Source: Camelus dromedarius
Lineage: Eukaryota
Length of the DNA stretch: 64,000 nt
Direction of reading: 5' to 3'
NCBI RefSeq assembly: GCF_036321535.1
Contig: NC_087472.1
Location: forward strand, 92,258,001 to 92,322,000
The position numbers and the translations under genes were made by a program. The notes beneath the pieces are model-generated. The model was given only the letters and a program-made list of their open reading frames with translations. It searched no databases and was not told the origin of the DNA. Shown one piece after another: positions 1 to 64,000 of the stretch (the first letter of the stretch is position 1; every line of letters starts with the position of its first letter).

Positions 1-844
1 CAGCTTTAAAAAAAGATCAGCATGTGCTTTGTGATCCTAACAAGTATTGAAAACTAAAAAATTTTAAACAAATATTAGAAATTACAAGACTTAGAAGGCA
101 TAGGAGAGAAACAGCAGCATTTATATTCATGTTTAGAGTATGTTTCAAGGTTTAGTGAATAAAGCAAATGTGTTCTTCAAAGGATGGCAGTAAGTAAACA
201 GAGTATAGTTATCTAATGGAACATTAAGTGCTCATTACAAGCTCCAAAATTTCTTTTATTGACACCAGAACAAAACAGTGACTACAGACAATACTTTTAT
301 ATTTAAAATACCCCTTAAATGTTAGTTTGGACTTTAAATTTTTTCCCTGCTAAACACATTACACAGTATCATTTGAGACAAAGTCTATGTTATTCATAAT
401 GAATCTGTGATGCTGTTTATATCCCAGGAAGTTCTGGTTGATATATTTGAGTGTAACCAATGCTAAACCCAAATGGTGATTAAGAAATAAATAATCAGAC
501 CTTCTAGTTAAGGCACATAGTAAGCTACTTCTTTATGTCTTACACAGAATTCATAAAATGTCTTTAATTTACATATTCATGTTGAACTGTCCATCTACAA
601 TTCATTGGATTTTTTAAGTCCTCCAGATGGAACAACAGATGCTAACATAATGACTAAAAGCTTTGGTCAAGCATTTTAAGAAAAGAAAACATTAAATCCT
701 CTTATAATGCAAAAGTCATATATTTTGACATGAGTAAAACCAACTCCATTTCCATGCAGTTTTCTCAAAGGTAGTTTTAAAAATTCTTTTACATATATAT
801 TACAAAATATCCACATCATTTGCAAATTAAGAGTTGCCTTTTCT

Positions 845-1007
845 GGGGGAGCCTGTAGCTCAAGTGATAGAGTGCATGCTTAGCATGCATGGGATTCCGG
901 GTTCAATCCCCAGTAACTCCTCTAAAAATAAATAAACCTGATTACCTCTCTCCCCTCCTCCACCAAAATTTTTTAAGTAATTAAATAATACAATAATAAA
1001 TAAATAA
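845..1007 (+). mobile_element. tRNA-derived SINE (Vic-1-like, camelid)
   Basis: ggggga..tagctcaagtg.tagag (A box), gggttcaatcccc (B box), followed by a taaataaacctgattacctc tail and an A-rich end. Confidence 0.85.
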
Positions 1008-2519
1008 CCAATGTCAAATGTTAACCTCACAGAGCTATAAATTTAACCTCCTCAGTGGAGATGAAGATGAAATCTAGAGAAAGTACATACTCCCATGTAC
1101 ACAGTAGACAATTAAAAAAAAAACTAAATCATGATGAAACCTATTACTTGGGATTTTAATGCAGTAAATGTTAGTTACACTTCTATTCTGAACTCTCCCA
1201 GTTCTCATCATCTTATTATATTACATCGTAGGTTTTTAAAAACCCAAATAATAGTTTTAAGTATTAGTCTCAGTCCATTTAACCTTATCTATTTTCTCCA
1301 TCTCTAATCATTAGTGTGCTTTTTCCCACAGTTCTCCACAAGTTCTCACTGTCCTTCTCAATTTGGTGTCTAGGAAAGAAGAAATAAAACCTGGGGCTCC
1401 ATTAAGAATAATGCACAGAGTGAATATGATAGGAAACTGGCTTGTGGTTTTAATTTTTTCCTTAGTCTTGAATACATTAAGCTGACAGAGGTCAGTTTAT
1501 TAACAAAATACCCCATAGTGAAGTAGCAGCATGATCCATACTGTTTTTGCAATGATTCAGTTGTAGATTACATGTATTATTGTTCATTTTGAAAAATGAT
1601 AGGAATTTATTCAAACTAATATTGGAATGATATAACATCAAGTCCGGTAGGAACTTACTGCTTAATCAGCTTGGTTTTATTTATACCAAGTAATAAATCT
1701 AAATCTCTTGCCAGTAAGTAGTAACAATAAAATTATGAATATAGGAGCTATATATAAAATATTTTTGTAATTCTCTAACTAAAAGAAAAACAGATATCTA
1801 TACACACATACATGTGTATGAAAATATAGGTGTACATGGCAGTATGTTTACTTTCTCTAAAACATCTAATTAATTTACTGAACTATTTATCTCACCCAAT
1901 ATCACATAAATTTTAAATAAGTTTTAGTATTGACATTGTATACTAAGTTTAGTCTTCATATTTCAAAGAGTTTCATGGAGTGAGATACTAAATGCAATTT
2001 AGTATTGAGGTTACAGCCATCTTTATTCATTGTGTTCAAAGACTTAAATGCCATAAAATGTATTGGAATCTTTCATCAGGATTCTAGATCCTGTTACATT
2101 ATATCTTATGCTTAAAAGTTTTTTTAGATATGTAGTCATCTATCTTCACCAGGGATGCAGGATCCCTAGAGTTCAATTTCAGTCTCAGATTAAATGAGAC
2201 AGAAATGATGTAGAATGTTGGGCAATAGAGGATTCTTTAGCTTGTCCTACTAAACCTTCCACACCAGAGCTTCCATACTGAAATAGATGCAATGTTGAGT
2301 TTTCAGTTAATTTTGCTGATGTCAAAACTAAAAGTAGTTAATATAAAGTGCCAACATAATGGTTTGAGTTTCATAAATTTTATGGAAAAATCAATGCCTG
2401 TCAAACTGAAGAGCCAACATGAAGTAGAGAAAGGACGCTCTTTTTAAAAAATCTTTGATATGATAATTTTAAAATGCACTCCAAACTGTTAAGGATGGTC
2501 ATTTATGCTAAAATGGACT

Positions 2520-2752
2520 TTTTTTGGTAAACTATACATGACATAAAATTTATTTTTAACTCTTTTAAGTGTACAATTTGGTGGCATTTAGTACATTTGT
2601 AATGTTGTGCAACCATCACTGCTATCCATTTCCATAACTTTTTCATCATCCCAAGCTGAAACTCCATACCCATTAAACAATAACTCCCTACTCCTCCCTC
2701 TCCCAGACACTGTAAACTCTATTCTAGGTACCTCATATAAGTGGAATCATAC
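2520..2752 (-). mobile_element. L1MB-like 3' fragment
   Basis: aagtgtacaatttggtggcatttagtacatt..tccatacccattaaacaataactccc..ggtacctcatataagtggaatcat. Confidence 0.75.
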
Positions 2753-2827
2753 TCAAATGGATATGAAATGTGACCCACAAAGAAGGAACCAGTTTTGTAA
2801 AAAAAGAAGTGACATTAAAAAGTCAAG

Positions 2828-2828
<1 letters not shown>

Positions 2829-2863
<35 letters not shown>

Positions 2864-2911
2864 TTATATATATATATATATATATATATGTATTTACATA
2901 TATAAATATAT
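2829..2911. repeat. (TA)n microsatellite, interrupted
   Basis: Two long (TA) runs separated by tgtatt. Confidence 0.95.
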
Positions 2912-2929
2912 AGTCAGACCAAAAGCAGA

Positions 2930-3130
2930 AATTTCTGGTGTACAGTATAATACTTCAGACATACATTAACGTACATATATTTGTTTTCATATTCTTTTTC
3001 ACTATTAAGTTACTACAAGATATTGAACATAGTTCCCTGTGCTATACAGTATGAACTTGTTTATCTATTTTATATATATTAGTCAGTATCTGCAAATCTC
3101 AAACTCCCAGTTTATCCCATCCCATCCCCT
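2930..3130 (-). mobile_element. L1 3' UTR fragment related to the young camelid family
   Basis: Reverse complement resembles the 3' UTR of the + strand copies (tactgtatagcacagggaac, gatactgac..atataaaatagataaacaag). Confidence 0.8.
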
Positions 3131-3132
3131 AG

Positions 3133-3330
3133 CAATATATTTTATCTTACCAAATATTATCACTTAAATGTGTAATCAATGTAAAAAATTAAAATGAGAT
3201 ACTTAACATTATTTTGTTTAAATCTAGTGTGTATTTTACACTTGAAGCACATTTCAATCCAGTCTAGTCACATTTCAAGTGTTCAATAGGCACATACTGC
3301 TAATGTCTACTATATTGGACAGAATAGTTC
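3133..3330. mobile_element. hAT-Charlie DNA transposon remnant (MER3/MER33/Charlie1-like)
   Basis: gtgtgtattttacactt..agcacatttcaat...ctagtcacatttcaagtgttcaatag..cacat...ctaatgtctactatattggacag. Confidence 0.7.
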
Positions 3331-4109
3331 CAGACATTTGACCACTTCTCTAATTAACTAATCATTCTATCCAAGAGTATTTATTGGACTTCTCTTCCAT
3401 TCTCACAATTGAGTTTGTTGGAAGGAACCTAAGAGAATCGGAAGCAGGAGAGTGCAAATAAAAGAATGGAACTTCATTAGAAATGATGATGATGATTTAT
3501 ATTTAAAATTATAAATTCATGTCCACAGTGTACTTCGAGTTTCCTCCTTGGTAAAATGTAGATAATAATGCTTATAAATCATTTTGCATAGTGCCTGCCA
3601 TTGAGCTAGTAATCAAAAAGAAAAGTAGTTCTTCTCAAACAAGGAGGTAGGTATGAGTTTTCTTAGTGGTCTGCAAGCCTAGAAGCATACACCTGTAACA
3701 CCTGGGTCAGGTAAGAAGGATGACCTGTGACAGGAAGACTGAGCCATTTCTAAAAGGCAAGCAGTCCATGGTATCGTACTGGTAGGGTGATCATAATGAA
3801 AACATTCCAACCACTTTTGAAATCCAAAGCTGTCAAAACAAAAACAAATCCAAGGCTGGGTCTTGCCGATGAGCTATGTCAGGCAACAAGGTAACACCAA
3901 AAGCAAGGCCAAAATGTTCAATCAAATCAAAAGGCACATAGGTCTGGGGTAGGGAGCACTGCTGACCAAATGCTCTCCTTCATGTGCACTCTCGTAACAG
4001 CATCAAAAATAATAGCATTATTTTAGATTTTAAAAATATCACTCATCATTTTAAGCATAGCTAATTGATAGCCTGTATTTATGGATTCTAGTACCTGACA
4101 TTCTTAGGG

Positions 4110-4550
4110 GTGTAAAACACGTTTTTTTTTTAAATGCTGTCTTGACCCAAGTTCACTTGAGGCCCTGGATAGAGGCCAGTCAGTTCCTCTTCTCAAGTTG
4201 TTGATTAATGCACCTTAACCATTTCTCTTATTAGGCTCTTGCCCTAGAAACCAGGCACCAGGCACTAGGTACAGTTCCTATGCCCTTGAGCCCGTGAAAC
4301 TATTCAAATTAGCCACTTGGCAGGGAGTCCTCCAAGTCTAGCTAATCCTACTCCACTTGTCATATGACAGCTACCCTATAGCTCCAGCTTGCTGTTACCC
4401 TATCCCTAGGTACAACCCCTTGTGTGCCCTGCCTGACAGTCTCCTCTCAGTTGGATCTATAAGTAACAAACTACAAATCCTTTCCTTTATCTCAGCATCG
4501 GTGTGTTGTGTCCTGCCAGCAAGATTATGTTTAAATCTTATAAAATATGG
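4110..4550 (+). mobile_element. Solo ERVL-type LTR (MER73/MER74-like)
   Basis: tgt start; caggcaccaggcactaggtacagttcctatgccc..gagccc.tgaaactattcaaattagcc core; agtaacaaa poly(A)-like region. Subfamily tentative. Confidence 0.55.
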
Positions 4551-5048
4551 GTCCTAGTCTACTTTGTATGTTGTCCTCAGATACATTTTTTTGTGACTAA
4601 TCATTTTCTTTTTCTTCTTGCAACCCTCAGTGGTGAATTGAATCCCACAGGAATCTTGTACAGTACGTGCTGAGGGTCTATCCCTCCAGAAGTTTTGCTT
4701 TATACTGCTCCTAGACAGTACCGGCCTTGTACGATTTTTATGTAACTTTTTTGACTTAAGGGCTTTCAGGCCATGCAGGTGGTGTAAATTCAAATGCCCA
4801 AACACACAAGGTTATGGATTAACAGGATACTGGGTTTTTTTGCTTGTTTTAAATAAATTAAGAGCTCACACCAGGACAGGCAAACTTCTTCCTGTGTCAG
4901 TGGTCATATTTTTTTCTTCATTTTCACTTTCACTGTAACCCATTTAGAATCCTTAGTTTATATGGGAATCTGAGTTCCAATGTCTTACCTTTTGAAAGTC
5001 CAAGACCTAGTCTCATCTCTGCATATAACTAATAAAATCCAAGCCTTT

Positions 5049-5790
5049 GGAACCCTCCTACACTGCTGGTGGGAATGCAGTTTGGTGCAGTCACTGTGGA
5101 AAACAGTATGGAGATTCCTCAAAAGACTAGGAATAGACTTACAATATGACCTAGTAAACCGCTCCTGGGCATATATCCAGAAGGAACCCTACTTCAAAAA
5201 GACACCCCTCCCCCAAAAAAAGACACCCAATGTTCATAGCAGCACTATTTACAATAGCCAAGACATGGAAACAGCCTAAATGTCCATCGACAGATGACTG
5301 GATAAAGAAGAGGTGGTATATTTATACAATGGAATACTATTCAGCCATAAAAAAGACAGCATAATGCCATTTGCAGCAACATGGTGTCCCTGAAGAATGT
5401 TATTCTAAGTGAAGCAAGCCAGAAAGAGAAAGAATATATGAGATCGCTCATATGCAGAATCTAAAAAAAAAAAAAGAACATAAATACAAAACAGAAACAG
5501 ACTCATAGACATAGAATACAAATTTGTGGTTGCAAAGGGGAAGGGGGTGGGAAAGGACAGAATAGGATTTCAAAATTTGTAGATACTGACAGGGATATGC
5601 AGAATCGATAAATAAGATTATACTGTATAGCACAGGGAAATATATATTAGATCTTGTGGTAGCTCACAGCGAAAAAAAAATGTGACAATGAACATATGCA
5701 AGTTCTTGTATAACTGAAAAATTGTGCTCCACGCTGGAATTTGACACAATATTGTAAAATGACTATAACTCAATAAAAATGTTAAAAAAA
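5049..5790 (+). mobile_element. 5'-truncated young camelid-type L1 (ORF2 C-terminus + 3' UTR)
   Basis: ORF2 C-terminal motifs [19 protein letters not shown], and the 3' UTR shared with the other copies. 17-bp TSD aaaatccaagcc(t/c)ttgg at 5034-5050 and 5787-5803. Confidence 0.93.
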
Positions 5791-8700
5791 TCCAAGCCCT
5801 TGGTAGCTGATAATGACAATCCTAACACTCATCTGCTCCCCCAACCCTACAGTGGCCTCAGAGTCAGGTTCTTTTAACTGCTCTAGTGTTTAGTTCCTTC
5901 TTTCCTTTTGGCCCCTGTGATTTCTTTTTTTAAACGTTAGTGCAAGCTCAGTTAATCATTTTAAAAGTCCATCTATTCTATTTTATCCAGCATTTCTCAG
6001 TGTTTAAAAGCATGGAAGGTGGGTATCTAATCAATCACATATTCAGAAATGGATATCCATTATTTTTTTAAAAATTCAAAGCATCAAATGAAGTGGACAA
6101 TTAATTAAATGAAGTATTTTTAAGTTCAATTTATAACATCTAGAAAAAAATAGGTAATTTTTATCACATTCTTGAAAAGTTTTAAAGGGTGGGTAAATTG
6201 AGGTTATATGGATTATATGAGTATATACATAAGTATATAAATAAGAACTTAGAATAAATCCTGGCACAGAGTAAACAGTAAGTATTAACGAGTCTCATAT
6301 CTAATACTTATTGCTATTCTTATATTGATGGAAATTATCTAAATGAATAATGCATTGTTTTCACCATGGCCAGAAATGGCACTTCCTAACCTTGTTATTG
6401 ATATAGTCTAAAATGTATATATTTTTGCTTAAGAATAAAACCATCAAGTTTTTTATTCAAAGTTATCACATCTTGACACATTAAACAAACACTGCTTGAT
6501 TAATACATTTTGGACAACTCATTCAGTATGTTGAAAGATTAAACAAAAATTTAAGGTAATGAACATCTAGAGAGCTATCATTAGAAATTACTCATAAGAG
6601 AGATATTTTGCTCTAGGGCTGAACTCCAAATCAAGATTAAATAGCCAAAATGATTAAACTCAGTTTCACTATTTTGATCAGCTTTAATCATTTTGATTTC
6701 AAAATTTGAATTAATCTAAATGATCTTTGAGTTGCAAAATACGACAGCTTCTTACTTATAAAAACAGCTAATCTGTAATATGTTACAGTTTATTAAAAAT
6801 AATATATGTGATGGTTGTGGGCATTAATTCTAACATATTACTAAACACACAAAGTCTGGAAAGATATGTACCTATTATCAATTTCATCAATTCTTATTAA
6901 GTTACAGTCAGTAAAAGCACACTAAAGTTTATGAAATATTTCAACAAAAATAGTTTTTTAAAGGAGGAGATAAAAGGTACCATTTAAAACAAAAAAGAAA
7001 CAGAGAAATAATAAAAGTAATCACAACACTTCCAGGCTAGACCACAATATACCATTTAATTACATCAGTGGCAGAAGAATTAAAGTTTCATACTAAAATG
7101 TGTTTCAGTTGAACTTAAAAGATAAATCTTTCATAGTGATCAACAGAGCTAATATGAAAAGTACGATGCCCTGCTATTAATTATCCAGTGTAGTAAATCA
7201 TAAACTGAAGTTCAGGAAATTAAATTTTATTCCTAAATTTGTCACCATGATGCTCTGTGACCTTGATAAAGCCACTTAACCTTTCTTTGCTTCAGCTTCC
7301 TCATCCATAAAAACAGGAGGAAGATGTACCTTTTCAGAACATCCATTCAGCCTATGGTTGATTGGAAAGTAGTTTAAATATATCGCTACATTAATTCTGT
7401 TAAAAATGTTATAACAAGTATAAAAATACTACTAAAAACCATCACAACCTTGTAGCAATAACCTTGGTCCTTTTGCTTTTTCAAGTCACTTTTCCTTTTC
7501 TCACTTCCTCACTGTTCTTGCTGACTCCGACATTTTGTTGGGAAAAATTTGCCCTTATGTAATATTTTGACAATGCATTTTCTTACCATTACTTTACTCT
7601 ATGATCTAGCCCTAGAAATGAAATGGCTTTCACCTGTTCTGACTCATTCAAAATTTTATGATGGAAATATGGTTGTTATTTTGTTTTGAATCTTTCTTTT
7701 TAAAATTAAAGAAAATAATTTGGCCAGAAGGAAAAATAAGTATTATCAAATAAAAGTGTATACCACATAATTAATACTTCTGGAAAAATTTTTATATAGT
7801 GTGCATTTTTTTCTCAGATAACACAAATCCAAAAACATGTACCATAACTAATTATGTCTAAATTTTTTATCTAAATAATTCACATAGTAACAAGAGCTAA
7901 GCTCACATAATTTATTTTGGAGGTACTTTGGTTCTTATGGAAGAACCGTGTACATGTTTTTTTTTCCCCATACCCACATTCCCACAAATAATCTGGCAGA
8001 GGGTTAGAGTTAAAGGTAGTCTGGATGTGAATTAGAGTTAGTATAAAGAACCCTAGGATATGACAATTTAAACCAAAACAAATCTGAGTATTTTCACATT
8101 TTATTTAGCAATACTGAAGTACAGAAAATTATTATATGACCCACAAAATAATTTTATAAATATCAAACCACATTTTATAATCTCCAAGAAATCATAATAT
8201 CCACTATTTATATTCCCTAGAATATCTTCACCTTTGGGTTACTACTACCCTGGAATACTTTCCTCTGGGTTACTACTACCTTCCTTCTCTCAGTACATTT
8301 GGCTGGGCTAGACCCATGACCCAAAGCAGCCTAAACAATACCTAGTAAATGTGAACATACACATACTGTGAATAAACAAATCCACTCCTAGGTAAAAATC
8401 CTTTATCAATACCCACTTATATGTACAATGAAAAATATGTGTTTGAGTGTGTGTATGTGTCTCTGCTTATAAGATGGTTAAAGGCAATATTACCTGCATT
8501 AGCAAAAAATCACAACAGTCCCAATTATTTGTCAACAAGCTGTCAGACATTCATATAATACAATACTATAACATAAAAGTAATAAACTGTGGATAAATAG
8601 AACACAAATAAATTTTTAAAACAAAATTTGAAGTTGAAAAAGCCAGACACAACAGAATACAGAATGTGTGAGTCCAAATTTATAGGTTTCAAAAACAGGC

Positions 8701-10883
8701 AAAATGTTAGCTATATTGCTTAGGCATACATTATCAGCTAGCATAACTTTTTTAAAAAGACAAGAAAACAAATAACGTAAAAGTCATGATGGCATTACCA
8801 TAATCAGTAGAAGGGAAGGAGTTTATATTCAGAAGGGTATGCAGAGGACTTCTGTGATGCCCACAATGTTCTCTTCATCTACGTGGGTTCATTTGATGTT
8901 AAATATCTGCATATTTATATTTTATGTACTTTGTTATGTCCTATTATTAAATGAAAACAAACAAGTAAAGAAATATGGGCTGGATTATGGATTTCTTAGT
9001 AGTATTAAAAACTATACCTAAAGAGAGGTGAACAATATATTTACGGAAAAAAATATGTATGTAAAAGAATGTTAAACAGCTTTATGTAGGACTTTTTGCA
9101 TAGAATACTTAGAATGATGAAAACAGAAATATCTTCCAATAAAAATCTACTGACACTTGTCCAGAAAGGGAAGCTAATATGGTATAATATAGATTCAAGA
9201 ATAGAAAAGAACTTGATAAACTGGAAGACATGTTAAAAACAAACATGAAACAACACAGCTAGCTTTACATGTGAAACAAGGAGATAAAGACTTAATTCTA
9301 TTTTTAAAAAATGAGAATGAAGCAATCTTAACAGGAAAATTCAGTCCTTTATTTGCATCTAAAAGTTCAACTACAGGCAGGCACTTGACTTAACAATTAA
9401 TATAAGGAAGATGATTTTGACTTAAAATGCAATACAGAGCAGAAATGTAATATAGAAAAATTTTAAAAGGTTGATGTAATACACAGTAATGTTAACAAAA
9501 GTAAATAAAGTATGGGATTTGGATTGAGGCAGTTATTCCAACACTATTTTTCTACTTTTCGTGTGACAAGGTATCAATTTGCCCAATGTAAACACAATTT
9601 AAGAATGAAATATGTCCATGATTTTGAATTAATTCATTCAAGAATGCACATCTACTGAGTGGCTACTATGGGTCAGACATGCTAGGTAATCACTGAGTTT
9701 GAGAACACCAAGATGAAATGATATTATTGCTTTTGGTTTCAGTTTCCACATGTAAATAGCTTGCAAGTCATCACTCCTATTGTTACAAAAAGAAGCTAAA
9801 AATCAATAGCTTTTCTTAGACCTCTAAGAGAACTGAGGTTTTGGGGCAAAGAGCCACCCCCAAATTTGGAAACACAGATCAACCCAAAGGGTCACAGCTG
9901 AGACCTGTTTATTTGGAGAAGCCACTGGAGCCAGAAATTCCATCAGCAACCATCAGAATCAGACTCAGAAAAGACATAAATATTAAAATGATCAGACAGG
10001 GAATTTAAAATAACTATATTTAATGTCTTAAGTGCTCTAATGGAAAAATACAGATACTGTGCAAAAACAGATGGATAATTTAAACACAGAAATGGAAATT
10101 CTTAGCAAGAATCAAAAGGAAATGTAAGAAATTAAAACACTGTGACAGAAATGAAGATTGTCTTTGATGGGCACATCAGTATACTGAACATAGCCAAGTT
10201 AAGACTTAGTTACCTTAAAGATGGGTCAATAGAAGCTTCATAAATCAAAATGCAAAAAGAGAAAAGAATGAAAAAAATGTTAACATAATATTCAAGACCT
10301 GTGGATAATTTCAAAAGGCATAATACATGTATAATTATAATACTAGAAAGAGAAGAAAGAATGGACCAAAAGAAATACTTGATATAATAAAGGCCATGGA
10401 ATTTCCAAAATTAATGACAGACACCAAACAAGAAAGCTCAGAAAACACCAAGCAGGATAAGTAACAAAATTACTACATCTAGACATATTTTCAACCTGCA
10501 GAAAAACAAATAGAAAATCTTGAAAAAAAACACAGGAAATTGACATATCTATAGAGGAACAAGGGTAAGAATCAGAGTGAACCCCTTCTCAAAAAACATT
10601 CAAGAAATAAGAGAGTGAAGTGGAGTATTTAATGCAGTGAAAAATAAAGGGACTTTTGGACAAACAAGCCTGAAGGAATTTATCATCACCAGACCTTCAT
10701 TGCAAGAAATGTTAATATAAGCTATTCAGGAGGAGGAAAATGTATAGGTCAGAAACTTGAATCTACATAGAAATTAAGAGTGTCGTAGAATCAGTAAATG
10801 AGGGTAAAATAACATCTTTACCTTATTATAAATTGACCTAAAAGACAACTATTTGTCTAAAGTAATAAGAATATATTGGGTGA

Positions 10884-11835
10884 ATCCAAAAATGGGCAGA
10901 AGACCTAAACAAGCAATTCTCCAAGGAAGAAATACAAATGATCAATAGGCACATGAAAAAATGCTCAAGATCACTAATTATCAGAGAAATGCAAATCAAA
11001 ACTACAATGAGGTATCACCTCACACCAGTCAGAACGGCCATCATTCAAAAGTCCACAAATGACAAATTCTGGAGAGGCTGTGGAGAAAAGGGAACCCTCC
11101 AACACTGCTGGTGGGAATGCAGTCTGGTGTAGCCACTGTGGAAAACAGTATGGAGATTCCTCAAAAGACTAGGAATAGACTTACCATATGACCCAGGAAT
11201 CCCGCTCCTGGGCATACATCCAGAAGGAACCTTACTTCAAAATGATACCTGCACCCCAATGTTCATAGAAGCACTATTTACAATAGCCAAGACATGGAAA
11301 CAGCCTAAATGTCCATCAGCAGGTGACTGGATAAAGAAGATGTGGTATATTTATACAATGGAATATAATTCTGCCATAAAACCAACCGACAACATAACGC
11401 CATTTGCAGCAACATGGATGTCCCTGGAGAATGTCATTCTAAGTCAAGTAAGCCAGAAAGAGAAAGAAAAATACCATATGAGATCGCTCATATGTGGAAT
11501 CTTAAAAAAAGAAAAAGAACATAAACACAAAACAGAAACAGACTCATAGACATAGAATACAAACTTGTGATTGCCAAGGGGGCAGGGGGTGGGAAGGGAT
11601 AGACTGGGATTTTAAAATGTAGAATAGATAAACAAGATTATACTGCATAGCACAGGGAAATATAAACAAGATCTTGTGGTAGCTCACAGTGAAAAAAAAA
11701 ATGTGACAATGAATATATGTGTGTTCATGTATAACTGAAAAATTGTGCTCTACACTGGAATTTGACACAACATTGTAAAATGACTATAACTCAATAAAAA
11801 ATGTTAAAAATAAAATATATAAAAATAAATAAAAA
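10884..11835 (+). mobile_element. 5'-truncated young camelid-type L1 nested in an old L1
   Basis: [25 protein letters not shown] and [11 protein letters not shown] motifs with an A-rich tail. TSD aagaa(t/c)atattgggtga at 10867-10883 and 11836-11852. Confidence 0.94.
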
Positions 11836-13729
11836 AAGAACATATTGGGTGATTATAGCATATGGATAAGTGAAATGAATGATAGCAATGTCATAAAGGA
11901 TGAGAGGGAAGAAGTAGGAATATTTTCTAGTAAGGTACCTGCACAACACACAAAGAGGTATGGTGTTTCTTAAGGGTGGTCTTAGATTAGTTAAAAATAT
12001 GTATAAAAATATCCAAGGCAACCACTAAAATTTTTTTAAATAAGAAAAATTTATATTAACAAAGGAGAGATAAAGTAGAACCATATAAAATGTTCAATTA
12101 AAACCAGAGAATGCAGAGAGGGAAAAAAAGAAGTTCAATGAAATGAAAACACTGACAAACATGAATCTGGCAATTTCAATAATCACTTTCAATGTAAGTA
12201 ATCTAACCATATTAATTACAACAAAGAGAATATCAAAATGGATAAAAAATTAAGATCTAACCATGCTCTCTATAAGAAACCTACTTTAAAATTAAGAACC
12301 AGATAGGTTAAAAGTAAAGGGATAAAGAAAGATACACCATGCTAACATTATTCAAAAGAAAGGTTGGTATATTAATTCAGACAAAGCTGACTTCAGAGCA
12401 AGGAAAATATGAATAAAGAGGGACATTGCATAATGACAAAGAGATCAATTCTCCAAAAAGTCATAATAACCCTAAATACATATGCACCTAACAATAGAAC
12501 ATGAAAACTGTGAGGCAAAAACTTACAGAATTGGAAGGATAAACAGGCAAATCCACTACTAAAGTTGGAGATTTCAACACTACTTTCAGTAACTGAAAGA
12601 TCAAGCAAGCAGAAGATCAGTAAGGATACAGCTGATTTGAACAACACTATAAGTAAACTTTATTTAACTGACATTTAAAGAATTCCAATCTAACAATAGC
12701 AAAATATACATTCCTCTCAATCTCTCACAGGACATTTGCCATGAGAGATCACATTCTAGTTCATAAAATACACGTTAACAAATTTTTAAAAATAGAAATC
12801 ATACAAAGTGTGTGCCCAGATCACAAAGAAAATAAACTAGAAATCAGTAAGAGACAAATAGCTGGGAAAGTCACCAAATGTTTAGAAATTAACACATTTC
12901 TAAATAACACAGGGGTCAAAGAATGATTCTCAAGAGAAATTTTAAAATATTTTGAACAAAATGAAAATGTAACTTATCAAAATTTGTGGGATACAGCAAA
13001 AGCAGTGTTTAAAAGAAATTTATATAATTAAGTCTATGTTTTAGAAAAGAAGAAAACTCAAATAACACCTTAAACCTCTGCTCTGTGAAAGTCATTGTTT
13101 TAAAAAAAAATCAAAGGAAAAGCTACAGACTGGGAAAAATATTTGCAAAACGTACATCTCAAGAAGGAGTTGTATCAAAAATATACAAAAACTTCTTAAA
13201 ACTGGGCAACAAAAAAGCAAACATCCCAGTTAAAAAGGGAGGTAAATATCTGAACAGACACTAGACCAAGTAAGATATACAAAAGGTAAACAAGCACATA
13301 AAAACATGTTCAAAATAATTAATCATCAGAAATTGGCAATTAAAAAATGAGATACCACTACAGACCTATTGGAATGGTAAAATCCAAACAATAGAGGTCT
13401 GATTGGTGGAAGGATGCAGAACAACTGGAATTCTTCATTGTTTACAGAAATGCAAAATGGTACAGCTACTTTAGAAGACAGTTTGGCACCTTCCCACAAA
13501 GCTAAATATAATCTTCCCATATACTCTAGAAATTATATTCCTAGGTATTTTTTCAACTGATTTGAAAACTTAGGTCCACAGGAAAACCTGCACAATAATG
13601 CGTATAGTAGCTTTACTCATAATCTCCCCAAACTGGAAGCACCCAAGATGCACCATTCAAAAGAAAATGGACAAATTATAGTACAGCCACACAGTGTAAT
13701 GTTACTGTGATAGAAATAAATGAGCTATT

Positions 13730-14060
13730 ATGAATGAACCCTGAAGACATTATACTGAGTGAAAGAAGTCATATACCAAAAGACAAATAGTGTATAATTC
13801 CACTTTTTTGAAGTACCTAGAATGGTCAAATTTATAGTTACAGAAAATAGAGGAGTGGTTGCCAGAGGTTAATGGCAGAAGAGAATATGGAGATACTGTT
13901 TAATGGGTTCAGTTTCAGTTTTGAAAGATGAAAAGTTCTAGAGATGGATGGTGGTGACCACTGCACACAATGTGAATGAACTTAATGCCAGTGAAACATA
14001 CACTTTAAAATGGTTAAAATAGTGAATTTTGTTAGTTATATTTTACAACAAAACCAAAAA
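13730..14060 (+). mobile_element. L1MB-like 3' end
   Basis: atgaaccctgaagacattat..tgtttaatggg..gatgaaaagttctagagatggatggtggtga..aatggttaaaat.gtgaatttt, a typical L1MB 3' terminus. Confidence 0.75.
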
Positions 14061-14069
14061 AGATTCTAG

Positions 14070-14915
14070 AAATTTTCATACCTGGCTGCCCTCAGGACTC
14101 AAAAATTGAGTTTATATTCTTCTCTAATCATTAACCTTTGTTTCTCTTGTGTTTCCATAGAAATGCTTCAATGAATTTCTGACTGCTTGCAACCTATAGG
14201 CCTAACTTTGGGAGCTCACCTGCAACACTGCCTCCTAAAATGAGACACAACTTCCTTTAGTGAACTAACCTATTCTCAGGACTAAGAATGGTTCATTGAG
14301 ATACGAAGCAATCCACCAACACAGCTTTTAGACTATAAAATTTATTGGGGAAGTTTCAAAGGTGGGCATAAACAGTAGCAGAATATGCCAACCCAAAATA
14401 TGTCTTTTGGTATAAAGATTATTCTGAGCTGGTTATTTTGAGAAACTGCAAACATAGGAGAAGCTCTAAAAACAAAGTAAGAGTTACTCTTTTGTAAGAG
14501 AAATTTACATTTGTAAAGGAAATCTCTATTTACAAAGATGTCACCCTCTCTTAAGAGGGAGGAGAAGGATGACCCTAACTCTTAACAATGGAGATGGTGT
14601 CTAAATTTAGACTTACCCTTGTTTACTGTGCTTTTCCTGGTAATTTCCCATAACTCACCTTCCTTTCCCTCACCACCCCCCCCAAAATCTTTCTTTTGTC
14701 TTTAGCTGCAAATGATATTACGCTGGTGGCTTGGGCCTTCTTGGGGAGGTACTCAGTTTGCCATGTATATGTGACATATACATGTTAATAAACTTCTGTT
14801 TGAAAGATATTATAACTTTAAAAAATAAACTTTTGTTTTTCTCTTGTTAATCTATCTGGGGGTCCCAGCTAAGAACTCAGAAAAGTAGATGGAAAATTAT
14901 TTTTTCTCCCCTACA
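14070..14915 (+). mobile_element. ERV1 LTR (MER34-like) with probable adjacent internal fragment
   Basis: cagaatatgcca.cccaaaatatg start (about 14380), aataaa signals and a ttctcccctaca terminus at 14915. The preceding ~300 bp ends in a purine-rich tract. Confidence 0.65.
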
Positions 14916-15662
14916 AACCTTAACATATGCAAACTTTTAAAGACATCATTTAGGAGGATGGAAGATCCCAGGATGGAATGAGGAATGTGGTAAAATAACC
15001 TGACTATACTACAAATGAGTGAGACAACCTCACTGAAGGGGATAGGAGGAAATGAGCAGAGTGTGTAAGACTAAAGGCAAGAGAAACTATATAAACACTG
15101 TACTCTAGTTGATAAAGTTGTTTCTCATAGGCGTACAGGTCAAAAGTTCTGATCTCATTACATACTTATATTGGATGTAAACAACTAAGATGGTGAGAAC
15201 CAGGTTTCTCACTATTGGATGGGAAAGTTACAGATAAGGAAGGAGAAGAAGCTAGAATGATACATATGGTAATGGATTAGAGACATAAGTATGAACTCAT
15301 CTTTAGTTCAATATAGAGACAGATGGTTACATACAGAGATAACCCTAGATATGTATATATATACCTGGGTTAGTATACACATATTTCTTTGCTCTGTCAA
15401 CTGAGAGGTCTTAGAAACAACTATACTTCATTAGCAATGAGTACTGTCAATGCCCAGATCTTAGTTTCTAGTACCATTCTCTAACAAAAAGGAAAAGAGC
15501 TCTTTGGAAGAAATAGTTGATTCTAGGACTAGGGCAGAAGATACATAAGCTGATCCTGAAGCATCCTGTAGGGTCTGAAAATAAAGAAACACACACACAC
15601 ACATACACACACAATGACAGGAGTGTGTCAAAGAGACAAAGAAATCAACTAAAAGAGCTCCA

Positions 15663-15725
15663 TTATGCTGTACACCAGAAACTGACACATTGTGACTGAC
15701 TATACTTCAATAAAATTTTTTTTAA
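15663..15725 (+). mobile_element. Extremely truncated L1 3' end (different subfamily) with TSD
   Basis: tgctgtacaccagaaactgacacattgtgactgactatacttcaataaaa, flanked by aaaagagctcca at 15651-15662 and 15726-15737. Confidence 0.8.
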
Positions 15726-18700
15726 AAAAGAGCTCCAAAGGTCCAAAGTTGGAACAATTTGAGCAACAAAATAAATAAGGTGATATTAGATATAAATCAA
15801 AGTATAAAAGAAATATCCATGAGTCCATACTGATACAGATAAATGACTGAATAAGTAAATGTGGAAAAATAGATATATGTCCCATGCAGAAGAATTTCAA
15901 ATAATTTATGTAGATATTCTGCCTTCAAAGAGGTGAGGGCATAACTTCTCAATCCTTAAGTGTGGACTACAGATGGTGACTTCTTTCCAAAGAGTGCAAT
16001 AAGGAAAACAGAGAAAAAGAGTAATTTCGCAGTGGCAAAATCTGACAAACACTACCAGGTGATGAATGCCAACACCAACAGCAATGTCATGTTGATAGTA
16101 CACTATGTTGTGACTTTACCTCCGTGGTCTTCCAAGAGCTTATAATCTAAGCCTAATCATGAGAAAAACATCAAACAAATCACAACTGAAGGACATTCTA
16201 CAAAATAAGTACTACTTAAAATTACCAAGATTATCAAAAACAAGAGAAGTCAGAAACAGGGACAGCTAAAAGGAACCTAAGGAGACACAACAACTAAATG
16301 TGACCCTGGAACAGAAAAAAAAAAAAAGACATTAGGTAAAAACTAAGAAAGGATGAAAATACTAAGGAAATGTGAATAAAATATGGACTTTAGTTAATAA
16401 TAATACAGCAATATTAGTTCATTAATTGTAACAAATGTACCATATTAGTATTAGATCCTAATAATAGGGGAAAATGGGTGTGGGGTATATGGAATCTCTG
16501 CCTACTATCTGTCTGACTTTTTCTGTAAGTGTAAAACTATTCTAAAGTAAAATGTTTACTAAAAGAGAGACATTGTCCTTAACCCTGAGGAGCTCATGTT
16601 CATGTGGAATAAGAGGAGTGTAAACAAATAGTTATTATGATGCAACGTGGTAAGTGGGGTTCTCTGAAGACATGAAGAACTAACTACAAGCTTCAGAACA
16701 GAGGTAACATTTTAGCTGGGCTTTGAAAAAAGAGTAAGAATTGGCACTGTAATAATGTGGAATAAAAAGCATTCCAGAGGGAGCACACAAGGGTTCAGAG
16801 GGAGGATATTTGGAGAAAAAGAGCAAAACAGTATGGCTGAAGCTTAGAGAAGAGGGTGGAGGCTACGGATAATGCTGAAACATTTCACATTTAATTTTTT
16901 TTAATGTTTAAAGTATACCAAAAGTGCAAAGTAGGTTCATTGTTTATTTCACTTGATCTGTTCTCCTAAACCACTACTTCACTTAAATAGGCACATACAC
17001 TTAATAAACGAAGGATCTCCATAAAAGGCTACCATACTGCCTGCACAATGCCACTTTACTTATCCAGATATTCCTTTTTCTCCTCACATATAGGCTTCCT
17101 TTTTTATTTTAAAAAAATATTCTAACATACTTCAATTTTTTTTTATTATCAGCTAAGGCAGATTCACTAAAACTAAATGATATCATGCTTTGCTTAAGAT
17201 TTACATTAAGTATAATATAATCATGATATGCAGAAAACCAAGATACAAAACAGTGACTTATTATCATCCAAAGAAATGCCCACCTTTGTTGCTTTACTGA
17301 GAGATACAACTCCTTGGATCCTAGGAATTTTTCTTTGATTTGGCCACAGGCAAAGTAAACGAGCCATAGTGTTACTCTATTTAAAGCAATGTTATGCATA
17401 AATTTATCTTGTCAACAGACTTCTTGTTAAAACCTAAAGTGCATTTTAATACATATTATTTTTAACTCTTCGGTATGCAGCTCTCTGATTTATCCAAAAT
17501 TTCACATATAATCAAATTTTGCTTTATATTTTATGTTCCCAAATCAACATCACAGGTAGATCCACTTAAGTTAGAGGAGTAGTATTCATAAGACTACTAT
17601 TCATAATATTCAGTTGGATGAAAACTTTTACTAACTTCCTCTTGGATATCAAGAAATAATTATTCCTCATTTTCATATAAAGAAAAGGAGATATTTTTAG
17701 AGAAATGAATGTAGGAAAATATAATAGCTCTGGCTAACATTTAGGAGAAAACAATTCTACTATTGATTATACAAAATAGCTTCATTTATGTCATTTTACC
17801 ATTTGAGACACAGTTTCCAGTCTCCAGGAAATTGTTTTCCAATCACCTCTTACTTGACAATATTTTAGTATCCTAGTGTTTCTAGAAAGGGGAAAGGTGT
17901 GCTTACCTAGGATTAGTTCTACACGCCAAAGAATAAAGACTAGAAGTGCATTCTATTTTCTTTTCAGAATATTTTTTTCATTATATTTTTAAATTCCTTT
18001 GTCTCAATGCTTACTCCTTGAAAAGCTACTTCAGTATAGGTTAAGAGCAAAAAAGAAATACTAAAAAATTCAATATTTTTTGCAAAGAAAATCCAAGTAT
18101 AGACAGTTATGCCTTTCACTGTTCCATTAAACAGATAGGGAGTGATAAAAGTGTTAGTTTAATTTTCTATACAGAAACTTATTACATGCAGCAAAACTGA
18201 AAATCAAACTACTGTAAATCATACACATTGGTACATAAACCATGACTGAATGTGTGTTTACTATTCAAGTGTATCATGTATTGCTAGTGTCAGTTTTTTT
18301 ACTTCGTCTAATATATATCAAAACCATTACGAAAGAGTACCTTATTTATTTATGTTTTTTTCAATCAGAATAATTAGGATCCATCAAACAAATTTCATGA
18401 AATCAGATTTGGTGTTTAAGTCAAAATATATCACAATTTCAAGATTTAATGATGATTATTACAAGATGAAGGTGATTATCACAAAACAATTTTCATATAC
18501 AGGAAAACCACTTTAAGTGAATCAATGAACAAATGAAAATCTCTTTAAAGTATCTGATATCCTTTTCATACTTATATACATATATGTTTCATTAAAAATG
18601 ATTGTAGAAAGTCACTGAAAAGAATCTCTCTTAATGAGAATAATGTGTTTAACTATCTAACGTTGCTCTTAATTCCCACCCTGAATTTTCCTCTTGGAAC

Positions 18701-19504
18701 CACCTTTAGAGAAGCATGGTATAAGGTAAAGCAAAGCATGAATGCAATCTTACATGACACAAAAATAACAACAACGATGCCATTTGGATATAATCCTATA
18801 TTTTGCAAATTGATTTCACATATAGTACCTTACCTCATTCAATCCTTGCAAAGACCTTATTGAAATAAACAAGGTAAACTTTTTGATCACCATTTTATAC
18901 ATGAGGAAACTAATATTCTCAACGTTGTGGTGACTCAAAGTCATGTGACTAGTGAGCTGTAGATTCCTGATTACAGGCAGTGTTCTGAATCTTGTTCTCA
19001 TGCCCTTCTACCTTAGCCCCCAGATACGGGAATGAGTCCATGCATTGCATCTCACATAGTTATTCAATTATTGCATCTGAAGTTTTGTTATATTCAAGCT
19101 CATGAGAACACAGATATCAGAGTCATAGAGTGGTAAGTGAATTTAAAAAGTAATTTTTCTAATTTGGAGCAAGACAGGAAGACAGGTAGATTTCACATAT
19201 TCCATTTCAACACTCTAGAAAATGTTTCTAAAAATGACACCACTACCAAATATAAGCATGACTTTCTGAAATCGTAAACTCATTTATTCAAGTACTTTTA
19301 AAAGCTAACATTTCTATAATCCCCTAAGCATATTTTCTTTAATTTTTCAAATGCATTTCAACGAAAGATGATTTAAAAGCAAGGTGGAATAAATTTCATC
19401 TATAGAAATCCACTTAGCATTTGGCTAAGTACGTCTTTCATCACAAAGATTAAAAAAAATCAATATGTGGCACAAAAATTAAACTTAAAATGGTAGTTTC
19501 ATTA

Positions 19505-19690
<186 letters not shown>

Positions 19691-22212
19691 CTACATGAAG
19701 AACATAAAAATTTTATACTGCATATAGTAACTTAAAAATAAAGTAATATTTTAAATTACTAAACTAAAAGCTTATAAGGATATGTTTTAAAAGGGCTAAA
19801 GTGTCTGGAATTAATACTAAAGATTTTCAAACCTTCTCCACATCTCCAGGAAATCAACTACCTCAATTTGAAAAAAGTACTTTCAGCAAGAGTCACTTTA
19901 TTAAATTCTAAGGTTAGTGACTCTAAATCAGATATGTATTGATTTACTAAATATAAGAAAAGGAACATTGGGTAAGATTACTCTGGATATCATTTTTAGA
20001 AGCAAATGCTCTACATTTGATGATCATGAAATTAACCACATTGATATTGATAGCATAAAATATAAAATGATTTTTTGTGGAAAGTAGAAAAATTAAACCT
20101 ATAAAGGAAAATACTTTAATTCAACACTTTAAATCTTTTAATGTTGCATTTAGAAATAATTCAATCTCTTCATAACATATATATTCTACAATCCATGAAA
20201 GAAACGGCTACCATTTATAGGCAATGTGTTTATAGTCTTACAAATACTGATTTTCATTATTGATAGGTGTATCAAATTGTGGTCTCTGATTTAAACTTTG
20301 GATTATAATGATGTTGGCTCAGGAGGTTTCTGTTTTTGCCAAGAAGAAGTCCATTTCCTCTAGCCAGATTTGAAATCAATGGAATGAGAATAAAATAGCT
20401 TTAAACCCTTTAACACTATTCAGAGATAATATTATATTTTTAAGAAATTTATTGCCAAATCAAATTTATGCAGATAGTTATTTTGAGTATGTGTCTCAAT
20501 GCCTGTGTACAATTAGGGGACAGTTATCTGGTTATAGCAGAACAAAATATATATTTAACATCCTTATGTTGGTTGCATAAATTATGTGATGAATGTATGG
20601 AATATATATTCCCTTGACTATGGAAAAATATTCTAAATAGTTAAAAAAAACTTTTAAATTCCATATATACTGCATCTCCACTCATCACTTCACTAATTAT
20701 GGTCTTTATATATGAAGGTCACAATGACTGGGGTGACAGTGGAAACATGACTAAAGGACCAATATTAGGTCAGCCATTTAAGAAAATTGAGTGTATGACT
20801 CTGCAGGTGTGTGTGTGTATCTGTGTATGTGTGTGTGGTCTCTAGTATTTCAGCAAATTTTGAGATATTATTTGTAAAAAGTGAGAAAAAGTGCATGACT
20901 CTTAAGATCAACTTACTAGCAAACAGTCAAGAAACTGTATCTAGAAGCTGAATGTACACTTATGAGTACTAGTAAAAAATATTTGTTCTTCAAGACCTTG
21001 GGTCAAACTTCCCTAATACCTCTTCCCTTAGAGGAGATCATCAGGGCTTGCTTAGAGGCTGCCTGTGGAAAGCAGGCAAACCACAGAATCAGGGTAAGAA
21101 ATACTCATACAATTAAAAACAGTAAAAGATAAAATTCATCTGCACAGGAACAAAAACAGTAGGACTAATATTTAAGGGCTATTTAACACTGTCAAAGATA
21201 GAAATCCAAGGGAAAAGTAAAAAACATTTCAACAGTTCCCTGGATGTTCGGAATACTCCATTGTTGACAGCAAGAATCAAAATTAAGTCATTTAGAAAAG
21301 GGCACTGCTAATACTGGAAAAATCCCTTAAAATTGTTAAAGATTTCTTTCGTGTTTCATTTCTGACAAGTTTTGAATTCATAAGCTATCAGTCACTCATG
21401 AGGGTCACACTCTGTATACTGATATTTGTGGATCTAGCTATTAAGAGGTCCAGCTTCCTAAATTCCCACTGCCAGTGAATTGGACAAAGCAAAGTTTACA
21501 ATAGGAATCTTCAAAGCAAGGATAAAATATTCCCGGCAAATGTTCATAGCATCTATATTGCATTTTCCTGAGTACATTCAATAACAAAAATATCTTTTGA
21601 TATAAATAAGTTGAAGAATATGTTCAAATCTTGAAATTCAGTGAAAGTCATTGATGTGACAGGAAGAACAGTGTTTGATAATTCCGCTTAAGCCTAAAGT
21701 TTCTTTTGGTTTTTAGAAGTTAATCTAACACTATTTTATAATGTTATAAATTTTCATCAGATTTTAAAAAACATGTATGCTTTTATATGAAACAGATTAG
21801 AATATGCACAAAGCTACTTCCATCAAACAGAATATTTCAATAAAACTAGTGTACCATTTTATCACAGAAGCTAGTCAATCCATTCTCTACTTGACTGGGG
21901 ACATTTTGGACTGCTTATATAAAGAGTTTTGAAATGAATGCTTAATATATTTTAGTTCCTGAAAATATCACCACAGATTTTAATAGACTTGAAAGAATTA
22001 TCTGCATAAACTAGAAACAAACATTAACGCAACAGCTTATTAAAGTGGACTAACAATACAAATATTAACTAGCATTTATCAAAGCTACTGGTTTAAAAAC
22101 TTATAATGACCAGCACAACTTGCTGTATTTTAGGAAGGCAGAAGTGAACTATATCACACTCATTTAAATGTTTTAATCAAACTTGTCCTAGAATAAGATA
22201 CATATTAATCTA

Positions 22213-22506
<294 letters not shown>

Positions 22507-23714
22507 TCACTCAAAAAGAGGGAGAAAAAGAGAGAGAGAGGGAGAGCAGGACAAAAACTCTATTGATTAAATCATGTTATGTTATCATGGCTTATTCCAC
22601 AGGGCTCTATCTTGCCATCCAGCTAAACCACACTTGGTTCTGTTAAACCATTTGTATATTTTTCATATGCTAGGGAAGAAAAGCTTTATATTATATTCAG
22701 GTTTTGTTTGAAAATATGTTTAATAGAGATTTTTGTATCTAGAAAATAAAAGTAATAAAGGAAAACTTAAGTCAAGAAAAAGAAGTCAAGCCTGGGTATA
22801 ATTGTGCTAAAATTGTTAAACTCAACAGAGAAGTAGAAAAATGTAACTGACCTATTAAGCATAATGGAAGGATGGCTCAATTTACACAATACTTACTGGT
22901 TGTCTTGATAAGAGAAGAGATTTTCAATGAGTCTGGGTAGAAAACACTCTTGGATAAAAGTAGTGCTAAGTTACTATCTTTACAGATCTATATTCATTTG
23001 GGATCTGCAGTCCAGGTTGTGAGACAGGATAAACATAGTAATACATTATGTAAGGACAACACCATCCTGATAGACAAATTCTACAGAATCAATTCATTGG
23101 ATTAGCATCTCATTTTACTCCCCGCTAGTTCCTAATCGGGTTTGTAATGGAATACATGAGAAGAGAAATCGTGTTTAGAAATCTCTTTGAAAGAGTGGGA
23201 CCAAAGGAAGTTTGCCTATAAATTGTACAATTTTTCTTTGCTAATTTGTCTCCGGACATTCAATGAACAGTAATAATGTGAAAGGCTTTGTGCAAGCATT
23301 AAGAATAAAGAGAAGAATAAAATATCAGATTCAAGGTTTTCTAGAGAACTCTTCTTTTAAGAGCCCAGTGGCTTCCATATGTACATGGCCATCAAAGTCC
23401 CAGACTTGAGTTTTACTGCTCACTATCTCTACAACTTAGGGCAACTTATTTAATCCCTCTGAACCTCTCAGGTGGTGAGCAGAGACATTTGTCTAAGTAC
23501 TAAATGTGATACTAAATCAAAATTTGCTTGGCCTTACCTAGGTGCTCAGTAATGTTGGTTCCTCTCTGCTCTGAATTGGTGCACATGGACCAGAGCCCCC
23601 AAGTCCTACTCCTTATTCAGCCAAGATACTTTGATGTTTAAGCAGCAACTTGATTTAGATTCTTGCTTTTTTAATGCTAATATGACATGATTAGAATGGC
23701 CAGAAAATAGCTAG

Positions 23715-24545
23715 GTTAGTAATGACATAATAAAAATATATATTTGGTCTTTTTTCCAGGTTCCGGTAAGAGATCTCCTAAAACTCTCAGAATCTCCTAA
23801 GTGGTATTTCTTGTATATTATTCATAAGGGATCCCTTTTGATCATACCTGAGTTTATGCTAATGAGTTAACTTAGGGTGGAGCTTCTAAATAGTCTCAGA
23901 ATGGGGTTGGTCACCAGAAAGACCAAGGGATCAGAGAGTTAGAATTTTCAGCCCCACCCCCCTGAAATTCCAGGAAAGGGGAAGACATTGGAGACTGAGC
24001 TCCATAAAAGCTCTTGAACCAAAAGCCTTGCTTAGCTTCAGGATTAATGAATACATGGAGGTCCTGGGAGGGTGGAGCATCTGGTGAGAGCATGGAAGCT
24101 CTGTGCCTTGTCCCCCAGACCTTGCACACTTCTTACATCTGGCTGTTCATTTGTGTCCTTTGAAATATCCTTTGTAAATCATCAACAGTAAGTAAACTAT
24201 TTTCCTGAGATCTATGAGCCATTCTAACAAATGATACAATCAGAGGAGGGGGTCGTGGGAATCTCTGGTTTACAGCTGGTCAGTCAGAAGCATAGGTGAC
24301 AACCTGGACTTACAACTGGTATGTGAATTGTGTGTGTGTCAGAAGGTTGGAGTAGGGGCGGTTGTGTAGGATTCAGCCCTTAACCTGTGGGATCTGATGC
24401 TAAGTCCAGGTACATAGTGTCAGAACTGAATGGAATTGTAAGACATCCAGCTGGTGTTGAAGAACTGCTTGGTGCGGGAAAAACCCCACATATCTGGTGT
24501 GAGAAGAGTTAAGAGGAGAGGAGAAAAACAGAGTTTTCCATTACT
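23715..24545 (+). mobile_element. MER21-like LTR
   Basis: ctcctaaaactct..ggtcaccagaaagaccaag..gaggtcctgggagggtgg..gagagcatggaagctctgtgcc..cccttaacctgtgggatctgatgcta..ggaaaaaccccacatatctggtg. Confidence 0.8.
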
Positions 24546-24699
24546 GTTAGTTATTCAGCTTTATATTGAGTAAGAAAGAAAATTTCCACAAGTTATAATT
24601 TAGAACAATCGAATGTAGATTTCTCTGGCTTCGTATAATAGGTAGTCTGCAAGTGTATCTAAAATACTTAACAGGTGAAGTAATTAACCATTAAACAAT

Positions 24700-25480
24700 G
24701 TCAAACAGTAACCTGAAAAAAGTCTTAAAAGAAAGTGCTCAGTTCCTCACAATCCAGAAGTGACTCACAAGTAAATAGCTGAAATTCAATGTGCTAAGTA
24801 CTACAAAGGGGTATGTTTGACCACAGTAGTGTCAAAGAAAGAAACAAACAGACTTCATAAATTCTGATACCTGGTTATCTTAAAAAATGAGTAAGAATTT
24901 TGCAGTTTTTAAGAAAGGCTATTTCAGAGAACAGTATGCACAAAGGCTTGAAGGCATTAAACAACTTGGCATGTTTGAGGAATTGCAAATAATCTGGGGT
25001 GGCTCGATTATAAAGTAGTTATCAAGGAATAGCAGGAACTGAGACTGGAGAGGTGGGCAGGAGCCAGGCTGAACGTCATGTAAAACCACTGTAAAGAGTT
25101 TGGACTTCACACTGGGAAATGATGACATTTGGATTTTGGGAAGATTTTTCTGATTGCAGTGAGAAAACTGGATTGGATTGAAAGGAGGACTAAGAGCAGT
25201 GAGACAAATTAGAAAGCAACTGCATTCATTCAGGGAAAAAATGGCAACTCCAACAAAGGCAATGCCCACTGAGCTGGAAAGGAGGGATCACATTCAAAAT
25301 ACATTTAAGATATAGAATCACTGTGACACTGAAGAAGCAAAGGAAAGAGAGAGGCATACAAGATGATAAAGATTTTTTTTCTCAGATGAATTATATGAAA
25401 GGTAGAGTCAACTTTCAGCATGGAAAATACTGAAAAAGAAACAGCTTTGAAAGGAAAGAAACTGGCAAATTTTAGCTTGA
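24700..25480. mobile_element. L2-like ancient LINE fragment
   Basis: Degenerate cagtatgcacaaaggc.tgaaggc..ttggcatgtttgaggaa..aaagagtttggactt..gattgcagtgagaaaactggattgg motifs. Confidence 0.55.
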
Positions 25481-27378
25481 GCTTCACACTCAAGAGGGAA
25501 AAAAAAATCCTCTTTGGGTCTGCCAGCAATATTGCTAGTGCATTATTTATTTATTTCACTCCAGTACAGACTAGAGTGTGCTCTTCCCAGGCTCATTTCA
25601 AGACAATTTTTTGCAGGAAAAATAATTAAGTTAAGCTATTAACTACCTTAGGATACACTCAAATGGGTCTTAAGAAAATATTCAGGTTTTAGAAAAATAC
25701 TGGTATTTGCACAACACATTAGAAATCTTAAAGAACAGACTTTTCTCAGACGTAGATCGGTGAATTCTAATTTTGAACCTTCCACATAAATCTTTTAAAT
25801 TCAAGAGTCTTCGGTTTTCTTTCTCATCAAACTACTGATTACTGTTGTCGGCTTTCCCACCCCTCCTTGTATCAAATATCAGGCCTTATTTTCTACAGGC
25901 ACTTGAGAGAAGAGTAAGATCTCTAAAGGCCAACTACAGAGATTCAGATACCAGCCCAATCACTCATTACTTCTGAAATGAGGGAAAGTTACTTGACTCC
26001 TTAGGCTTCCATTTCCTTATTTGTACAAGGAGAAAATAACATTAAAGACCTCATAGGTTGTTGCAGGAATCAAGCATGTTAAAATACTTAAAGAGCTCAG
26101 AACAGTGTCAGTCTTCTAGCGAGTACTCCCCAAATGTTAGAGCTTATTATCAGTACTGTGTCCCTTTTCCCTACTTCCTTTAACTTTCCATTTTACAGTA
26201 AGGCTAAACAGTGTTTGTTTAGAAGGTGGGTTAAATAGACAATATGACCATGACAATGGCTTCAGTTTTTGGTGCTTAGTAAGTGTGAAGCACAAGACTC
26301 TAGATAGGTCCTTATATTTATCATCTGGGATATCTGATTGGACTGGACAAGAATGAGGAAAGTTGAAGAAAAATATGGACTCATCATCTCAGGCAGTCTC
26401 TCCTGCTCTTCTATAAATGCAACTGACCCCTCATTTTCAGAAAGTGGCTTCAGATGAGCACACTTAGGTGTTCTTATTTTCTTGTCTTTCATTCCCCAGC
26501 TTTGCGTGGTGACTGCTGATTTACAACCGTCTGGTAATGTCTGGAATTCCAGACTCCCCAGGATAGCACTATTTTCAAATTACTTTTGATGTTTTAATAC
26601 TTGTTTACTGTTTCTGTTCATCAGGTGGTGATTTAAAAAGCTAAAAATAAAGCAGCATCCACTGAGTACTATAGTCCTATTTACCGAGAAAAGCTAACAG
26701 GAAGCAAGCAACTTATGACCCGTTAATAAACATATGATCCCCCTGAGAAGAATGACACACTCTCAAAGTAAAGAGTCCCATCCGCCACCATCAAATTTGC
26801 GGCATGACTGCCATGGTGCTGTGGCTCTCTGCAGTCAGGAAAACATGGTAGAATGGGGTAGATGGGTTAAGAATGCTCCTCCAGGATTTATGATAAAAAT
26901 TATCAGCACACATGTACTCAGCTTCTACTGTTTATAACAGATGAGTTGTCATCTAGGCAAAAAGTTAAATCATTACTGCCAGTTCCAATGTTCATAAAAT
27001 GGCTAGAGAGCAAGGATATGTATGTATATGGCGAAAACAGTTGCTCTTACCTGAGAGTCAATACTCATTTTTTTTCCAGTGAAGAAATAATAATACGATT
27101 TTTTTTAAAGTCTAGTTTCCTCTGGCCAAAGGTGACTCTGCAGTACACACCACATACACAAAATGTATTGTACAAACAACTTGGATGGATTTACTTCTTT
27201 CAACTTCCTGAGGTTACAGCAAAGGGACCCAAAGCCTGAAGAAGTCAATGGTTTGTCAAAGTTCTACTATCTAATTGGTGGCAGAGATGGAATTAGAATT
27301 CATATATCCTAACTTCTAATTCATTGGTCTCTTCTATATGCTACTGGAGGTAAGTAGTGTTGGGTTAGCACACATAAA

Positions 27379-27379
27379 C

Positions 27380-27442
<63 letters not shown>

Positions 27443-27452
27443 AGAGAGAGCG
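27379..27452. repeat. Compound (TA)n(GA)n microsatellite
   Basis: Direct inspection. Confidence 0.95.
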
Positions 27453-29717
27453 CATTGTTTACAATGAAAGAAAGTTAACTACTCTTAGCCCCTGATTCTA
27501 TATTATTTTTAATATTATTTATATTATTTTACATTCTAGAATAGACGTCTACTGGAGAAAGGGAAAATATGCTCTATCTTGGATTTCTTTGAAAATGTAG
27601 GTCCTTAAAGTTCCCCCAATTCTCTAAGGACTGAAAGGAAGCAAGCAGCAGGTCTTAACGAAATACCACAGTTTCTTCAGCTCTTTCTACTATATACTTT
27701 CTACATACATACTGATTCTTGTAAAAGGATTGGCTTCTGAAAGGACTGGCTTAGGGTTCTGCCTTATAAAAGAGAAAGAAATCTGACCTTAAATCCAGTG
27801 CAAGTACTAGGGACTAACAGATATTTTTGGATATAATCAAGAAGCAAATCCATGACAGAAAAAAATATTAAAATGCCTTCTGTAAGTACAGTCTCTGGAA
27901 ATCAAGACAGCGCACTGAAGTTCTCCACAGGTTCCTTAGCAATGTGCTATTTTGAGATAGAGAAAGGCTCTGAATTGGCATGCATGGGAGCTACCAGAGA
28001 TTTTTAAATTTATCTTTTAAAGGATGACAACATTGCACAACTACAGATGGAGGAGTCGAAATTTGGGGAGTGCAGTCAGGAGGTAAGAAAGAAAAATATG
28101 TGTGAGAAGCGAAATTTTGTATATTACTTGATTAGCTGATTGAGCAGCATAAAAGCCATGTTATGCCATACCTAAGGGTAGCACAGTTTCAATTATTCTG
28201 TAATCATACCCACTATGCACATTAATGCATAGGATTCAGTGTCTCTCCACTCACAGAATTACCAGTAACACGATTGTTGAATATATCCTCTAATGGTAGC
28301 GTCACTAAACACTTGACCTGTGTATTATGTTAATTTTCAGGTATCTAGGGGAAATAATATTTCCATAATGCTTGGAATTCTTTCCCCATCTTATGAAGTT
28401 CTGAGAAAGACAAGATCAATGATTTTTGAGAATTAAGTTGTTCTACATTTCTGTGTTCTATACAGTTTAACATTCACTGGTCCTTTTTCAAGTCATAATC
28501 TTTATAAATAATTTTTGTAAAAATAAAAGCATAGATTATTTTTGAAGTGTCACAAACATTTGGACACTCAAAGGTAGCATAGAGGGATGGCGGATCTGAA
28601 AGTTCAGTTACTATAGAAGGGAGCAGAACTCAACTGTCTGGAAGGTGGCTCCTTAACCATCAATTTGACTGTAGTGTTTAATGATTCATTGTGAAAATAA
28701 AGTGTTGGGAATCAAAAATGTCAGGGTTAGACTGTGGAGGGAACATTTCACAGTTAAGCCTTAAATGCACTTTGATAGTATATATCTAATCTTAAAGCCT
28801 TGCAATTTTTTCTATCTTTAAAATTTTTTTTCTATCAGTCTTAAAGGTGATGCCTGAAGCTATGTGTGGGGCTCCTCTGTTACATCTTATCTTTCTAATA
28901 CACACTATGCTTATAGCTACTGACACTAAATGTGAAACTTGTTTGGATTAGGTTTTCTTTTCAGAAGAGCTCTGGAGGATGTATTGATTTAACTGTGGTT
29001 GAAATCAGTCCTTGTAAAGATTAGAGTGAGAAAACTGAGCAATTGATAAGGCCTAAAAATGCCAGTTTATTGCCTTCTTGTTTGAAATTCTTCTTTTTTA
29101 AAAATTTAACTGGCAAATTGATCTATAATCAAATGATCTAATCTATGATCAAATTCATCCGTAATCTTCTGCTAACTAGAAATCCAAAATAATTATTTCC
29201 CTCTTTTTTGATGGAAAGTGACTTCTATAATTTTATCATTTAAAATTTTCTAGCCTAGTACTCCTGAAATATTAAACTTAAGGAGGCCTTGGTGTGGGAA
29301 ATTCTAGGCCAGTATTTCTCTGCTCAAGTTATTCTTGGGTACAAGCACTTCAAACTTCACCACTATAGACCCCAAGGTCTGCTTCCAGACTTTTTCTTGA
29401 GGGAGAGAGAAAGAGGGAGAGAGGGAGAGCGGAGGAGAGGGAGAGAAGGAGAAAGAGAGGGGAAAAGCATGTCACTGAAGGAAGCTGAGGCTCAGGACAT
29501 GAGCTCAAGGTCATATAAATCACAAATTTATTCAGGAATGTCTATGGCTGACCTACTCTATCGTTACCCATTTCATCCTTTATTTCCTTCATCACTATCA
29601 CAATTTGTAATTACCTGTTTTCATTTATTTTGCTGCCTCCTCTGTTAATATGTATCCTTCTCATAAAATGTAAAATAAGAAAGTTAGCTGTATGCTGTTT
29701 GAGTTCTTAAAGGCGTA

Positions 29718-30312
29718 TTTTTTAAACTGAGGTAAAAGTAACATAATACAAAATTAACCATTAACCATTTGAAAGTGCACAGTTGTAATTTTGTACATTC
29801 ATTATGTTGTGCAGCCCTCACCTTTATCTAATTCTAAGACAGTCTCATCATTCCAAAAGGAAACCCATACCTGTGAGCAATCACTCCCCATTTCCCCATC
29901 CCCACAGCCCTTGACAACCACCAATCTGCATTCTGTCTTTATAGATTTGCTTATTTGGAATACTTCACATAAAAGGAATCATACAACATGTGAACTTTTG
30001 CATCTGTTTTCTTTCACTTAGCATAACATGTTCAAGATTCATCCATGTTGTAGTATGTATCTATACTTCATTTCTTTTTTTGGCTAAACAATAGCCCATT
30101 GTATGGATATATCACATTTAGTTGATTTGCGCATAATCTGACGGACATTTGGATTTGTTTTCACATTTTGGCTATTGCAAATAATACAGCTATGAACATT
30201 CATGTACAAGAATTTCTTTGAGTCTCTTCTTTCAATAATTCTGGGTACCTATCTAGGAGTGAAAATGTTGAACCATATGGTTATTCTATGCTTAACTTCT
30301 TAACGAATCAGG
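29718..30312 (-). mobile_element. L1MB-like 3' fragment
   Basis: ttcacttagcataacatgttcaagattcatccatgttgtag..cattgtatggatatatcacatt..gctatgaacattcatgtacaag. Confidence 0.8.
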
Positions 30313-32221
30313 CACTTGAAAATATCTCTTAAGCTCTTTCCCCCTTTCTGAACACCTCAGTTTCTCCTGGCACGTGGAGAATAATTCATTATAGGAATGT
30401 GGTCAGTGACAGCAAATTGAAACTAAGGGCTTAAGAAGCCTAATGATTTTCAGAAGTGTCTAGGACAGTGCCGGGCACATCGAAGGCACTCTCAGTAAGT
30501 ATTTGTTAAATGAATGAATGCATGAAATATTAATGGATAAACAGTTTTGATTACATTTCATTTTTGCGTATTTCCTCTAAATAACCCTCTCCTATACTCC
30601 ACCATACTAGTTTTTACCTTCTTTCCTTGTATTCTTATTTGACATAGCACACACTTCTTGACAGTGGATGTGGCAAGCAAATGTCTCTTCCAGGCCTGGC
30701 AAAAATTACAGCACAGCTGTAAAGATTTCCTGGCACTGAACAGCTACCTGTAATCATCTGATTATCTCCTTCCACCCTGCACACAACAGACCTTCTTAGT
30801 GTAGTTGCCGTTCTTGATTCAAAAGCTAAGGGAAAGGGAGGATAAATGTGTAAGCCACATTTGGGGCAGTTGCAAATCACTTTTTCTCTCCCAGTATCAT
30901 CACATAGGCAGTGTTTTCTAAAGTGACTGTAACAGTTCCTGTACTATTAAATCTTACTCCTGCGCTGTTGCGGAAAAGAGGTGACATAGGATTTAGACGC
31001 GTGGCTAATCCTGCACCCCACCCTCATTTTATGACCAAAAAATTCAAGGAAACTTCCAACAGAGTAAAATAAAATGTATACTGAGCTTTAAAGAAGACAG
31101 AGAACTACCAGAGTTTAATGAAATTTTACCCATTTACAAATAGATCTTTCAGAGTTAGATTAATTTTTTGAAATTTAAAAACATACTTTTTTTCCCCTAC
31201 TATATATAAACCAAATCTGGACTATGTCAGCAAATAGCCATGATAATCAGTGATTTTTTTCTACTAATATTTCTCTAAATATTTTTGAATATAATAATGG
31301 CATATGCTTTATTCAGTATTACTTTGAAGGTCAATATTTCCTAATAACAGCTTTGCTTTCCTTGACTTCAAAATAAAAATATAAGTGATAAATAAAATCA
31401 ACTGTGAAGATGATAAATAACCTTAATTATAATGGACATTTATATCATACACTTAATTACTTGGAGAAGACAAAAACTGAATGTATTCCATAAAATTCAC
31501 AGAGGTGCATATCTCTGGACTCTGGAGACTGGTGCAAATTTAAAAATATAATGTTTACCAAAATCACAGTTTCATGTAAAGAGTGACCTCTTTGAACTTA
31601 GCATATTTAGAATGTGGCCCAAACTGCAGACACAAAGAAGACAGAAAAGCGTATCTATCAGGAAAACAATTCCTCACGCAAGAAAGGTTTGCTGGAAATA
31701 GAAATGGAAGCTAGAAATGCTCCCTGAAGAAGATATTGGCAGCCACTTTCCTGAATTTATATGTTCATAGCCCCAGCTGAGTGCTCCAATTTGAAGGTAA
31801 CATGTGAGATCTTGCTTGCTTTTCCATCCCTTTCTAACATATTTTTCAAGTCTTTCTCCTCCTTTTCTCCTGTTATGGCTTGAGGTAGTTTCATTCTACA
31901 TAAACTCAGCATATCACCTCTTAGAGCTTTCACAGAAAAGGCACGCCATTTCACAAAAACAAAACCAAACAAGCCCAGCAAGGGACACTCAACATAATAT
32001 AGGAATAAATATATTAACTATCATTTATTAGAATAGTGAATTAAATATCACTTATTGAGCATTTATAATCTATTCCTTCAGTCAATATACATTTACTGAG
32101 CAAAGGCTATGTGCTTGGCCCAGCTGGGGATAAAGCAGTGAATAAACTAAGTACTTGGTTTTATGGCATGTACAGTCTATGGAGAGGAAATGGGAGAAAG
32201 AATACTGTGCAAAAATCTTTA

Positions 32222-32990
32222 TACAATACTACTTCGCACCCATTAGGATAGCTATTATTTAAAAAAAAAAAAAAAGGAAAACTACAAGTTCTGGCAAGGA
32301 TATGAAGAAACTGGAACCATTGTGCATTGCTGGTGGGAATGTAAAATGGTGCAGCTGCTGTGGAAAACCCATTTGGTAGTTCCTCAAAAAGTTAAACACA
32401 GAATTACCATATAATCCAGCAATTCCACTCCTATGTATATATGTAAAAGAACTGAAAGTAGGTACATAAACAAATACTTGTACACCAATATTCATAATAC
32501 TGTTACTCACAAGAGCCAAAGGCAACAACTCAAATGTCCACCAAAAGATGAAAGGATAAACAAAATGCAGTAAATACATACAATAGAATATTATTTACAC
32601 TTTAAAAGGAATGAAATTTTGATACATGTTACAACATGGACGAAGCTTGAAAACATTATAAGTGAGACACAAAAGGATAAATATTGTCTGACTCCGTTTA
32701 TATAATGTACCTATAATAAGCAAGTTCATAGAGATAAAAGTAGAAGTTACCCTTGGCTGGGGGAGAGGAAGGAATGGGGAGTTATTGTTTAATGGGTAGA
32801 GTTTCTGTTTGGGATGATGAAAAATTTCTGGAAAATAGGTAGTAGTGAGCAACACTGTGAATGTAATTAATGCCACTAAATTGTACAATTAAATTTTATG
32901 CTATGTCTTTTACAACAATAAAAAAATTAAATTTTACACTTTACATGGTTGACTCTCATGGTATGTGAATTATATCTCAATAAAGCTATT
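32222..32990 (+). mobile_element. L1MB-like 3' fragment
   Basis: gcattgctggtgggaatgtaaaatggtgcagctgctgtggaaa..gaattaccatataatccagcaattccactcct..ggagttattgtttaatggg. Confidence 0.85.
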
Positions 32991-33609
32991 CATAAATCCT
33001 TGTATGCATTATCTCATTTAATCTACCTCTATGTAAGCTCATTTTACCCTCTCACTTTAAATACCAACTCTACATTTTGTCTCCTGTGTTTGTATATCCA
33101 GCTGTGACCTCTCTCTGAACTCTAGATTTATATATCTAGTTGCTTATTTATCATACTTATTTGAAATAGAAAAAGTTACTTCCCACAAATAAATCTTTAT
33201 TTTTACCCTTAAATCCACTCTTGCCTAGTCTCCCTTATCTCACTGATAGCCACACCATTCACCTAGTTGCTCAAGCAAAACAGGTAGAAATTCTTTGAAA
33301 CATTAGTCTTACCCCAATGGAACCAGCATGATGCCATTGGGGGGATGACAAAAACTCAATAATTAAGGTAAATAAGATTTCAATGCAATATTTAATAAAA
33401 TCAAATTAATACAAAAAAATCCATGGAAACAATAAAGGCTTATAATCTTTTAGTGTACCACTCTGTTTTACATTTATCATATCAATTACCACTAATTGAT
33501 ACTTTCTTGATTTTATTTCTTTATATAGGTATATATTTTATCTTCCATATGGTGTAAGTACCATGAAAGAAGGAGTCTTATCTGTCTTGTTTAACTTTAT
33601 TCCCAAAAT

Positions 33610-33900
33610 ATGTCCTCCATGTCCCAGGCCCTCCTGCCAACTGACTTTAAGGTGGGTTTTTCCAAGAGAGGACCTGTTGTTTCAGCTTCTGGATCTGGTA
33701 ACATCACTTCCTTCATCTCTTTTCCCTCCAGACCTAGGAGTGGTTTTGGCTTACTGCTGTTGCTAACCCCTGGATTGCCTATGTCCTGCCATTTCAGGTC
33801 TTCTAACAAATTTATAGCCCATTCCCCATATTAAATTACCCCTACTTAACTGATTGTAATGAATTTGCTTTAGCTGACTAGCTCCTGGCCAATAAAATAG
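33610..33900 (+). mobile_element. LTR33-like ERVL LTR fragment
   Basis: ccctccagacctaggagtggt..gcttactgctgttgctaacccctggattgcct motif. Confidence 0.5.
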
Positions 33901-36900
33901 TTTAGGAAGCAAATATCTGAGTGTTTAATCTACATTGTACATAAATCCGTCAAAGTCTCCCAGGTGGTTAAAAAAGAGGTAAACAAATTGTATTCCTACA
34001 TTGGCAAATATTATATATAATACTCTTTAAACATGGCACACTTATTAAGGTGCTTTTGCATTTTCCTATCTATGATGAAAGCCTTTCGTTCGTATATCTA
34101 AAGCAAAAAAGGGAGAAAAGAATTGAACTGTGAGTTAATTTAACTTAAAGGCAGAATTGGACTGTCTTGAGAAGAGACTTTTTTATTCTATAAGATTTAT
34201 GTACATTTCACAATTGGTTTCTTTTCAGTACTTTTTAAGGCAATTTTAGTATCAGTTCCAGTCAAAAATAATTTTTAGGTTTTTCTGACTAGAAAGAAGA
34301 GTCATTAATCTGAATCATCCACAATTCAGTAAAAGAACAAATGGTTTAAATACCAGAAATCTAATAACATTACTTGGTAAAAATAGACCATTTTCTTTTT
34401 TTCTGAAAATGGTCTAATGAATTGTATTTCTCTACAAGTATAAACACTGTTAGAATGTGACAATTATACTACAGATTTTTGTCAACAAAGCATGGAGGAA
34501 TAAAATACCTTAACTTTGCTGTCAGAACAAAATGCCATAGAGTGATGTTAGACATATGATTCAAAGTATTAAAAACAAAACATGAGTGAGTCTAATCTTT
34601 ATCAAAATGTGACAAAGAATACAAGAAAAAGAGGATGTTTCCAAGAGCAGACGAATCCACTAACAAGCTGTGTGACCATAGAGAGTAACCTGTCTTCCCT
34701 GAACTTCAGTTACCTGATCATAAAATTGTAAGGATACGAACCTCATAGAGTTGTTGTCAGAAGTAAGAAACATCATGATATAAACATACTTTGTAATGAC
34801 AAAATGTCACAGAATATGTTTCGCTTCTATTACTGTTATCTGCAGTGATGGTTTAACCCCTTAGACTGTCAACCTCACTGCCTTTCTGGAATCTTCTCAC
34901 TTTTGCCTGATGTTGTTCCATATACTCTTCATTATTCATAATATTTCACCACTGGCTAACTATGAAATTTATATCAAGGTCACCACTTTTTAAAAGCTTA
35001 ATCGCTTTTCCAGCAGCACCTCATAAAAGAGATAAATCACATAGCTCTTTATATTAATCTCCTTATCCTACTGCAAATATAGCCTTCTTCTAATTCTGTT
35101 CTCCAGATTCAACTTTTCATTTTTACAGAAAAGCTCAATAGGAATAGAACATCCTTTCTGGGAGTAAACTCCTATACATTTGAAATTCAGTTAAACTTGT
35201 CTCGTATTATTGCCAGAAAGAGCTGCAGTTGATGTGAAGGCATCCCTCCATGCAGTAGGAGGGAGAAAAATAAATAAATAAAACACCATGAATGATGGCT
35301 TGTTATTAGCTCTGTCCTCTTTTCTCAGTTTTAGATGGATGAATCATCAAGGGGATTCCAGAACTGGATAGTTAAATATTTGAAGATGTCAACAAAGAAC
35401 AGACATTTTGAAATTCAGGATTTTCAGAAGCATGGATCATGTGAAAAACACTTATCCCTAGCCAGAGGGGAGGTGGAATAATTACACGAGAGATGTTGTA
35501 ACGGTCAGCTGTCAAAATACTTTCCTGTCAATTCTATAAGATTATTTCTCATGTTCTCACAGGAAACAACTGTTACAAAGAATTGAAAATGGCTCTATTG
35601 CATGCATGATTTCCAGTTACAAAATCTGTTTCTTCCTTAAAAGTCCATTATGATAATAACAAGTGAAAAAAAGGAGAGAGAACTCTTACGGAATGGAGGA
35701 ACTCAACCATATTATATTCAGTCTTATTGGGATACAGGGTTTTCCCAAATTATTCTTTATACACATGAAAAATATCATAATGATTAACCAGACATCTTTT
35801 CCTTGAGTATTTTCTCAAAGCTACAATTTATGCATCAGCATTGTAATCATTTCCACTCTCAAAACCTTTCTGTTTACTAGTCTATTAAATACAATTGTAA
35901 TTGACCACTTTGGTGGCTAATTTGCAAAAGCTATTACACTGCTTCTGGCTTCTGGTTTTCTTTACTAATATGGATTTATTTGGAATCCAAATTGTACAAA
36001 GCATCACTGCACAGTTTGACTTTGCAGTTACTGATGTTTTTATTTACCACTTATTATGTCTATAATATATAAAACGCAAAACATAAATAAGTCATTAATT
36101 TGAATTGTGGCTTTGGGTATGTTAGTTTCTCATTTGTCGAATAAAGTTCACATGATGGCTTACATCCTTTCCCAAAATTCCAAAATAACATTATTGTTAA
36201 TATAATTATGCAAGTTATATTTGCCTAATCCATGAGTGCATTATTGAGAGATTTTACACAGAGGTATTCTTTGTTCATGTGCAGGGGTGTGTCCTTTGTG
36301 TCTACCTATGACTTAACTCTTTCCTTTCACTAATAAAAATATTTCAGTGGTAGTGTAAACTACTCTCCTCACTTTCTCAACAGAGACTCATCCTTTTCTC
36401 TACTATGGTCTCAGTTTCCTCATCAGTATATCTAAGAAAATGTTGTTACACGGGTTATCAATAACCTGGCTTTCAATCATCATCTGGTTTGAGCACAATA
36501 TGACATTTAATTTCATTTATGTCCATTCACTTTGAGTTTTTATTAAAGGGTATTTCCCTGGTTTTCCTTTTGTGCCTTGATTGATTCTCTCATGTCCCCT
36601 TAAATGCCAGGATTTCCCAAGGTTTTTGTCCTTGCTATTCATTTCCTCTTAAGTGCTTTTATGTTCCCAAGTGATATTCAGAATGAAATATTGCTGCCTG
36701 GACTGATGGATCACAGTTGTGTGCTGGTGGTGTACACAGTAACAGAGCAAATGTTGAACTTTAAAAAAAAAAAGTTGAAACATAAATAAATTAGTGAGTA
36801 TATGCCAGTGGTGGAAAATTCCCATTTATGAGCTCCAGCCATCCTGAAGCCAATCCTGGGGGCAAATCTTATTACCGGGTTCTTTGTTATCCATAGAAAT

Positions 36901-37459
36901 TGGACCAATTAACACCTCAACAACTATGTTTGAGACTGCTTGTTTCCTCACACCTTCAACTAACCTAGTAAGCTACAAAGTGCTTTCATCTATGACAATC
37001 TAATAGGTAAAACTACAGTATTTTATTTTAGTCTTAAATTGCAATTCTGTTATTTGTGATGTTGACTATTTTTCATATACTTAAATAGTACTTGTATTCC
37101 TTATTTTGTAGACTGTCATCTTGATTTTTTTTCCTCTTGAGTTAATGATCTGATTTTCATTAATTTGTAGGAGGCCTTTGAGGCCAAACTCTAAGATGGG
37201 AAATACTAAGAAATAATTTGAGACCAGGTAGATAAGAGCACTGCTTGCTGGGAAATCAAAAGAAAGGACCATACAAAGAGCACAGGACCAGAGGTGGTCA
37301 TCCCTTCTCAGTAAGAGTGAAATAACTTTGAGAGGAAACATGTCCTTTGAAGACTTAGTGGTGAAGGGAAAAAAAGGAACTGAATGAAGATAAGGGGCTC
37401 TAATGAAAGAAGATTGTGACATAGAATCAGAAGAAATCAGACTTTCTGAAAAAAAAATG

Positions 37460-38700
37460 ACTTAAACATAAGACAGGATACAGTGGACCTCCTGGAAGAG
37501 AATATGTGCGGAACGTTGTCTGACATACATCTCGGGGGTGTTCTCCTGGGGCAGTCTGCCCAGGCAACAGAAATGGGGGCAGGAATGGACGAATGGAACC
37601 TAACTGGGCTTGCGGACTTCTGCACAGCGAAGGAAAGCATGAGTAGGACAAGGGGACAACCTACAGAATGGGAGAAAATTTCTGCAAATGAGACCAACAA
37701 GGGCTTGATCTCCAGAGTGTATGGGTAGCTCATACGACTTAATAAGAAAAAAACAAACAACCCAATCCAACAGTGGGCAAAAGACCTAAGAAGGCAGTTC
37801 TCCAGAGAGGAAATGCAGGTGATCAATGGGCACATGAAAGAATGCTCTGTGTCACTAATTGTCAGAGGAATGCAGGTCAGAGCTGTGGTGAGGTGTCGCC
37901 TCGCACCGGTCGGGGTGGTCATCATTCAGAAGTCTACGGATGACAGGTGCTGGAAAGGCTATAGAGAGGGGGGAACCCTCCTACGCTGCTGGTGAGAGTG
38001 TGGTTTGGTGCAGCTGCTGTGGAGAACAGTATGGAGATTCCTCGGGGGACTGGGAATAGACTTACCATATGACCCAGGAATCCAACTCCTGGGCATATAT
38101 CCAGAAAGAGCCCTACTTCAAAATGACACCTGCACCCTAATGTTCATATCAGCACTATTTACAATAGCCAAGACATGGAAGCAGCCTAAATGTCCATCAA
38201 CAGATGACTGGATAAAGAAGAGGTGGTATATTTATACAATGGAATAGTCTTCAGCCATAAAAACTGACAACATAACGCCATTTGCAGCAACATGGATGTT
38301 CCTGGAGAATGTCATTCTAAGTGAAGTAAGCCAGAAAGAGAAAGAAAAATACCATATGAGATCACTTATATGTGGAATCTAAAACAAAACCAAACAAAAC
38401 ATATATACAAAACAGAAACAGACTCATAGACATGGAATACAAACTTGTGGTTGCCAAGGGGGCCGGGGGTGGGAAGGCACAGACTGGGATTTTAAAATGT
38501 AGAATAGATAAATAAGATTATACTGTATAGCACAGAGAAATATACACAAGATCTTATGGTAGCTCACAGCGAAAAAAAATTTGACAATGAATATGCATAG
38601 GTTCATGCATAACTGAAAAATTGTGCTCTACATTGGAATTTGACACAACATTGTAAAATGACTATAACTCAATAAAAAATGTTTCAAAAAATAAAATAAA
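37460..38700 (+). mobile_element. 5'-truncated young camelid-type L1 with A-to-G hypermutated 5' half
   Basis: Colinear with the copy at 10884-11835 (offset 26881). Dense A>G changes up to 38052, ordinary divergence afterwards. Probable short TSD aaaa(a/t)aaaatg at 37449-37459 and 38693-38703. Confidence 0.94.
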
Positions 38701-39139
38701 ATGTACAATTTGTTACATAATATCACCACAACCACAACTAAAAATGGCATCATAATGGCAGCAAAATAAGGTGATCTTGAAATATGAAATCAATTAAGCC
38801 ATGCAATCCCCCTACCCTAGCCCCTTCAAAGTGTCTTCTATTATTGGTTCAGGAGCGGAAAAGCCCAAAAAATGAAAATTCAGTGGATAAAACCACTGCA
38901 AAACACTTCTGCACACATACATGTCCACACTTGCACAAAGCAGAAGGAAATTTTAACTTGACACTCCAACAGGAATTTTATACTTAAATAATCAATTGCA
39001 GAATTGGAAGAAAACTATGAATCATAAACTCTTTTTAAAACTTCAAAGACAGAAGAACAAACAACATGAAGATATGAAAAGAGAGCTAGTCAAACTCAGG
39101 AGAGACAGGAAATGAACAAGAATTAAACTACAAAGTGCC

Positions 39140-39721
39140 TATGGTAGGCAGAATTTCTAAAATGGCCAGTGAAGGATGGTCCACTCTAATTCTCAGAACA
39201 TGTAGAAACGGTGAGTTAGCATTCTTGTTATTATGGGACGTTTTGTGGCACCATGACTTAGTCATCCTGGATTATCCACATATGCCCATAAAGGCATAGA
39301 GCTTTCTCCAGCTGGTGGCAGAAGAGGAAGTCAGAGACATGTGGAGCATAAAAAGGATTCAACATGTCATCACTGGCTTAAGGATGGAGGAAGACACTTG
39401 CCAAAGAATGTGAGCAGCTTTTAGGAGCTTAGAGTGACCCCTGACTGACAACCAGCCAAAAAAAAAAAAAAAGTGAGGGGGAACCTTAGTCTTATAACAA
39501 GAATCTGAATTTGGCCAACTACTGGAATGAGCTTGCAAGTGGATTCTTTCCCAGATCCTCCAGTTAAGAGCCCATCCCAGACAAACTTGACTTTGGACTT
39601 ATGAGACCAAACTGAGCATGCTTTGTATTTTGACTTGCAGAACTATGAGGGAAAAAACAGGTGTTATTTTAAACCACTAAGTTTATGGCAATTTGTTATG
39701 GCAACAATACAAAACTCATAG
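39140..39721 (+). mobile_element. MaLR LTR (MLT1E-like)
   Basis: t.tggtaggcagaatttctaa.atggcc start; gctttctccagctggtggcagaagaggaagtcagag core; ccactaagtttatggcaatttgttatggcaacaata.aaaact.ata end. Confidence 0.85.
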
Positions 39722-42103
39722 AGTTCCCAAGGGAGAAGAGGTATAAACATAATTAGCACAGGGTCATAAAGGATAGAACAGGAAAGAGACAATAAAATAA
39801 AATAATATAAAAAGCTTTAGAAAGAACATGACAGAAAAGGCAGAAGAGATTATCCAACATACTTATAACAGAAATCCATAAAGGGGAAAAAAAGCATATC
39901 AAAGGAAGAGAAGAAATATTTTAAGACAATAATTCAAAAAAACTTTGCTGAAATAAAAGCTCTGAATTTACATATTATAAAGACCCATGATGTACCCAGG
40001 AACACCGACAAAGTATGGTCAATTCCACGAAATAGCTTAGTAAAACGATTACACTTTAAAAATGAAGAAAATGTCCTCTGAACCTTCAGAGAAAAAGGCC
40101 AAGTTGCTTACATAAAGAAAACACAAAGCACAACAAAAGCAGAGCACCAAATTCAAGAATCTAAAGGAAAGGACAGTATGAGCCAAGAAGAAACAGTATC
40201 TCAGAAAATACTATACATACAAATAAGAGAATGAGAATTTTACAGAAAAGGTGAAGAAAGATTTGCAGAAATTTTGGTAGTAAGCATACTTAATTGAAAA
40301 CCTGGAACTAAAATAATGGCAGTATTAAGGTTGGAGGAATGATGCATTAATGGTGTTTGTTCTGCTAAAGTAGAAATAACATGACTAAAAAGTGCAAAGA
40401 GAAGGAAGAAAGGAACACAGAGTAAAATGATTCATTAGCACATAGGTGGGAATTAAAATATTCTTTAGAGTTGACATTATAGTACAAACCTAAGAAAAAA
40501 GAGGACTGAATAATTACATAAAGGTATTAGTATAAAGATAACTTATGAAAACCAAAAAAAAAAAAAAGACAAAATACCAAATAGAATGGCAGAGCTGTAG
40601 GATCTCTTTTTATTAAGGACATTAGAACTTTTTGAAGTATACTGCCAATATTTTCCCCCAGTTTGTTATTTACCATTTAATTTTATTTTGTTTACCATGC
40701 AGGTTGTTTTTTATTCTTTTGTAGTAACTGTATCAATCTTCCATTTTATACTTTCTGGATTTTGTTTCTTTTAGAAAGACCTCCTCCACTCTGCAATTAT
40801 ATAGATTTTTAAAATTCTCCAATATTTTCTTCTAGTAGTTTTACAGTGTCATCATTGATTCATTTACTTTTACAGAATTGGTAAGAAAGACAAAGGTATA
40901 TATTTTTTCAAACAGATTCATTTTTTTGCCAATATCACTAAGTGAAAACAAACTTTTCTCTGCTGACATGTGATGCCACTCTTATTGTATAACTTCTGTG
41001 TTTGGGGAATTGTCTCTTAGATCAACTGTTCAATGCACCAGGAAGATACTGTTTAATATTATATAGGTAAGGCAGTCTCTTAACATTACTTATTAGTTAC
41101 AATAACTTCTTCACTGTCCTTGGTGCTTATTTTTCTGTAAACTTTAGAACTATATTGACTGATTCTAATGGGCAGCAGCTTCATGAATGATTTGTTTTGC
41201 TTCTAAGTAATTTATGCAATACATTTGTGAAAAAAAACTCCAAAATATACATGTTATCTTGAGATGATATCCTGTTGGGCACCTGCCACTAAGTTTCCTA
41301 TCAATGTTTCCAAATACTCTTTGGCTTTTAGGGGTAGCTTGGTAGGAAAATGGAAAGAGGTCAGGCTTTGGAGTCAGAAACATATTTATACATTGCTTCA
41401 ACTGTTTACCATTCTGTAACCTTGTTACTGTTAGCCTGTTACTTAAGTTGGTTGAATATCAGTTTCTTCATTTGAAAAGTGAGAATAAAAATGTCTGTGT
41501 TGCAAATTTCCTGGAATATTAGATAAACCGTATTTTGAATAATTCTGAAATATGCCTGACTCTTAGTGGGAACTCTCTGGAAATAACTTCAAATATATGT
41601 TGACAACTTCATCTATAGCTTCAATCTAGAGTTCTCTCCTAACTTCAGAATTGCCATGGCTTGATTCCATTTATTTATCTGGTAAATTTCTATTCATCCT
41701 CTAAGAAAGCTCAACTATCACCTCCTTTGGTAATAGTTTTTCTCATGTCTCCATGTTTAGCACTTCCTCTCCTTTATCGATCTGTCCAAAAGTCTATGAT
41801 TTGTGGTGTATTCTATTTATCTGATTACTTATTTGCCTCCCCAAGGAAACTGTGAACTCCTCCACAGCAAGTCACTGGTCACTGGTTCTACTGTCTCAAT
41901 TCTAACATATTAGTCCCTTATAATCATCCTGACAAGTATCTGTTGATTGAACATAATTTTTATGAGGAGGGGAGCACCTAGAACATTTCTATTTTGTATT
42001 TTTCTATTATTTGTTCTTCATTTTACAAAAGCAAAAGGATAAAAAAGATAGTATTGTATCAGCCTCTTAAAAAATAATCTTTGTCATTATTTTGTAAAAC
42101 TGC

Positions 42104-42380
42104 ATGGATGTCCGGCCCAACTCACCAATAGGAAGCACAGGCAGGAGAACAAAAAGCGCAGACCGCTTGACGGCGCGGGGCCCCGCCCCGCCCCGCCCCG
42201 CCCCGGGGCGGAAGAGTCAGGCGCCCCGCCCCGCCCCGCCCCGGGGCGGAAGAGTCAGGCCGAGGGTGCACGCAGGCGCACAGAAGGCTCTGTGACGGGC
42301 CACATTGACTTCCGGCCTAGCCAGGGGCAACGGCGAGGCTGGGCCTAGCACAGAGGCCGCAGCCCTTACAGACACAGGTA
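42104..42380 (+). promoter_or_regulatory. Small CpG-rich promoter of the SUPT20H-like retrogene
   Basis: Abrupt GC/CpG-rich patch in AT-rich DNA. It contains CCAAT (42125-42129), arrays of CCCCGCCCC GC boxes (42181-42242), two GGCGGAAG ETS-like cores, NRF1-like CGCAGGCGCA (42271-42280) and ETS/GABP ACTTCCGG (42308-42315). Confidence 0.75.
42185..42260. repeat. Perfect 2 x 38-bp tandem duplication in the promoter
   Basis: gccccgccccgccccgccccggggcggaagagtcaggc at 42185-42222 and 42223-42260. Confidence 0.95.
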
Positions 42381-42580
42381 TTTTCACAAACTCACAAGAT
42401 TTTTGTGTACTGCTTCACTGGAGGCGGGGTTTCTTGGTGCCCATATTGAAGTTAGGCTTGTGGCTCCCCTGTGGAGTCAGGGCGTTTTGCGAACTATACT
42501 TTGATGTTAAAGACACGACTTTCATCCCACTTCATCAATTAAAGTTTTCTCTTCTTTTACGGTCCGTATTTTACACCATA

Positions 42581-44893
42581 ATGCAACAGGCTTTAGAACA
42601 AGCTTTGGAGAGGGCTGAGTATGTCATTGAAAGCGCCCAACAGAGACCCCCTAAAAGGAAACACTCATCTAGTGGGCAAACGTCTCTCTATGAAAAACTT
42701 TATGACATTTATGTTGAAGAATGTGAAAAAGAGCCTGACATTCCGGAGGAATTACGAAGCAACGTGAACTTGTTAGAGAAGCTTGTTCGGAGAGAGTCGT
42801 TGCCGTGTTTGGTGGTCAACCTGTACCCAGGAAAGGAGGGCTATTCCCTGATGCTCAAGGGAAAAAATGGATCATTTTCAGAGAGCATTCGGCTGCCTTA
42901 TGAGGAAGGGGAATTACTCGAATACTTAGACGCAGAAGAATTATCCCCTGTTCTGGTGGATCTCCTGGAAAAGTCCCAGGTTAACGTTTTTCATGATGGG
43001 TGTGTCATAGCTGAAATCCGGGACTACAGGCAGTCCAGTAACAGGGAACCTCCCGGTTACCAAAGCAGGCATATTCTCTTACGTCCTACGATGCAGACTT
43101 TAGCCTGTGATGTAGAGGCCATAGCCAGCGATAACCAGAAATGGACCCAAGAGGACAAACTTTTGCTTGAGAGCCAGCTGATCTTAGCCACAGCTGAACC
43201 ACTGTGTCTAGACCCTTCCATATCAGTAGCCTGCACTGCCAACAGAATGCTCTATAACAAGCAAAAGCTGAACACTCTCTCCATGAAAAGGAACTTCAAG
43301 AGGTTTTCTTTGGCCTCTCTGAATCAGGAGCAAGAGCTTTCCCAGTGTCCACCTCCTCGTGAGCTAGGAGTATTGGCTTCTTGCAAAAAAATAAGAGAAA
43401 CTAAAACAGGTGAACATCATGACCTCAAAATTTTTAAAGCAGGGAACTGTGCAGATATGTGGAAACAAATACCCTGTGACTTGGCTGTACCTTCTGAAGT
43501 GGATGTAGAGAAATACGCTAAAGGGAAGAATTCTGTCACATATGATGAATCACAACCAACAGTCTGGCCAACCCATGAGGTACAAGATGGTTCTGTATTT
43601 GGATGTGAAGATGGCGATCAGTCTCAAACAACAATGCTCCCTTTCATGCAGTCACTTAACGATCCACTTATCTCTGGAAAAAGAAGGTCATGTAAAAAAG
43701 TCAGACATACAAGACAACTGTCTCACCCCTATTCCTCCAGAGATGACCATTATAGTTTCATGCCCAGGCCAAAGACTGATGTCGGTAAAGTGGTCAGTTG
43801 GTCTGAGAAAATGGTCCAGAACAGCATCCAATGTCCAGTCCAGATGTCAACCAGCTCCAGTGGCTCAGCCAGTCTCAGGCAACCTTCTCCAGGGAAAGAA
43901 CCAGAACAGCCTAAGACTGGGTATGTTCAGTCTTCAGTGCTAGGCAAGGGAGCCAAACATCCACCTCCACCTACAAGACTTCCCTCAAGCTCAGCCAGGA
44001 GTTCCTCAGGTGGCAGTTTTACTTCACAGCAGGCAAGCAGCTCTCATGCACCTCCATCTCCTGCCCCTGCTCCTAAGACACCAAGTCTTTCCAACAAATC
44101 CTCTCTGGAGGTGAATCCAGCTAGCACGCTTCCTGCCACAGCCACGTCCACGTCCACTGCAGGTTCACCACAAAGGACACAGGTTTCGGCCAAATCCTCT
44201 GGCCTGAGTGTCACCAAAGTGGCACGCCCTACATGCAGAGGCCAGGCCTTGAGGAGAGGCTCCAAGCCTGTGCAGGACTCCACCAGGGGGGCCACAGCTC
44301 CTGTAAGAATCCAGTCCAGCCACCTGCCAAATGCACCACCCATGGCACCGCAGGCTCCTTCTCAAGGAGGTGTTCAATTTATTTTTAAAAATGCTTCCAG
44401 TGTCCAGTCCTTAGGTCTACTCCAACTACCACCAGGTTCACTCATTTTGAACACCCAGCAGCAGGCCCCACAGCAGCCATGGCTCTACCAGGTGATTCCA
44501 CAGCAACAACTTCAACAACCCACCACTTTGCATCCTCAACAGCCAGTGCCACAGGCCATTGTACAAGGTCCTGTCACTCAGAGTATGGCCTTACCCACTC
44601 AACAAGCCATGCTCCTTAACCTCAACAGAGTGGAGAGTTTTCTGCAGCCCCAGGCAGTTATGCTGCCTCAGCTGGGCTCTGTCCAGAGCCAACCTGGGCC
44701 CAGCCTCCCTCAGCAGAGATTCCAGCTCTTCTCTGCCTTGCAGCTGCAGCCACAGCCACAGCTGCAGCCACAACCAATACAGTTCGGAATCTTGCAGTAT
44801 CCAGTGGCTGTGACCACAGTAGCAGCCCAAATGGCTCAGCCACATCCACCAAGTGAGCATACAGAAAGCCAGTCAAAAGGTAAAATGTCCTGA
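42581..44893 (+). CDS. Intronless SUPT20H-like (SPT20 homolog, SAGA subunit) retrogene, 770 aa
   Basis: Uninterrupted ORF from ATG 42581 (cataATGc, A at -3) to TGA 44891-44893. The N-terminus [27 protein letters not shown] and core [74 protein letters not shown] match SUPT20H. The C-terminus is S/P- then Q-rich. The parent gene is multi-exonic. Orthology to SUPT20HL1/2 is not established. Confidence 0.93.
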
Positions 44894-45094
44894 GGCTTGC
44901 ATTACTTTTTAATCTTAAAAAAAAAAACCCAACAATGCAAGAGCATTGGATTGAAGGGGTTCTGAGTTTTTACTTCATTTTTGTCTTTCATTTCTCAGTA
45001 TTTTACATTGTGAGGCATACCAAATATACAAAAGTACAACCCTATGCATTTTTAAAAAAACAGGGAAATGATTTATTGAAAAAAAAAAAAAAAA
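44894..45094 (+). other. Probable retroposed 3' UTR ending in an A16 tract
   Basis: About 185 nt after the stop codon, then A16 (45079-45094), then MIR-like sequence. The A tract may be the retrocopy poly(A) remnant. No convincing TSD was found. Confidence 0.5.
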
Positions 45095-45270
45095 GAATGG
45101 ACTATGGATCTAGCCACCATGAGGTCAAAACCCCCACTTGGCAACTGAGTAACCTTAAGTCTATTTCCTAACTTCTCTGAATCTCCATTTCTTTGTTTAT
45201 AAAATGTAAACACTTATATCTACTTCTTAAGTTTACTGTCAAGGTTAATGTAAGTAAAATGTATTGAATA
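45095..45270 (+). mobile_element. MIR fragment abutting the retrogene 3' end
   Basis: ctgagtaaccttaag..tttcctaacttctctgaatctccatttctttgtttataaaatg, the MIR core. Confidence 0.6.
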
Positions 45271-45437
45271 CTGAAATTCAAATTAATTTTAAATTAATTT
45301 TAGTTAATAAAATATTAAATATTTGAAAGAAATAAGCATAAGTACTTAAGCTGAAAATAACCTATAGTAATAATATTACTGCAAATGATAGTTCTGTTAC
45401 ATTACATAGAAGTCAAACTTAGAATCAATTGCAGATA

Positions 45438-45720
45438 ATAGGTTTTCAAAGTATATGTAATTAAATACATATTATTATTATATATTCCTTAGGTTTGCAA
45501 ATTATACATCTATATATTATTATTATAATATTTATATTCCTTAGATTACTTATATTTACATATTCTGTACTCTTTATATTTCTATATTCCTTAGGTTTTT
45601 AAATTATACATATATATGTGTGTTCCTTAGGTTCCCTCTATTTACATATCCCTTAGGTTTTCAAATCCCACAGATATAATTAAATATATATTATTATATA
45701 TTCCTTAGGTTTTCAAATTG
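45438..45720. repeat. Degenerate AT-rich minisatellite with recurring tattccttagg(tttt)caaa motif
   Basis: About six ccttag-containing units with variable TA-rich spacers. Confidence 0.75.
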
Positions 45721-48239
45721 TAGAAATAGATATAGATAGACATAGATAGACAAATTTTAATCCTCTCTTAGTAAACAGTAGCCCTTTTACTCTTAGTAGA
45801 TGCACCACATGGTGAATTCTTTCTCTTTCTGATAAAACTGGATACGTTAGGCACTTGTAATTTGTTCTTCAGTAATTGAGGGATGATTTGGATATATGAC
45901 TCAATATCATTTGCCAGATAATATTCTTCAAATGCATTATTCATGTGGTGCTTATTATTTTGCAAACACTTCATAACATACAAATGCCCCTGCTGTCTAC
46001 CATTCATCTTGCTCCTTTATTCTGTCTCAATTATTTTGTCCCCATCAGACAAGATAACAATCACGAGAGAGAAAAGGTAAAAGTTTCTTGACTTAAAATG
46101 GACAAGTGAATGAAAAATGGTAAGTTTAGATGAACTGATGAAACAAATGACAACAGGCAATTATAGGAAAAGGAATGAATAACTGTGATACTAAGGTATC
46201 TTTAAGTATACTTGCTAATTACAAATGATTTCTGTGGCTCCTAAACAATGTATTTTAGAGTAATAATGTAAAGTAAGAAATTAAATAGCTAGTTCAAATG
46301 CCCTCCTCCCCCAAATACTTGAGTAAATTCATACATGTGGATAATACTTTCAAAATATTTTATATGTAAAAAAAAAATTATATCAGTCAAAAAAGTCATC
46401 TTCCCAGTTTTCTGGAATTGAAGGTTGCTTGAAAAGAATGAGATACTGAAAAATATCAGAAAAATATATTTGTTAAACAGTTATTTTCATTGAAAGATTT
46501 TATTTTATTGCACTGATATTTGCTCCTTGAGGCATCCCCTTGGATGACTGGTAAACATCTTTCACTTAACATGCCCAAATATGATGGCATTCATCTTTTC
46601 CCCAAGCCTATCAGAACCTTTACTATTTGATATTAGAATAATTCACAAAGTAACTGAATTAATTACCAAGTAATTTTAAATAATTTAAAAAATAGAAAAT
46701 CTCTTTACATATCCTTATCATCCCTGACTACTTCTGTTCTAACTTGTGAACTTTGAGGGATTCTTAGAGAAATTCTCAGGCTTCTTAACAGCTGAACCAC
46801 CACCCAACTTAAGGAAATAATATGGAAAATCTGTAGATAGAATGGGTCCAGAAACTAGCAAATGGATTCATCATAAAATATTTTCATCTGTGACATTTCT
46901 GACCATGTCACACTCCTTTGCTTAATATCCTTCCCTGCATCTGCATACTCTGTGAAATCAAATTCAAACTATTTCGCTTGACTATATGGGGTTGTTTTTA
47001 ACCAGGATTTGGTCTGTCTCTCTTCCCCATTTCCTACCACTTCCCCATTCACATCTGTGGCTTTGGCAGTACTTAATTATTGGTGCTCCCGATGTGCCAT
47101 ATTCGTCTTCACTTCCCTGTGTTGGTGGAGACCCTCAAGCAAGAACTCCTTGCCATTCTCTGCATATAGCTTAGTACTCAGCCTAAGAACTACCCCTCTG
47201 TATACAGTCTATTTGCATATCATCCTTCATTACAGCACATTTCAAACTATTTCACAGAGTTATTTGTGAATCAAATATGGTAGTAAAAATTAAAAAAAAA
47301 TAAGAATTAAAAACATAAATTAATATAAATGTCCTTTAAAATTTTTTTTTATGTTTTCATAGATTGTATAACTTTGCATGTATTTATATAGCGTTAGTAC
47401 TTTTATCTGAATGGTTAAAATTTTACTATATATAATTACAAATATACGTAATTTATATTTTCTGCATTGAATGTCATAGTTGTCTTTTTAAAACATCAAA
47501 AATACAAAATGGAAACTATTATTGTAAAAAATAATATATATAAAATAATAGTATCTTATAAGTATTTAAGTGTAATTTAACTTTAAGCAGAGGTTAAGAT
47601 AATTTTAAGAAGTAAGAAAATTAAATACAGCTTTTTTGTTTGTTTTCTTGGCTTTGAACCAAGGAAATAGTCTTCAATTCATTATTCAGTCATAGGTTAT
47701 TTTGATTAACATAAAAGTTCTCTTTTACAAAATTCCAAGGCCAAAGGAACAGGAAGACAACAAATCAATAAGATACTCTTTTTTATTTCCAATCACCTCA
47801 TTTCTTTTGCATTTGTATTTCTTAGAAGTTTTGAATGTGGGGCATATCCCAATGTATGCAAATAAGACAGCATTCTCCTGTCTCTTGTTTCCTTGTTATT
47901 GTGCCATGTGGTAAAAACAGTCTGATGGAGTCTTATTAGATTGGAAAGCTATGTTTGGGATGACAGGGGTTAAAAACAGAGGTGGTGGGAAAATGGGGAG
48001 TTGTTCAGTGAGTAGAGTTTCAATTTCACAAGATGAAAAAGTTATAGAAATTTGCTGTACAACAATGTGACTCTACCTAACAGCAATGAACTGTATACTT
48101 AAAAATGGTTAAGGTGGTAACTTTTATGTTGTGTGTTTTTTACCACAATTAAAATTTTAAAACAACAATATAACAGTTGTGGCATACAAAATACTTCATT
48201 TTCAGGGGCCCTAGGGGAACCTCAGACACCTAAGCGCTC

Positions 48240-48450
48240 ATAGCATGGTGGTAAGAGCACAACCCTCTGGAGCCAGATGGTCTTAATCCCAATACCTGGC
48301 TCTGCCACTTACTGTGAAACCATGGGTAAGTCACTTGACCTCTCTGTGCCTCAAGTTTTCCATCTGTAAAATGGAGATATTTTATAGGACCTTTTTCACA
48401 CAGTTGTTACAAGGACTAAAGAAAATAATATTTGTAAGCTGCTTAGACAT
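48240..48450 (+). mobile_element. MIR SINE
   Basis: ggtaagagcac..ctctggagccaga..cctggctctgccacttactgtg..gggtaagtcacttgacctctctgtgcctca.gtttt.catctgtaaaatggag. Confidence 0.85.
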
Positions 48451-48935
48451 TCCATAAAGGAAATTATCCAGAATCACTGAAATGGAGCAGTTATTCTCAC
48501 TAAATTTAGAGGATATGTTTTTATCTAACAATACAGACTATCTGGCATATGTACAATCACTCTGGTGAGCAACAACTTGGAAGTGGTCCTAATTTTCCAG
48601 TGCAAATGAGTGAGATCTGCATTATCATTGACTTATCAAATGATAATGGCATCAGTTTTCTGATGCTCTGGACACAACCAACAAATGGTAATTCTAATAT
48701 AAGCCCCAAATCAAACATCCCAACAGAAGATCCTCTGAATTGCAAATTAAGTTGCCTCACACATGCCCAACTGCACATAGCCTGTTTCAATATAGGTGAC
48801 TGAGGACTTCATGTATTTAATGACTGATGATTCCCCTAAGCTAAGAGGGAGAACGCCAGTGAGCATACAGTGTTTCAGAGTGGAAGGGAGCCTATGGGTA
48901 CAGTTGTAGACACTAATCAAAACCAGCAATGCCCT

Positions 48936-49067
48936 GGGGGTAGGGTATAGCTCAGTGGTAGAGCACGTGCCTACCATGCAGGAGGTCCTGGGTTCAATCC
49001 CCAGTACCGTCAATAAATAAACAAACAAACAAACTTCATTACCTTCCCTCCCACATACCCACAAAAA
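48936..49067 (+). mobile_element. tRNA-derived SINE (Vic-1-like) with TSD
   Basis: A box tagctcagtggtagag and B box ggttcaatccc. Flanked by ccagcaatgccc at 48923-48934 and 49069-49080. Confidence 0.9.
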
Positions 49068-49881
49068 CCCAGCAATGCCCAGCCACTCACCTAAAATGCT
49101 TAACAGTGACTATGAAGGGGTTGCCATACTTTGCATTCATTCATTCACAAATATTTACTAAGCACCTATTACAGGACAGATGTCAAAGCCCTAAAGACAC
49201 AGCAGTAAATGAGACAATGTCCTTCAAAAACTTATAGTCTAGTACATTAAGAACAAATAAATACTAACTAAGTGGAGACAACTCTAGCTTGGCTTTCAAA
49301 TCAAATCGTACTGATAAAGCACAATTAATGCATTAACCTTTTAATTTTTTAAATTACATTTCAAGACTCTACGGCATCCAGTGATAATTTTAAGAAACAT
49401 TGCAATTTAGGATTTAAAATGGAAATAGCAAAAGACTTTCAGATGCAGTGTTGACATAATATCACTTTTTTATCACTTGCCCTCATTTTAGCTTAATAAG
49501 CTCTCCTGGCTCTCATCTTTTAATGTTTAATCCAAAGCAATTAAACTGATATGCAAATGCCATCTTCATTGCTTTAAAAGTGACACTTAACGCAATTTCA
49601 TTATAATAGGCAACTGGAATGCTTGTATAATGATCAGCTCATTTTTATTTTTAAAATATATGCTTTCCTTGCAATGCATGCTTGTAAATAAAATGTCCAT
49701 ATACACAAATTTTACTTGATGAATGCCATGTGGCTAATATTTATCTTGTATACTGAACAGGAAATACATATCATGTGTATTTGTACTTAAAATCTTGTTA
49801 CTTTTTTGCTCAGTCTCTAAAGAAATGAGTATTTTAGCTAATGAATTATATTGTACAAGATCAGCAGAAAATGAACAAAGA

Positions 49882-49883
<2 letters not shown>

Positions 49884-49916
<33 letters not shown>
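49884..49916. repeat. (TG)n microsatellite
   Basis: Direct inspection. Confidence 0.95.
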
Positions 49917-49919
<3 letters not shown>

Positions 49920-50867
49920 AAGGTAGTCAATCTTTTAGAATTCAGTTCTAACTAGGGAATCAGAAGGTTATAGTGGAAATTTCAAATACACTTTATGAAA
50001 ATAGATTCAGGTAGTTAAACTTTTGCAGTAGGTTGGTTGTATTAATGGACCCAGTTCTTCACTCCTGTCTGTACCCAGACCGTTTGCTATGTCACCTCCA
50101 CTCTGCATTTGAGTCCATCATGTGGCTTGCTTGGGCCAATCGGATGACAGAAGTCAGGAAGTAGGGACTTAAATCAGTAGTTACACATCTCTTCTTTTTT
50201 TGTTGCGCTTCTGCTGTTGACATGAGAACATACCTGAGCTAGCCTCTGGAGGATGAAAATGTCACTGAGCTAGATTCTAGCTTCCCCAGTTATTCCATTG
50301 GAGGCCATCCTAAATCAGTCAGCAAGGAGTTGACTTCCAGAGAAGAGGTTAGCTGTTGCTGGCTAGGTTTAGGAGATAGTATACTTTCTCATCTCTGAGA
50401 GTCATAGTTTTATCATCATCAGCTGAAAAAAATGCATTATGTAGGATGGTGCATATCACTGTCTTAAGATTTAATGAATTTTCCATTAAGCATTATTGAC
50501 ATATATTCAATAACACCCTTAAAAACTCAGAGGCTTTAGAAAGATACTCTATTAAGAAAAAAGAAGTATCAGAATTTGAACATTTATTAAAAGAAAACAC
50601 TTTTCAATTATAAAAGCCTTGGTCTAGTAGCTGAAAAAATATTTGATGGGCATATTAATAATATATGCATATTAATCCCACACATTCACTCAATAAATAT
50701 TTATTGAGAAACTACTATGTGTTACTCTTTGTCTAAAGTTCTGAAATATAAAATAGGATTAGCTTTTTAAGTGTTTTGATTGGCAAACTCAAATTAAAAA
50801 ATCCTTTTATGTTCATTAATAGAAGAGCAAGTTGAATCAGAGTAGCAGTTGAGTTGAGACGTCTTTT

Positions 50868-51205
50868 AAAAAAATGAACATAAATACAAAACAAAAACAG
50901 ACTCACAGACATAGAATACAAACTTGTGGTTGCCAAGGGGGTAGGGGGTGGGAACGGACAGACTGGGATTTCAAAATTTGTAGATACTGACAGGCATATG
51001 TAGAATAGATAAACAAGATTATACTGTATAGCACAGGGAATATATACAAGATCTTGTGGTAGCTCACAGAGAAAAAAAAGTGACAATGAATATATGTATT
51101 TTCTTGAATAACTGAAAAATTGTGCTCTACACTGGAATTTGACCCAACATTGTAAAAGGACTATAACTCAATAAAAAATGTTAAAAAATAAAAGGCAACC
51201 AAAAA
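50868..51205 (+). mobile_element. Young camelid-type L1, 3' UTR only
   Basis: Matches the 3' UTR of the other copies (acagactca.agacatagaatacaaacttgtggttgcc ... gactataactcaataaaaaatgtt), followed by an A tail. Confidence 0.92.
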
Positions 51206-54089
51206 AAAAAATCCTTAATTCAACCAAACACTGTAAACAAAAACAACATAAAAATCAGCATTAAAATTTTTGTTTTGACAGAAATAAGTTAAAAATATTC
51301 AATCTGTATTTATGTACTAAAAGGAAACAACATATAAAAGAGTGAACTATGTGAGCTATAATTAATCTGAGCTTTATTTTAATTCTGACTCCTATAATTA
51401 TTTCCTGACTAATCTACTCCATCTGTAACCCAAAACTTATATAGCTAAAAAACATTTAAGTGAATCTAAATTCATGAAGTTTTAATATGATCCCAAGACC
51501 CACACTTGGCCACTTTACCAAACCCTGAATCCTGGAAATGCTTAGGGTGCTTAAGGGTTTAGAGTATGAGGTTAAGGTAAGGTAGATAGTGTTTAAGTCC
51601 AATCTCCACCATTTATTAGTTGCCTGACCTCAGATCAGCTATTTAAACTCTGACTTAATACTATAAAAATTTTATAATTCCAGAGTTGCACTACACTGAG
51701 TATGCCTTTTAATACTGGAATTATAAATAGCTAACAGATATGTTTTTTTTCCCTCTGATCCTATGGCTCCATGACGTGCTTTGTTACCTAAACTAAGAAT
51801 CTAAAATGAAAAGACAATTCCAACCAATCAGCACAACAGTGTACCTCACACACTCCTTTTGACTTTGATCATCACATCTAAATTTACAAAAGAGATTTTT
51901 CTGATACCCAAGAAGAACGAAATAATTAAATTGGGGTTATAACTTTATGCCACAATTATTTCCTGGCTGTAATCACTGGAGCACAGGAAAAAGAAAAATA
52001 TCTTTAAAAAACATACCTGACAAAGTTAAAAGTTGCTGGGACACAGATTGCCATTTATGATTATAATGTCTACTTTTTACGTTCTTCCTAGAATTCTTCA
52101 CATGCTGTATGCATTCCTTGGGTTCTTCTCATAGCATTAGATATAAGATACAAATTACTAAATATAGTTATTATTGGTTAGTAATGGTTTTCTAAATCCC
52201 AAGCTCTGCACAATCATTAAAGTTATAATTATCATCATCACTTATCTTTCAAAGAAGTGTGGCAATGTAGAAAAATTAATACGTTGTAAATTAGAAGCAC
52301 TGAGATTGAGCACCATTTATATCAGTGTACTTGTTGTTCTGGCAAGTGTCACACCTCTGAGCCTCTAAGTCCTCATATGCAAAAAGGGAATAACAATATC
52401 TGACCTAACTCACAGGCTTGATACGAGGATCTCAGTTAAAATGCACATGAAAGTAAATGTAACGGGGAGACATGCATAAACAATAAAGTTACATGTTACT
52501 AATTTTCTATGAGTCTCAGTTTCACTTATAAAATAGCAAAAATAATTTCTGCCTCATAGGATTTTGTGAGGACTCAATGGGAAAACATACACAAAACACC
52601 ATAATGCCAGAGATGAAGGAGCTCAATAAATGATTAATGATGGCTGAGCAACTTTAAGCTTTAAAACTTAGAAATTCAGAGATAAAGAATTATTTACATA
52701 TATTTTTCACATATTATAATTCATGATATAATCACATATTATACCCTCTTTCATTTTTAGTACATTAAACTGTTCCAAGTGAGGAACAACAGCAGGAGAC
52801 AAAATCTGATATACAAAAAACATGAGATCCATACTTTCTCTGATTCTATTACCTCCAGATGAAAGAAAAATCATAACATATCAGATGTCTTACATTATTA
52901 ACTTTCCATTTCTCTGTTGTTCCTAGGTATTGATTTGATGAGTAAATGTACCAAGAATATTCTTTAGAGGTCAAAAGATCCTCTGTTATAGAGAGTATCT
53001 GATAAGTAGTTCTAAGAAAAGAGAAGACTACAGAACAGCCCTGATTTATGTGGTCAATAGACAAATATTCATTAATTGGTTTTTTAAAAATCTGAATACA
53101 GGATAGAATTTTCCAAGATTAACACAGGCTCCTATGCTTCTAGTTCCTTCATCATTCCTTCCTGTCTCACTGCTTTTAATCACCTTATATCCCATAACTT
53201 CTTCCTGGCTTTATTTAATTCCCTGACAATCTAAATGGCCTGGTCAATCATCTCAATAATGCTCTCTTTCTACTCATGAATTTCTCATTACATCTTTTTA
53301 TTTCAACTAATTTTCCAAGTCTTGAATATTTCTCCAGTCATGCATCCATTCTGAAATCACACAACCAAATCACCTGTTTTTTTAATTTTTTTTTGGAAAA
53401 TTCCTATCATTAATGAGAGTTAACTATTTCAAGGTGCTTATGGTTGATATAGATTGTATTGTCTAAAGGAGAAAATTAAGTTAAAATGGAGATTAGAAAG
53501 CCAGTAGCAGTCAGAGAATGAGAATTATGTCCAAGAAATCTGAAATGGTAAATAGAAAATCTGGTTGAGAAAACTCCTATATAAGAAACAGTGGGGAAGT
53601 TCTATTTTTAGTAATATGGCAAAGTAGGTTATTTGGACCAATCCTTCCACTGAAAAATTTTGGATTTTGTTCTCAAAATGAAACAGTTCATAAGATTTCT
53701 AGACCAAAATCTAAGTAAAAATAGAGCTCAGAGAATTAAGAGGCCCACTGAAGACATTTTCTTGAGGGTAGTTACTAGACCTAGTAATCTCAGTCACCAT
53801 AGTCTTGGTCTAATGGTGGCAGAGGTCTGGAAGGGTAGGAATAAGGGATTTGGTCAAATCCCAAATTGGAAACAACCTCCATTTAGTAAAGCTCAGGGCT
53901 ACATTATTAAGAAAATGATGAAACATAACTAAACTTGACCCTCTCCAACCTCATACACATCCTTAAAGTAGATTCATAGCACAAATTCATGTACTTTTAT
54001 ATATATTTCCAAAAAATCTCAAGCTATGATTTTCACTTAATTTTTTTTTGCTTTTCTCTTATACCTTTTTTTCTTATTTTTTAAAAAAT

Positions 54090-54424
54090 TGTTTTATTTT
54101 TATACAGTTTAAAGGTCATTTTCCATTTACAGTTATTACAAAATATTGACTATATTCCCCGTGTTTTACAATACATCCTTGAGCCTGTGTTATAACCAAT
54201 GGTTTGTACCTCCCACTCTCCCTCCCCTCCCCCTGACACTGGTAACCACTAATTTGTTCCCTGTATCTATGAGTCTGCTTTTTTGTTACATTCATTAGTT
54301 CGTTGTATTTTTTAGATTCCACCTATAAGTGATGCAATACAGTATTTGTCTTTCTCTGACTGACTTAATATCACTTAGCATAATGCCCTCCAAGTCTATC
54401 CATGTTGCTGCAAATGGCAAAATT
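54090..54424 (-). mobile_element. Older artiodactyl-type L1 3' end
   Basis: ttttccatttacagttattacaaaatattgactatattcccc..ttagattccacctataagtgat..cacttagcataatgccctccaagtctatccatgttgctgcaaatggcaaaattt. Confidence 0.85.
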
Positions 54425-57400
54425 TACAGTAATCCCAGAGTGATCACACCTTAGGCACTTGCCAAGGCAAATGGAAATCCTTTCCAAAAGAGTTCCCCTT
54501 TATCCTAGGCCTCAGAGAATCCCCCAGAATAATATAAAAAAATAATATCCAAAGGAAAATGACCAGTTCATTGAAAACACAAACAAAAACCAACTAAGTA
54601 CAAAAGGAAATAAGGTGCCTTGAACAAGAATCATGAGAAAGAATAAAGATAGCTATCTCTCAGATCTCTGTAGTAAAACTACAGATTTAGCATTATCAAC
54701 CAGCAATTTTAAAACAAAGTTTAATAAAAGACAAGCATAAAGCATATATAGATATTTCTATATCTGTCTATAAAAATCATCTAACCAATGTGAAATAAAA
54801 CACTCTTAGAACTTTCAGACAATAAAATATAATAAATAAAATAAAAATCTCAAGGGGTAGGTTTAATACTACCTTAAATACAGTCAACAAGAAAGTAGAA
54901 ATAAAGCATACAGTGGTGGAGAGAGGGGCAGTCACTGAAATAGGGTAATGCCCACCAGCTCCCCAACATCCTTTTTTACTCAGGGTTAGCCACGGCAAAT
55001 CAGTAATGGAATATTCTTTATAAACAGGATGGTTACTGAGGGTCACAGATGATGCTATGTCAGCTTTGACAAAAGCACAAAGTAAGGACACCAAGGCCAC
55101 ATATTTCTAGACTGCTCCCTTGGCCTTGATCACCCTTAAAATGAAGGATAGGAAGAGGGTAGAGCAATTCGAAATCTACTTTTAGGAAAAAAAACAAAAA
55201 CAAAATGGATGCTCTCCATATATGTTAGACGTTTCTTTTCAAGTATTTAATTATATATTTTTTTCTATATGAAAGTGAATGCAAATAATGTAAAAGTGAC
55301 ATTTTTGTACTGTAATCAGACTTTCAGAGAAAAATAATAACCAATTGCTTATTATGTACCAAACATGGTGCTAAGTGTTTTATGCACATCATCTCACAAT
55401 ATCCTAGGAAGAAGAAATTCGTATCCTCCTTTGACACTTAAGGAAATAGACTCAGAGAGGAGAAATAAATTGTCAATGATAGAATAGGATTTGAACTCAG
55501 ATCTGCTGATTTAAGAGCCAAGGCTCTTAACCAAAAATAGTGTTGTTTTATGTAAATAAATTCAAGTTAAAACAGCAGTGTCATCTTATTTTAAAAAGCA
55601 CTTTGTACTTCTATAGCATTTCAATGTCAGTCCCCCGAAACTGGAAAAACGTGGCTAGATAAAAGGATTCTATCTGAAACATAAGTTGTTTACCATTCGA
55701 CATTGTGAACAATGTCTTAAATGGAGATATAGAAGGCAACCTGATAAATATGATTGATTTGAGATCTAAAGGATCATGCAGGTTAGAGTAATGTCAGCTG
55801 TAACAAGGCAAAATGTAACATAAGTGCAGGGAAGAGCCTCCGCTTAGTTACAGTCAGCTGCAGACGGTTACCAGACATCAGCCACAGCATACTGACTATG
55901 AGCCAGCTGGGAGATGTATACAAACTGATTTCAGCTAAAATTAAAAAAAAAAAATCACAGTGTGTAGACCAAGCGAGAGGTTAATCTTGTTCTTCTCCAT
56001 GTTAGTTAGACTAGAAATTGGTGTGATTGGAAACTATGTCATATGAATCACTGTGAGAACTAGAGATGTTTAGCTTATAAAAGAGTATAGGAGTATAATA
56101 AGGGGGAGATGTGACAGAGGTACACATGTGTCCCCATGCGTTTGTCCATAGGGAGACCCCAATGATTCCCATCAGAGATTTCTTAATTAACTTTTGCATG
56201 TTAGATTTATTGAGCTCAGAACTCATTCAAGTTTTGTCTTGTGTTTTCTCTAAGTTTATTTATATCTGGGAAAACTATAGCAAGGATCACAGCCAAAGAA
56301 GGCATGGAGATATTACATTGCCTCTGAACACCATTTGCACTCCCTGTTTTACTGGAAGAGTAGGCTAAACAAGGATGTTATAGCTTTCTTAAAATATCAG
56401 AAGAGCTTTTGTAAGACTGAAGAACTGCAATTGCTCTAGGGTAGGGTCCCAAGATAAAAAAAACTTGGCTCAAGAGGAAGGAAATTTTGAGAGCTCAAAA
56501 TAAAGAAGAAATTTCTAACTGAATGGTGCAAACAGAAATGCCTGCCCCAGGATGTTATGGACTCAAAGAACAAATATAGGATAGATGACCATTTGGCATA
56601 TGTGGGGAAAGGGCACGTAAGAAGAGTTCATAGAACATGAGCTACAAAGTCCCCCTTCCCCATCCTAAGCTTGTTTTAGACTAAAGCTCACAAATCTCTT
56701 TCTCTATCTTTAACTCTCTCCTGAACTTCCAACCTCATTTTCAAATCCTTGTTTGAAACAGTCATCCTCAAAATTCTTCTAGCATCTTAAATCCATTCAT
56801 CTAAAGACCATAATACATCATCTGGTCAAGAATCTGCCCAATTTCCTGTTTTTATTCTGATACCACATTATCCTAGTCATCCAAGCAGGCAACCAGTCAT
56901 TATGGGCCCCTCTCTTTCCTACTTAATCAGTTGCTAAATCATGTGGATACTGCTTTACACAATGTCTCTCACATCCACCCATTCCTTTCCAGTTCTTTGC
57001 CACTATTCTAGTCAAAGCCTTCAGTAATTCTCACTTAGGCCATTTGGTAATGAGCTGTTAACTATTATCCCTCCCTCTGATCTCACCTCCATTCTATCTA
57101 TCCAATATATGACAGCCAAATCAACTTTTCTTAAAAGTAGATTGGATGACACATCTGCCTCTTCAAAATTCATTACCTCCTATGGAATTAAGTACAGGCT
57201 CCTCACAATGGGATATGATATAAAAGCTACAATGAACTTTTCCATTTTCTCTCTCACTGTGATCATAGGTCCAACATTCTCTATTTCTGTCAAAGGTTTG
57301 GTTGTTTTTTTTTTTTTTTGATTTTATATCCTTGGATTTTCTATCTAACTTAGGTAACATTAATCCCTTGCCTGCAGTGTCTCTGTCTAATTTTCACCTC

Positions 57401-57693
57401 TGTAGCCAAAAATTCAAACACTACTTACTCTAAGATATCTTTACATGTGTGATTACTCTCATTTATAATGTTTTATAGCCCTTTGTTTATGTTCTCTTTA
57501 GGCCATAATGTAATCTACTTTGTAAGTACGTGTATACAAAGAATTCACATTATTATATTTTAAAAGCCTCAAACAACATGACTGTTACTCGCCATTGATG
57601 CTCTGTAGCATCTAGCATTGTGTAAGTGTTCAATAAATAAACATGAGCTAGACCAATTAATAATGTCATTTTCAGTATATACATTTCACTCTT

Positions 57694-57778
57694 TTTTAAT
57701 GGAGGTACTGAGGATTGAACCCAGGACCTCGTGCACTCTAAGCATGCACTTTACCACCAAGTTATATACCCTACCCCC
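57694..57778 (-). mobile_element. tRNA-derived SINE (Vic-1-like, short form) with 14-bp TSD
   Basis: Reverse complement of the same SINE head. TSD tacatttcactctt at 57680-57693 and 57779-57792. Confidence 0.9.
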
Positions 57779-58396
57779 TACATTTCACTCTTGATTTTAA
57801 GTTGGTATTCTTATAAAAATTTGACAAGTGTATAATGCATACACAATCATCACCACCACTGGACAAACCTGTGAAGGTGTATTTCCTCCTGACAATCAAC
57901 AGTGAAGGTTTAATATACCTCAAGGAAAGTAATTTACAAAATCCATCAGCTCTTCTGGTCAAGAGGATATATCACATTTACAAGTCAACTGTCTCCTTAA
58001 AACTCCTTTCCTTGTGGATATTATTGTTTGGTTTTATTTAACAAATAAAAATAGATGTATTTTCTATATCTATATATAATATTTTTCTATATTATATATA
58101 ATGCTTACTCTGCTCAGGCATTGTTCTGTTTTACAAAATATAACTCATTTAATTTTATCATGCAATTTCCTATTTTTAACTCCTTCAATTCAGGGATGAT
58201 GCTAAAGGTTATCTTTTATGATGCCTCCTTAGCCACATACCCTTTTAAGTGAAACCCCCCCACTAAGAGTACAGACTTGAGCTCAGCTGAAGGCATCCAC
58301 AGATCCTCCCAACTCCTACCACTATATTCCCTCCTCCCATACCTACCCACAAATCTCTACAATGAGTACAAGTGAGATGGAACAGTGATGAGCACT

Positions 58397-58592
58397 ACAG
58401 AGGGTAGAATAATGGTTCCCCAACGATGTCCACATCTTATTTCCGGAATCTGTGAATATACTACCTTACATGGCAAAAAAAAAGGACTTTGCTATGTGAT
58501 TAAATTAAGGATTATGAGATGGGAAGATTAGCCAGGATTATCTAGATGGACACAATCGAATTACAAGGGTCCTTATAAGGGAAAGAAGTGGG
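58397..58592 (+). mobile_element. MaLR LTR fragment (MLT1D-like)
   Basis: agaataatggttcccca.cgatgtccacatc..ccttacatggcaaaa..ggactttgc.atgtgattaaattaaggat..gagatggg..ggattatctagatgg. Confidence 0.8.
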
Positions 58593-58924
58593 TGTTACTT
58601 TAATACTGACTAAACTAGGTAAGAATCTTGCCACCAGTACAAAAGAGAGAAGAAATGGGTCTGTTCTGCATTGGAGAGTTTTGGGGTTTAAATCAAAAGC
58701 TGAATTGGCCTTAGTAAGCAAGAAGGAATATATTTTGGTGGTAGTCCAAATAACCAGGAAATAACATTCTTATTTTAGAGGAAATATTTAAAGCACAGGG
58801 TAAAGAAACATAAAACTCTTGCTAACTACCCAAGTAACTGAGTTAACATTCCATAGTTGTCTGTGATTTGTAATGTGACTTAGTATTTCAAAAGAACTGC
58901 CATATATTATGACACACACACATA

Positions 58925-59800
58925 CTCGTATATACACCAATTCCTACCATACACCATTCACAAAATAAATCCTAGATGGATTATACATCAAAAAAAGCTA
59001 TAAATATACCAGAATTTAGATTCTGATACTGCAATAGGGAAGGCTGGAAGGCTTTCTTAAACACACAACAGTAGGGGAAAAAAAGAACCATGAAATGCAA
59101 GATTAATATATTTAATTCATAAAATTTAAAACATTTTAACAACTTAAGTAAAGTAAAAAAGATAAACAGCACACTCTAAGAAAATATCTGCATTGTATAA
59201 AATCTGCAAAGGATAAAAAAACAAAGTATTATCTAAGAATCACTGAGAAAATAAAGTAAATCAATATAAAAACGGTCAAAGGCTATGAAGAGACATTTCA
59301 AAGAGGAGAAAGACAAAATATCCAGTAAGTATATGAAAACCACATATCACTAGAAATCAGAGAAATTATTATTAAAATAACATGTCAATAGCATTTTCTC
59401 TTTTCAGTGCTTCCGAAGGATAGGGGACCTATAAACTCTTACATCTTGCTGGTGGGAAAGTAAATTGGTACCAACATTTGGAGGGCAAATTCACAGTACC
59501 TATTAAAATTAAAAATGTTTGTACCGTATGACTATCGGTTCCCCTTCCTAATATTTTTTTCCCAGAGAACTACATGCGTATGCTTACAATGAGGCATAAT
59601 CATGGATTATAACTGAAGTATTGTTTGTAATGATATAACATTTGGACAATCCTAAACATCTACAAATAGGGAAATGATCTGATAAAATTTTTGTGTGCTC
59701 TGTGAAATATTCTTCGTGAGTTAAAATGAACTGAGTTAAGCCTATATGTACTGACATGGGTGAATTTCGAAGGTGCATAAAAATTATCTGCAAAACAATT
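58925..59800 (+). mobile_element. Ancient L1 (L1ME-like) ORF2 3' fragment
   Basis: cacaaaataaatcctagatggatta..gctatgaagagacatttcaaagagg..ttgctggtgggaaagtaaattggtac..tttggagggcaa. Confidence 0.65.
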
Positions 59801-60589
59801 CATACAATTTCAGTGAAAAAATATCTGATTGCTTGGGCTCTGGTTTTAAACCTGCTTACCTCTAGAGAAGTTAGAGAACAGAGATGAGAACTGGCCAAGG
59901 GAGACTAAAATGTTCTGTGTGTGTTTTATTTTTTAATTTTCTTTTTTACAATAAGAATGGATTTGTGTTTTACTTGTCTACATAAAATACATGGAAATTA
60001 TAAATACTTTTTTAAAAAGGAAGGCGAATCAAGGCAAATGTCTATGTAAGATGAATAGTTAGATAAGTGAATGGATGAATGGGGCTTTTAAAAATTTCCC
60101 TTTCCTGTGCACATAAAATATATTTCATGTTTATAATGATAAAATTTAATTCCACAGATGAAAATATTGGCTTGAGTGCAGCCCAAAGAAGCCACTAAAA
60201 TGAATAGTTAACTTCATTACTTTTAATTTCAATGATACATGATCTTCTATTTCTATACTCAATTCCATTAAAATGCTTTTCTCGTTGAAATGCAATGATC
60301 AGGTCAACCACAAAAGATTAAGTGAAATCCTAGATTAGTGAAACTTCTGAGCAGATTTACAATTTGCATTTGGGAACAACGGAAAGTAATGCATGTTACT
60401 GAATAATGAAACATGGCCATAAAAATGGAATGTTTTCATATGCATCGCAAAGCTTTGAAAAATTTGCACTTCATGCAAAGTGTGCTAATAAATATCAGTT
60501 TTCATATTGTGCATAGCATCCTGTTCATTTACATTAACCTGTTTGAAGTGTCCTTAATGCAGAATTTCCTCCCCTGTTCTACTATCTAC

Positions 60590-60590
<1 letters not shown>

Positions 60591-60627
<37 letters not shown>

Positions 60628-60651
60628 ACGCGCGCGCGCATGTGTGTGTGT
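60591..60651. repeat. (TG)n-(CG)n alternating purine-pyrimidine tract
   Basis: (TG)n, then cgcacgcgcgcgcgca, then (TG)n. Confidence 0.95.
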
Positions 60652-62490
60652 ACATACGTGTGACTAATGGGGGGCAAAAATGGGACGTTAATTAAATGAG
60701 TTTCTCAGAAAAGTTTAGCCCTTAGTTAAATGAGTATTATACATATACAGATGCACATACAGGTATGGGTATTCTGATGTAAAATAATACAAACTAATCT
60801 TTTCTCATAGAATCTTATAAGGTTGGCTTTAGGGAATGTTTCCTTCTCTTAAAAGTCATCACTGAATGTGTTTCACCATATCTCAATCGAATAATGCTAT
60901 TGTATACTTTCAGAAAATTAGGCATTTAATAAAATCAAAGGGATATTTTATTCCTGAGTTTCTACAATGTGCTTGGTTCTATGGAATAATAGTTAATAAA
61001 CACAAATGTATAGTGTAGTCCCTGTTTTAGACTGGCTTTTGGAAGCAAAGGAAAACATTCACCTAAGTCCTAAGAAAAAGGGGATGCCTAGACTAGAACA
61101 AAAACCAGGAATCACTGAACTTGTACCACCTCTCTGTCCCTGCCTTGTTTTGTCATGAGCCATTTGGTCTCCTCTCATGACATCTCAGCTTCTCCTTGTT
61201 AGGCTCATTGGGACAAAATATGGAAAATAAATTTTTGAAAAAGCAAAAATTATCCAAAGTCCCACTACAGGAGAAAACCATTATTAATAATTTGTGTATT
61301 TATTTTCTGTATTTTCCCAAGAAGCTTGTATTTTCTTTTAACAACCTGCAAAAGATAAAGCTACTTTCATTTTAAATGATAAATACATGGGGAAAATCAA
61401 CAAGTACATTATTTTGATTACCCAAGTACTTGTTGGCCAACAGTGTAGAAATTGTCACCTCCTTCAGGCACTTATGAGAGAGACCTCCAGAAGTAATGAC
61501 GCTGAGCTGTCTAAGGGAGCTTTTTAAATATTAATCTTAGAAATTTTATTTCAGAAAAAAAGGCTTCATTCTCTGTTAACATTGGGACCTGTGGCCTAGC
61601 TGCGGTGCCCTGTTATCCTCCTTCTTTGACATTGCATAGTCCACTTGCTTTTAATGATGTTTACTTGAACTTAAAGAGAAATGTATTTTTACCATCATTA
61701 TTTTAATCTGCATGTTAGCATAATTAGACAAATCAGGTGATACTAGCCTACATTCTAAGCCATGTTTACAATTTAAACACTGATATTTAATTAGAAAATA
61801 GACTAAATTAGTCTTCATATTGTGATGTATGTCTGTCTTTCTCTACATCTTCCTCTGCTAACATCTATCCTTTGTTGTGACTGAGGAAGGTGAAGGCAGA
61901 GCTGCCCAAACACATCACTAATGAGCAGATGCAAATGTACTTGTTGAATGATTCATCCTCAAAAAAAATACTACATTCTTGACCTCCTTTTTCTAATCAC
62001 ACCTATCTTCATTTTATTCTGTCTTCTTACTGCTACATGGAATTAAAGTTGGGGAAAAAGTGACACTTTACTTTCTGTTCAGACATACACTTGTTTATCT
62101 GTTTACTGTGTTTCCTCCACTATAACCTAAGATTTTATACCTGTTCCCTACTCCTGAATTCCCTTTTCTGAATCATAAAGTAGTTTTGTCAAAGGGTAAG
62201 TAGCAATGATATATTTAATATATACTGAATATCTACTATGTGCTAAGTACTAGATTAGGTTCATCTTCATGCAATATTTAATTTCATCTTCATCACAATC
62301 TTATGTATTTTCCTTAGTTGGCAGTGATGGAATGAATGCTTAGAAAGTTATGTAACATGGCTAACAGTACACAGACAAAATGAAAAGTCGAAATGATGTG
62401 CTTCCTATATCCTTCCAGTATGCCGAGCTGCTTAAGAGTCTGGTCCAGTTTCTCTCTCAGGGTCATTGCCATGGTGATATGCAATATTTC

Positions 62491-62638
62491 AGAGAGAGAG
62501 AGAGAAGAGGAAAGGAGAAGAGAGGAGGGAGGGGAGGGGAGAGGAGGAGCGGGGAGGGGAAGGGAAGAGAGGAGAGAGGAGGGGAGGGGAAGGGAGGGAA
62601 GAGAAGGAGAGGGGAGGGAAGGGGAGGGAAGGAAGTGA

Positions 62639-62686
<48 letters not shown>
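62491..62686. repeat. Polypurine (GGAGG/GA-rich) low-complexity tract followed by (GT)n
   Basis: Direct inspection. Confidence 0.95.
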
Positions 62687-62687
<1 letters not shown>

Positions 62688-63027
62688 AGTGTGTTTGCAT
62701 TTTCCCAGTATATACTTGGGAGAACAGATCACAGTTCTCAGTCCATGTGGCTCTTGTTAGGCAAAGTCTATCCTTGGCCTTGGGTGTGAGCATATGACTC
62801 AAGACTGGCCAATCAAAGTACTACACTCATTAGCCACTTGAGCAGGTTCAGGCATGGGCATATGATCGAAGTATGCAACCAAAAGTAGACCTAGCAAAAA
62901 TCAACAGGTTTCTCAAAGGAGGGGTGGTGGATCAGGGATCCATATAAGCCTGAGGCTATCAGGGGCCATTTTAATCATCAGAAGGGTAGAGGTTGACTGA
63001 GAATGAAGCCAACATAGGGAAACGAAA

Positions 63028-63187
63028 GAACATTTAAGAGATGGAGAAATAGAGACAGGCACAGGGAGAGAAGAGGAAAGAGGAGTAGGAGGAAGGGGAA
63101 GAGAACATTTAAGAGATGGAGAAGCAGAGATAGGCACAAGGAGAGGAGCGGGAGAAGAGCAAAGAGGAGTGGGAGGAAGGGGAAGAA
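63028..63187. repeat. Imperfect 2-copy purine-rich tandem duplication (~75-85 bp unit)
   Basis: agaacatttaagagatggagaa...ggcaca..gagaagag.aaagaggagt.ggaggaaggggaaga occurs twice in succession. Confidence 0.8.
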
Positions 63188-63849
63188 TAGAGGGAAGAGG
63201 AAGAAAAGAGATCAAGTACTAATAATATCAGTTGAACTTCTAGATTCAGCTACATCTGTAGTTGTGACAGTGACAGTCCTACCATTAGAGTATTCAGTTA
63301 CTGAGTCAAAATATTTCTTTTATATTTCAAGCTATATTTCTGTCACTAGCCCCTCAGGGAGTTATAATACAGAAAATGAGTATGAAAAAGGAATATTTTT
63401 AATAAGAACACAAGCTTCTCTTTTAAGTCAATCATTGTCTAAAATTAAAAGCAAATATTTAACAATCTAGCTAAGCAAACTTTTAGTAGTATCTACAGAT
63501 CCTCTTGTAAATGTAAAGAATCAAAACCCATAATTTAACACTTTTAGACTCACTGTAAATATAGCATTCTATGTTCAACTGCATTTGGCTAGGATACATA
63601 TCTATATCAGATATATATGTGCTATTTCCCATATAATACTAAAAGTAAACATCTCTTAAAGAAATTAAATTCATATGCCTCTCTCATGCACTTTACAGTT
63701 AACTCAGCCAACAGCTTACTCATTCACTTAATGAGTCATTTATTCAAGCCTTGAAGGATGGAAATCGTGCTAATTGCTGAAAAAAAAAATTAAGATATGG
63801 TCTCTCTGTTCTTTAGGAGCTCAATATAAAGAGGTATCTCAGGAAAAAA

Positions 63850-63908
63850 TGTTGACACAACATTGTAAAATGATTATAAATCAATAAAAAAAAGTTAAAA
63901 TAAATAAA
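63850..63908 (+). mobile_element. Extremely truncated (~60 bp) L1 3' end with long TSD
   Basis: ttgacacaacattgtaaaatga.tataa.tcaataaaaa plus an A tail. Flanked by aaagaggtatctca(g/a)gaaaaaa at 63828-63849 and 63909-63930. Confidence 0.85.
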
Positions 63909-64000
63909 AAAGAGGTATCTCAAGAAAAAAATTTAAAACTAATTTTAATATAATATATAATTGTAATTACTAATATCTGTTAATTATGATCTATTTTAAA

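Follow-up and report, generated by a model that had tools for sequence, protein, structure and literature searches.

The DNA described here comes from Camelus dromedarius (GCF_036321535.1, NC_087472.1:92,258,001-92,322,000, forward strand), and we refer to this whole stretch of 64,000 nt, which sits on contig C37 of a 2.3-Gb assembly, as the window. It contains a 5′-truncated L1 insertion made up of the C-terminal part of ORF2, the 3′ UTR, an AATAAA signal, and an A-rich tail, and the 5′ part of this insertion bears a dense tract of A>G changes (Table 1). Other L1 3′ fragments are also present in the window, at 5049-5471, 10883-11510, and 32284-32590, and on the minus strand at 30013-30200 and 54310-54418.

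Table 1 Features of the L1 insertion, substitution counts by segment, and a second L1 copy elsewhere in the genome. Positions are those of the window unless a contig is named; A>G fractions are changed sites over majority-A sites.
Feature	Position	Strand	Details
5′-truncated L1 insertion	37460..38697	+	Sense strand on +; 1.24-kb L1 3′ end
Candidate left target-site duplication, AAAATG	37454-37459	+	Merges with A run, so ambiguous; read from sequence
Insert start	37459-37475	+	A>G 0/9
A>G tract (probable hyperediting)	37476..38052	+	A>G 88/255 (over 37456-38052)
Putative editing block 1	37476..37653	+	A>G 38/84 (45%)
Low-A>G gap	37654..37772	+	A>G 6/53 (11%)
Putative editing block 2	37773..38052	+	A>G 44/106 (42%); abrupt end after 38052
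3′ part of the same L1, free of the A>G cluster	38053..38697	+	A>G 4/240; normal spectrum
Spectrum, 5′ part	37456-38052		A>G 88/255, T>C 3/110, G>A 7/97, C>T 5/115, transversions 6
Spectrum, 3′ part	38053-38700		A>G 4/240, T>C 2/130, G>A 2/111, C>T 4/96, transversions 8
ORF2 C-terminal part	frame of 37459	+	3 in-frame stops inside the ORF2 part (from translation)
AATAAA signal	38671-38676	+	
A-rich tail	from 38686, to 38701	+	Followed by flank TACAATTT
Candidate right target-site duplication, AAAATG	38698-38703	+	Directly 3′ of the A-rich tail; read from sequence
Second copy (L032), 5′-truncated L1 of ~690 nt	G000:C5:77598596-77601613, locus 853-1540	-	Match at G000:C5:77600096

The borders of the element were placed by comparison with 29 genomic L1 copies (L002-L030). 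In every comparison L1 homology starts at 37455-37461 and ends at ~38680-38704, and the L1 sequence of the 29 copies continues upstream of the window element's 5′ end. The 359 nt immediately upstream (37100-37458) are single-copy, with a genome search returning one candidate, the locus itself, and the 5′ junction is thus a true insertion border. The element displays the hallmarks of target-primed reverse transcription, namely a colinear L1 3′ end, an A-rich tail, and 5′ truncation relative to the 29 copies. The AAAATG pair at its two ends is, as read from the sequence, a plausible target-site duplication, albeit short and ambiguous; the repeat can be extended to 11 nt with 1 mismatch, an extension confounded by the A run and the tail.

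Substitutions were counted at columns with at least 80% agreement among the 29 copies, all taken from the same genome, using a 1.2-kb alignment; a 3.5-kb panel alignment was dropped because it was noisy upstream and produced many apparent transversions. Polarised in this way, the excess of A>G is found on the sense strand only, which bears out the strand-wise spectrum expected by an earlier sequence-only reading of this DNA. The A>G changes of the tract differ sharply in frequency from its T>C changes (Fisher p=9e-13), the 5′ and 3′ parts of the element differ just as clearly in A>G (Fisher p=2e-24), and A>G, A>C, and A>T stand in the ratio 88:1:2 within the tract. At the same columns, the 29 other copies carry 0-13 A>G changes each in a leave-one-out count, compared to 88 here, and the G content of the tract is 31.3% as against 16.5-18.7% in those copies. 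Two other young L1 copies in the window have ordinary spectra, with A>G at 3/353 and 3/267 sites. The excess is therefore confined to one strand and one direction, as in an ADAR footprint. The clustered G>A or C>T changes of APOBEC3 hypermutation, which the sequence-only reading had named as the marks of that enzyme, are absent (G>A 7/97, C>T 5/115). One comparison copy (L018, G000:C11:55632811-55636395) has a mild A>G excess, far weaker than that of the window copy; in its 5′ part 13 A>G changes stand beside 2 T>C, 2 G>A, and 4 C>T, and a further 9 A>G lie in its 3′ part.

The sequence-only reading had arrived at the A>G bias from a comparison within the window, and its counts were reproduced exactly. 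Segment 37764-38052 aligns without gaps to 10883-11171 over 289 nt, of which 222 are identical, with 47 A>G and 6 G>A changes; the remainder comprises 7 C>T, 2 A>T, and single A>C, C>A, G>T, T>C, and T>G changes. There are 117 A in the sister segment, in line with the estimate that about 40% had been converted, and the examples quoted at the time (ctcaaaagacta>ctcgggggactg and caaatcaaaactacaatg>caggtcagagctgtggtg) are found in the sequence. At those sites that it covers, a third copy (5049 onward) has A, as had been stated. The adjoining segment, which has no partner in the window and had been suspected of the same bias on account of its G runs, is also rich in A>G when set against the 29 copies, with 44/143 A sites changed in 37460-37763 and 44/112 in 37764-38052. 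The span proposed for the feature (37460..38052) does contain the A>G cluster, but the changes themselves run from 37476 to 38052, and the same L1 continues beyond them, free of the cluster, to ~38697.

Apart from A>G, the two parts of the element have diverged to a similar degree, at 21/577 sites in the 5′ part and 16/577 in the 3′ part, indicating that they form one element whose halves are equally old. When all substitutions are counted, the 3′ part differs at 20/577 sites, and the element lies ~3.5% from the majority of its relatives. Among the CA dinucleotides of the tract, CG has taken the place of 13 and TG of just 2; most CpGs made by the A>G changes survive, consistent with an insertion that is fairly young. 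The changes heavily recode ORF2, so that MQIKT(T/M)... in two other copies becomes MQVRAVVRCRLAPVGVVIIQKSTD in the window copy, and the 3 in-frame stops of the ORF2 part are of types that A>G cannot create, in an element that had been truncated anyway.

Within the tract, the A>G changes fall into two dense blocks, and the gap between them (37654-37772) differs from both (Fisher p=9e-6). The 3′ border is abrupt, with 7/17 A sites changed in 38006-38055 and 0/15 in the following 50 nt. Dense clustering with defined borders is likewise found in ADAR footprints, and here it takes the form of two blocks set against 4/240 changed sites downstream. The promiscuous editing of long, perfect double-stranded RNA reaches levels like the 42-45% observed in the blocks, with a ceiling at about half of the adenosines. 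The low-A>G gap may mark an interruption in a former duplex, and the unchanged first 17 nt of the insert (37459-37475) may reflect an end effect of ADAR or the end of the duplex.

The bases next to the changed sites are also informative. By 5′ neighbour, the changed fraction is 18/35 after U (0.51), 52/117 after A (0.44), 15/59 after C (0.25), and 3/41 after G (0.07), and the difference between G and non-G neighbours is pronounced (p=2e-5). This preference matches the ADAR motif, and the available part of a study of hyper-edited RNA describes G as likewise depleted at the base just upstream (PMC4365171). On the 3′ side, where ADAR would be expected to favour G, this base has the highest changed fraction (18/40), but only as a non-significant trend (4x2 test p=0.40), which counts against the ADAR reading.

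The G state is present in DNA data independent of the assembly. Each of 14 sequencing runs from 6 studies (2015-2025), all under one organism label, contains 0.90-0.94 of 97 sampled exact 31-mers from 37250-38250. The A>G tract, in which G sites are spaced ~6.5 nt apart, makes up 58% of this segment, and an A-state allele would give at most ~0.4 of the 31-mers; the data sets must therefore contain the G state. One of the 14 runs may be the assembly's own sample, and the others are independent. Judged by exact 31-mer presence in these runs, the G state is not an assembly artefact. Six RNA-seq runs (X15-X20), with reproductive-system and other labels, contain 6-12% of the 31-mers of 37250-38250 and give no evidence of expression.

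Taken together, these features lead us to conclude, with a probability of roughly 85%, that the locus preserves, as a germline fossil, an L1 RNA that had undergone ADAR hyperediting and was then retrotransposed. The conclusion builds on what is directly observed, namely the strand-specific A>G, the neighbour bias, the sharp borders, the privacy of the changes to this copy (described below), their presence in DNA data, and the hallmarks of retrotransposition. The sequence-only reading, in which a hyperedited L1 RNA was reverse-transcribed and integrated in the germline, is thereby supported. Given that the changes lie on the strand that bears the poly(A) tail, it is the sense RNA that was edited, before reverse transcription.

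From these observations we infer which enzyme acted, what formed the second strand of the duplex, in which tissue this took place (germline or early embryo), and where ORF2p came from. A sense-strand L1 RNA would have been double-stranded over at least ~580 nt of the ORF2 3′ region, its partner being either a complementary RNA or an L1 segment in inverted orientation that is not preserved here. Within two duplex blocks, ADAR would have deaminated ~45% of the adenosines, ADAR1 being the most likely enzyme since long duplexes are what it edits promiscuously, and the 3′ terminal 650 nt would have been spared by lying outside the duplex. The edited, polyadenylated RNA would then have served as the template for L1 reverse transcriptase at an A-rich genomic target, through target-primed reverse transcription, with inosine read as G by the reverse transcriptase. 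The ORF2p needed for this step may, as the sequence-only reading proposed, have been produced ahead of the editing or supplied in trans. The resulting cDNA, 5′-truncated at 37459/60, would have been dead on arrival and would have become fixed in the germline. Our search for the duplex partner returned no internal inverted repeat in the insert and no inverted match to the tract in the 64-kb window, where the best minus-strand matches to 37459-38052 are 12-23 nt long with E >= 0.11. Neither a progenitor nor a sibling copy was found among the best 40 of 8732 genome candidates for the half free of the A>G cluster, of which the closest is 93% identical.

An origin of the changes at the level of DNA or of a polymerase appears improbable by comparison. 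Such an explanation would invoke a Pol eta-like polymerase, adenine deamination of single-stranded cDNA, or misincorporation from an altered dNTP pool (dC opposite rA). The preference of the changed sites for A or T (W) as the 5′ neighbour resembles the WA hotspot of Pol eta, and the tract occupies the insert's 5′ end, which corresponds to the last-made and transiently single-stranded portion of the first-strand cDNA. However, Pol eta also produces many transversions, and the near-pure transitions of the tract (88:1:2) argue against an error-prone polymerase. Chemical deamination of a single strand would favour C over A, yet C>T and G>A are no more frequent than listed in Table 1, and had dA been deaminated in minus-strand cDNA, the plus strand would show T>C, a change seen at 3/110 sites. 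An effect of the dNTP pool is at odds with the abrupt stop at 38052 and with a gap at 11% between blocks at 42-45%. We know of no natural mammalian DNA adenine deaminase.

To look for further copies bearing the same Gs, we searched the genome with five signature strings of 20-30 nt from the tract, allowing up to 3 mismatches. Three of the five led to no other L1 with the changes: one had 0 other matches in the genome, one had 3 other matches, of which 0 were an L1 at the site, and one had 58 other matches (19 in reversed controls), of which 29/58 were fetched and examined, with a homologous L1 site in 0/29. The sole other match of a fourth string (L069) is an old L1 whose spectrum is symmetric (A>G 10-17 and T>C 8-16, counted pairwise) and was rejected. 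The fifth string, around CTCGGGGGACT, had 2 other matches with 1 mismatch; one of them (L033) has no L1 at the site and was set aside, and the other is the L1 copy L032.

L032 is, on the basis of its sequence, a second and independent L1 of ADAR-like type that appears more lightly edited than the window copy. In its 5′ 400 nt we counted A>G at 23/155 and T>C at 1/79 sites, together with 3 G>A and 2 C>T, and in its last 290 nt A>G at 1/110, the two parts differing at p=4e-5. Its changed fraction by 5′ neighbour (U 11/30, A 9/54, C 3/36, G 0/30) follows the same order as in the window copy, and on the 3′ side G shows no enrichment (1/27). The best other genomic match to L032 is 91% identical, and a 43-nt string that spans 8 of its changes occurs nowhere else in the genome. 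Where the two copies overlap, over 40 nt, 4 changed sites are common and 5 other sites differ, and the changes of L032 run on where those of the window copy stop, reaching a border at ~38410 in window coordinates; these different sites and different extents indicate that L032 represents an independent event. The A>G tract starts 17 nt inside the insert's 5′ border in the window copy and 11 nt inside it in L032.

Searches with two short L032 strings, at up to 1 mismatch, returned a further 83 and 41 matches, most of which have 2 of 3 G states; at one short site, for example, 15 copies have an identical 2-of-3 G state. In the only exact match to a short string (L070), 27 A>G changes are accompanied by 54 other substitutions; this L1 is old and diverged, and we do not regard it as hyperedited. 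Because short G states of this kind are common in other copies, single G states can be subfamily variants, and hence only dense, asymmetric clusters count as evidence. On this standard, hyperedited L1 copies look rare in the genome, with 2 found among at least 7,000 copies covering the region, a number estimated from the candidates of the genome searches. The suggestion in the sequence-only reading that such copies might be common in this lineage is accordingly not borne out by the nine signature-string searches, which produced one further example. In the course of these searches we also noted six L1 copies with an identical 25-nt variant string within one 760-kb stretch of the window's contig (G000:C37:73076539-73834928), which suggests a locally amplified segment.

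With the second copy in hand, a variant of the main explanation can be considered, in which ADAR editing is still required. Reverse transcription would have begun on an ordinary L1 RNA and then jumped, at ~38052, to a wholly hyperedited L1 RNA. L1 reverse transcriptase can switch templates, and the sharp border (7/17 and then 0/15 A sites) fits a switch point. We nevertheless give this chimera only a slight chance, since the divergence outside A>G is alike in the two halves and the join is colinear and in register. Moreover, the layout of L032, with its border at ~38410, would need a second, independent in-register switch, and the internal low-A>G gap fits an interrupted duplex better than a uniformly edited molecule.

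That the Gs were simply inherited, with the tract belonging to a G-rich L1 subfamily or to a duplicated copy, is very unlikely. The sequence-only reading had named Gs shared among many copies as the finding that would refute per-copy editing; at two short sites some G states of L032 are indeed common to other L1 copies, as described above. Against this, the Gs of the tract are private to the window copy. The best non-self match to 37460-38052 is 80% identical (best 40 of 6728 genome candidates), whereas the half free of the cluster reaches 91-93% identity to other copies (best 40 of 8732 candidates), a difference that corresponds to the 88 changes. In addition, 4/5 signature strings are without another edited L1 and the fifth finds only L032, whose other changes differ, and the 29 best-matching copies read A at >=80% at all 88 sites, although this last point follows by construction of the count. 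Shared diagnostic bases, as would define a distinct L1 subfamily, are therefore lacking among the copies compared.

An artefact of assembly, polishing, or sequencing, the other concern raised by the sequence-only reading, has a comparably minute probability. The support from the runs stands at the level of 31-mers rather than single bases, which leaves this explanation some room, but 0.90-0.94 of the sampled 31-mers recur in 14 runs from 6 studies, and the changes follow a biological neighbour motif. Finally, conversion after insertion, in which the locus's own transcript was edited and copied back by RNA-templated repair, predicts the same spectrum and has nothing direct in its favour, and we dismiss it as scarcely credible given that the window holds no inverted partner for 37459-38052, that the process is far rarer than retrotransposition, and that the closeness of the tract to the insert's 5′ end in both copies (within 17 nt, and 11 nt in L032) suggests a link to the insertion event.

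Under the preferred reading of an ADAR-edited L1 RNA, the locus constitutes direct sequence evidence that L1 sense RNA can be drawn into a long duplex in cells feeding into the germline, that ~45% of its adenosines can be deaminated, and that the edited RNA still completes insertion, introducing ~90 point mutations in one step. These points bear on both L1 and ADAR biology. The locus also supplies a search image, consisting of strand-coordinated A>G, depletion of G at -1, and an unedited 3′ end, with which such events can be counted across mammalian genomes.

A broader possibility, which we put forward tentatively and consider rather less likely than its negation, is that ADAR hyperediting of L1 RNA recurs in vivo, whether in the germline or in the early embryo, and has a mechanistic link to 5′ truncation. 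It is prompted by the layout of both copies, in which the A>G tract extends to within 11-17 nt of the 5′ end and the 3′ end is clean. Such a layout could arise if inosine-rich duplex RNA were cleaved or if L1 reverse transcriptase stalled on it, and activities of the Tudor-SN or EndoV type are possible cleavers of inosine-rich RNA. If true, hyperedited templates would yield only short, dead-on-arrival insertions, and the fossils would record in heritable form both the places at which sense and antisense L1 strands had paired and an arm of L1 control that depends on editing and has been missed by cell-culture assays.

Studies in cell culture provide the evidence from the literature that counts against an ADAR explanation. 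In the portions of these papers available to us, ADAR1 and ADAR2 restrict L1 and bind the L1 RNP, no A-to-I change was detected in the sequenced parts of L1 RNA, and the mechanism is deemed editing-independent (PMC5224506, PMC8677026). Compared to these studies, the window copy indicates that L1 RNA can be heavily edited in vivo and that editing does not always prevent insertion. The accessible part of a 2016 review describes the mutational role of ADAR on retrotransposons as "not yet determined" but "logical to assume" (PMC4982230). Our literature search, which covered papers outside subscription, did not turn up any description of a genomic L1 copy hypermutated in the ADAR manner.

Related phenomena are known in transcriptomes and in exogenous retroviruses. 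Hyper-edited clusters in transcriptomes are dense in A-to-G and are associated with long double-stranded RNA from repeats, according to the accessible text of Porath et al. 2014 (PMC4365171), and the window copy resembles them in its dense A-to-G and its depletion of G at -1. Those clusters are transient RNA-DNA differences, whereas the window copy has the G state in genomic DNA and no inverted partner nearby. A>G hypermutation of avian retroviruses has been described for RAV-1 (Felder et al. 1994) and ALV (Hajjar & Linial 1995), both as cited in the part of PMC8586724 available to us. Like the window copy, these proviruses represent ADAR-hyperedited retroelement RNA that was reverse-transcribed into DNA with clustered A>G. 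The RAV-1 and ALV cases, however, concern exogenous viruses in infected cells, with cytoplasmic reverse transcription and an integrase, while the window copy is an endogenous LINE-1 element that was inserted by target-primed reverse transcription and is inherited through the germline.

A further close parallel is provided by the APOBEC3-hypermutated retroelement fossils, which Carmi and colleagues are said to have described in 2011. In both cases the hypermutation produced by an editing enzyme has been frozen in the germline by integration of the mutated element, and in both it is detected as strand-coordinated clusters of unidirectional mismatches relative to other copies or a consensus. In the APOBEC3 fossils, a DNA cytidine deaminase acts on minus-strand cDNA and leaves plus-strand G>A changes, chiefly in LTR elements. 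The window copy differs from them in carrying sense-strand A>G with the ADAR motif, in deriving from an RNA edited before reverse transcription, and in being a non-LTR L1. Clusters of G>A in endogenous retroviruses and LTR elements were surveyed by Knisbacher & Levanon 2016, and in the accessible portion of that paper A-to-G figures only as the opposite direction, which the pipeline filtered out (PMC4866542). Deaminase-hypermutated retroelement fossils are thus a known kind, and what is new here is their ADAR-type counterpart.

Follow-up and report, generated by a model that had tools for sequence, protein, structure and literature searches.

A 5′-truncated L1 (LINE-1) insertion in the dromedary genome carries a sharp-ended tract of about 580 bp in which 36% of the adenosines of its family have become guanosines on the L1 sense strand. 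It lies in a 64,000-nt stretch of Camelus dromedarius DNA (NC_087472.1, 92,258,001 to 92,322,000, forward strand), hereafter the window, and occupies 92295456-92296704 in assembly coordinates (C37). The L1 identity of the insertion, its orientation and truncation, the strand specificity and ends of the A>G tract, the preference for certain neighbouring bases and the presence of the sequence in many sequencing runs were all observed directly. From these we infer a former RNA duplex, an editing enzyme and editing before insertion, and consider it highly probable that the tract arose by ADAR hyperediting of a sense L1 RNA in a long duplex, followed by target-primed reverse transcription. Most likely, a heavily edited L1 RNA was reverse-transcribed into the germline and persists there as this DNA fossil.

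The element was compared with 29 other copies from the 2.3-Gb genome assembly (L002-L030), which were 84-86% identical to the window over 37456-38700. Upstream of 37456 these relatives continue as L1 sequence and the target does not, indicating a 5′ truncation. An ORF that begins upstream in L002 and runs into the region of the tract contained the reverse transcriptase domain RVT_1 (E = 5e-29). Three in-frame stops (37726-37728, 37993-37995 and 38245-38247) interrupt the ORF2 frame of the target, and a Pfam search with its four short ORF2-frame pieces gave no match. Homology to the 3′ end of a LINE ORF2, together with a reverse transcriptase domain in full-length relatives, identified the target as an L1 copy. 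It bears the L1 hallmarks of target-primed reverse transcription, namely a poly(A) signal, an A-rich tail and the 5′ truncation, and it is dead, as expected of a truncated insertion (Table 1). The two copies of the candidate target-site duplication are 11-mers alike at 10 of 11 bases, and they are inseparable from the A tail.

Table 1 Positions in the window of the L1 insertion, its A>G tract and the comparison copy
Feature	Position	Strand	Basis
5′-truncated L1 (LINE-1) insertion: 3′ part of ORF2, 3′ UTR and A-rich tail	37456..38704	+	29 genome copies align over 37456-38700
Candidate target-site duplication, 5′ copy, A-rich, ends in TG	37449..37459	+	3′ counterpart at 38693-38703
A>G hypermutated tract, bounded by its outermost clustered A>G changes	37476..38052	+	92/257 ancestral A's now G
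Dip within the tract	37656..37755	+	6/35 non-G-preceded A's converted vs 83/181 elsewhere in the tract, Fisher p = 0.0014
Unedited rest of the L1 copy, internal control	38053..38685	+	4/259 A's converted
AATAAA polyadenylation signal, L1 3′ end	38671..38676	+	Sequence; same place in relatives
A-rich tail of the L1 insertion	38686..38701	+	Sequence
Unedited 5′-truncated L1 copy of the same family, proxy ancestor in the first-pass annotation	10883..11817	+	95% identical to L002 over the tract part

Upstream of 37456, plain BLAST detected no L1 homology, and BLAST with A/G-collapsed or C/T-collapsed alphabets returned low-complexity noise only. In the genome this upstream flank is all but unique (two weak matches, 68-71%), and it can be compared with the tract by base composition only; G/(A+G) is 0.365 in the flank, 0.51 in the tract and 0.33 across the window. 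The window contains several further L1 3′ fragments, from this family and from older ones: they lie at 5049-5790, 10883-11817 and 50877-51193, with older fragments at 13107-13377 and 32284-32590 and, on the minus strand, at 2939-3075, 30013-30200 and 54211-54418. The copies at 10883 and 5049, the two of these that could be tested, had no A>G excess.

To reconstruct the ancestral sequence, the target, the 29 genome copies and two window copies were aligned and compared column by column, and the column majority of the 29 genome copies (≥60% agreement) was taken as the ancestor. Over 37456-38704 (+) the target differed from this majority by 97 A>G, 6 T>C, 13 G>A, 11 C>T and 19 transversions. The A>G changes were concentrated in the tract, whose 593 columns held 92 A>G, 3 T>C, 9 G>A, 6 C>T and 7 transversions; downstream, 627 columns held 4-5 A>G. 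At the 5′ truncation point the first 11 ancestral A's are unchanged, and the tract starts about 20 nt further in. Its density reaches a maximum of 6 of 7 A's in one 25-nt bin. Its 3′ end at 38052 is abrupt, with 23 of 50 A's converted in the 150 nt before it and 2 of 53 in the 150 nt after it (p = 3e-7). The strand with the A>G changes is the L1 sense strand, equivalent to the RNA template strand, and carries the AATAAA signal and the A tail.

All other differences were equally frequent in the tract (25/593) and downstream (24/627). One extra process therefore added A>G only, and both halves of the L1 copy share the same background age, corresponding to about 4% divergence. In leave-one-out comparisons over the tract columns, the 29 genome copies had 1-8 A>G each and the two window copies had none, as opposed to 92 in the target; the copy at 10883 contributed 287 tract columns with 0 A>G. 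The near-exclusive, clustered A>G on one strand is the footprint expected of ADAR, and the plus-strand G>A clusters of APOBEC3 DNA editing were not found in the tract. The dip within the tract (Table 1) may mark a place where the former duplex was bulged, gapped, unpaired or mismatched. Two side observations were made in the same alignment. The 9 G>A of the target tract compare with 0-6 in the 29 controls; two of the nine are at ancestral CpGs (37665 and 37696). Among the relatives, L030 (G000:C29:5966513-5970748) had 14 A>G vs 4 T>C in the columns matching 38053-38704, the highest of the 29 controls, which may be a mild case or chance.

The first-pass annotation, which used the copy at 10883-11171 as a proxy ancestor for 37764-38052, had claimed that the converted sites avoid a 5′ G in the manner of ADAR, with 3/22 G-preceded A's converted vs 44/95 of the others. 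With the same proxy, which gave 47 A>G and 1 T>C mismatches over this interval, we reproduced the avoidance (3/22 vs 44/91, Fisher p = 0.0034); both numerators were right and the second denominator was slightly off. The interval itself lies inside the tract and is too narrow, the whole tract being about twice its 289 bp, and only this part was seen because the proxy copy starts at 10883. Measured against the 29-copy majority over the whole of 37456-38052, the avoidance was stronger, with 3 of 42 G-preceded A's converted vs 89 of 215 others (OR 0.11, Fisher p = 6.3e-6), and in the original 289 bp it amounted to 2/21 vs 45/92 (p = 0.001).

This result was stable to the choice of ancestor and to position along the tract. 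Raising the majority threshold to 85% gave 3/42 vs 87/210 (p = 6.2e-6), and any one of the 29 copies used as sole ancestor gave p values from 2.8e-6 to 5.0e-4. After stratification into six 100-bp bins, 3 G-preceded conversions were observed vs 14.6 expected (Mantel-Haenszel, p = 4e-5), and none of 20000 shuffles of the edited labels within bins reached the observed value. Conversion by ancestral 5′ base was 19/36 for T, 54/120 for A, 16/59 for C and 3/42 for G; C exceeded G (p = 0.018) and A/T exceeded C (p = 0.0085). The count after 5′ C is probably a slight underestimate, since decay of an edited CpG to CA would hide a few edits. Among the triplets, TAG (5/6) and AAG (12/19) were converted most and GAN (3/42) least. 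The depletion of 5′ G is visible only with the ancestral 5′ neighbour, because many of the present 5′ G's are themselves converted A's; with the neighbour taken from the edited sequence, no depletion was found (G 29/79, p = 0.89). On the 3′ side, counted against the same majority, G showed a trend only (20/43 vs 72/214 for the other bases, OR 1.7, p = 0.12; G vs C, p = 0.045).

These preferences fit the published motifs of ADAR. In hyper-editing data, position -1 is depleted of G and position +1 is enriched in it (PMC4365171), and human ADAR1 and ADAR2 are described as preferring 5′ U/A over C/G and a 3′ G (PMC11276115). One trace-archive survey gives G before 7.85% of sites vs 30.3% of controls in its human ADAR set and before 5.8% vs 24% in its Xenopus set (PMC2873906). 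In the tract, 5′ G precedes 3 of the 92 edited sites (3.3%) vs 39 of the 165 unedited A's (23.6%), a depletion of the same size. The tract thus has the ADAR order of 5′ bases (U, A > C > G), which holds when stratified by position, and the order C > G hints weakly at ADAR1. The first-pass annotation had further argued for an enzymatic origin in RNA over a replication or sequencing error; the excess of 92 A>G vs 3 T>C, the restriction to the sense strand, the density and the neighbour order all support this view.

Sequencing or assembly error is unlikely. Among 31-mers sampled from 37300-38300, a share of 0.88-0.91 was present in each of 14 runs of one organism from nine studies, a set from which low-share RNA and organism B runs were left out and of which one run may be the assembly source. 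No sibling copy sharing the G's of the tract was found, the best non-self match to the tract being 80% identical among the 39 non-self matches scored of 6754 candidates; for the whole element the best non-self match was 86% among the 40 scored of 15069 candidates. Furthermore, of the six C>T changes seen in the tract, three (37886, 38001 and 38015) are at CpGs made by A>G, following the path from CA to CG to TG, so the G's are old enough in the DNA for such CpGs to have decayed.

Hyperediting before insertion would have proceeded as follows. A sense-strand L1 transcript would have formed a duplex with antisense L1 along at least about 580 nt of its ORF2 3′ region. The partner may have been carried by the same long transcript as an inverted L1 copy, or it may have been a separate antisense RNA. 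ADAR would then have deaminated about one third of the adenosines in the duplex to inosine, favouring UA and AA and avoiding GA; in long perfect duplexes, editing can reach up to about half of the A's. The I:U pairs formed in this way would loosen the duplex, and the edited RNA would have become the template for L1 target-primed reverse transcription, where inosine templates C and would leave a G at positions at which the family has A. The resulting copy, 5′-truncated at 37456-37459, would have entered the germline and would now be common in the species.

Some properties of the pairing partner can be narrowed down. No inverted L1 copy matching the tract was found in the 64-kb window, and no internal reverse complement of the tract was found in the L1 family, the longest being 21 nt in a 9-kb L1-bearing locus, so the pairing would have taken place at the source locus or in trans. 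Since the tract ends 650 nt short of the L1 3′ end, the partner probably lacked that end, unlike an ordinary 5′-truncated inverted copy. Heavy editing of ORF2 would cripple its protein, and the RNA was therefore presumably translated before editing or mobilised in trans. Further points count against ADAR as the cause: the tract is a single case, the 3′ G preference is non-significant (p = 0.12), and in one cell-culture study Sanger sequencing of >2.5 kb of L1 RNA is reported to have given no editing, ADAR1 being said there to restrict L1 without editing (PMC5224506).

Error-prone synthesis of the second strand would also place the changes on the (+) strand. With the upstream target DNA as primer, a Pol eta-type translesion polymerase could have copied the first-strand cDNA for about 600 nt, inserting G opposite T at WA motifs, before an accurate polymerase took over. 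The geometry suits this, as about 20 nt separate the 5′ junction from the start of the tract, which follows the direction of second-strand synthesis and stops abruptly, and A>G would arise on the nascent (+) strand only. WA motifs are described as Pol eta hotspots with A to G preferred (PMC4042646), and 5′ A/T was indeed favoured over the other 5′ bases in the tract (73/155 vs 19/101 converted). The frequencies and the remaining spectrum speak against it. Pol eta errors are of the order of a few per cent for T:dGTP, far below the conversion of 36% of all A's and of 45-53% at WA; other substitutions are not raised in the tract, and its transversions number only 7. The higher conversion after C (16/59) than after G (3/42) and the top triplets ending in G fit ADAR and not a plain W-versus-S rule. 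The tract shares the WA preference with the Pol eta signature and has neither the other A:T substitutions nor the error frequencies that go with this polymerase, and we consider such an origin very unlikely.

A comparable chance, and again a very small one, is given to misincorporation during first-strand synthesis, in which the L1 reverse transcriptase would have placed C opposite template A, for example in a skewed dNTP pool, after the first 650 nt and up to an abortive end seen as the 5′ truncation. The timing fits, in that synthesis starts with the unedited 3′ part and reaches the mutated part at the end, immediately before truncation, and the changes are all of one type. However, we know of no reverse transcriptase error mode that yields 36% of a single mispair without a rise in others. 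Neither is the ADAR-like dependence on the 5′ neighbour predicted, with TAG and AAG highest, and the dip at 37656-37755 followed by recovery would require the error mode to have been switched off and then on again.

Still less probable is editing of the DNA in place, by which an antisense L1 RNA would have formed an R-loop on the + DNA strand of the inserted copy and ADAR would have deaminated its deoxyadenosines. ADARs are reported to deaminate dA in DNA/RNA hybrids in vitro with their usual sequence preferences (PMC5389660). Pairing by an antisense L1 RNA in trans would be confined to the L1 part, which would account for the end of the tract near the L1 junction and for the unedited look of the upstream flank (G/(A+G) 0.365 vs 0.51 in the tract). 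Against this, about 90 dI lesions on one strand of germline DNA would have had to evade repair and be fixed together, and to our knowledge in-place germline DNA editing of this kind has no precedent. Editing of the hybrid between first-strand cDNA and RNA fares no better, as the DNA strand there is the minus strand and the changes would appear as T>C, of which the tract has only 3.

The least probable origins are non-enzymatic. Transitions are the commonest substitutions and mammalian transcribed regions have a mild excess of A>G over T>C, but ordinary divergence, a G-rich L1 subfamily, GC-biased gene conversion and an assembly or sequencing artefact are excluded by the spectrum (92 A>G vs 3 T>C with the same background divergence inside and outside the tract, where biased conversion would raise T>C equally), by the control copies, by the uniqueness of the tract G's, which occur in no other copy scored, by the run shares in 14 runs from nine studies and by the decay of CpGs that A>G had made.

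With hyperediting of the L1 RNA before insertion as the preferred origin, the closeness of the tract start to the truncation point, about 20 nt, raises the question of a causal link between the two. The L1 reverse transcriptase may have stalled at the inosine-rich stretch or at duplex remaining upstream of it; alternatively, the hyperedited RNA may have been cleaved at this point. We regard such a link as rather unlikely; if it is true, ADAR editing shortens L1 insertions besides mutating them.

The tract resembles several known systems and differs from each. ADAR hyper-editing of inverted-repeat dsRNA (Alu, SINE and L1) has the same dense one-strand A-to-G changes with G depleted at -1 and tending to rise at +1 (PMC4365171), and the hyper-edited stretches reported in animal transcriptomes are likewise hundreds of nucleotides long (PMC5663115). 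Those are RNA-versus-DNA mismatches that leave the genome untouched, whereas the G's described here are in genomic DNA and have no inverted partner in the window. ADAR-type A-to-G hypermutation is also found in retroviruses. In measles and other RNA viruses, as described for the viral case, the edited RNA is copied and the changes become heritable (PMC5075021); here the template would be the RNA of an endogenous non-LTR retrotransposon, and the product is a fixed and dead germline insertion. APOBEC3-edited LTR, L1 and Alu copies provide a further parallel, in that a deaminase marks a retroelement during copying, the hypermutated fossil integrates, and it is found by comparison with its family, as was done here (PMC4866542, PMC2873906). 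APOBEC, however, acts on minus-strand cDNA and leaves plus-strand G>A, unlike the A>G of this tract, in which G>A is at background (9). The WA mutagenesis of Pol eta in antibody somatic hypermutation shares with the tract A>G, a 5′ A/T and a strand bias (PMC4042646), but the density of the tract is an order of magnitude higher, other classes are not raised, -1 C exceeds -1 G, and +1 G is present in the top triplets.

Editing followed by copying is known in viruses (PMC5075021), and fossils of APOBEC-edited retroelements are well documented (PMC4866542, PMC2873906). Among the papers searched, we found no description of a genomic L1 copy with an ADAR-type tract, and Knisbacher and Levanon (2015, Ann N Y Acad Sci 1341:115) may treat the idea. 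According to one review, the role of ADAR in Alu evolution is not determined (PMC4982230), and an earlier survey expected the integration of edited retrotransposons to be rare (PMC2873906). The L1 tract is a well-controlled single example of a mechanism that is understood in principle and not new.

As such, it indicates that an L1 RNA heavily edited by an ADAR-type activity can still complete retrotransposition in the germline, and it does so with internal controls in the same copy. One event would have written about 90 point changes into the genome. The age of repeat copies can consequently be overestimated; the tract is 80% identical to its relatives at a background divergence of about 4%. 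Fossils of this kind record double-stranded L1 RNA and ADAR activity in the germline or early embryo, and they allow a genome-wide question to be asked, namely whether editing limits or shapes L1 insertions.

Follow-up and report, generated by a model that had tools for sequence, protein, structure and literature searches.

An intact SUPT20H-derived retrogene lies antisense within an IL1RAPL1 intron of the dromedary and probably belongs to a cetartiodactyl-wide branch of the SUPT20HL family

SUPT20H is a core subunit of the SAGA complex whose structure has been solved (PDB 8h7g and 7ktr), and TAF7L, TAF1L and TAF4B are germline paralogues of subunits of general transcription complexes; in this concept, which for the locus described here serves as an analogy only, a duplicated and often X-linked or retroposed subunit substitutes for its somatic counterpart in germ cells. 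Closest to that locus among described genes are human SUPT20HL1 and SUPT20HL2 (FAM48B1 and FAM48B2), which are X-linked, single-exon, derived from SUPT20H and equipped with its Spt20 SEP domain. In passages of two reports, FAM48B1 is described as a single-exon gene 99 kb beyond ZFX (PMC2794193), and SUPT20HL1 and PDK3 are tabled together at Xp22.11, with the SUPT20HL1/PDK3 locus figuring among the testicular germ cell tumour risk loci of a genome-wide study (PMC8302763). In the literature searched, where mentions came mostly in gene lists, no paper on the evolution or function of SUPT20HL1/2 was found.

The window analyzed here, a stretch of 64,000 nucleotides from Camelus dromedarius (NC_087472.1, positions 92,258,001 to 92,322,000), contains an intronless gene of this type, hereafter copy A. 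We consider it probable that copy A is a transcribed and selectively maintained X-linked SUPT20HL paralogue, which arose by a duplication preceding the cetartiodactyl radiation and, as to function, would substitute for SUPT20H in germline SAGA.

An intact processed copy of SUPT20H inside IL1RAPL1

Between positions 41500 and 46000 of the window, the single open reading frame (ORF) of at least 150 aa is the copy A coding sequence (42581..44893, forward strand), which starts with an ATG, runs for 770 codons plus the stop without introns, internal stops or frameshifts, as the original prediction had claimed, and is colinear with residues 1-769 of human SUPT20H. The stop-to-stop frame begins at 42296, and its first in-frame ATG, at 42581, aligns with residue 1 of the human protein. 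Residues 74-218 (42800..43234, forward strand) match Pfam family PF12090 (Spt20_SEP) with an E-value of 5.3e-24 and a score of 85.3 bits (cut-off 27.1), and residues 1-769 match residues 1-769 of the SUPT20H chain 8h7g_D (E 2.9e-279); judged from its SEP domain and full-length colinearity, the predicted product is a member of the Spt20/SUPT20H protein family. Identity to parental SUPT20H proteins amounts to 80-82% over residues 1-240 and 51-56% over residues 241-770, confirming stronger conservation of the Spt20 part relative to the C-terminal half; overall it is ~60%, with only small indels, a preserved SEP domain and a C-terminus (...SQSKGKMS) without the parental tail. The 2-kb bin that covers positions 42001-44000 has a GC content of 0.477, as compared to 0.286-0.393 in all other bins of the window.

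The autosomal parent, on contig C13, is spread over 19 tblastn coding blocks spanning ~35 kb, whereas copy A, on contig C37, is one unbroken frame. Fragments of both parental UTRs flank the latter, and copy B, one of two additional camel copies introduced below, can also be aligned over these stretches. Within the 5' UTR (42366..42580, forward strand), positions 42366-42488 match at 75% a segment of the parental locus (C13:60423355-60423474) that precedes the first coding exon and terminates at a GT donor; within the 3' UTR (44894..45078, forward strand), positions 44939-45075 match the 3' end of the parent (C13:60455956-60456097) at 81%. Homology to both the parent and copy B stops at an uninterrupted run of 16 A (45079..45094, forward strand, 100%), which is read as the remnant of the poly(A) tail. 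Being intronless relative to a multi-exon parent on another chromosome, and carrying parental UTRs and a poly(A) remnant, copy A is a processed retrogene; its intact ORF and SEP domain, together with the multi-exon autosomal parent, bear out the predicted SUPT20H derivation. At a dS of 0.4 or more, flanking target-site duplications would no longer be expected. A candidate 5'-UTR intron with a GT at ~42378 was rejected, because in genomic DNA the stretch corresponds without a break to a single parental 5'-UTR exon.

In addition to being X-linked and intronless, copy A differs from SUPT20H by having a CpG island of its own. This CpG-island-like element (42130..42365, forward strand), located directly upstream of the retro-derived unit, is a putative promoter on the basis of its composition: GC is 0.74 and CpG o/e 0.80 at 42130-42350, against 0.34 and 0.07 in the preceding 500 bp, and the element includes GC boxes, a ACTTCCGG (ETS-like) motif and, at 42184-42260, two perfect tandem copies of a 38-bp unit (period 38, 2.0 copies, 100% matches). 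By local alignment, the DNA upstream of position 42366 is not significantly similar to that upstream of copy B (11 of 300 shuffles reach the score) or of the parent (22 of 300), and neither are copies A and B to each other downstream of position 45095 (18 of 300). A DNA-level segmental duplication with a shared promoter, prompted by a common CCACAT..ACTTCCGGCC motif, was rejected because flank similarity between A and B does not rise above that of shuffles.

The host gene, IL1RAPL1, is an intellectual-disability gene, two coding exons of which lie on the reverse strand of the window. These exons, of 187 bp (22246..22432) and 154 bp (19537..19690), were recognized by protein mapping and by their match to solved IL1RAPL1 chains, with one mismatch over 66 aligned residues and zero over 52, respectively. 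Mapping of a full-length IL1RAPL1 protein onto the camel genome places the 187-bp exon at C37:92280240-92280440 and the coding exon before it, which encodes aa 26-125, at C37:92364963-92365262; since the copy A ORF (C37:92300581-92302893) falls between the two, it is nested in an IL1RAPL1 intron of ~84.5 kb, on the opposite strand and 20.1 kb from the 187-bp exon, consistent with the antisense nesting at about 20 kb that had been proposed.

The PDK3-ZFX pair and gene conversion

Three stop-free full-length SUPT20H-like matches are found on contig C37 of the camel genome, in addition to seven exon-sized pieces on C13, so that the animal has three intronless X-linked copies: A and an inverted pair, B and C. 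The members of the pair (C37:96.406 and 96.453 Mb), which are 99.943% identical over 5289 bp, lie 4.1 Mb away from copy A, between a PDK-type (PDK3-like) gene at 96.31 Mb and a ZFX-type (ZFX-like) gene at 96.54 Mb. Because passages in three papers, the two cited above and PMC11621888, place SUPT20HL1/2 at PDK3-ZFX, copies B and C are the positional orthologues of the human genes and copy A is a paralogue; the latter is found at 92.30 Mb in IL1RAPL1, rather than in the ZFX-PDK3 interval (C37:96.31-96.54 Mb), and the earlier view that it is not the positional counterpart of SUPT20HL1/2 is thereby upheld. A human duplication of 25.0-30.7 Mb that includes IL1RAPL1 is reported to list 16 coding genes, none of them SUPT20H-like (PMC11621888). 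Copy A adds a conserved further member to the known X-linked SUPT20HL retrogene family and does not represent a new kind of gene.

Codons 46-235 of copy A (42716..43285, forward strand) constitute a tract common to B and C. In windows of 30 codons, nucleotide identity between A and B is 96-100% over this tract, drops to 82-88% just past codon 235 and then varies between 52 and 89%; third positions differ at 6/190 codons inside the tract versus 168/559 outside (Fisher p 1.2e-17), a contrast that the A-parent control lacks (p 0.58). The dS between A and B is 0.083 for residues 1-240 versus 0.417 for residues 241-770, and protein identity to camel B is 96% in the former part and 53.5% in the C-terminal one. 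In C. ferus, the first 53 residues of the A protein are B-like, which may be real or reflect an assembly chimera. The 96-100% identity of codons 46-235 indicates interlocus gene conversion, and the reading of N-terminal conservation as a result of selection stands in part only: constraint is strong (omega ~0.13), but some of the conservation reflects conversion with the other two X-linked copies.

Age, constraint and RNA signal

Relationships were assessed on a tree of residues 241 to the end (67 rows, 541 columns), a partition outside the conversion tract. On this C-terminal tree, copy A belongs to a laurasiatherian X-linked retrogene clade of 48 rows (SH-aLRT 99), set apart from all 8 labelled parental rows and from the aardvark and sengi rows lying among the parents, and within it to a cetartiodactyl clade of 32 rows (SH-aLRT 100). 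The latter includes 20 rows that form a B-type clade (SH-aLRT 100), from camel (copy B), hippo, ruminants and cetaceans, and an A-type group (SH-aLRT 82 in the 67-row tree), in which camel A is joined by hippo, deer, sheep and 7 cetaceans; monophyly of the A-type group is weak, as in a 26-row tree the A-type sequences form an unresolved grade around the B clade. The independent offshoot of SUPT20H implied by the original prediction does not agree with this topology, which makes copy A a sister or paralogue of SUPT20HL-type copies within one laurasiatherian X-linked clade; SUPT20HL1/2, camel B/C and copy A fall in the same laurasiatherian/boreoeutherian retrogene family. Neither the root nor the position of the primate and rodent copies is reliable, as long branches meet there: the three distant representatives used for rooting did not group to the exclusion of the other rows, one of the three falling with the mouse copy.

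Constraining the camel copies A and B to group lowers lnL by 97.7 units in the 26-row set (LG+G4; AU test of a group named after seeing the first tree), and a duplication private to camels is rejected (p-AU 1.8e-5), which places the A/B split before the cetartiodactyl radiation. Whales, hippo and sheep carry both types, and at least 12 other cetartiodactyl records have an annotated full-length A-type protein. The nearest relatives of copy A outside Camelus are single-exon "transcription factor SPT20 homolog" proteins of cetaceans, hippo, deer and sheep (for example P0003, P0007, P0015, P0017 and P0325), which are similar in length to copy A (723-790 aa), fall in its A-type group and, in the case of the cetacean proteins, are 72-76% identical to it overall; their N-terminal parts, however, are closer to the B-type copy of their own species than to camel A. 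A dolphin protein that bears the NCBI name "SPT20 homolog-like 1" falls in the B clade. Judged from these sequences, the IL1RAPL1-nested branch of the SUPT20HL family is present in camels at the least and is probably shared by Cetartiodactyla as a whole, so that "lineage-restricted" holds for a group at least cetartiodactyl-wide, and not in the sense of camel-specific. Carnivores also have two types of copies, which cluster by order on the C-terminal tree and reflect either independent duplications in each order or older paralogues that were homogenised; given the demonstrated gene conversion, the tree could understate the age of copy A and misstate its source.

Rough estimates of omega were obtained by pairwise NG86 on a three-sequence star (626 of 770 codons), with parent codons taken from tblastn blocks filtered by likeness to pig SUPT20H. 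Over residues 1-240, which hold the SEP domain, omega is 0.13-0.17 (A-parent 0.14). Over residues 241-770, the branch of A has an omega of about 0.54 (bootstrap 0.36-0.87; 1.0% of ~300 replicates at or above 1), as compared to 0.86 (0.61-1.31) for that of B, and the respective GC3 values are 0.44 and 0.59; residues 501-770 of A, for which omega is 0.75, with 27% of the bootstrap values reaching 1 or more, may be nearly unconstrained. When the C-terminal 530 codons were evolved neutrally to the synonymous divergence of A's own branch (0.19), 0 of 4000 replicates stayed free of stops, in a simulation that is conservative because it ignores indels. The values by domain are not near 1 throughout, and the proposal that the ORF was retained by selection is supported both by them (0.13 N-terminally, about 0.54 C-terminally) and by the simulation.

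Evidence of expression consists of a k-mer index of assembled RNA-seq contigs, in which three runs with the label "reproductive system metagenome", all from one study, account for 0.86-0.87 of the 317 words sampled and a run from another study for 0.66, a signal that could in principle also derive from IL1RAPL1 pre-mRNA read-through or DNA carry-over. Copies B and C could supply only those words that belong to the ~570-bp conversion tract, and by arithmetic a transcript over 42366-45094 would give ~0.91.

Alternative origins and meaning for the SUPT20HL family

An independent retrocopy taken straight from autosomal SUPT20H mRNA, whose likeness to SUPT20HL resulted from later conversion, would account for the fact that A-B homology ends at the limits of the parental mRNA, as expected of separate retroposition, and is in line with the conversion demonstrated at codons 46-235 and with a C-terminal identity of A to the parents (55%) that slightly exceeds that to camel B (53.5%). 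This origin is nonetheless unlikely, because outside the conversion tract copy A falls within the 48-row X-linked clade and, together with B-type copies, within the cetartiodactyl one, apart from the parental rows; moreover, in its C-terminal part it is far closer to whale A-type proteins (67-72% identity) than to the parents, and C-terminal dS is lower for A-B (0.417) than for A-parent (0.584). Far less probable still is that copy A is the 1:1 orthologue of human SUPT20HL1 or SUPT20HL2, relocated by rearrangement: although it is part of the same X-linked, single-exon, SUPT20H-derived family and is the slower-evolving copy, this idea, which the original prediction had raised against itself, is contradicted by the synteny of camel B/C, whose inverted arrangement in the PDK3-ZFX interval matches the human one as described. 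Copy A is instead 4.1 Mb away inside IL1RAPL1, both types coexist in whales, hippo and sheep, and the dolphin protein named after SPT20 homolog-like 1 is of B-type.

That copy A is transcribed but dispensable, with an N-terminal part conserved only through overwriting by B/C and a drifting C-terminal ORF, is compatible with a conversion tract that spans most of the SEP-domain half and with the omega of 0.75, of wide interval, at residues 501-770; the branch omega of about 0.54, which reaches 1 in only 1.0% of bootstrap replicates, the 0 of 4000 simulated C-terminal ORFs that stay open, the full-length A-type proteins in at least 12 other cetartiodactyl records and the stronger constraint on A than on B/C (branch omega 0.86) make it improbable. 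An antisense transcript that modulates expression or splicing of IL1RAPL1, with the ORF being incidental, would fit a CpG-island-associated unit antisense within an 84.5-kb intron and the presence of copy A sequence in RNA-seq assemblies, but it has very little to recommend it as the relevant product, since omega is well below 1 and divergence from the parent is free at third positions but amino acids are preserved, arguing for selection on the protein.

In the favoured account of a maintained SUPT20HL paralogue, the family would descend from a processed mRNA of SUPT20H, and before the cetartiodactyl radiation its lineage would have been duplicated into the IL1RAPL1 intron to give copy A, with the ancestral copies remaining in the PDK3-ZFX interval as an inverted pair; an RNA-mediated duplication is the most likely route, given that homology with the other copies does not extend past the parental mRNA. 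The small CpG island just upstream may have provided the promoter. The 240 N-terminal codons with the SEP domain would be under strong purifying selection, and in camels gene conversion with the pair 4.1 Mb away would also have overwritten or exchanged codons 46-235 repeatedly, with relaxed but real constraint acting on the C-terminal half; the resulting protein would replace SUPT20H as a SAGA core scaffold in reproductive or germline cells. The parts of this account that we infer are the route of duplication, the use of the promoter, the tissue specificity and the incorporation into SAGA. A more specific version is put forward only tentatively: copy A may be a retrogene made from a retrogene, a SUPT20HL transcript that was re-inserted into the IL1RAPL1 intron over 60 million years ago and retained across Cetartiodactyla as the most constrained member, whose SAGA-docking SEP domain was synchronised with the ZFX-PDK3 palindrome copies by recurrent conversion over 4 Mb (in camels and, from within- versus between-species identities, in whales, hippo and sea lion), yielding interchangeable germline SAGA scaffolds that would differ only in their C-terminal halves.

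For annotation, the present labels of all such genes, "transcription factor SPT20 homolog" or "hypothetical protein", mask their paralogy, and for IL1RAPL1 a possibly CpG-island-driven antisense unit is flagged within a large intron in some mammals. Copies A and B/C also illustrate cleanly how gene conversion between X-linked paralogues 4 Mb apart can be limited to one domain. In summary, the SUPT20HL family has, in camels and probably in other cetartiodactyls, a second branch within IL1RAPL1 that is older and under more constraint, and the slow-evolving single-copy A and the fast-evolving, GC-rich palindromic pair B/C represent a natural contrast for the roles of the SEP domain versus the variable C-terminal half.

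An intact SUPT20H-derived frame antisense to IL1RAPL1

Copy A runs uninterrupted for 770 codons from an ATG start (window 42581-44893, plus strand) and is the sole ORF of at least 150 aa within window 41500-46000, as expected from the original prediction of an intact frame. Residues 74-218 correspond to the Spt20 SEP domain (Pfam PF12090, 85.3 bits vs a cut-off of 27.1), and the protein aligns end to end with human SUPT20H as resolved within SAGA (query 1-769, chain 1-769); its top database match is a 770-aa Camelus ferus hypothetical protein (99% identity). The 2-kb bin containing copy A has a GC content of 0.477, compared to 0.29-0.39 for the remaining bins of the window.

Two minus-strand exons of 187 bp (22246-22432) and 154 bp (19537-19690), both with canonical AG/GT borders, match solved IL1RAPL1 chains over 66 aligned residues with one mismatch and 52 with none, respectively. 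Mapping of a full-length IL1RAPL1 protein onto the window's own assembly yielded ten minus-strand matches on the X-like contig C37, from 92791400 down to 91815653. The copy A ORF (C37:92300581-92302893, plus strand) falls between the exon for aa 26-125 (C37:92364963-92365262, minus) and the 187-bp exon (C37:92280240-92280440, minus), and is thus nested antisense in an IL1RAPL1 intron of ~84.5 kb, 20.1 kb from the latter exon, where it had been predicted to lie. A second IL1RAPL-type gene on the same contig (C37:32480861-32913491, plus strand), presumably IL1RAPL2, has exon matches that are 58-73% identical, compared to 88-97% for the window exons, which therefore belong to IL1RAPL1 proper. Elsewhere in the window, open frames at 32160-32600 (minus strand) and 37430-38250 (both strands) resemble what we take, from their L1 peptide motifs, to be fragments of LINE-1 ORF2; purine-rich GA-type low complexity at 29300-29480 and 62380-63470 generates long Arg/Gly/Glu-rich frames, and (CA)n microsatellites are found at ~49.9, 60.6 and 62.6 kb.

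Camel paralogues and mode of origin

When the copy A ORF was searched in six frames against the entire assembly, three full-length stop-free matches were obtained, all on C37 (another contig, C38, carries a ZFY-type gene): copy A itself and the inverted pair B/C (loci L002 and L003), located at C37:96406338-96408626 (minus) and C37:96453041-96455329 (plus). The same search detected seven exon-sized pieces on contig C13, where pig SUPT20H gives 19 tblastn blocks over ~35 kb; this locus is the multi-exon SUPT20H parent. B and C encode identical 774-aa proteins and are separated by a spacer of ~44 kb; their loci are 99.943% identical across all 5289 bp fetched, which sets a minimum length for the palindrome arms. 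The pair is flanked by a PDK-type kinase gene (PDK3-like; C37:96305894-96313676) and, on the other side, a Zfx_Zfy_act gene (ZFX-like; C37:96536293-96553993). In passages from three papers on the human arrangement, FAM48B1 (SUPT20HL1) has a single exon and lies 99 kb beyond ZFX (PMC2794193), a GWAS table enters SUPT20HL1 together with PDK3 at Xp22.11 (PMC8302763), and a gene list has SUPT20HL1 and SUPT20HL2 adjoining PDK3 (PMC11621888); the last paper also counts 16 coding genes, none SUPT20H-like, in a duplication that spans 25.0-30.7 Mb and takes in IL1RAPL1. By position, B and C thus correspond to human SUPT20HL1/2; copy A, which lies 4.1 Mb away from them, is not.

Window 42366-42488 is 75% identical to a parental 5′-UTR exon, which stops at a GT donor in the parent, whereas the sequence of copy A continues past that point; likeness to the parental 3′ end (44939-45075, 81%) is followed by an A16 run (45079-45094). 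Copies A and B can be aligned by blastn from 42392 to 44748 (78.7% over 2395 columns), and their alignment extends more weakly across both UTRs. Further out, the 236 bp upstream and 405 bp downstream of copy A show no significant likeness to the B flanks, the respective local alignment scores being reached by 11/300 and 18/300 shuffles. Given that equally old UTR DNA remains ~70-75% alike, this abrupt end of A-B likeness at the UTR limits favors an RNA-mediated origin of copy A over a segmental duplication.

A CpG island of 220-240 bp (GC 0.74, CpG o/e 0.80) adjoins the retro-derived unit on its 5′ side, preceded by a stretch with a GC of 0.34 and a CpG o/e of 0.07. Besides GC boxes and an ETS-like ACTTCCGG, this putative promoter, which probably drives copy A, contains a 38-bp GC-box unit duplicated perfectly in tandem (42184-42260; 2.0 copies, 100% matches); the duplication must be very young compared to the gene. 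Past the poly(A) remnant by ~400 bp there is an AT-rich tandem repeat (45481-45617; period 50, 2.7 copies, 71% matches), with shorter AT-rich repeats continuing to 45752.

Conversion, constraint and age of the A/B split

Identity between A and B is 96.2% over residues 1-240 vs 53.5% over residues 241-770, with dS values of 0.083 and 0.417. Scanned in 30-codon windows, their nucleotide identity is 96-100% at ~codons 46-235, then 82-88%, and 52-70% further on. Third-position differences amount to 6/190 inside the tract and 168/559 outside (Fisher p 1.2e-17), whereas in the A-parent control they are even over both partitions (59/189 vs 150/447; p 0.58). The C. ferus A protein resembles A from ~residue 55 onward, and its first 53 residues (window 42581-42740) carry the residue of B at 6/6 positions where the window's A and B differ; this B-like start stems either from another, very recent conversion of A by B in the C. 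ferus lineage or from chimeric joining in a short-read draft assembly. Within residues 1-240, A-type and B-type proteins (described below) are 90-94% identical inside single species (four cetaceans, hippo, sea lion), above the 82-88% observed for the same type between whale, hippo and sheep; in the C-terminal part the order is reversed, same-type identity between species exceeding that of A-type vs B-type within species. Sheep is an exception, with 85% identity between its two types in residues 1-240. Judging from these protein comparisons, the conversion-like pattern extends beyond camels.

NG86 distances were based on parental codons from tblastn blocks (651/780 recovered, 626 usable in all three sequences). 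The A-parent comparison gave dN, dS and ω values of 0.105, 0.774 and 0.14 for residues 1-240, and an ω of 0.54 for residues 241-770. By star decomposition of the latter region, ω is ~0.53-0.54 on branch A (codon bootstrap 95% 0.36-0.87; 1.0% of replicates ≥1) and 0.86 on branch B (0.61-1.31; 25% ≥1); branch A has an ω of 0.40 in residues 241-500 and 0.75 in residues 501-770 (27% of replicates ≥1). In a neutral simulation at dS 0.19, the C-terminal 530 codons stayed open in 0/4000 replicates and acquired a mean of 9.7 stops. Together, these values indicate that copy A is under constraint, which is strongest over the first 240 codons with the SEP domain and exceeds that on the SUPT20HL1/2-type pair B/C. 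The conserved Spt20 domain and diverged C-terminus described by the original prediction are thus confirmed; purifying selection and concerted evolution both contribute to the contrast between them. The C-terminal halves of B/C, close to unconstrained, are also GC-rich (GC 0.72 in L003 3000-3825; GC3 0.59 vs 0.44 in A), a combination that fits arm-to-arm GC-biased conversion.

Among 1.84 billion representatives searched, 627 relatives were found at E ≤ 1e-3. Ten are named: single-exon-sized "SPT20 homolog" proteins of nine taxa (fruit bat, leaf-nosed bat, pangolin, mole, golden mole, elephant shrew, chinchilla, rabbit and mouse) and an Aotus "SPT20 homolog-like 2". Searching with B residues 240-774 revealed that whales, hippo and ruminants each have a second type besides the A-like one, a dolphin representative of which bears the name "SPT20 homolog-like 1". 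In a quick IQ-TREE analysis (mixture model; 67 rows, 541 columns) restricted to residues 241-end so as to avoid the conversion tract, all eight rows labelled parental group tightly in a clade with the aardvark and sengi rows, also parental; a separate clade unites 48 laurasiatherian X-type rows (SH-aLRT 99), inside which 32 cetartiodactyl rows are grouped (100). The B-type clade comprises 20 rows including camel B (support 100), and the A-type group consists of camel A, hippo (735 aa), deer and sheep (770 aa) and seven cetaceans, its monophyly not being firm (support 82, and a polytomy in a 26-row LG+G4 analysis). Constraining camel A and B together, a grouping picked after the tree had been viewed, was rejected (lnL difference 97.7, p-AU 1.8e-5; 26 rows, LG+G4), which places the A/B split before the separation of camels from other cetartiodactyls. 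The root and the placement of primate, rodent and afrotherian copies are unreliable, because long branches meet there and the intended outgroup is not an outgroup. In carnivores (Zalophus, 794 and 1026 aa; Lynx, Mustela, Phoca), X-type SUPT20H-like proteins likewise come in two types, which cluster by order and not with the cetartiodactyl A or B types, reflecting either parallel duplications or old paralogues homogenised by conversion. Among the matches listed, Suidae (Sus, Phacochoerus) have parental isoforms only and no single-exon-type copy, a faint hint that the family may be lost or unannotated there.

Transcription and proposed role

A k-mer index of public-run contigs was queried with the 3001-bp stretch 42100-45100 (317 sampled words), part of which is contained in 20 index rows, including eight entered as RNA. 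Of the words, 0.86-0.87 occur in each of three RNA-seq cDNA runs that carry the label "reproductive system metagenome" and belong to one study, and 0.45 in a fourth run of that study; the fractions are 0.66, 0.38 and 0.24 for three metatranscriptomic runs from a second study, and 0.95-0.97 for runs of unrecorded kind ("?"), taken as DNA. Since a transcript covering 42366-45094 would by our arithmetic span ~0.91 of the stretch, and B/C could supply the ~570-bp conversion tract only, the highest RNA fractions fit with transcription of copy A itself.

Public annotation already includes A-type gene models, under the names "hypothetical protein" or "transcription factor SPT20 homolog"; a search of the open-access literature returned no paper treating the evolution of the SUPT20HL family. 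Two points appear worth pursuing: the domain-limited, long-range conversion and the likely origin of a retrogene from a retrogene. Copy A is best read as a paralogue of the SUPT20HL retrogene family, most likely generated when a transcript of that lineage was retroposed into IL1RAPL1, no later than the cetartiodactyl stem. Selection maintains it as a protein whose SEP domain is SUPT20H-like and whose C-terminal half is less constrained. SUPT20H is the scaffold of the SAGA core, and germline paralogues exist for other transcription-complex subunits; by analogy, we propose that copy A is likely to act as an alternative SAGA scaffold in reproductive cells.
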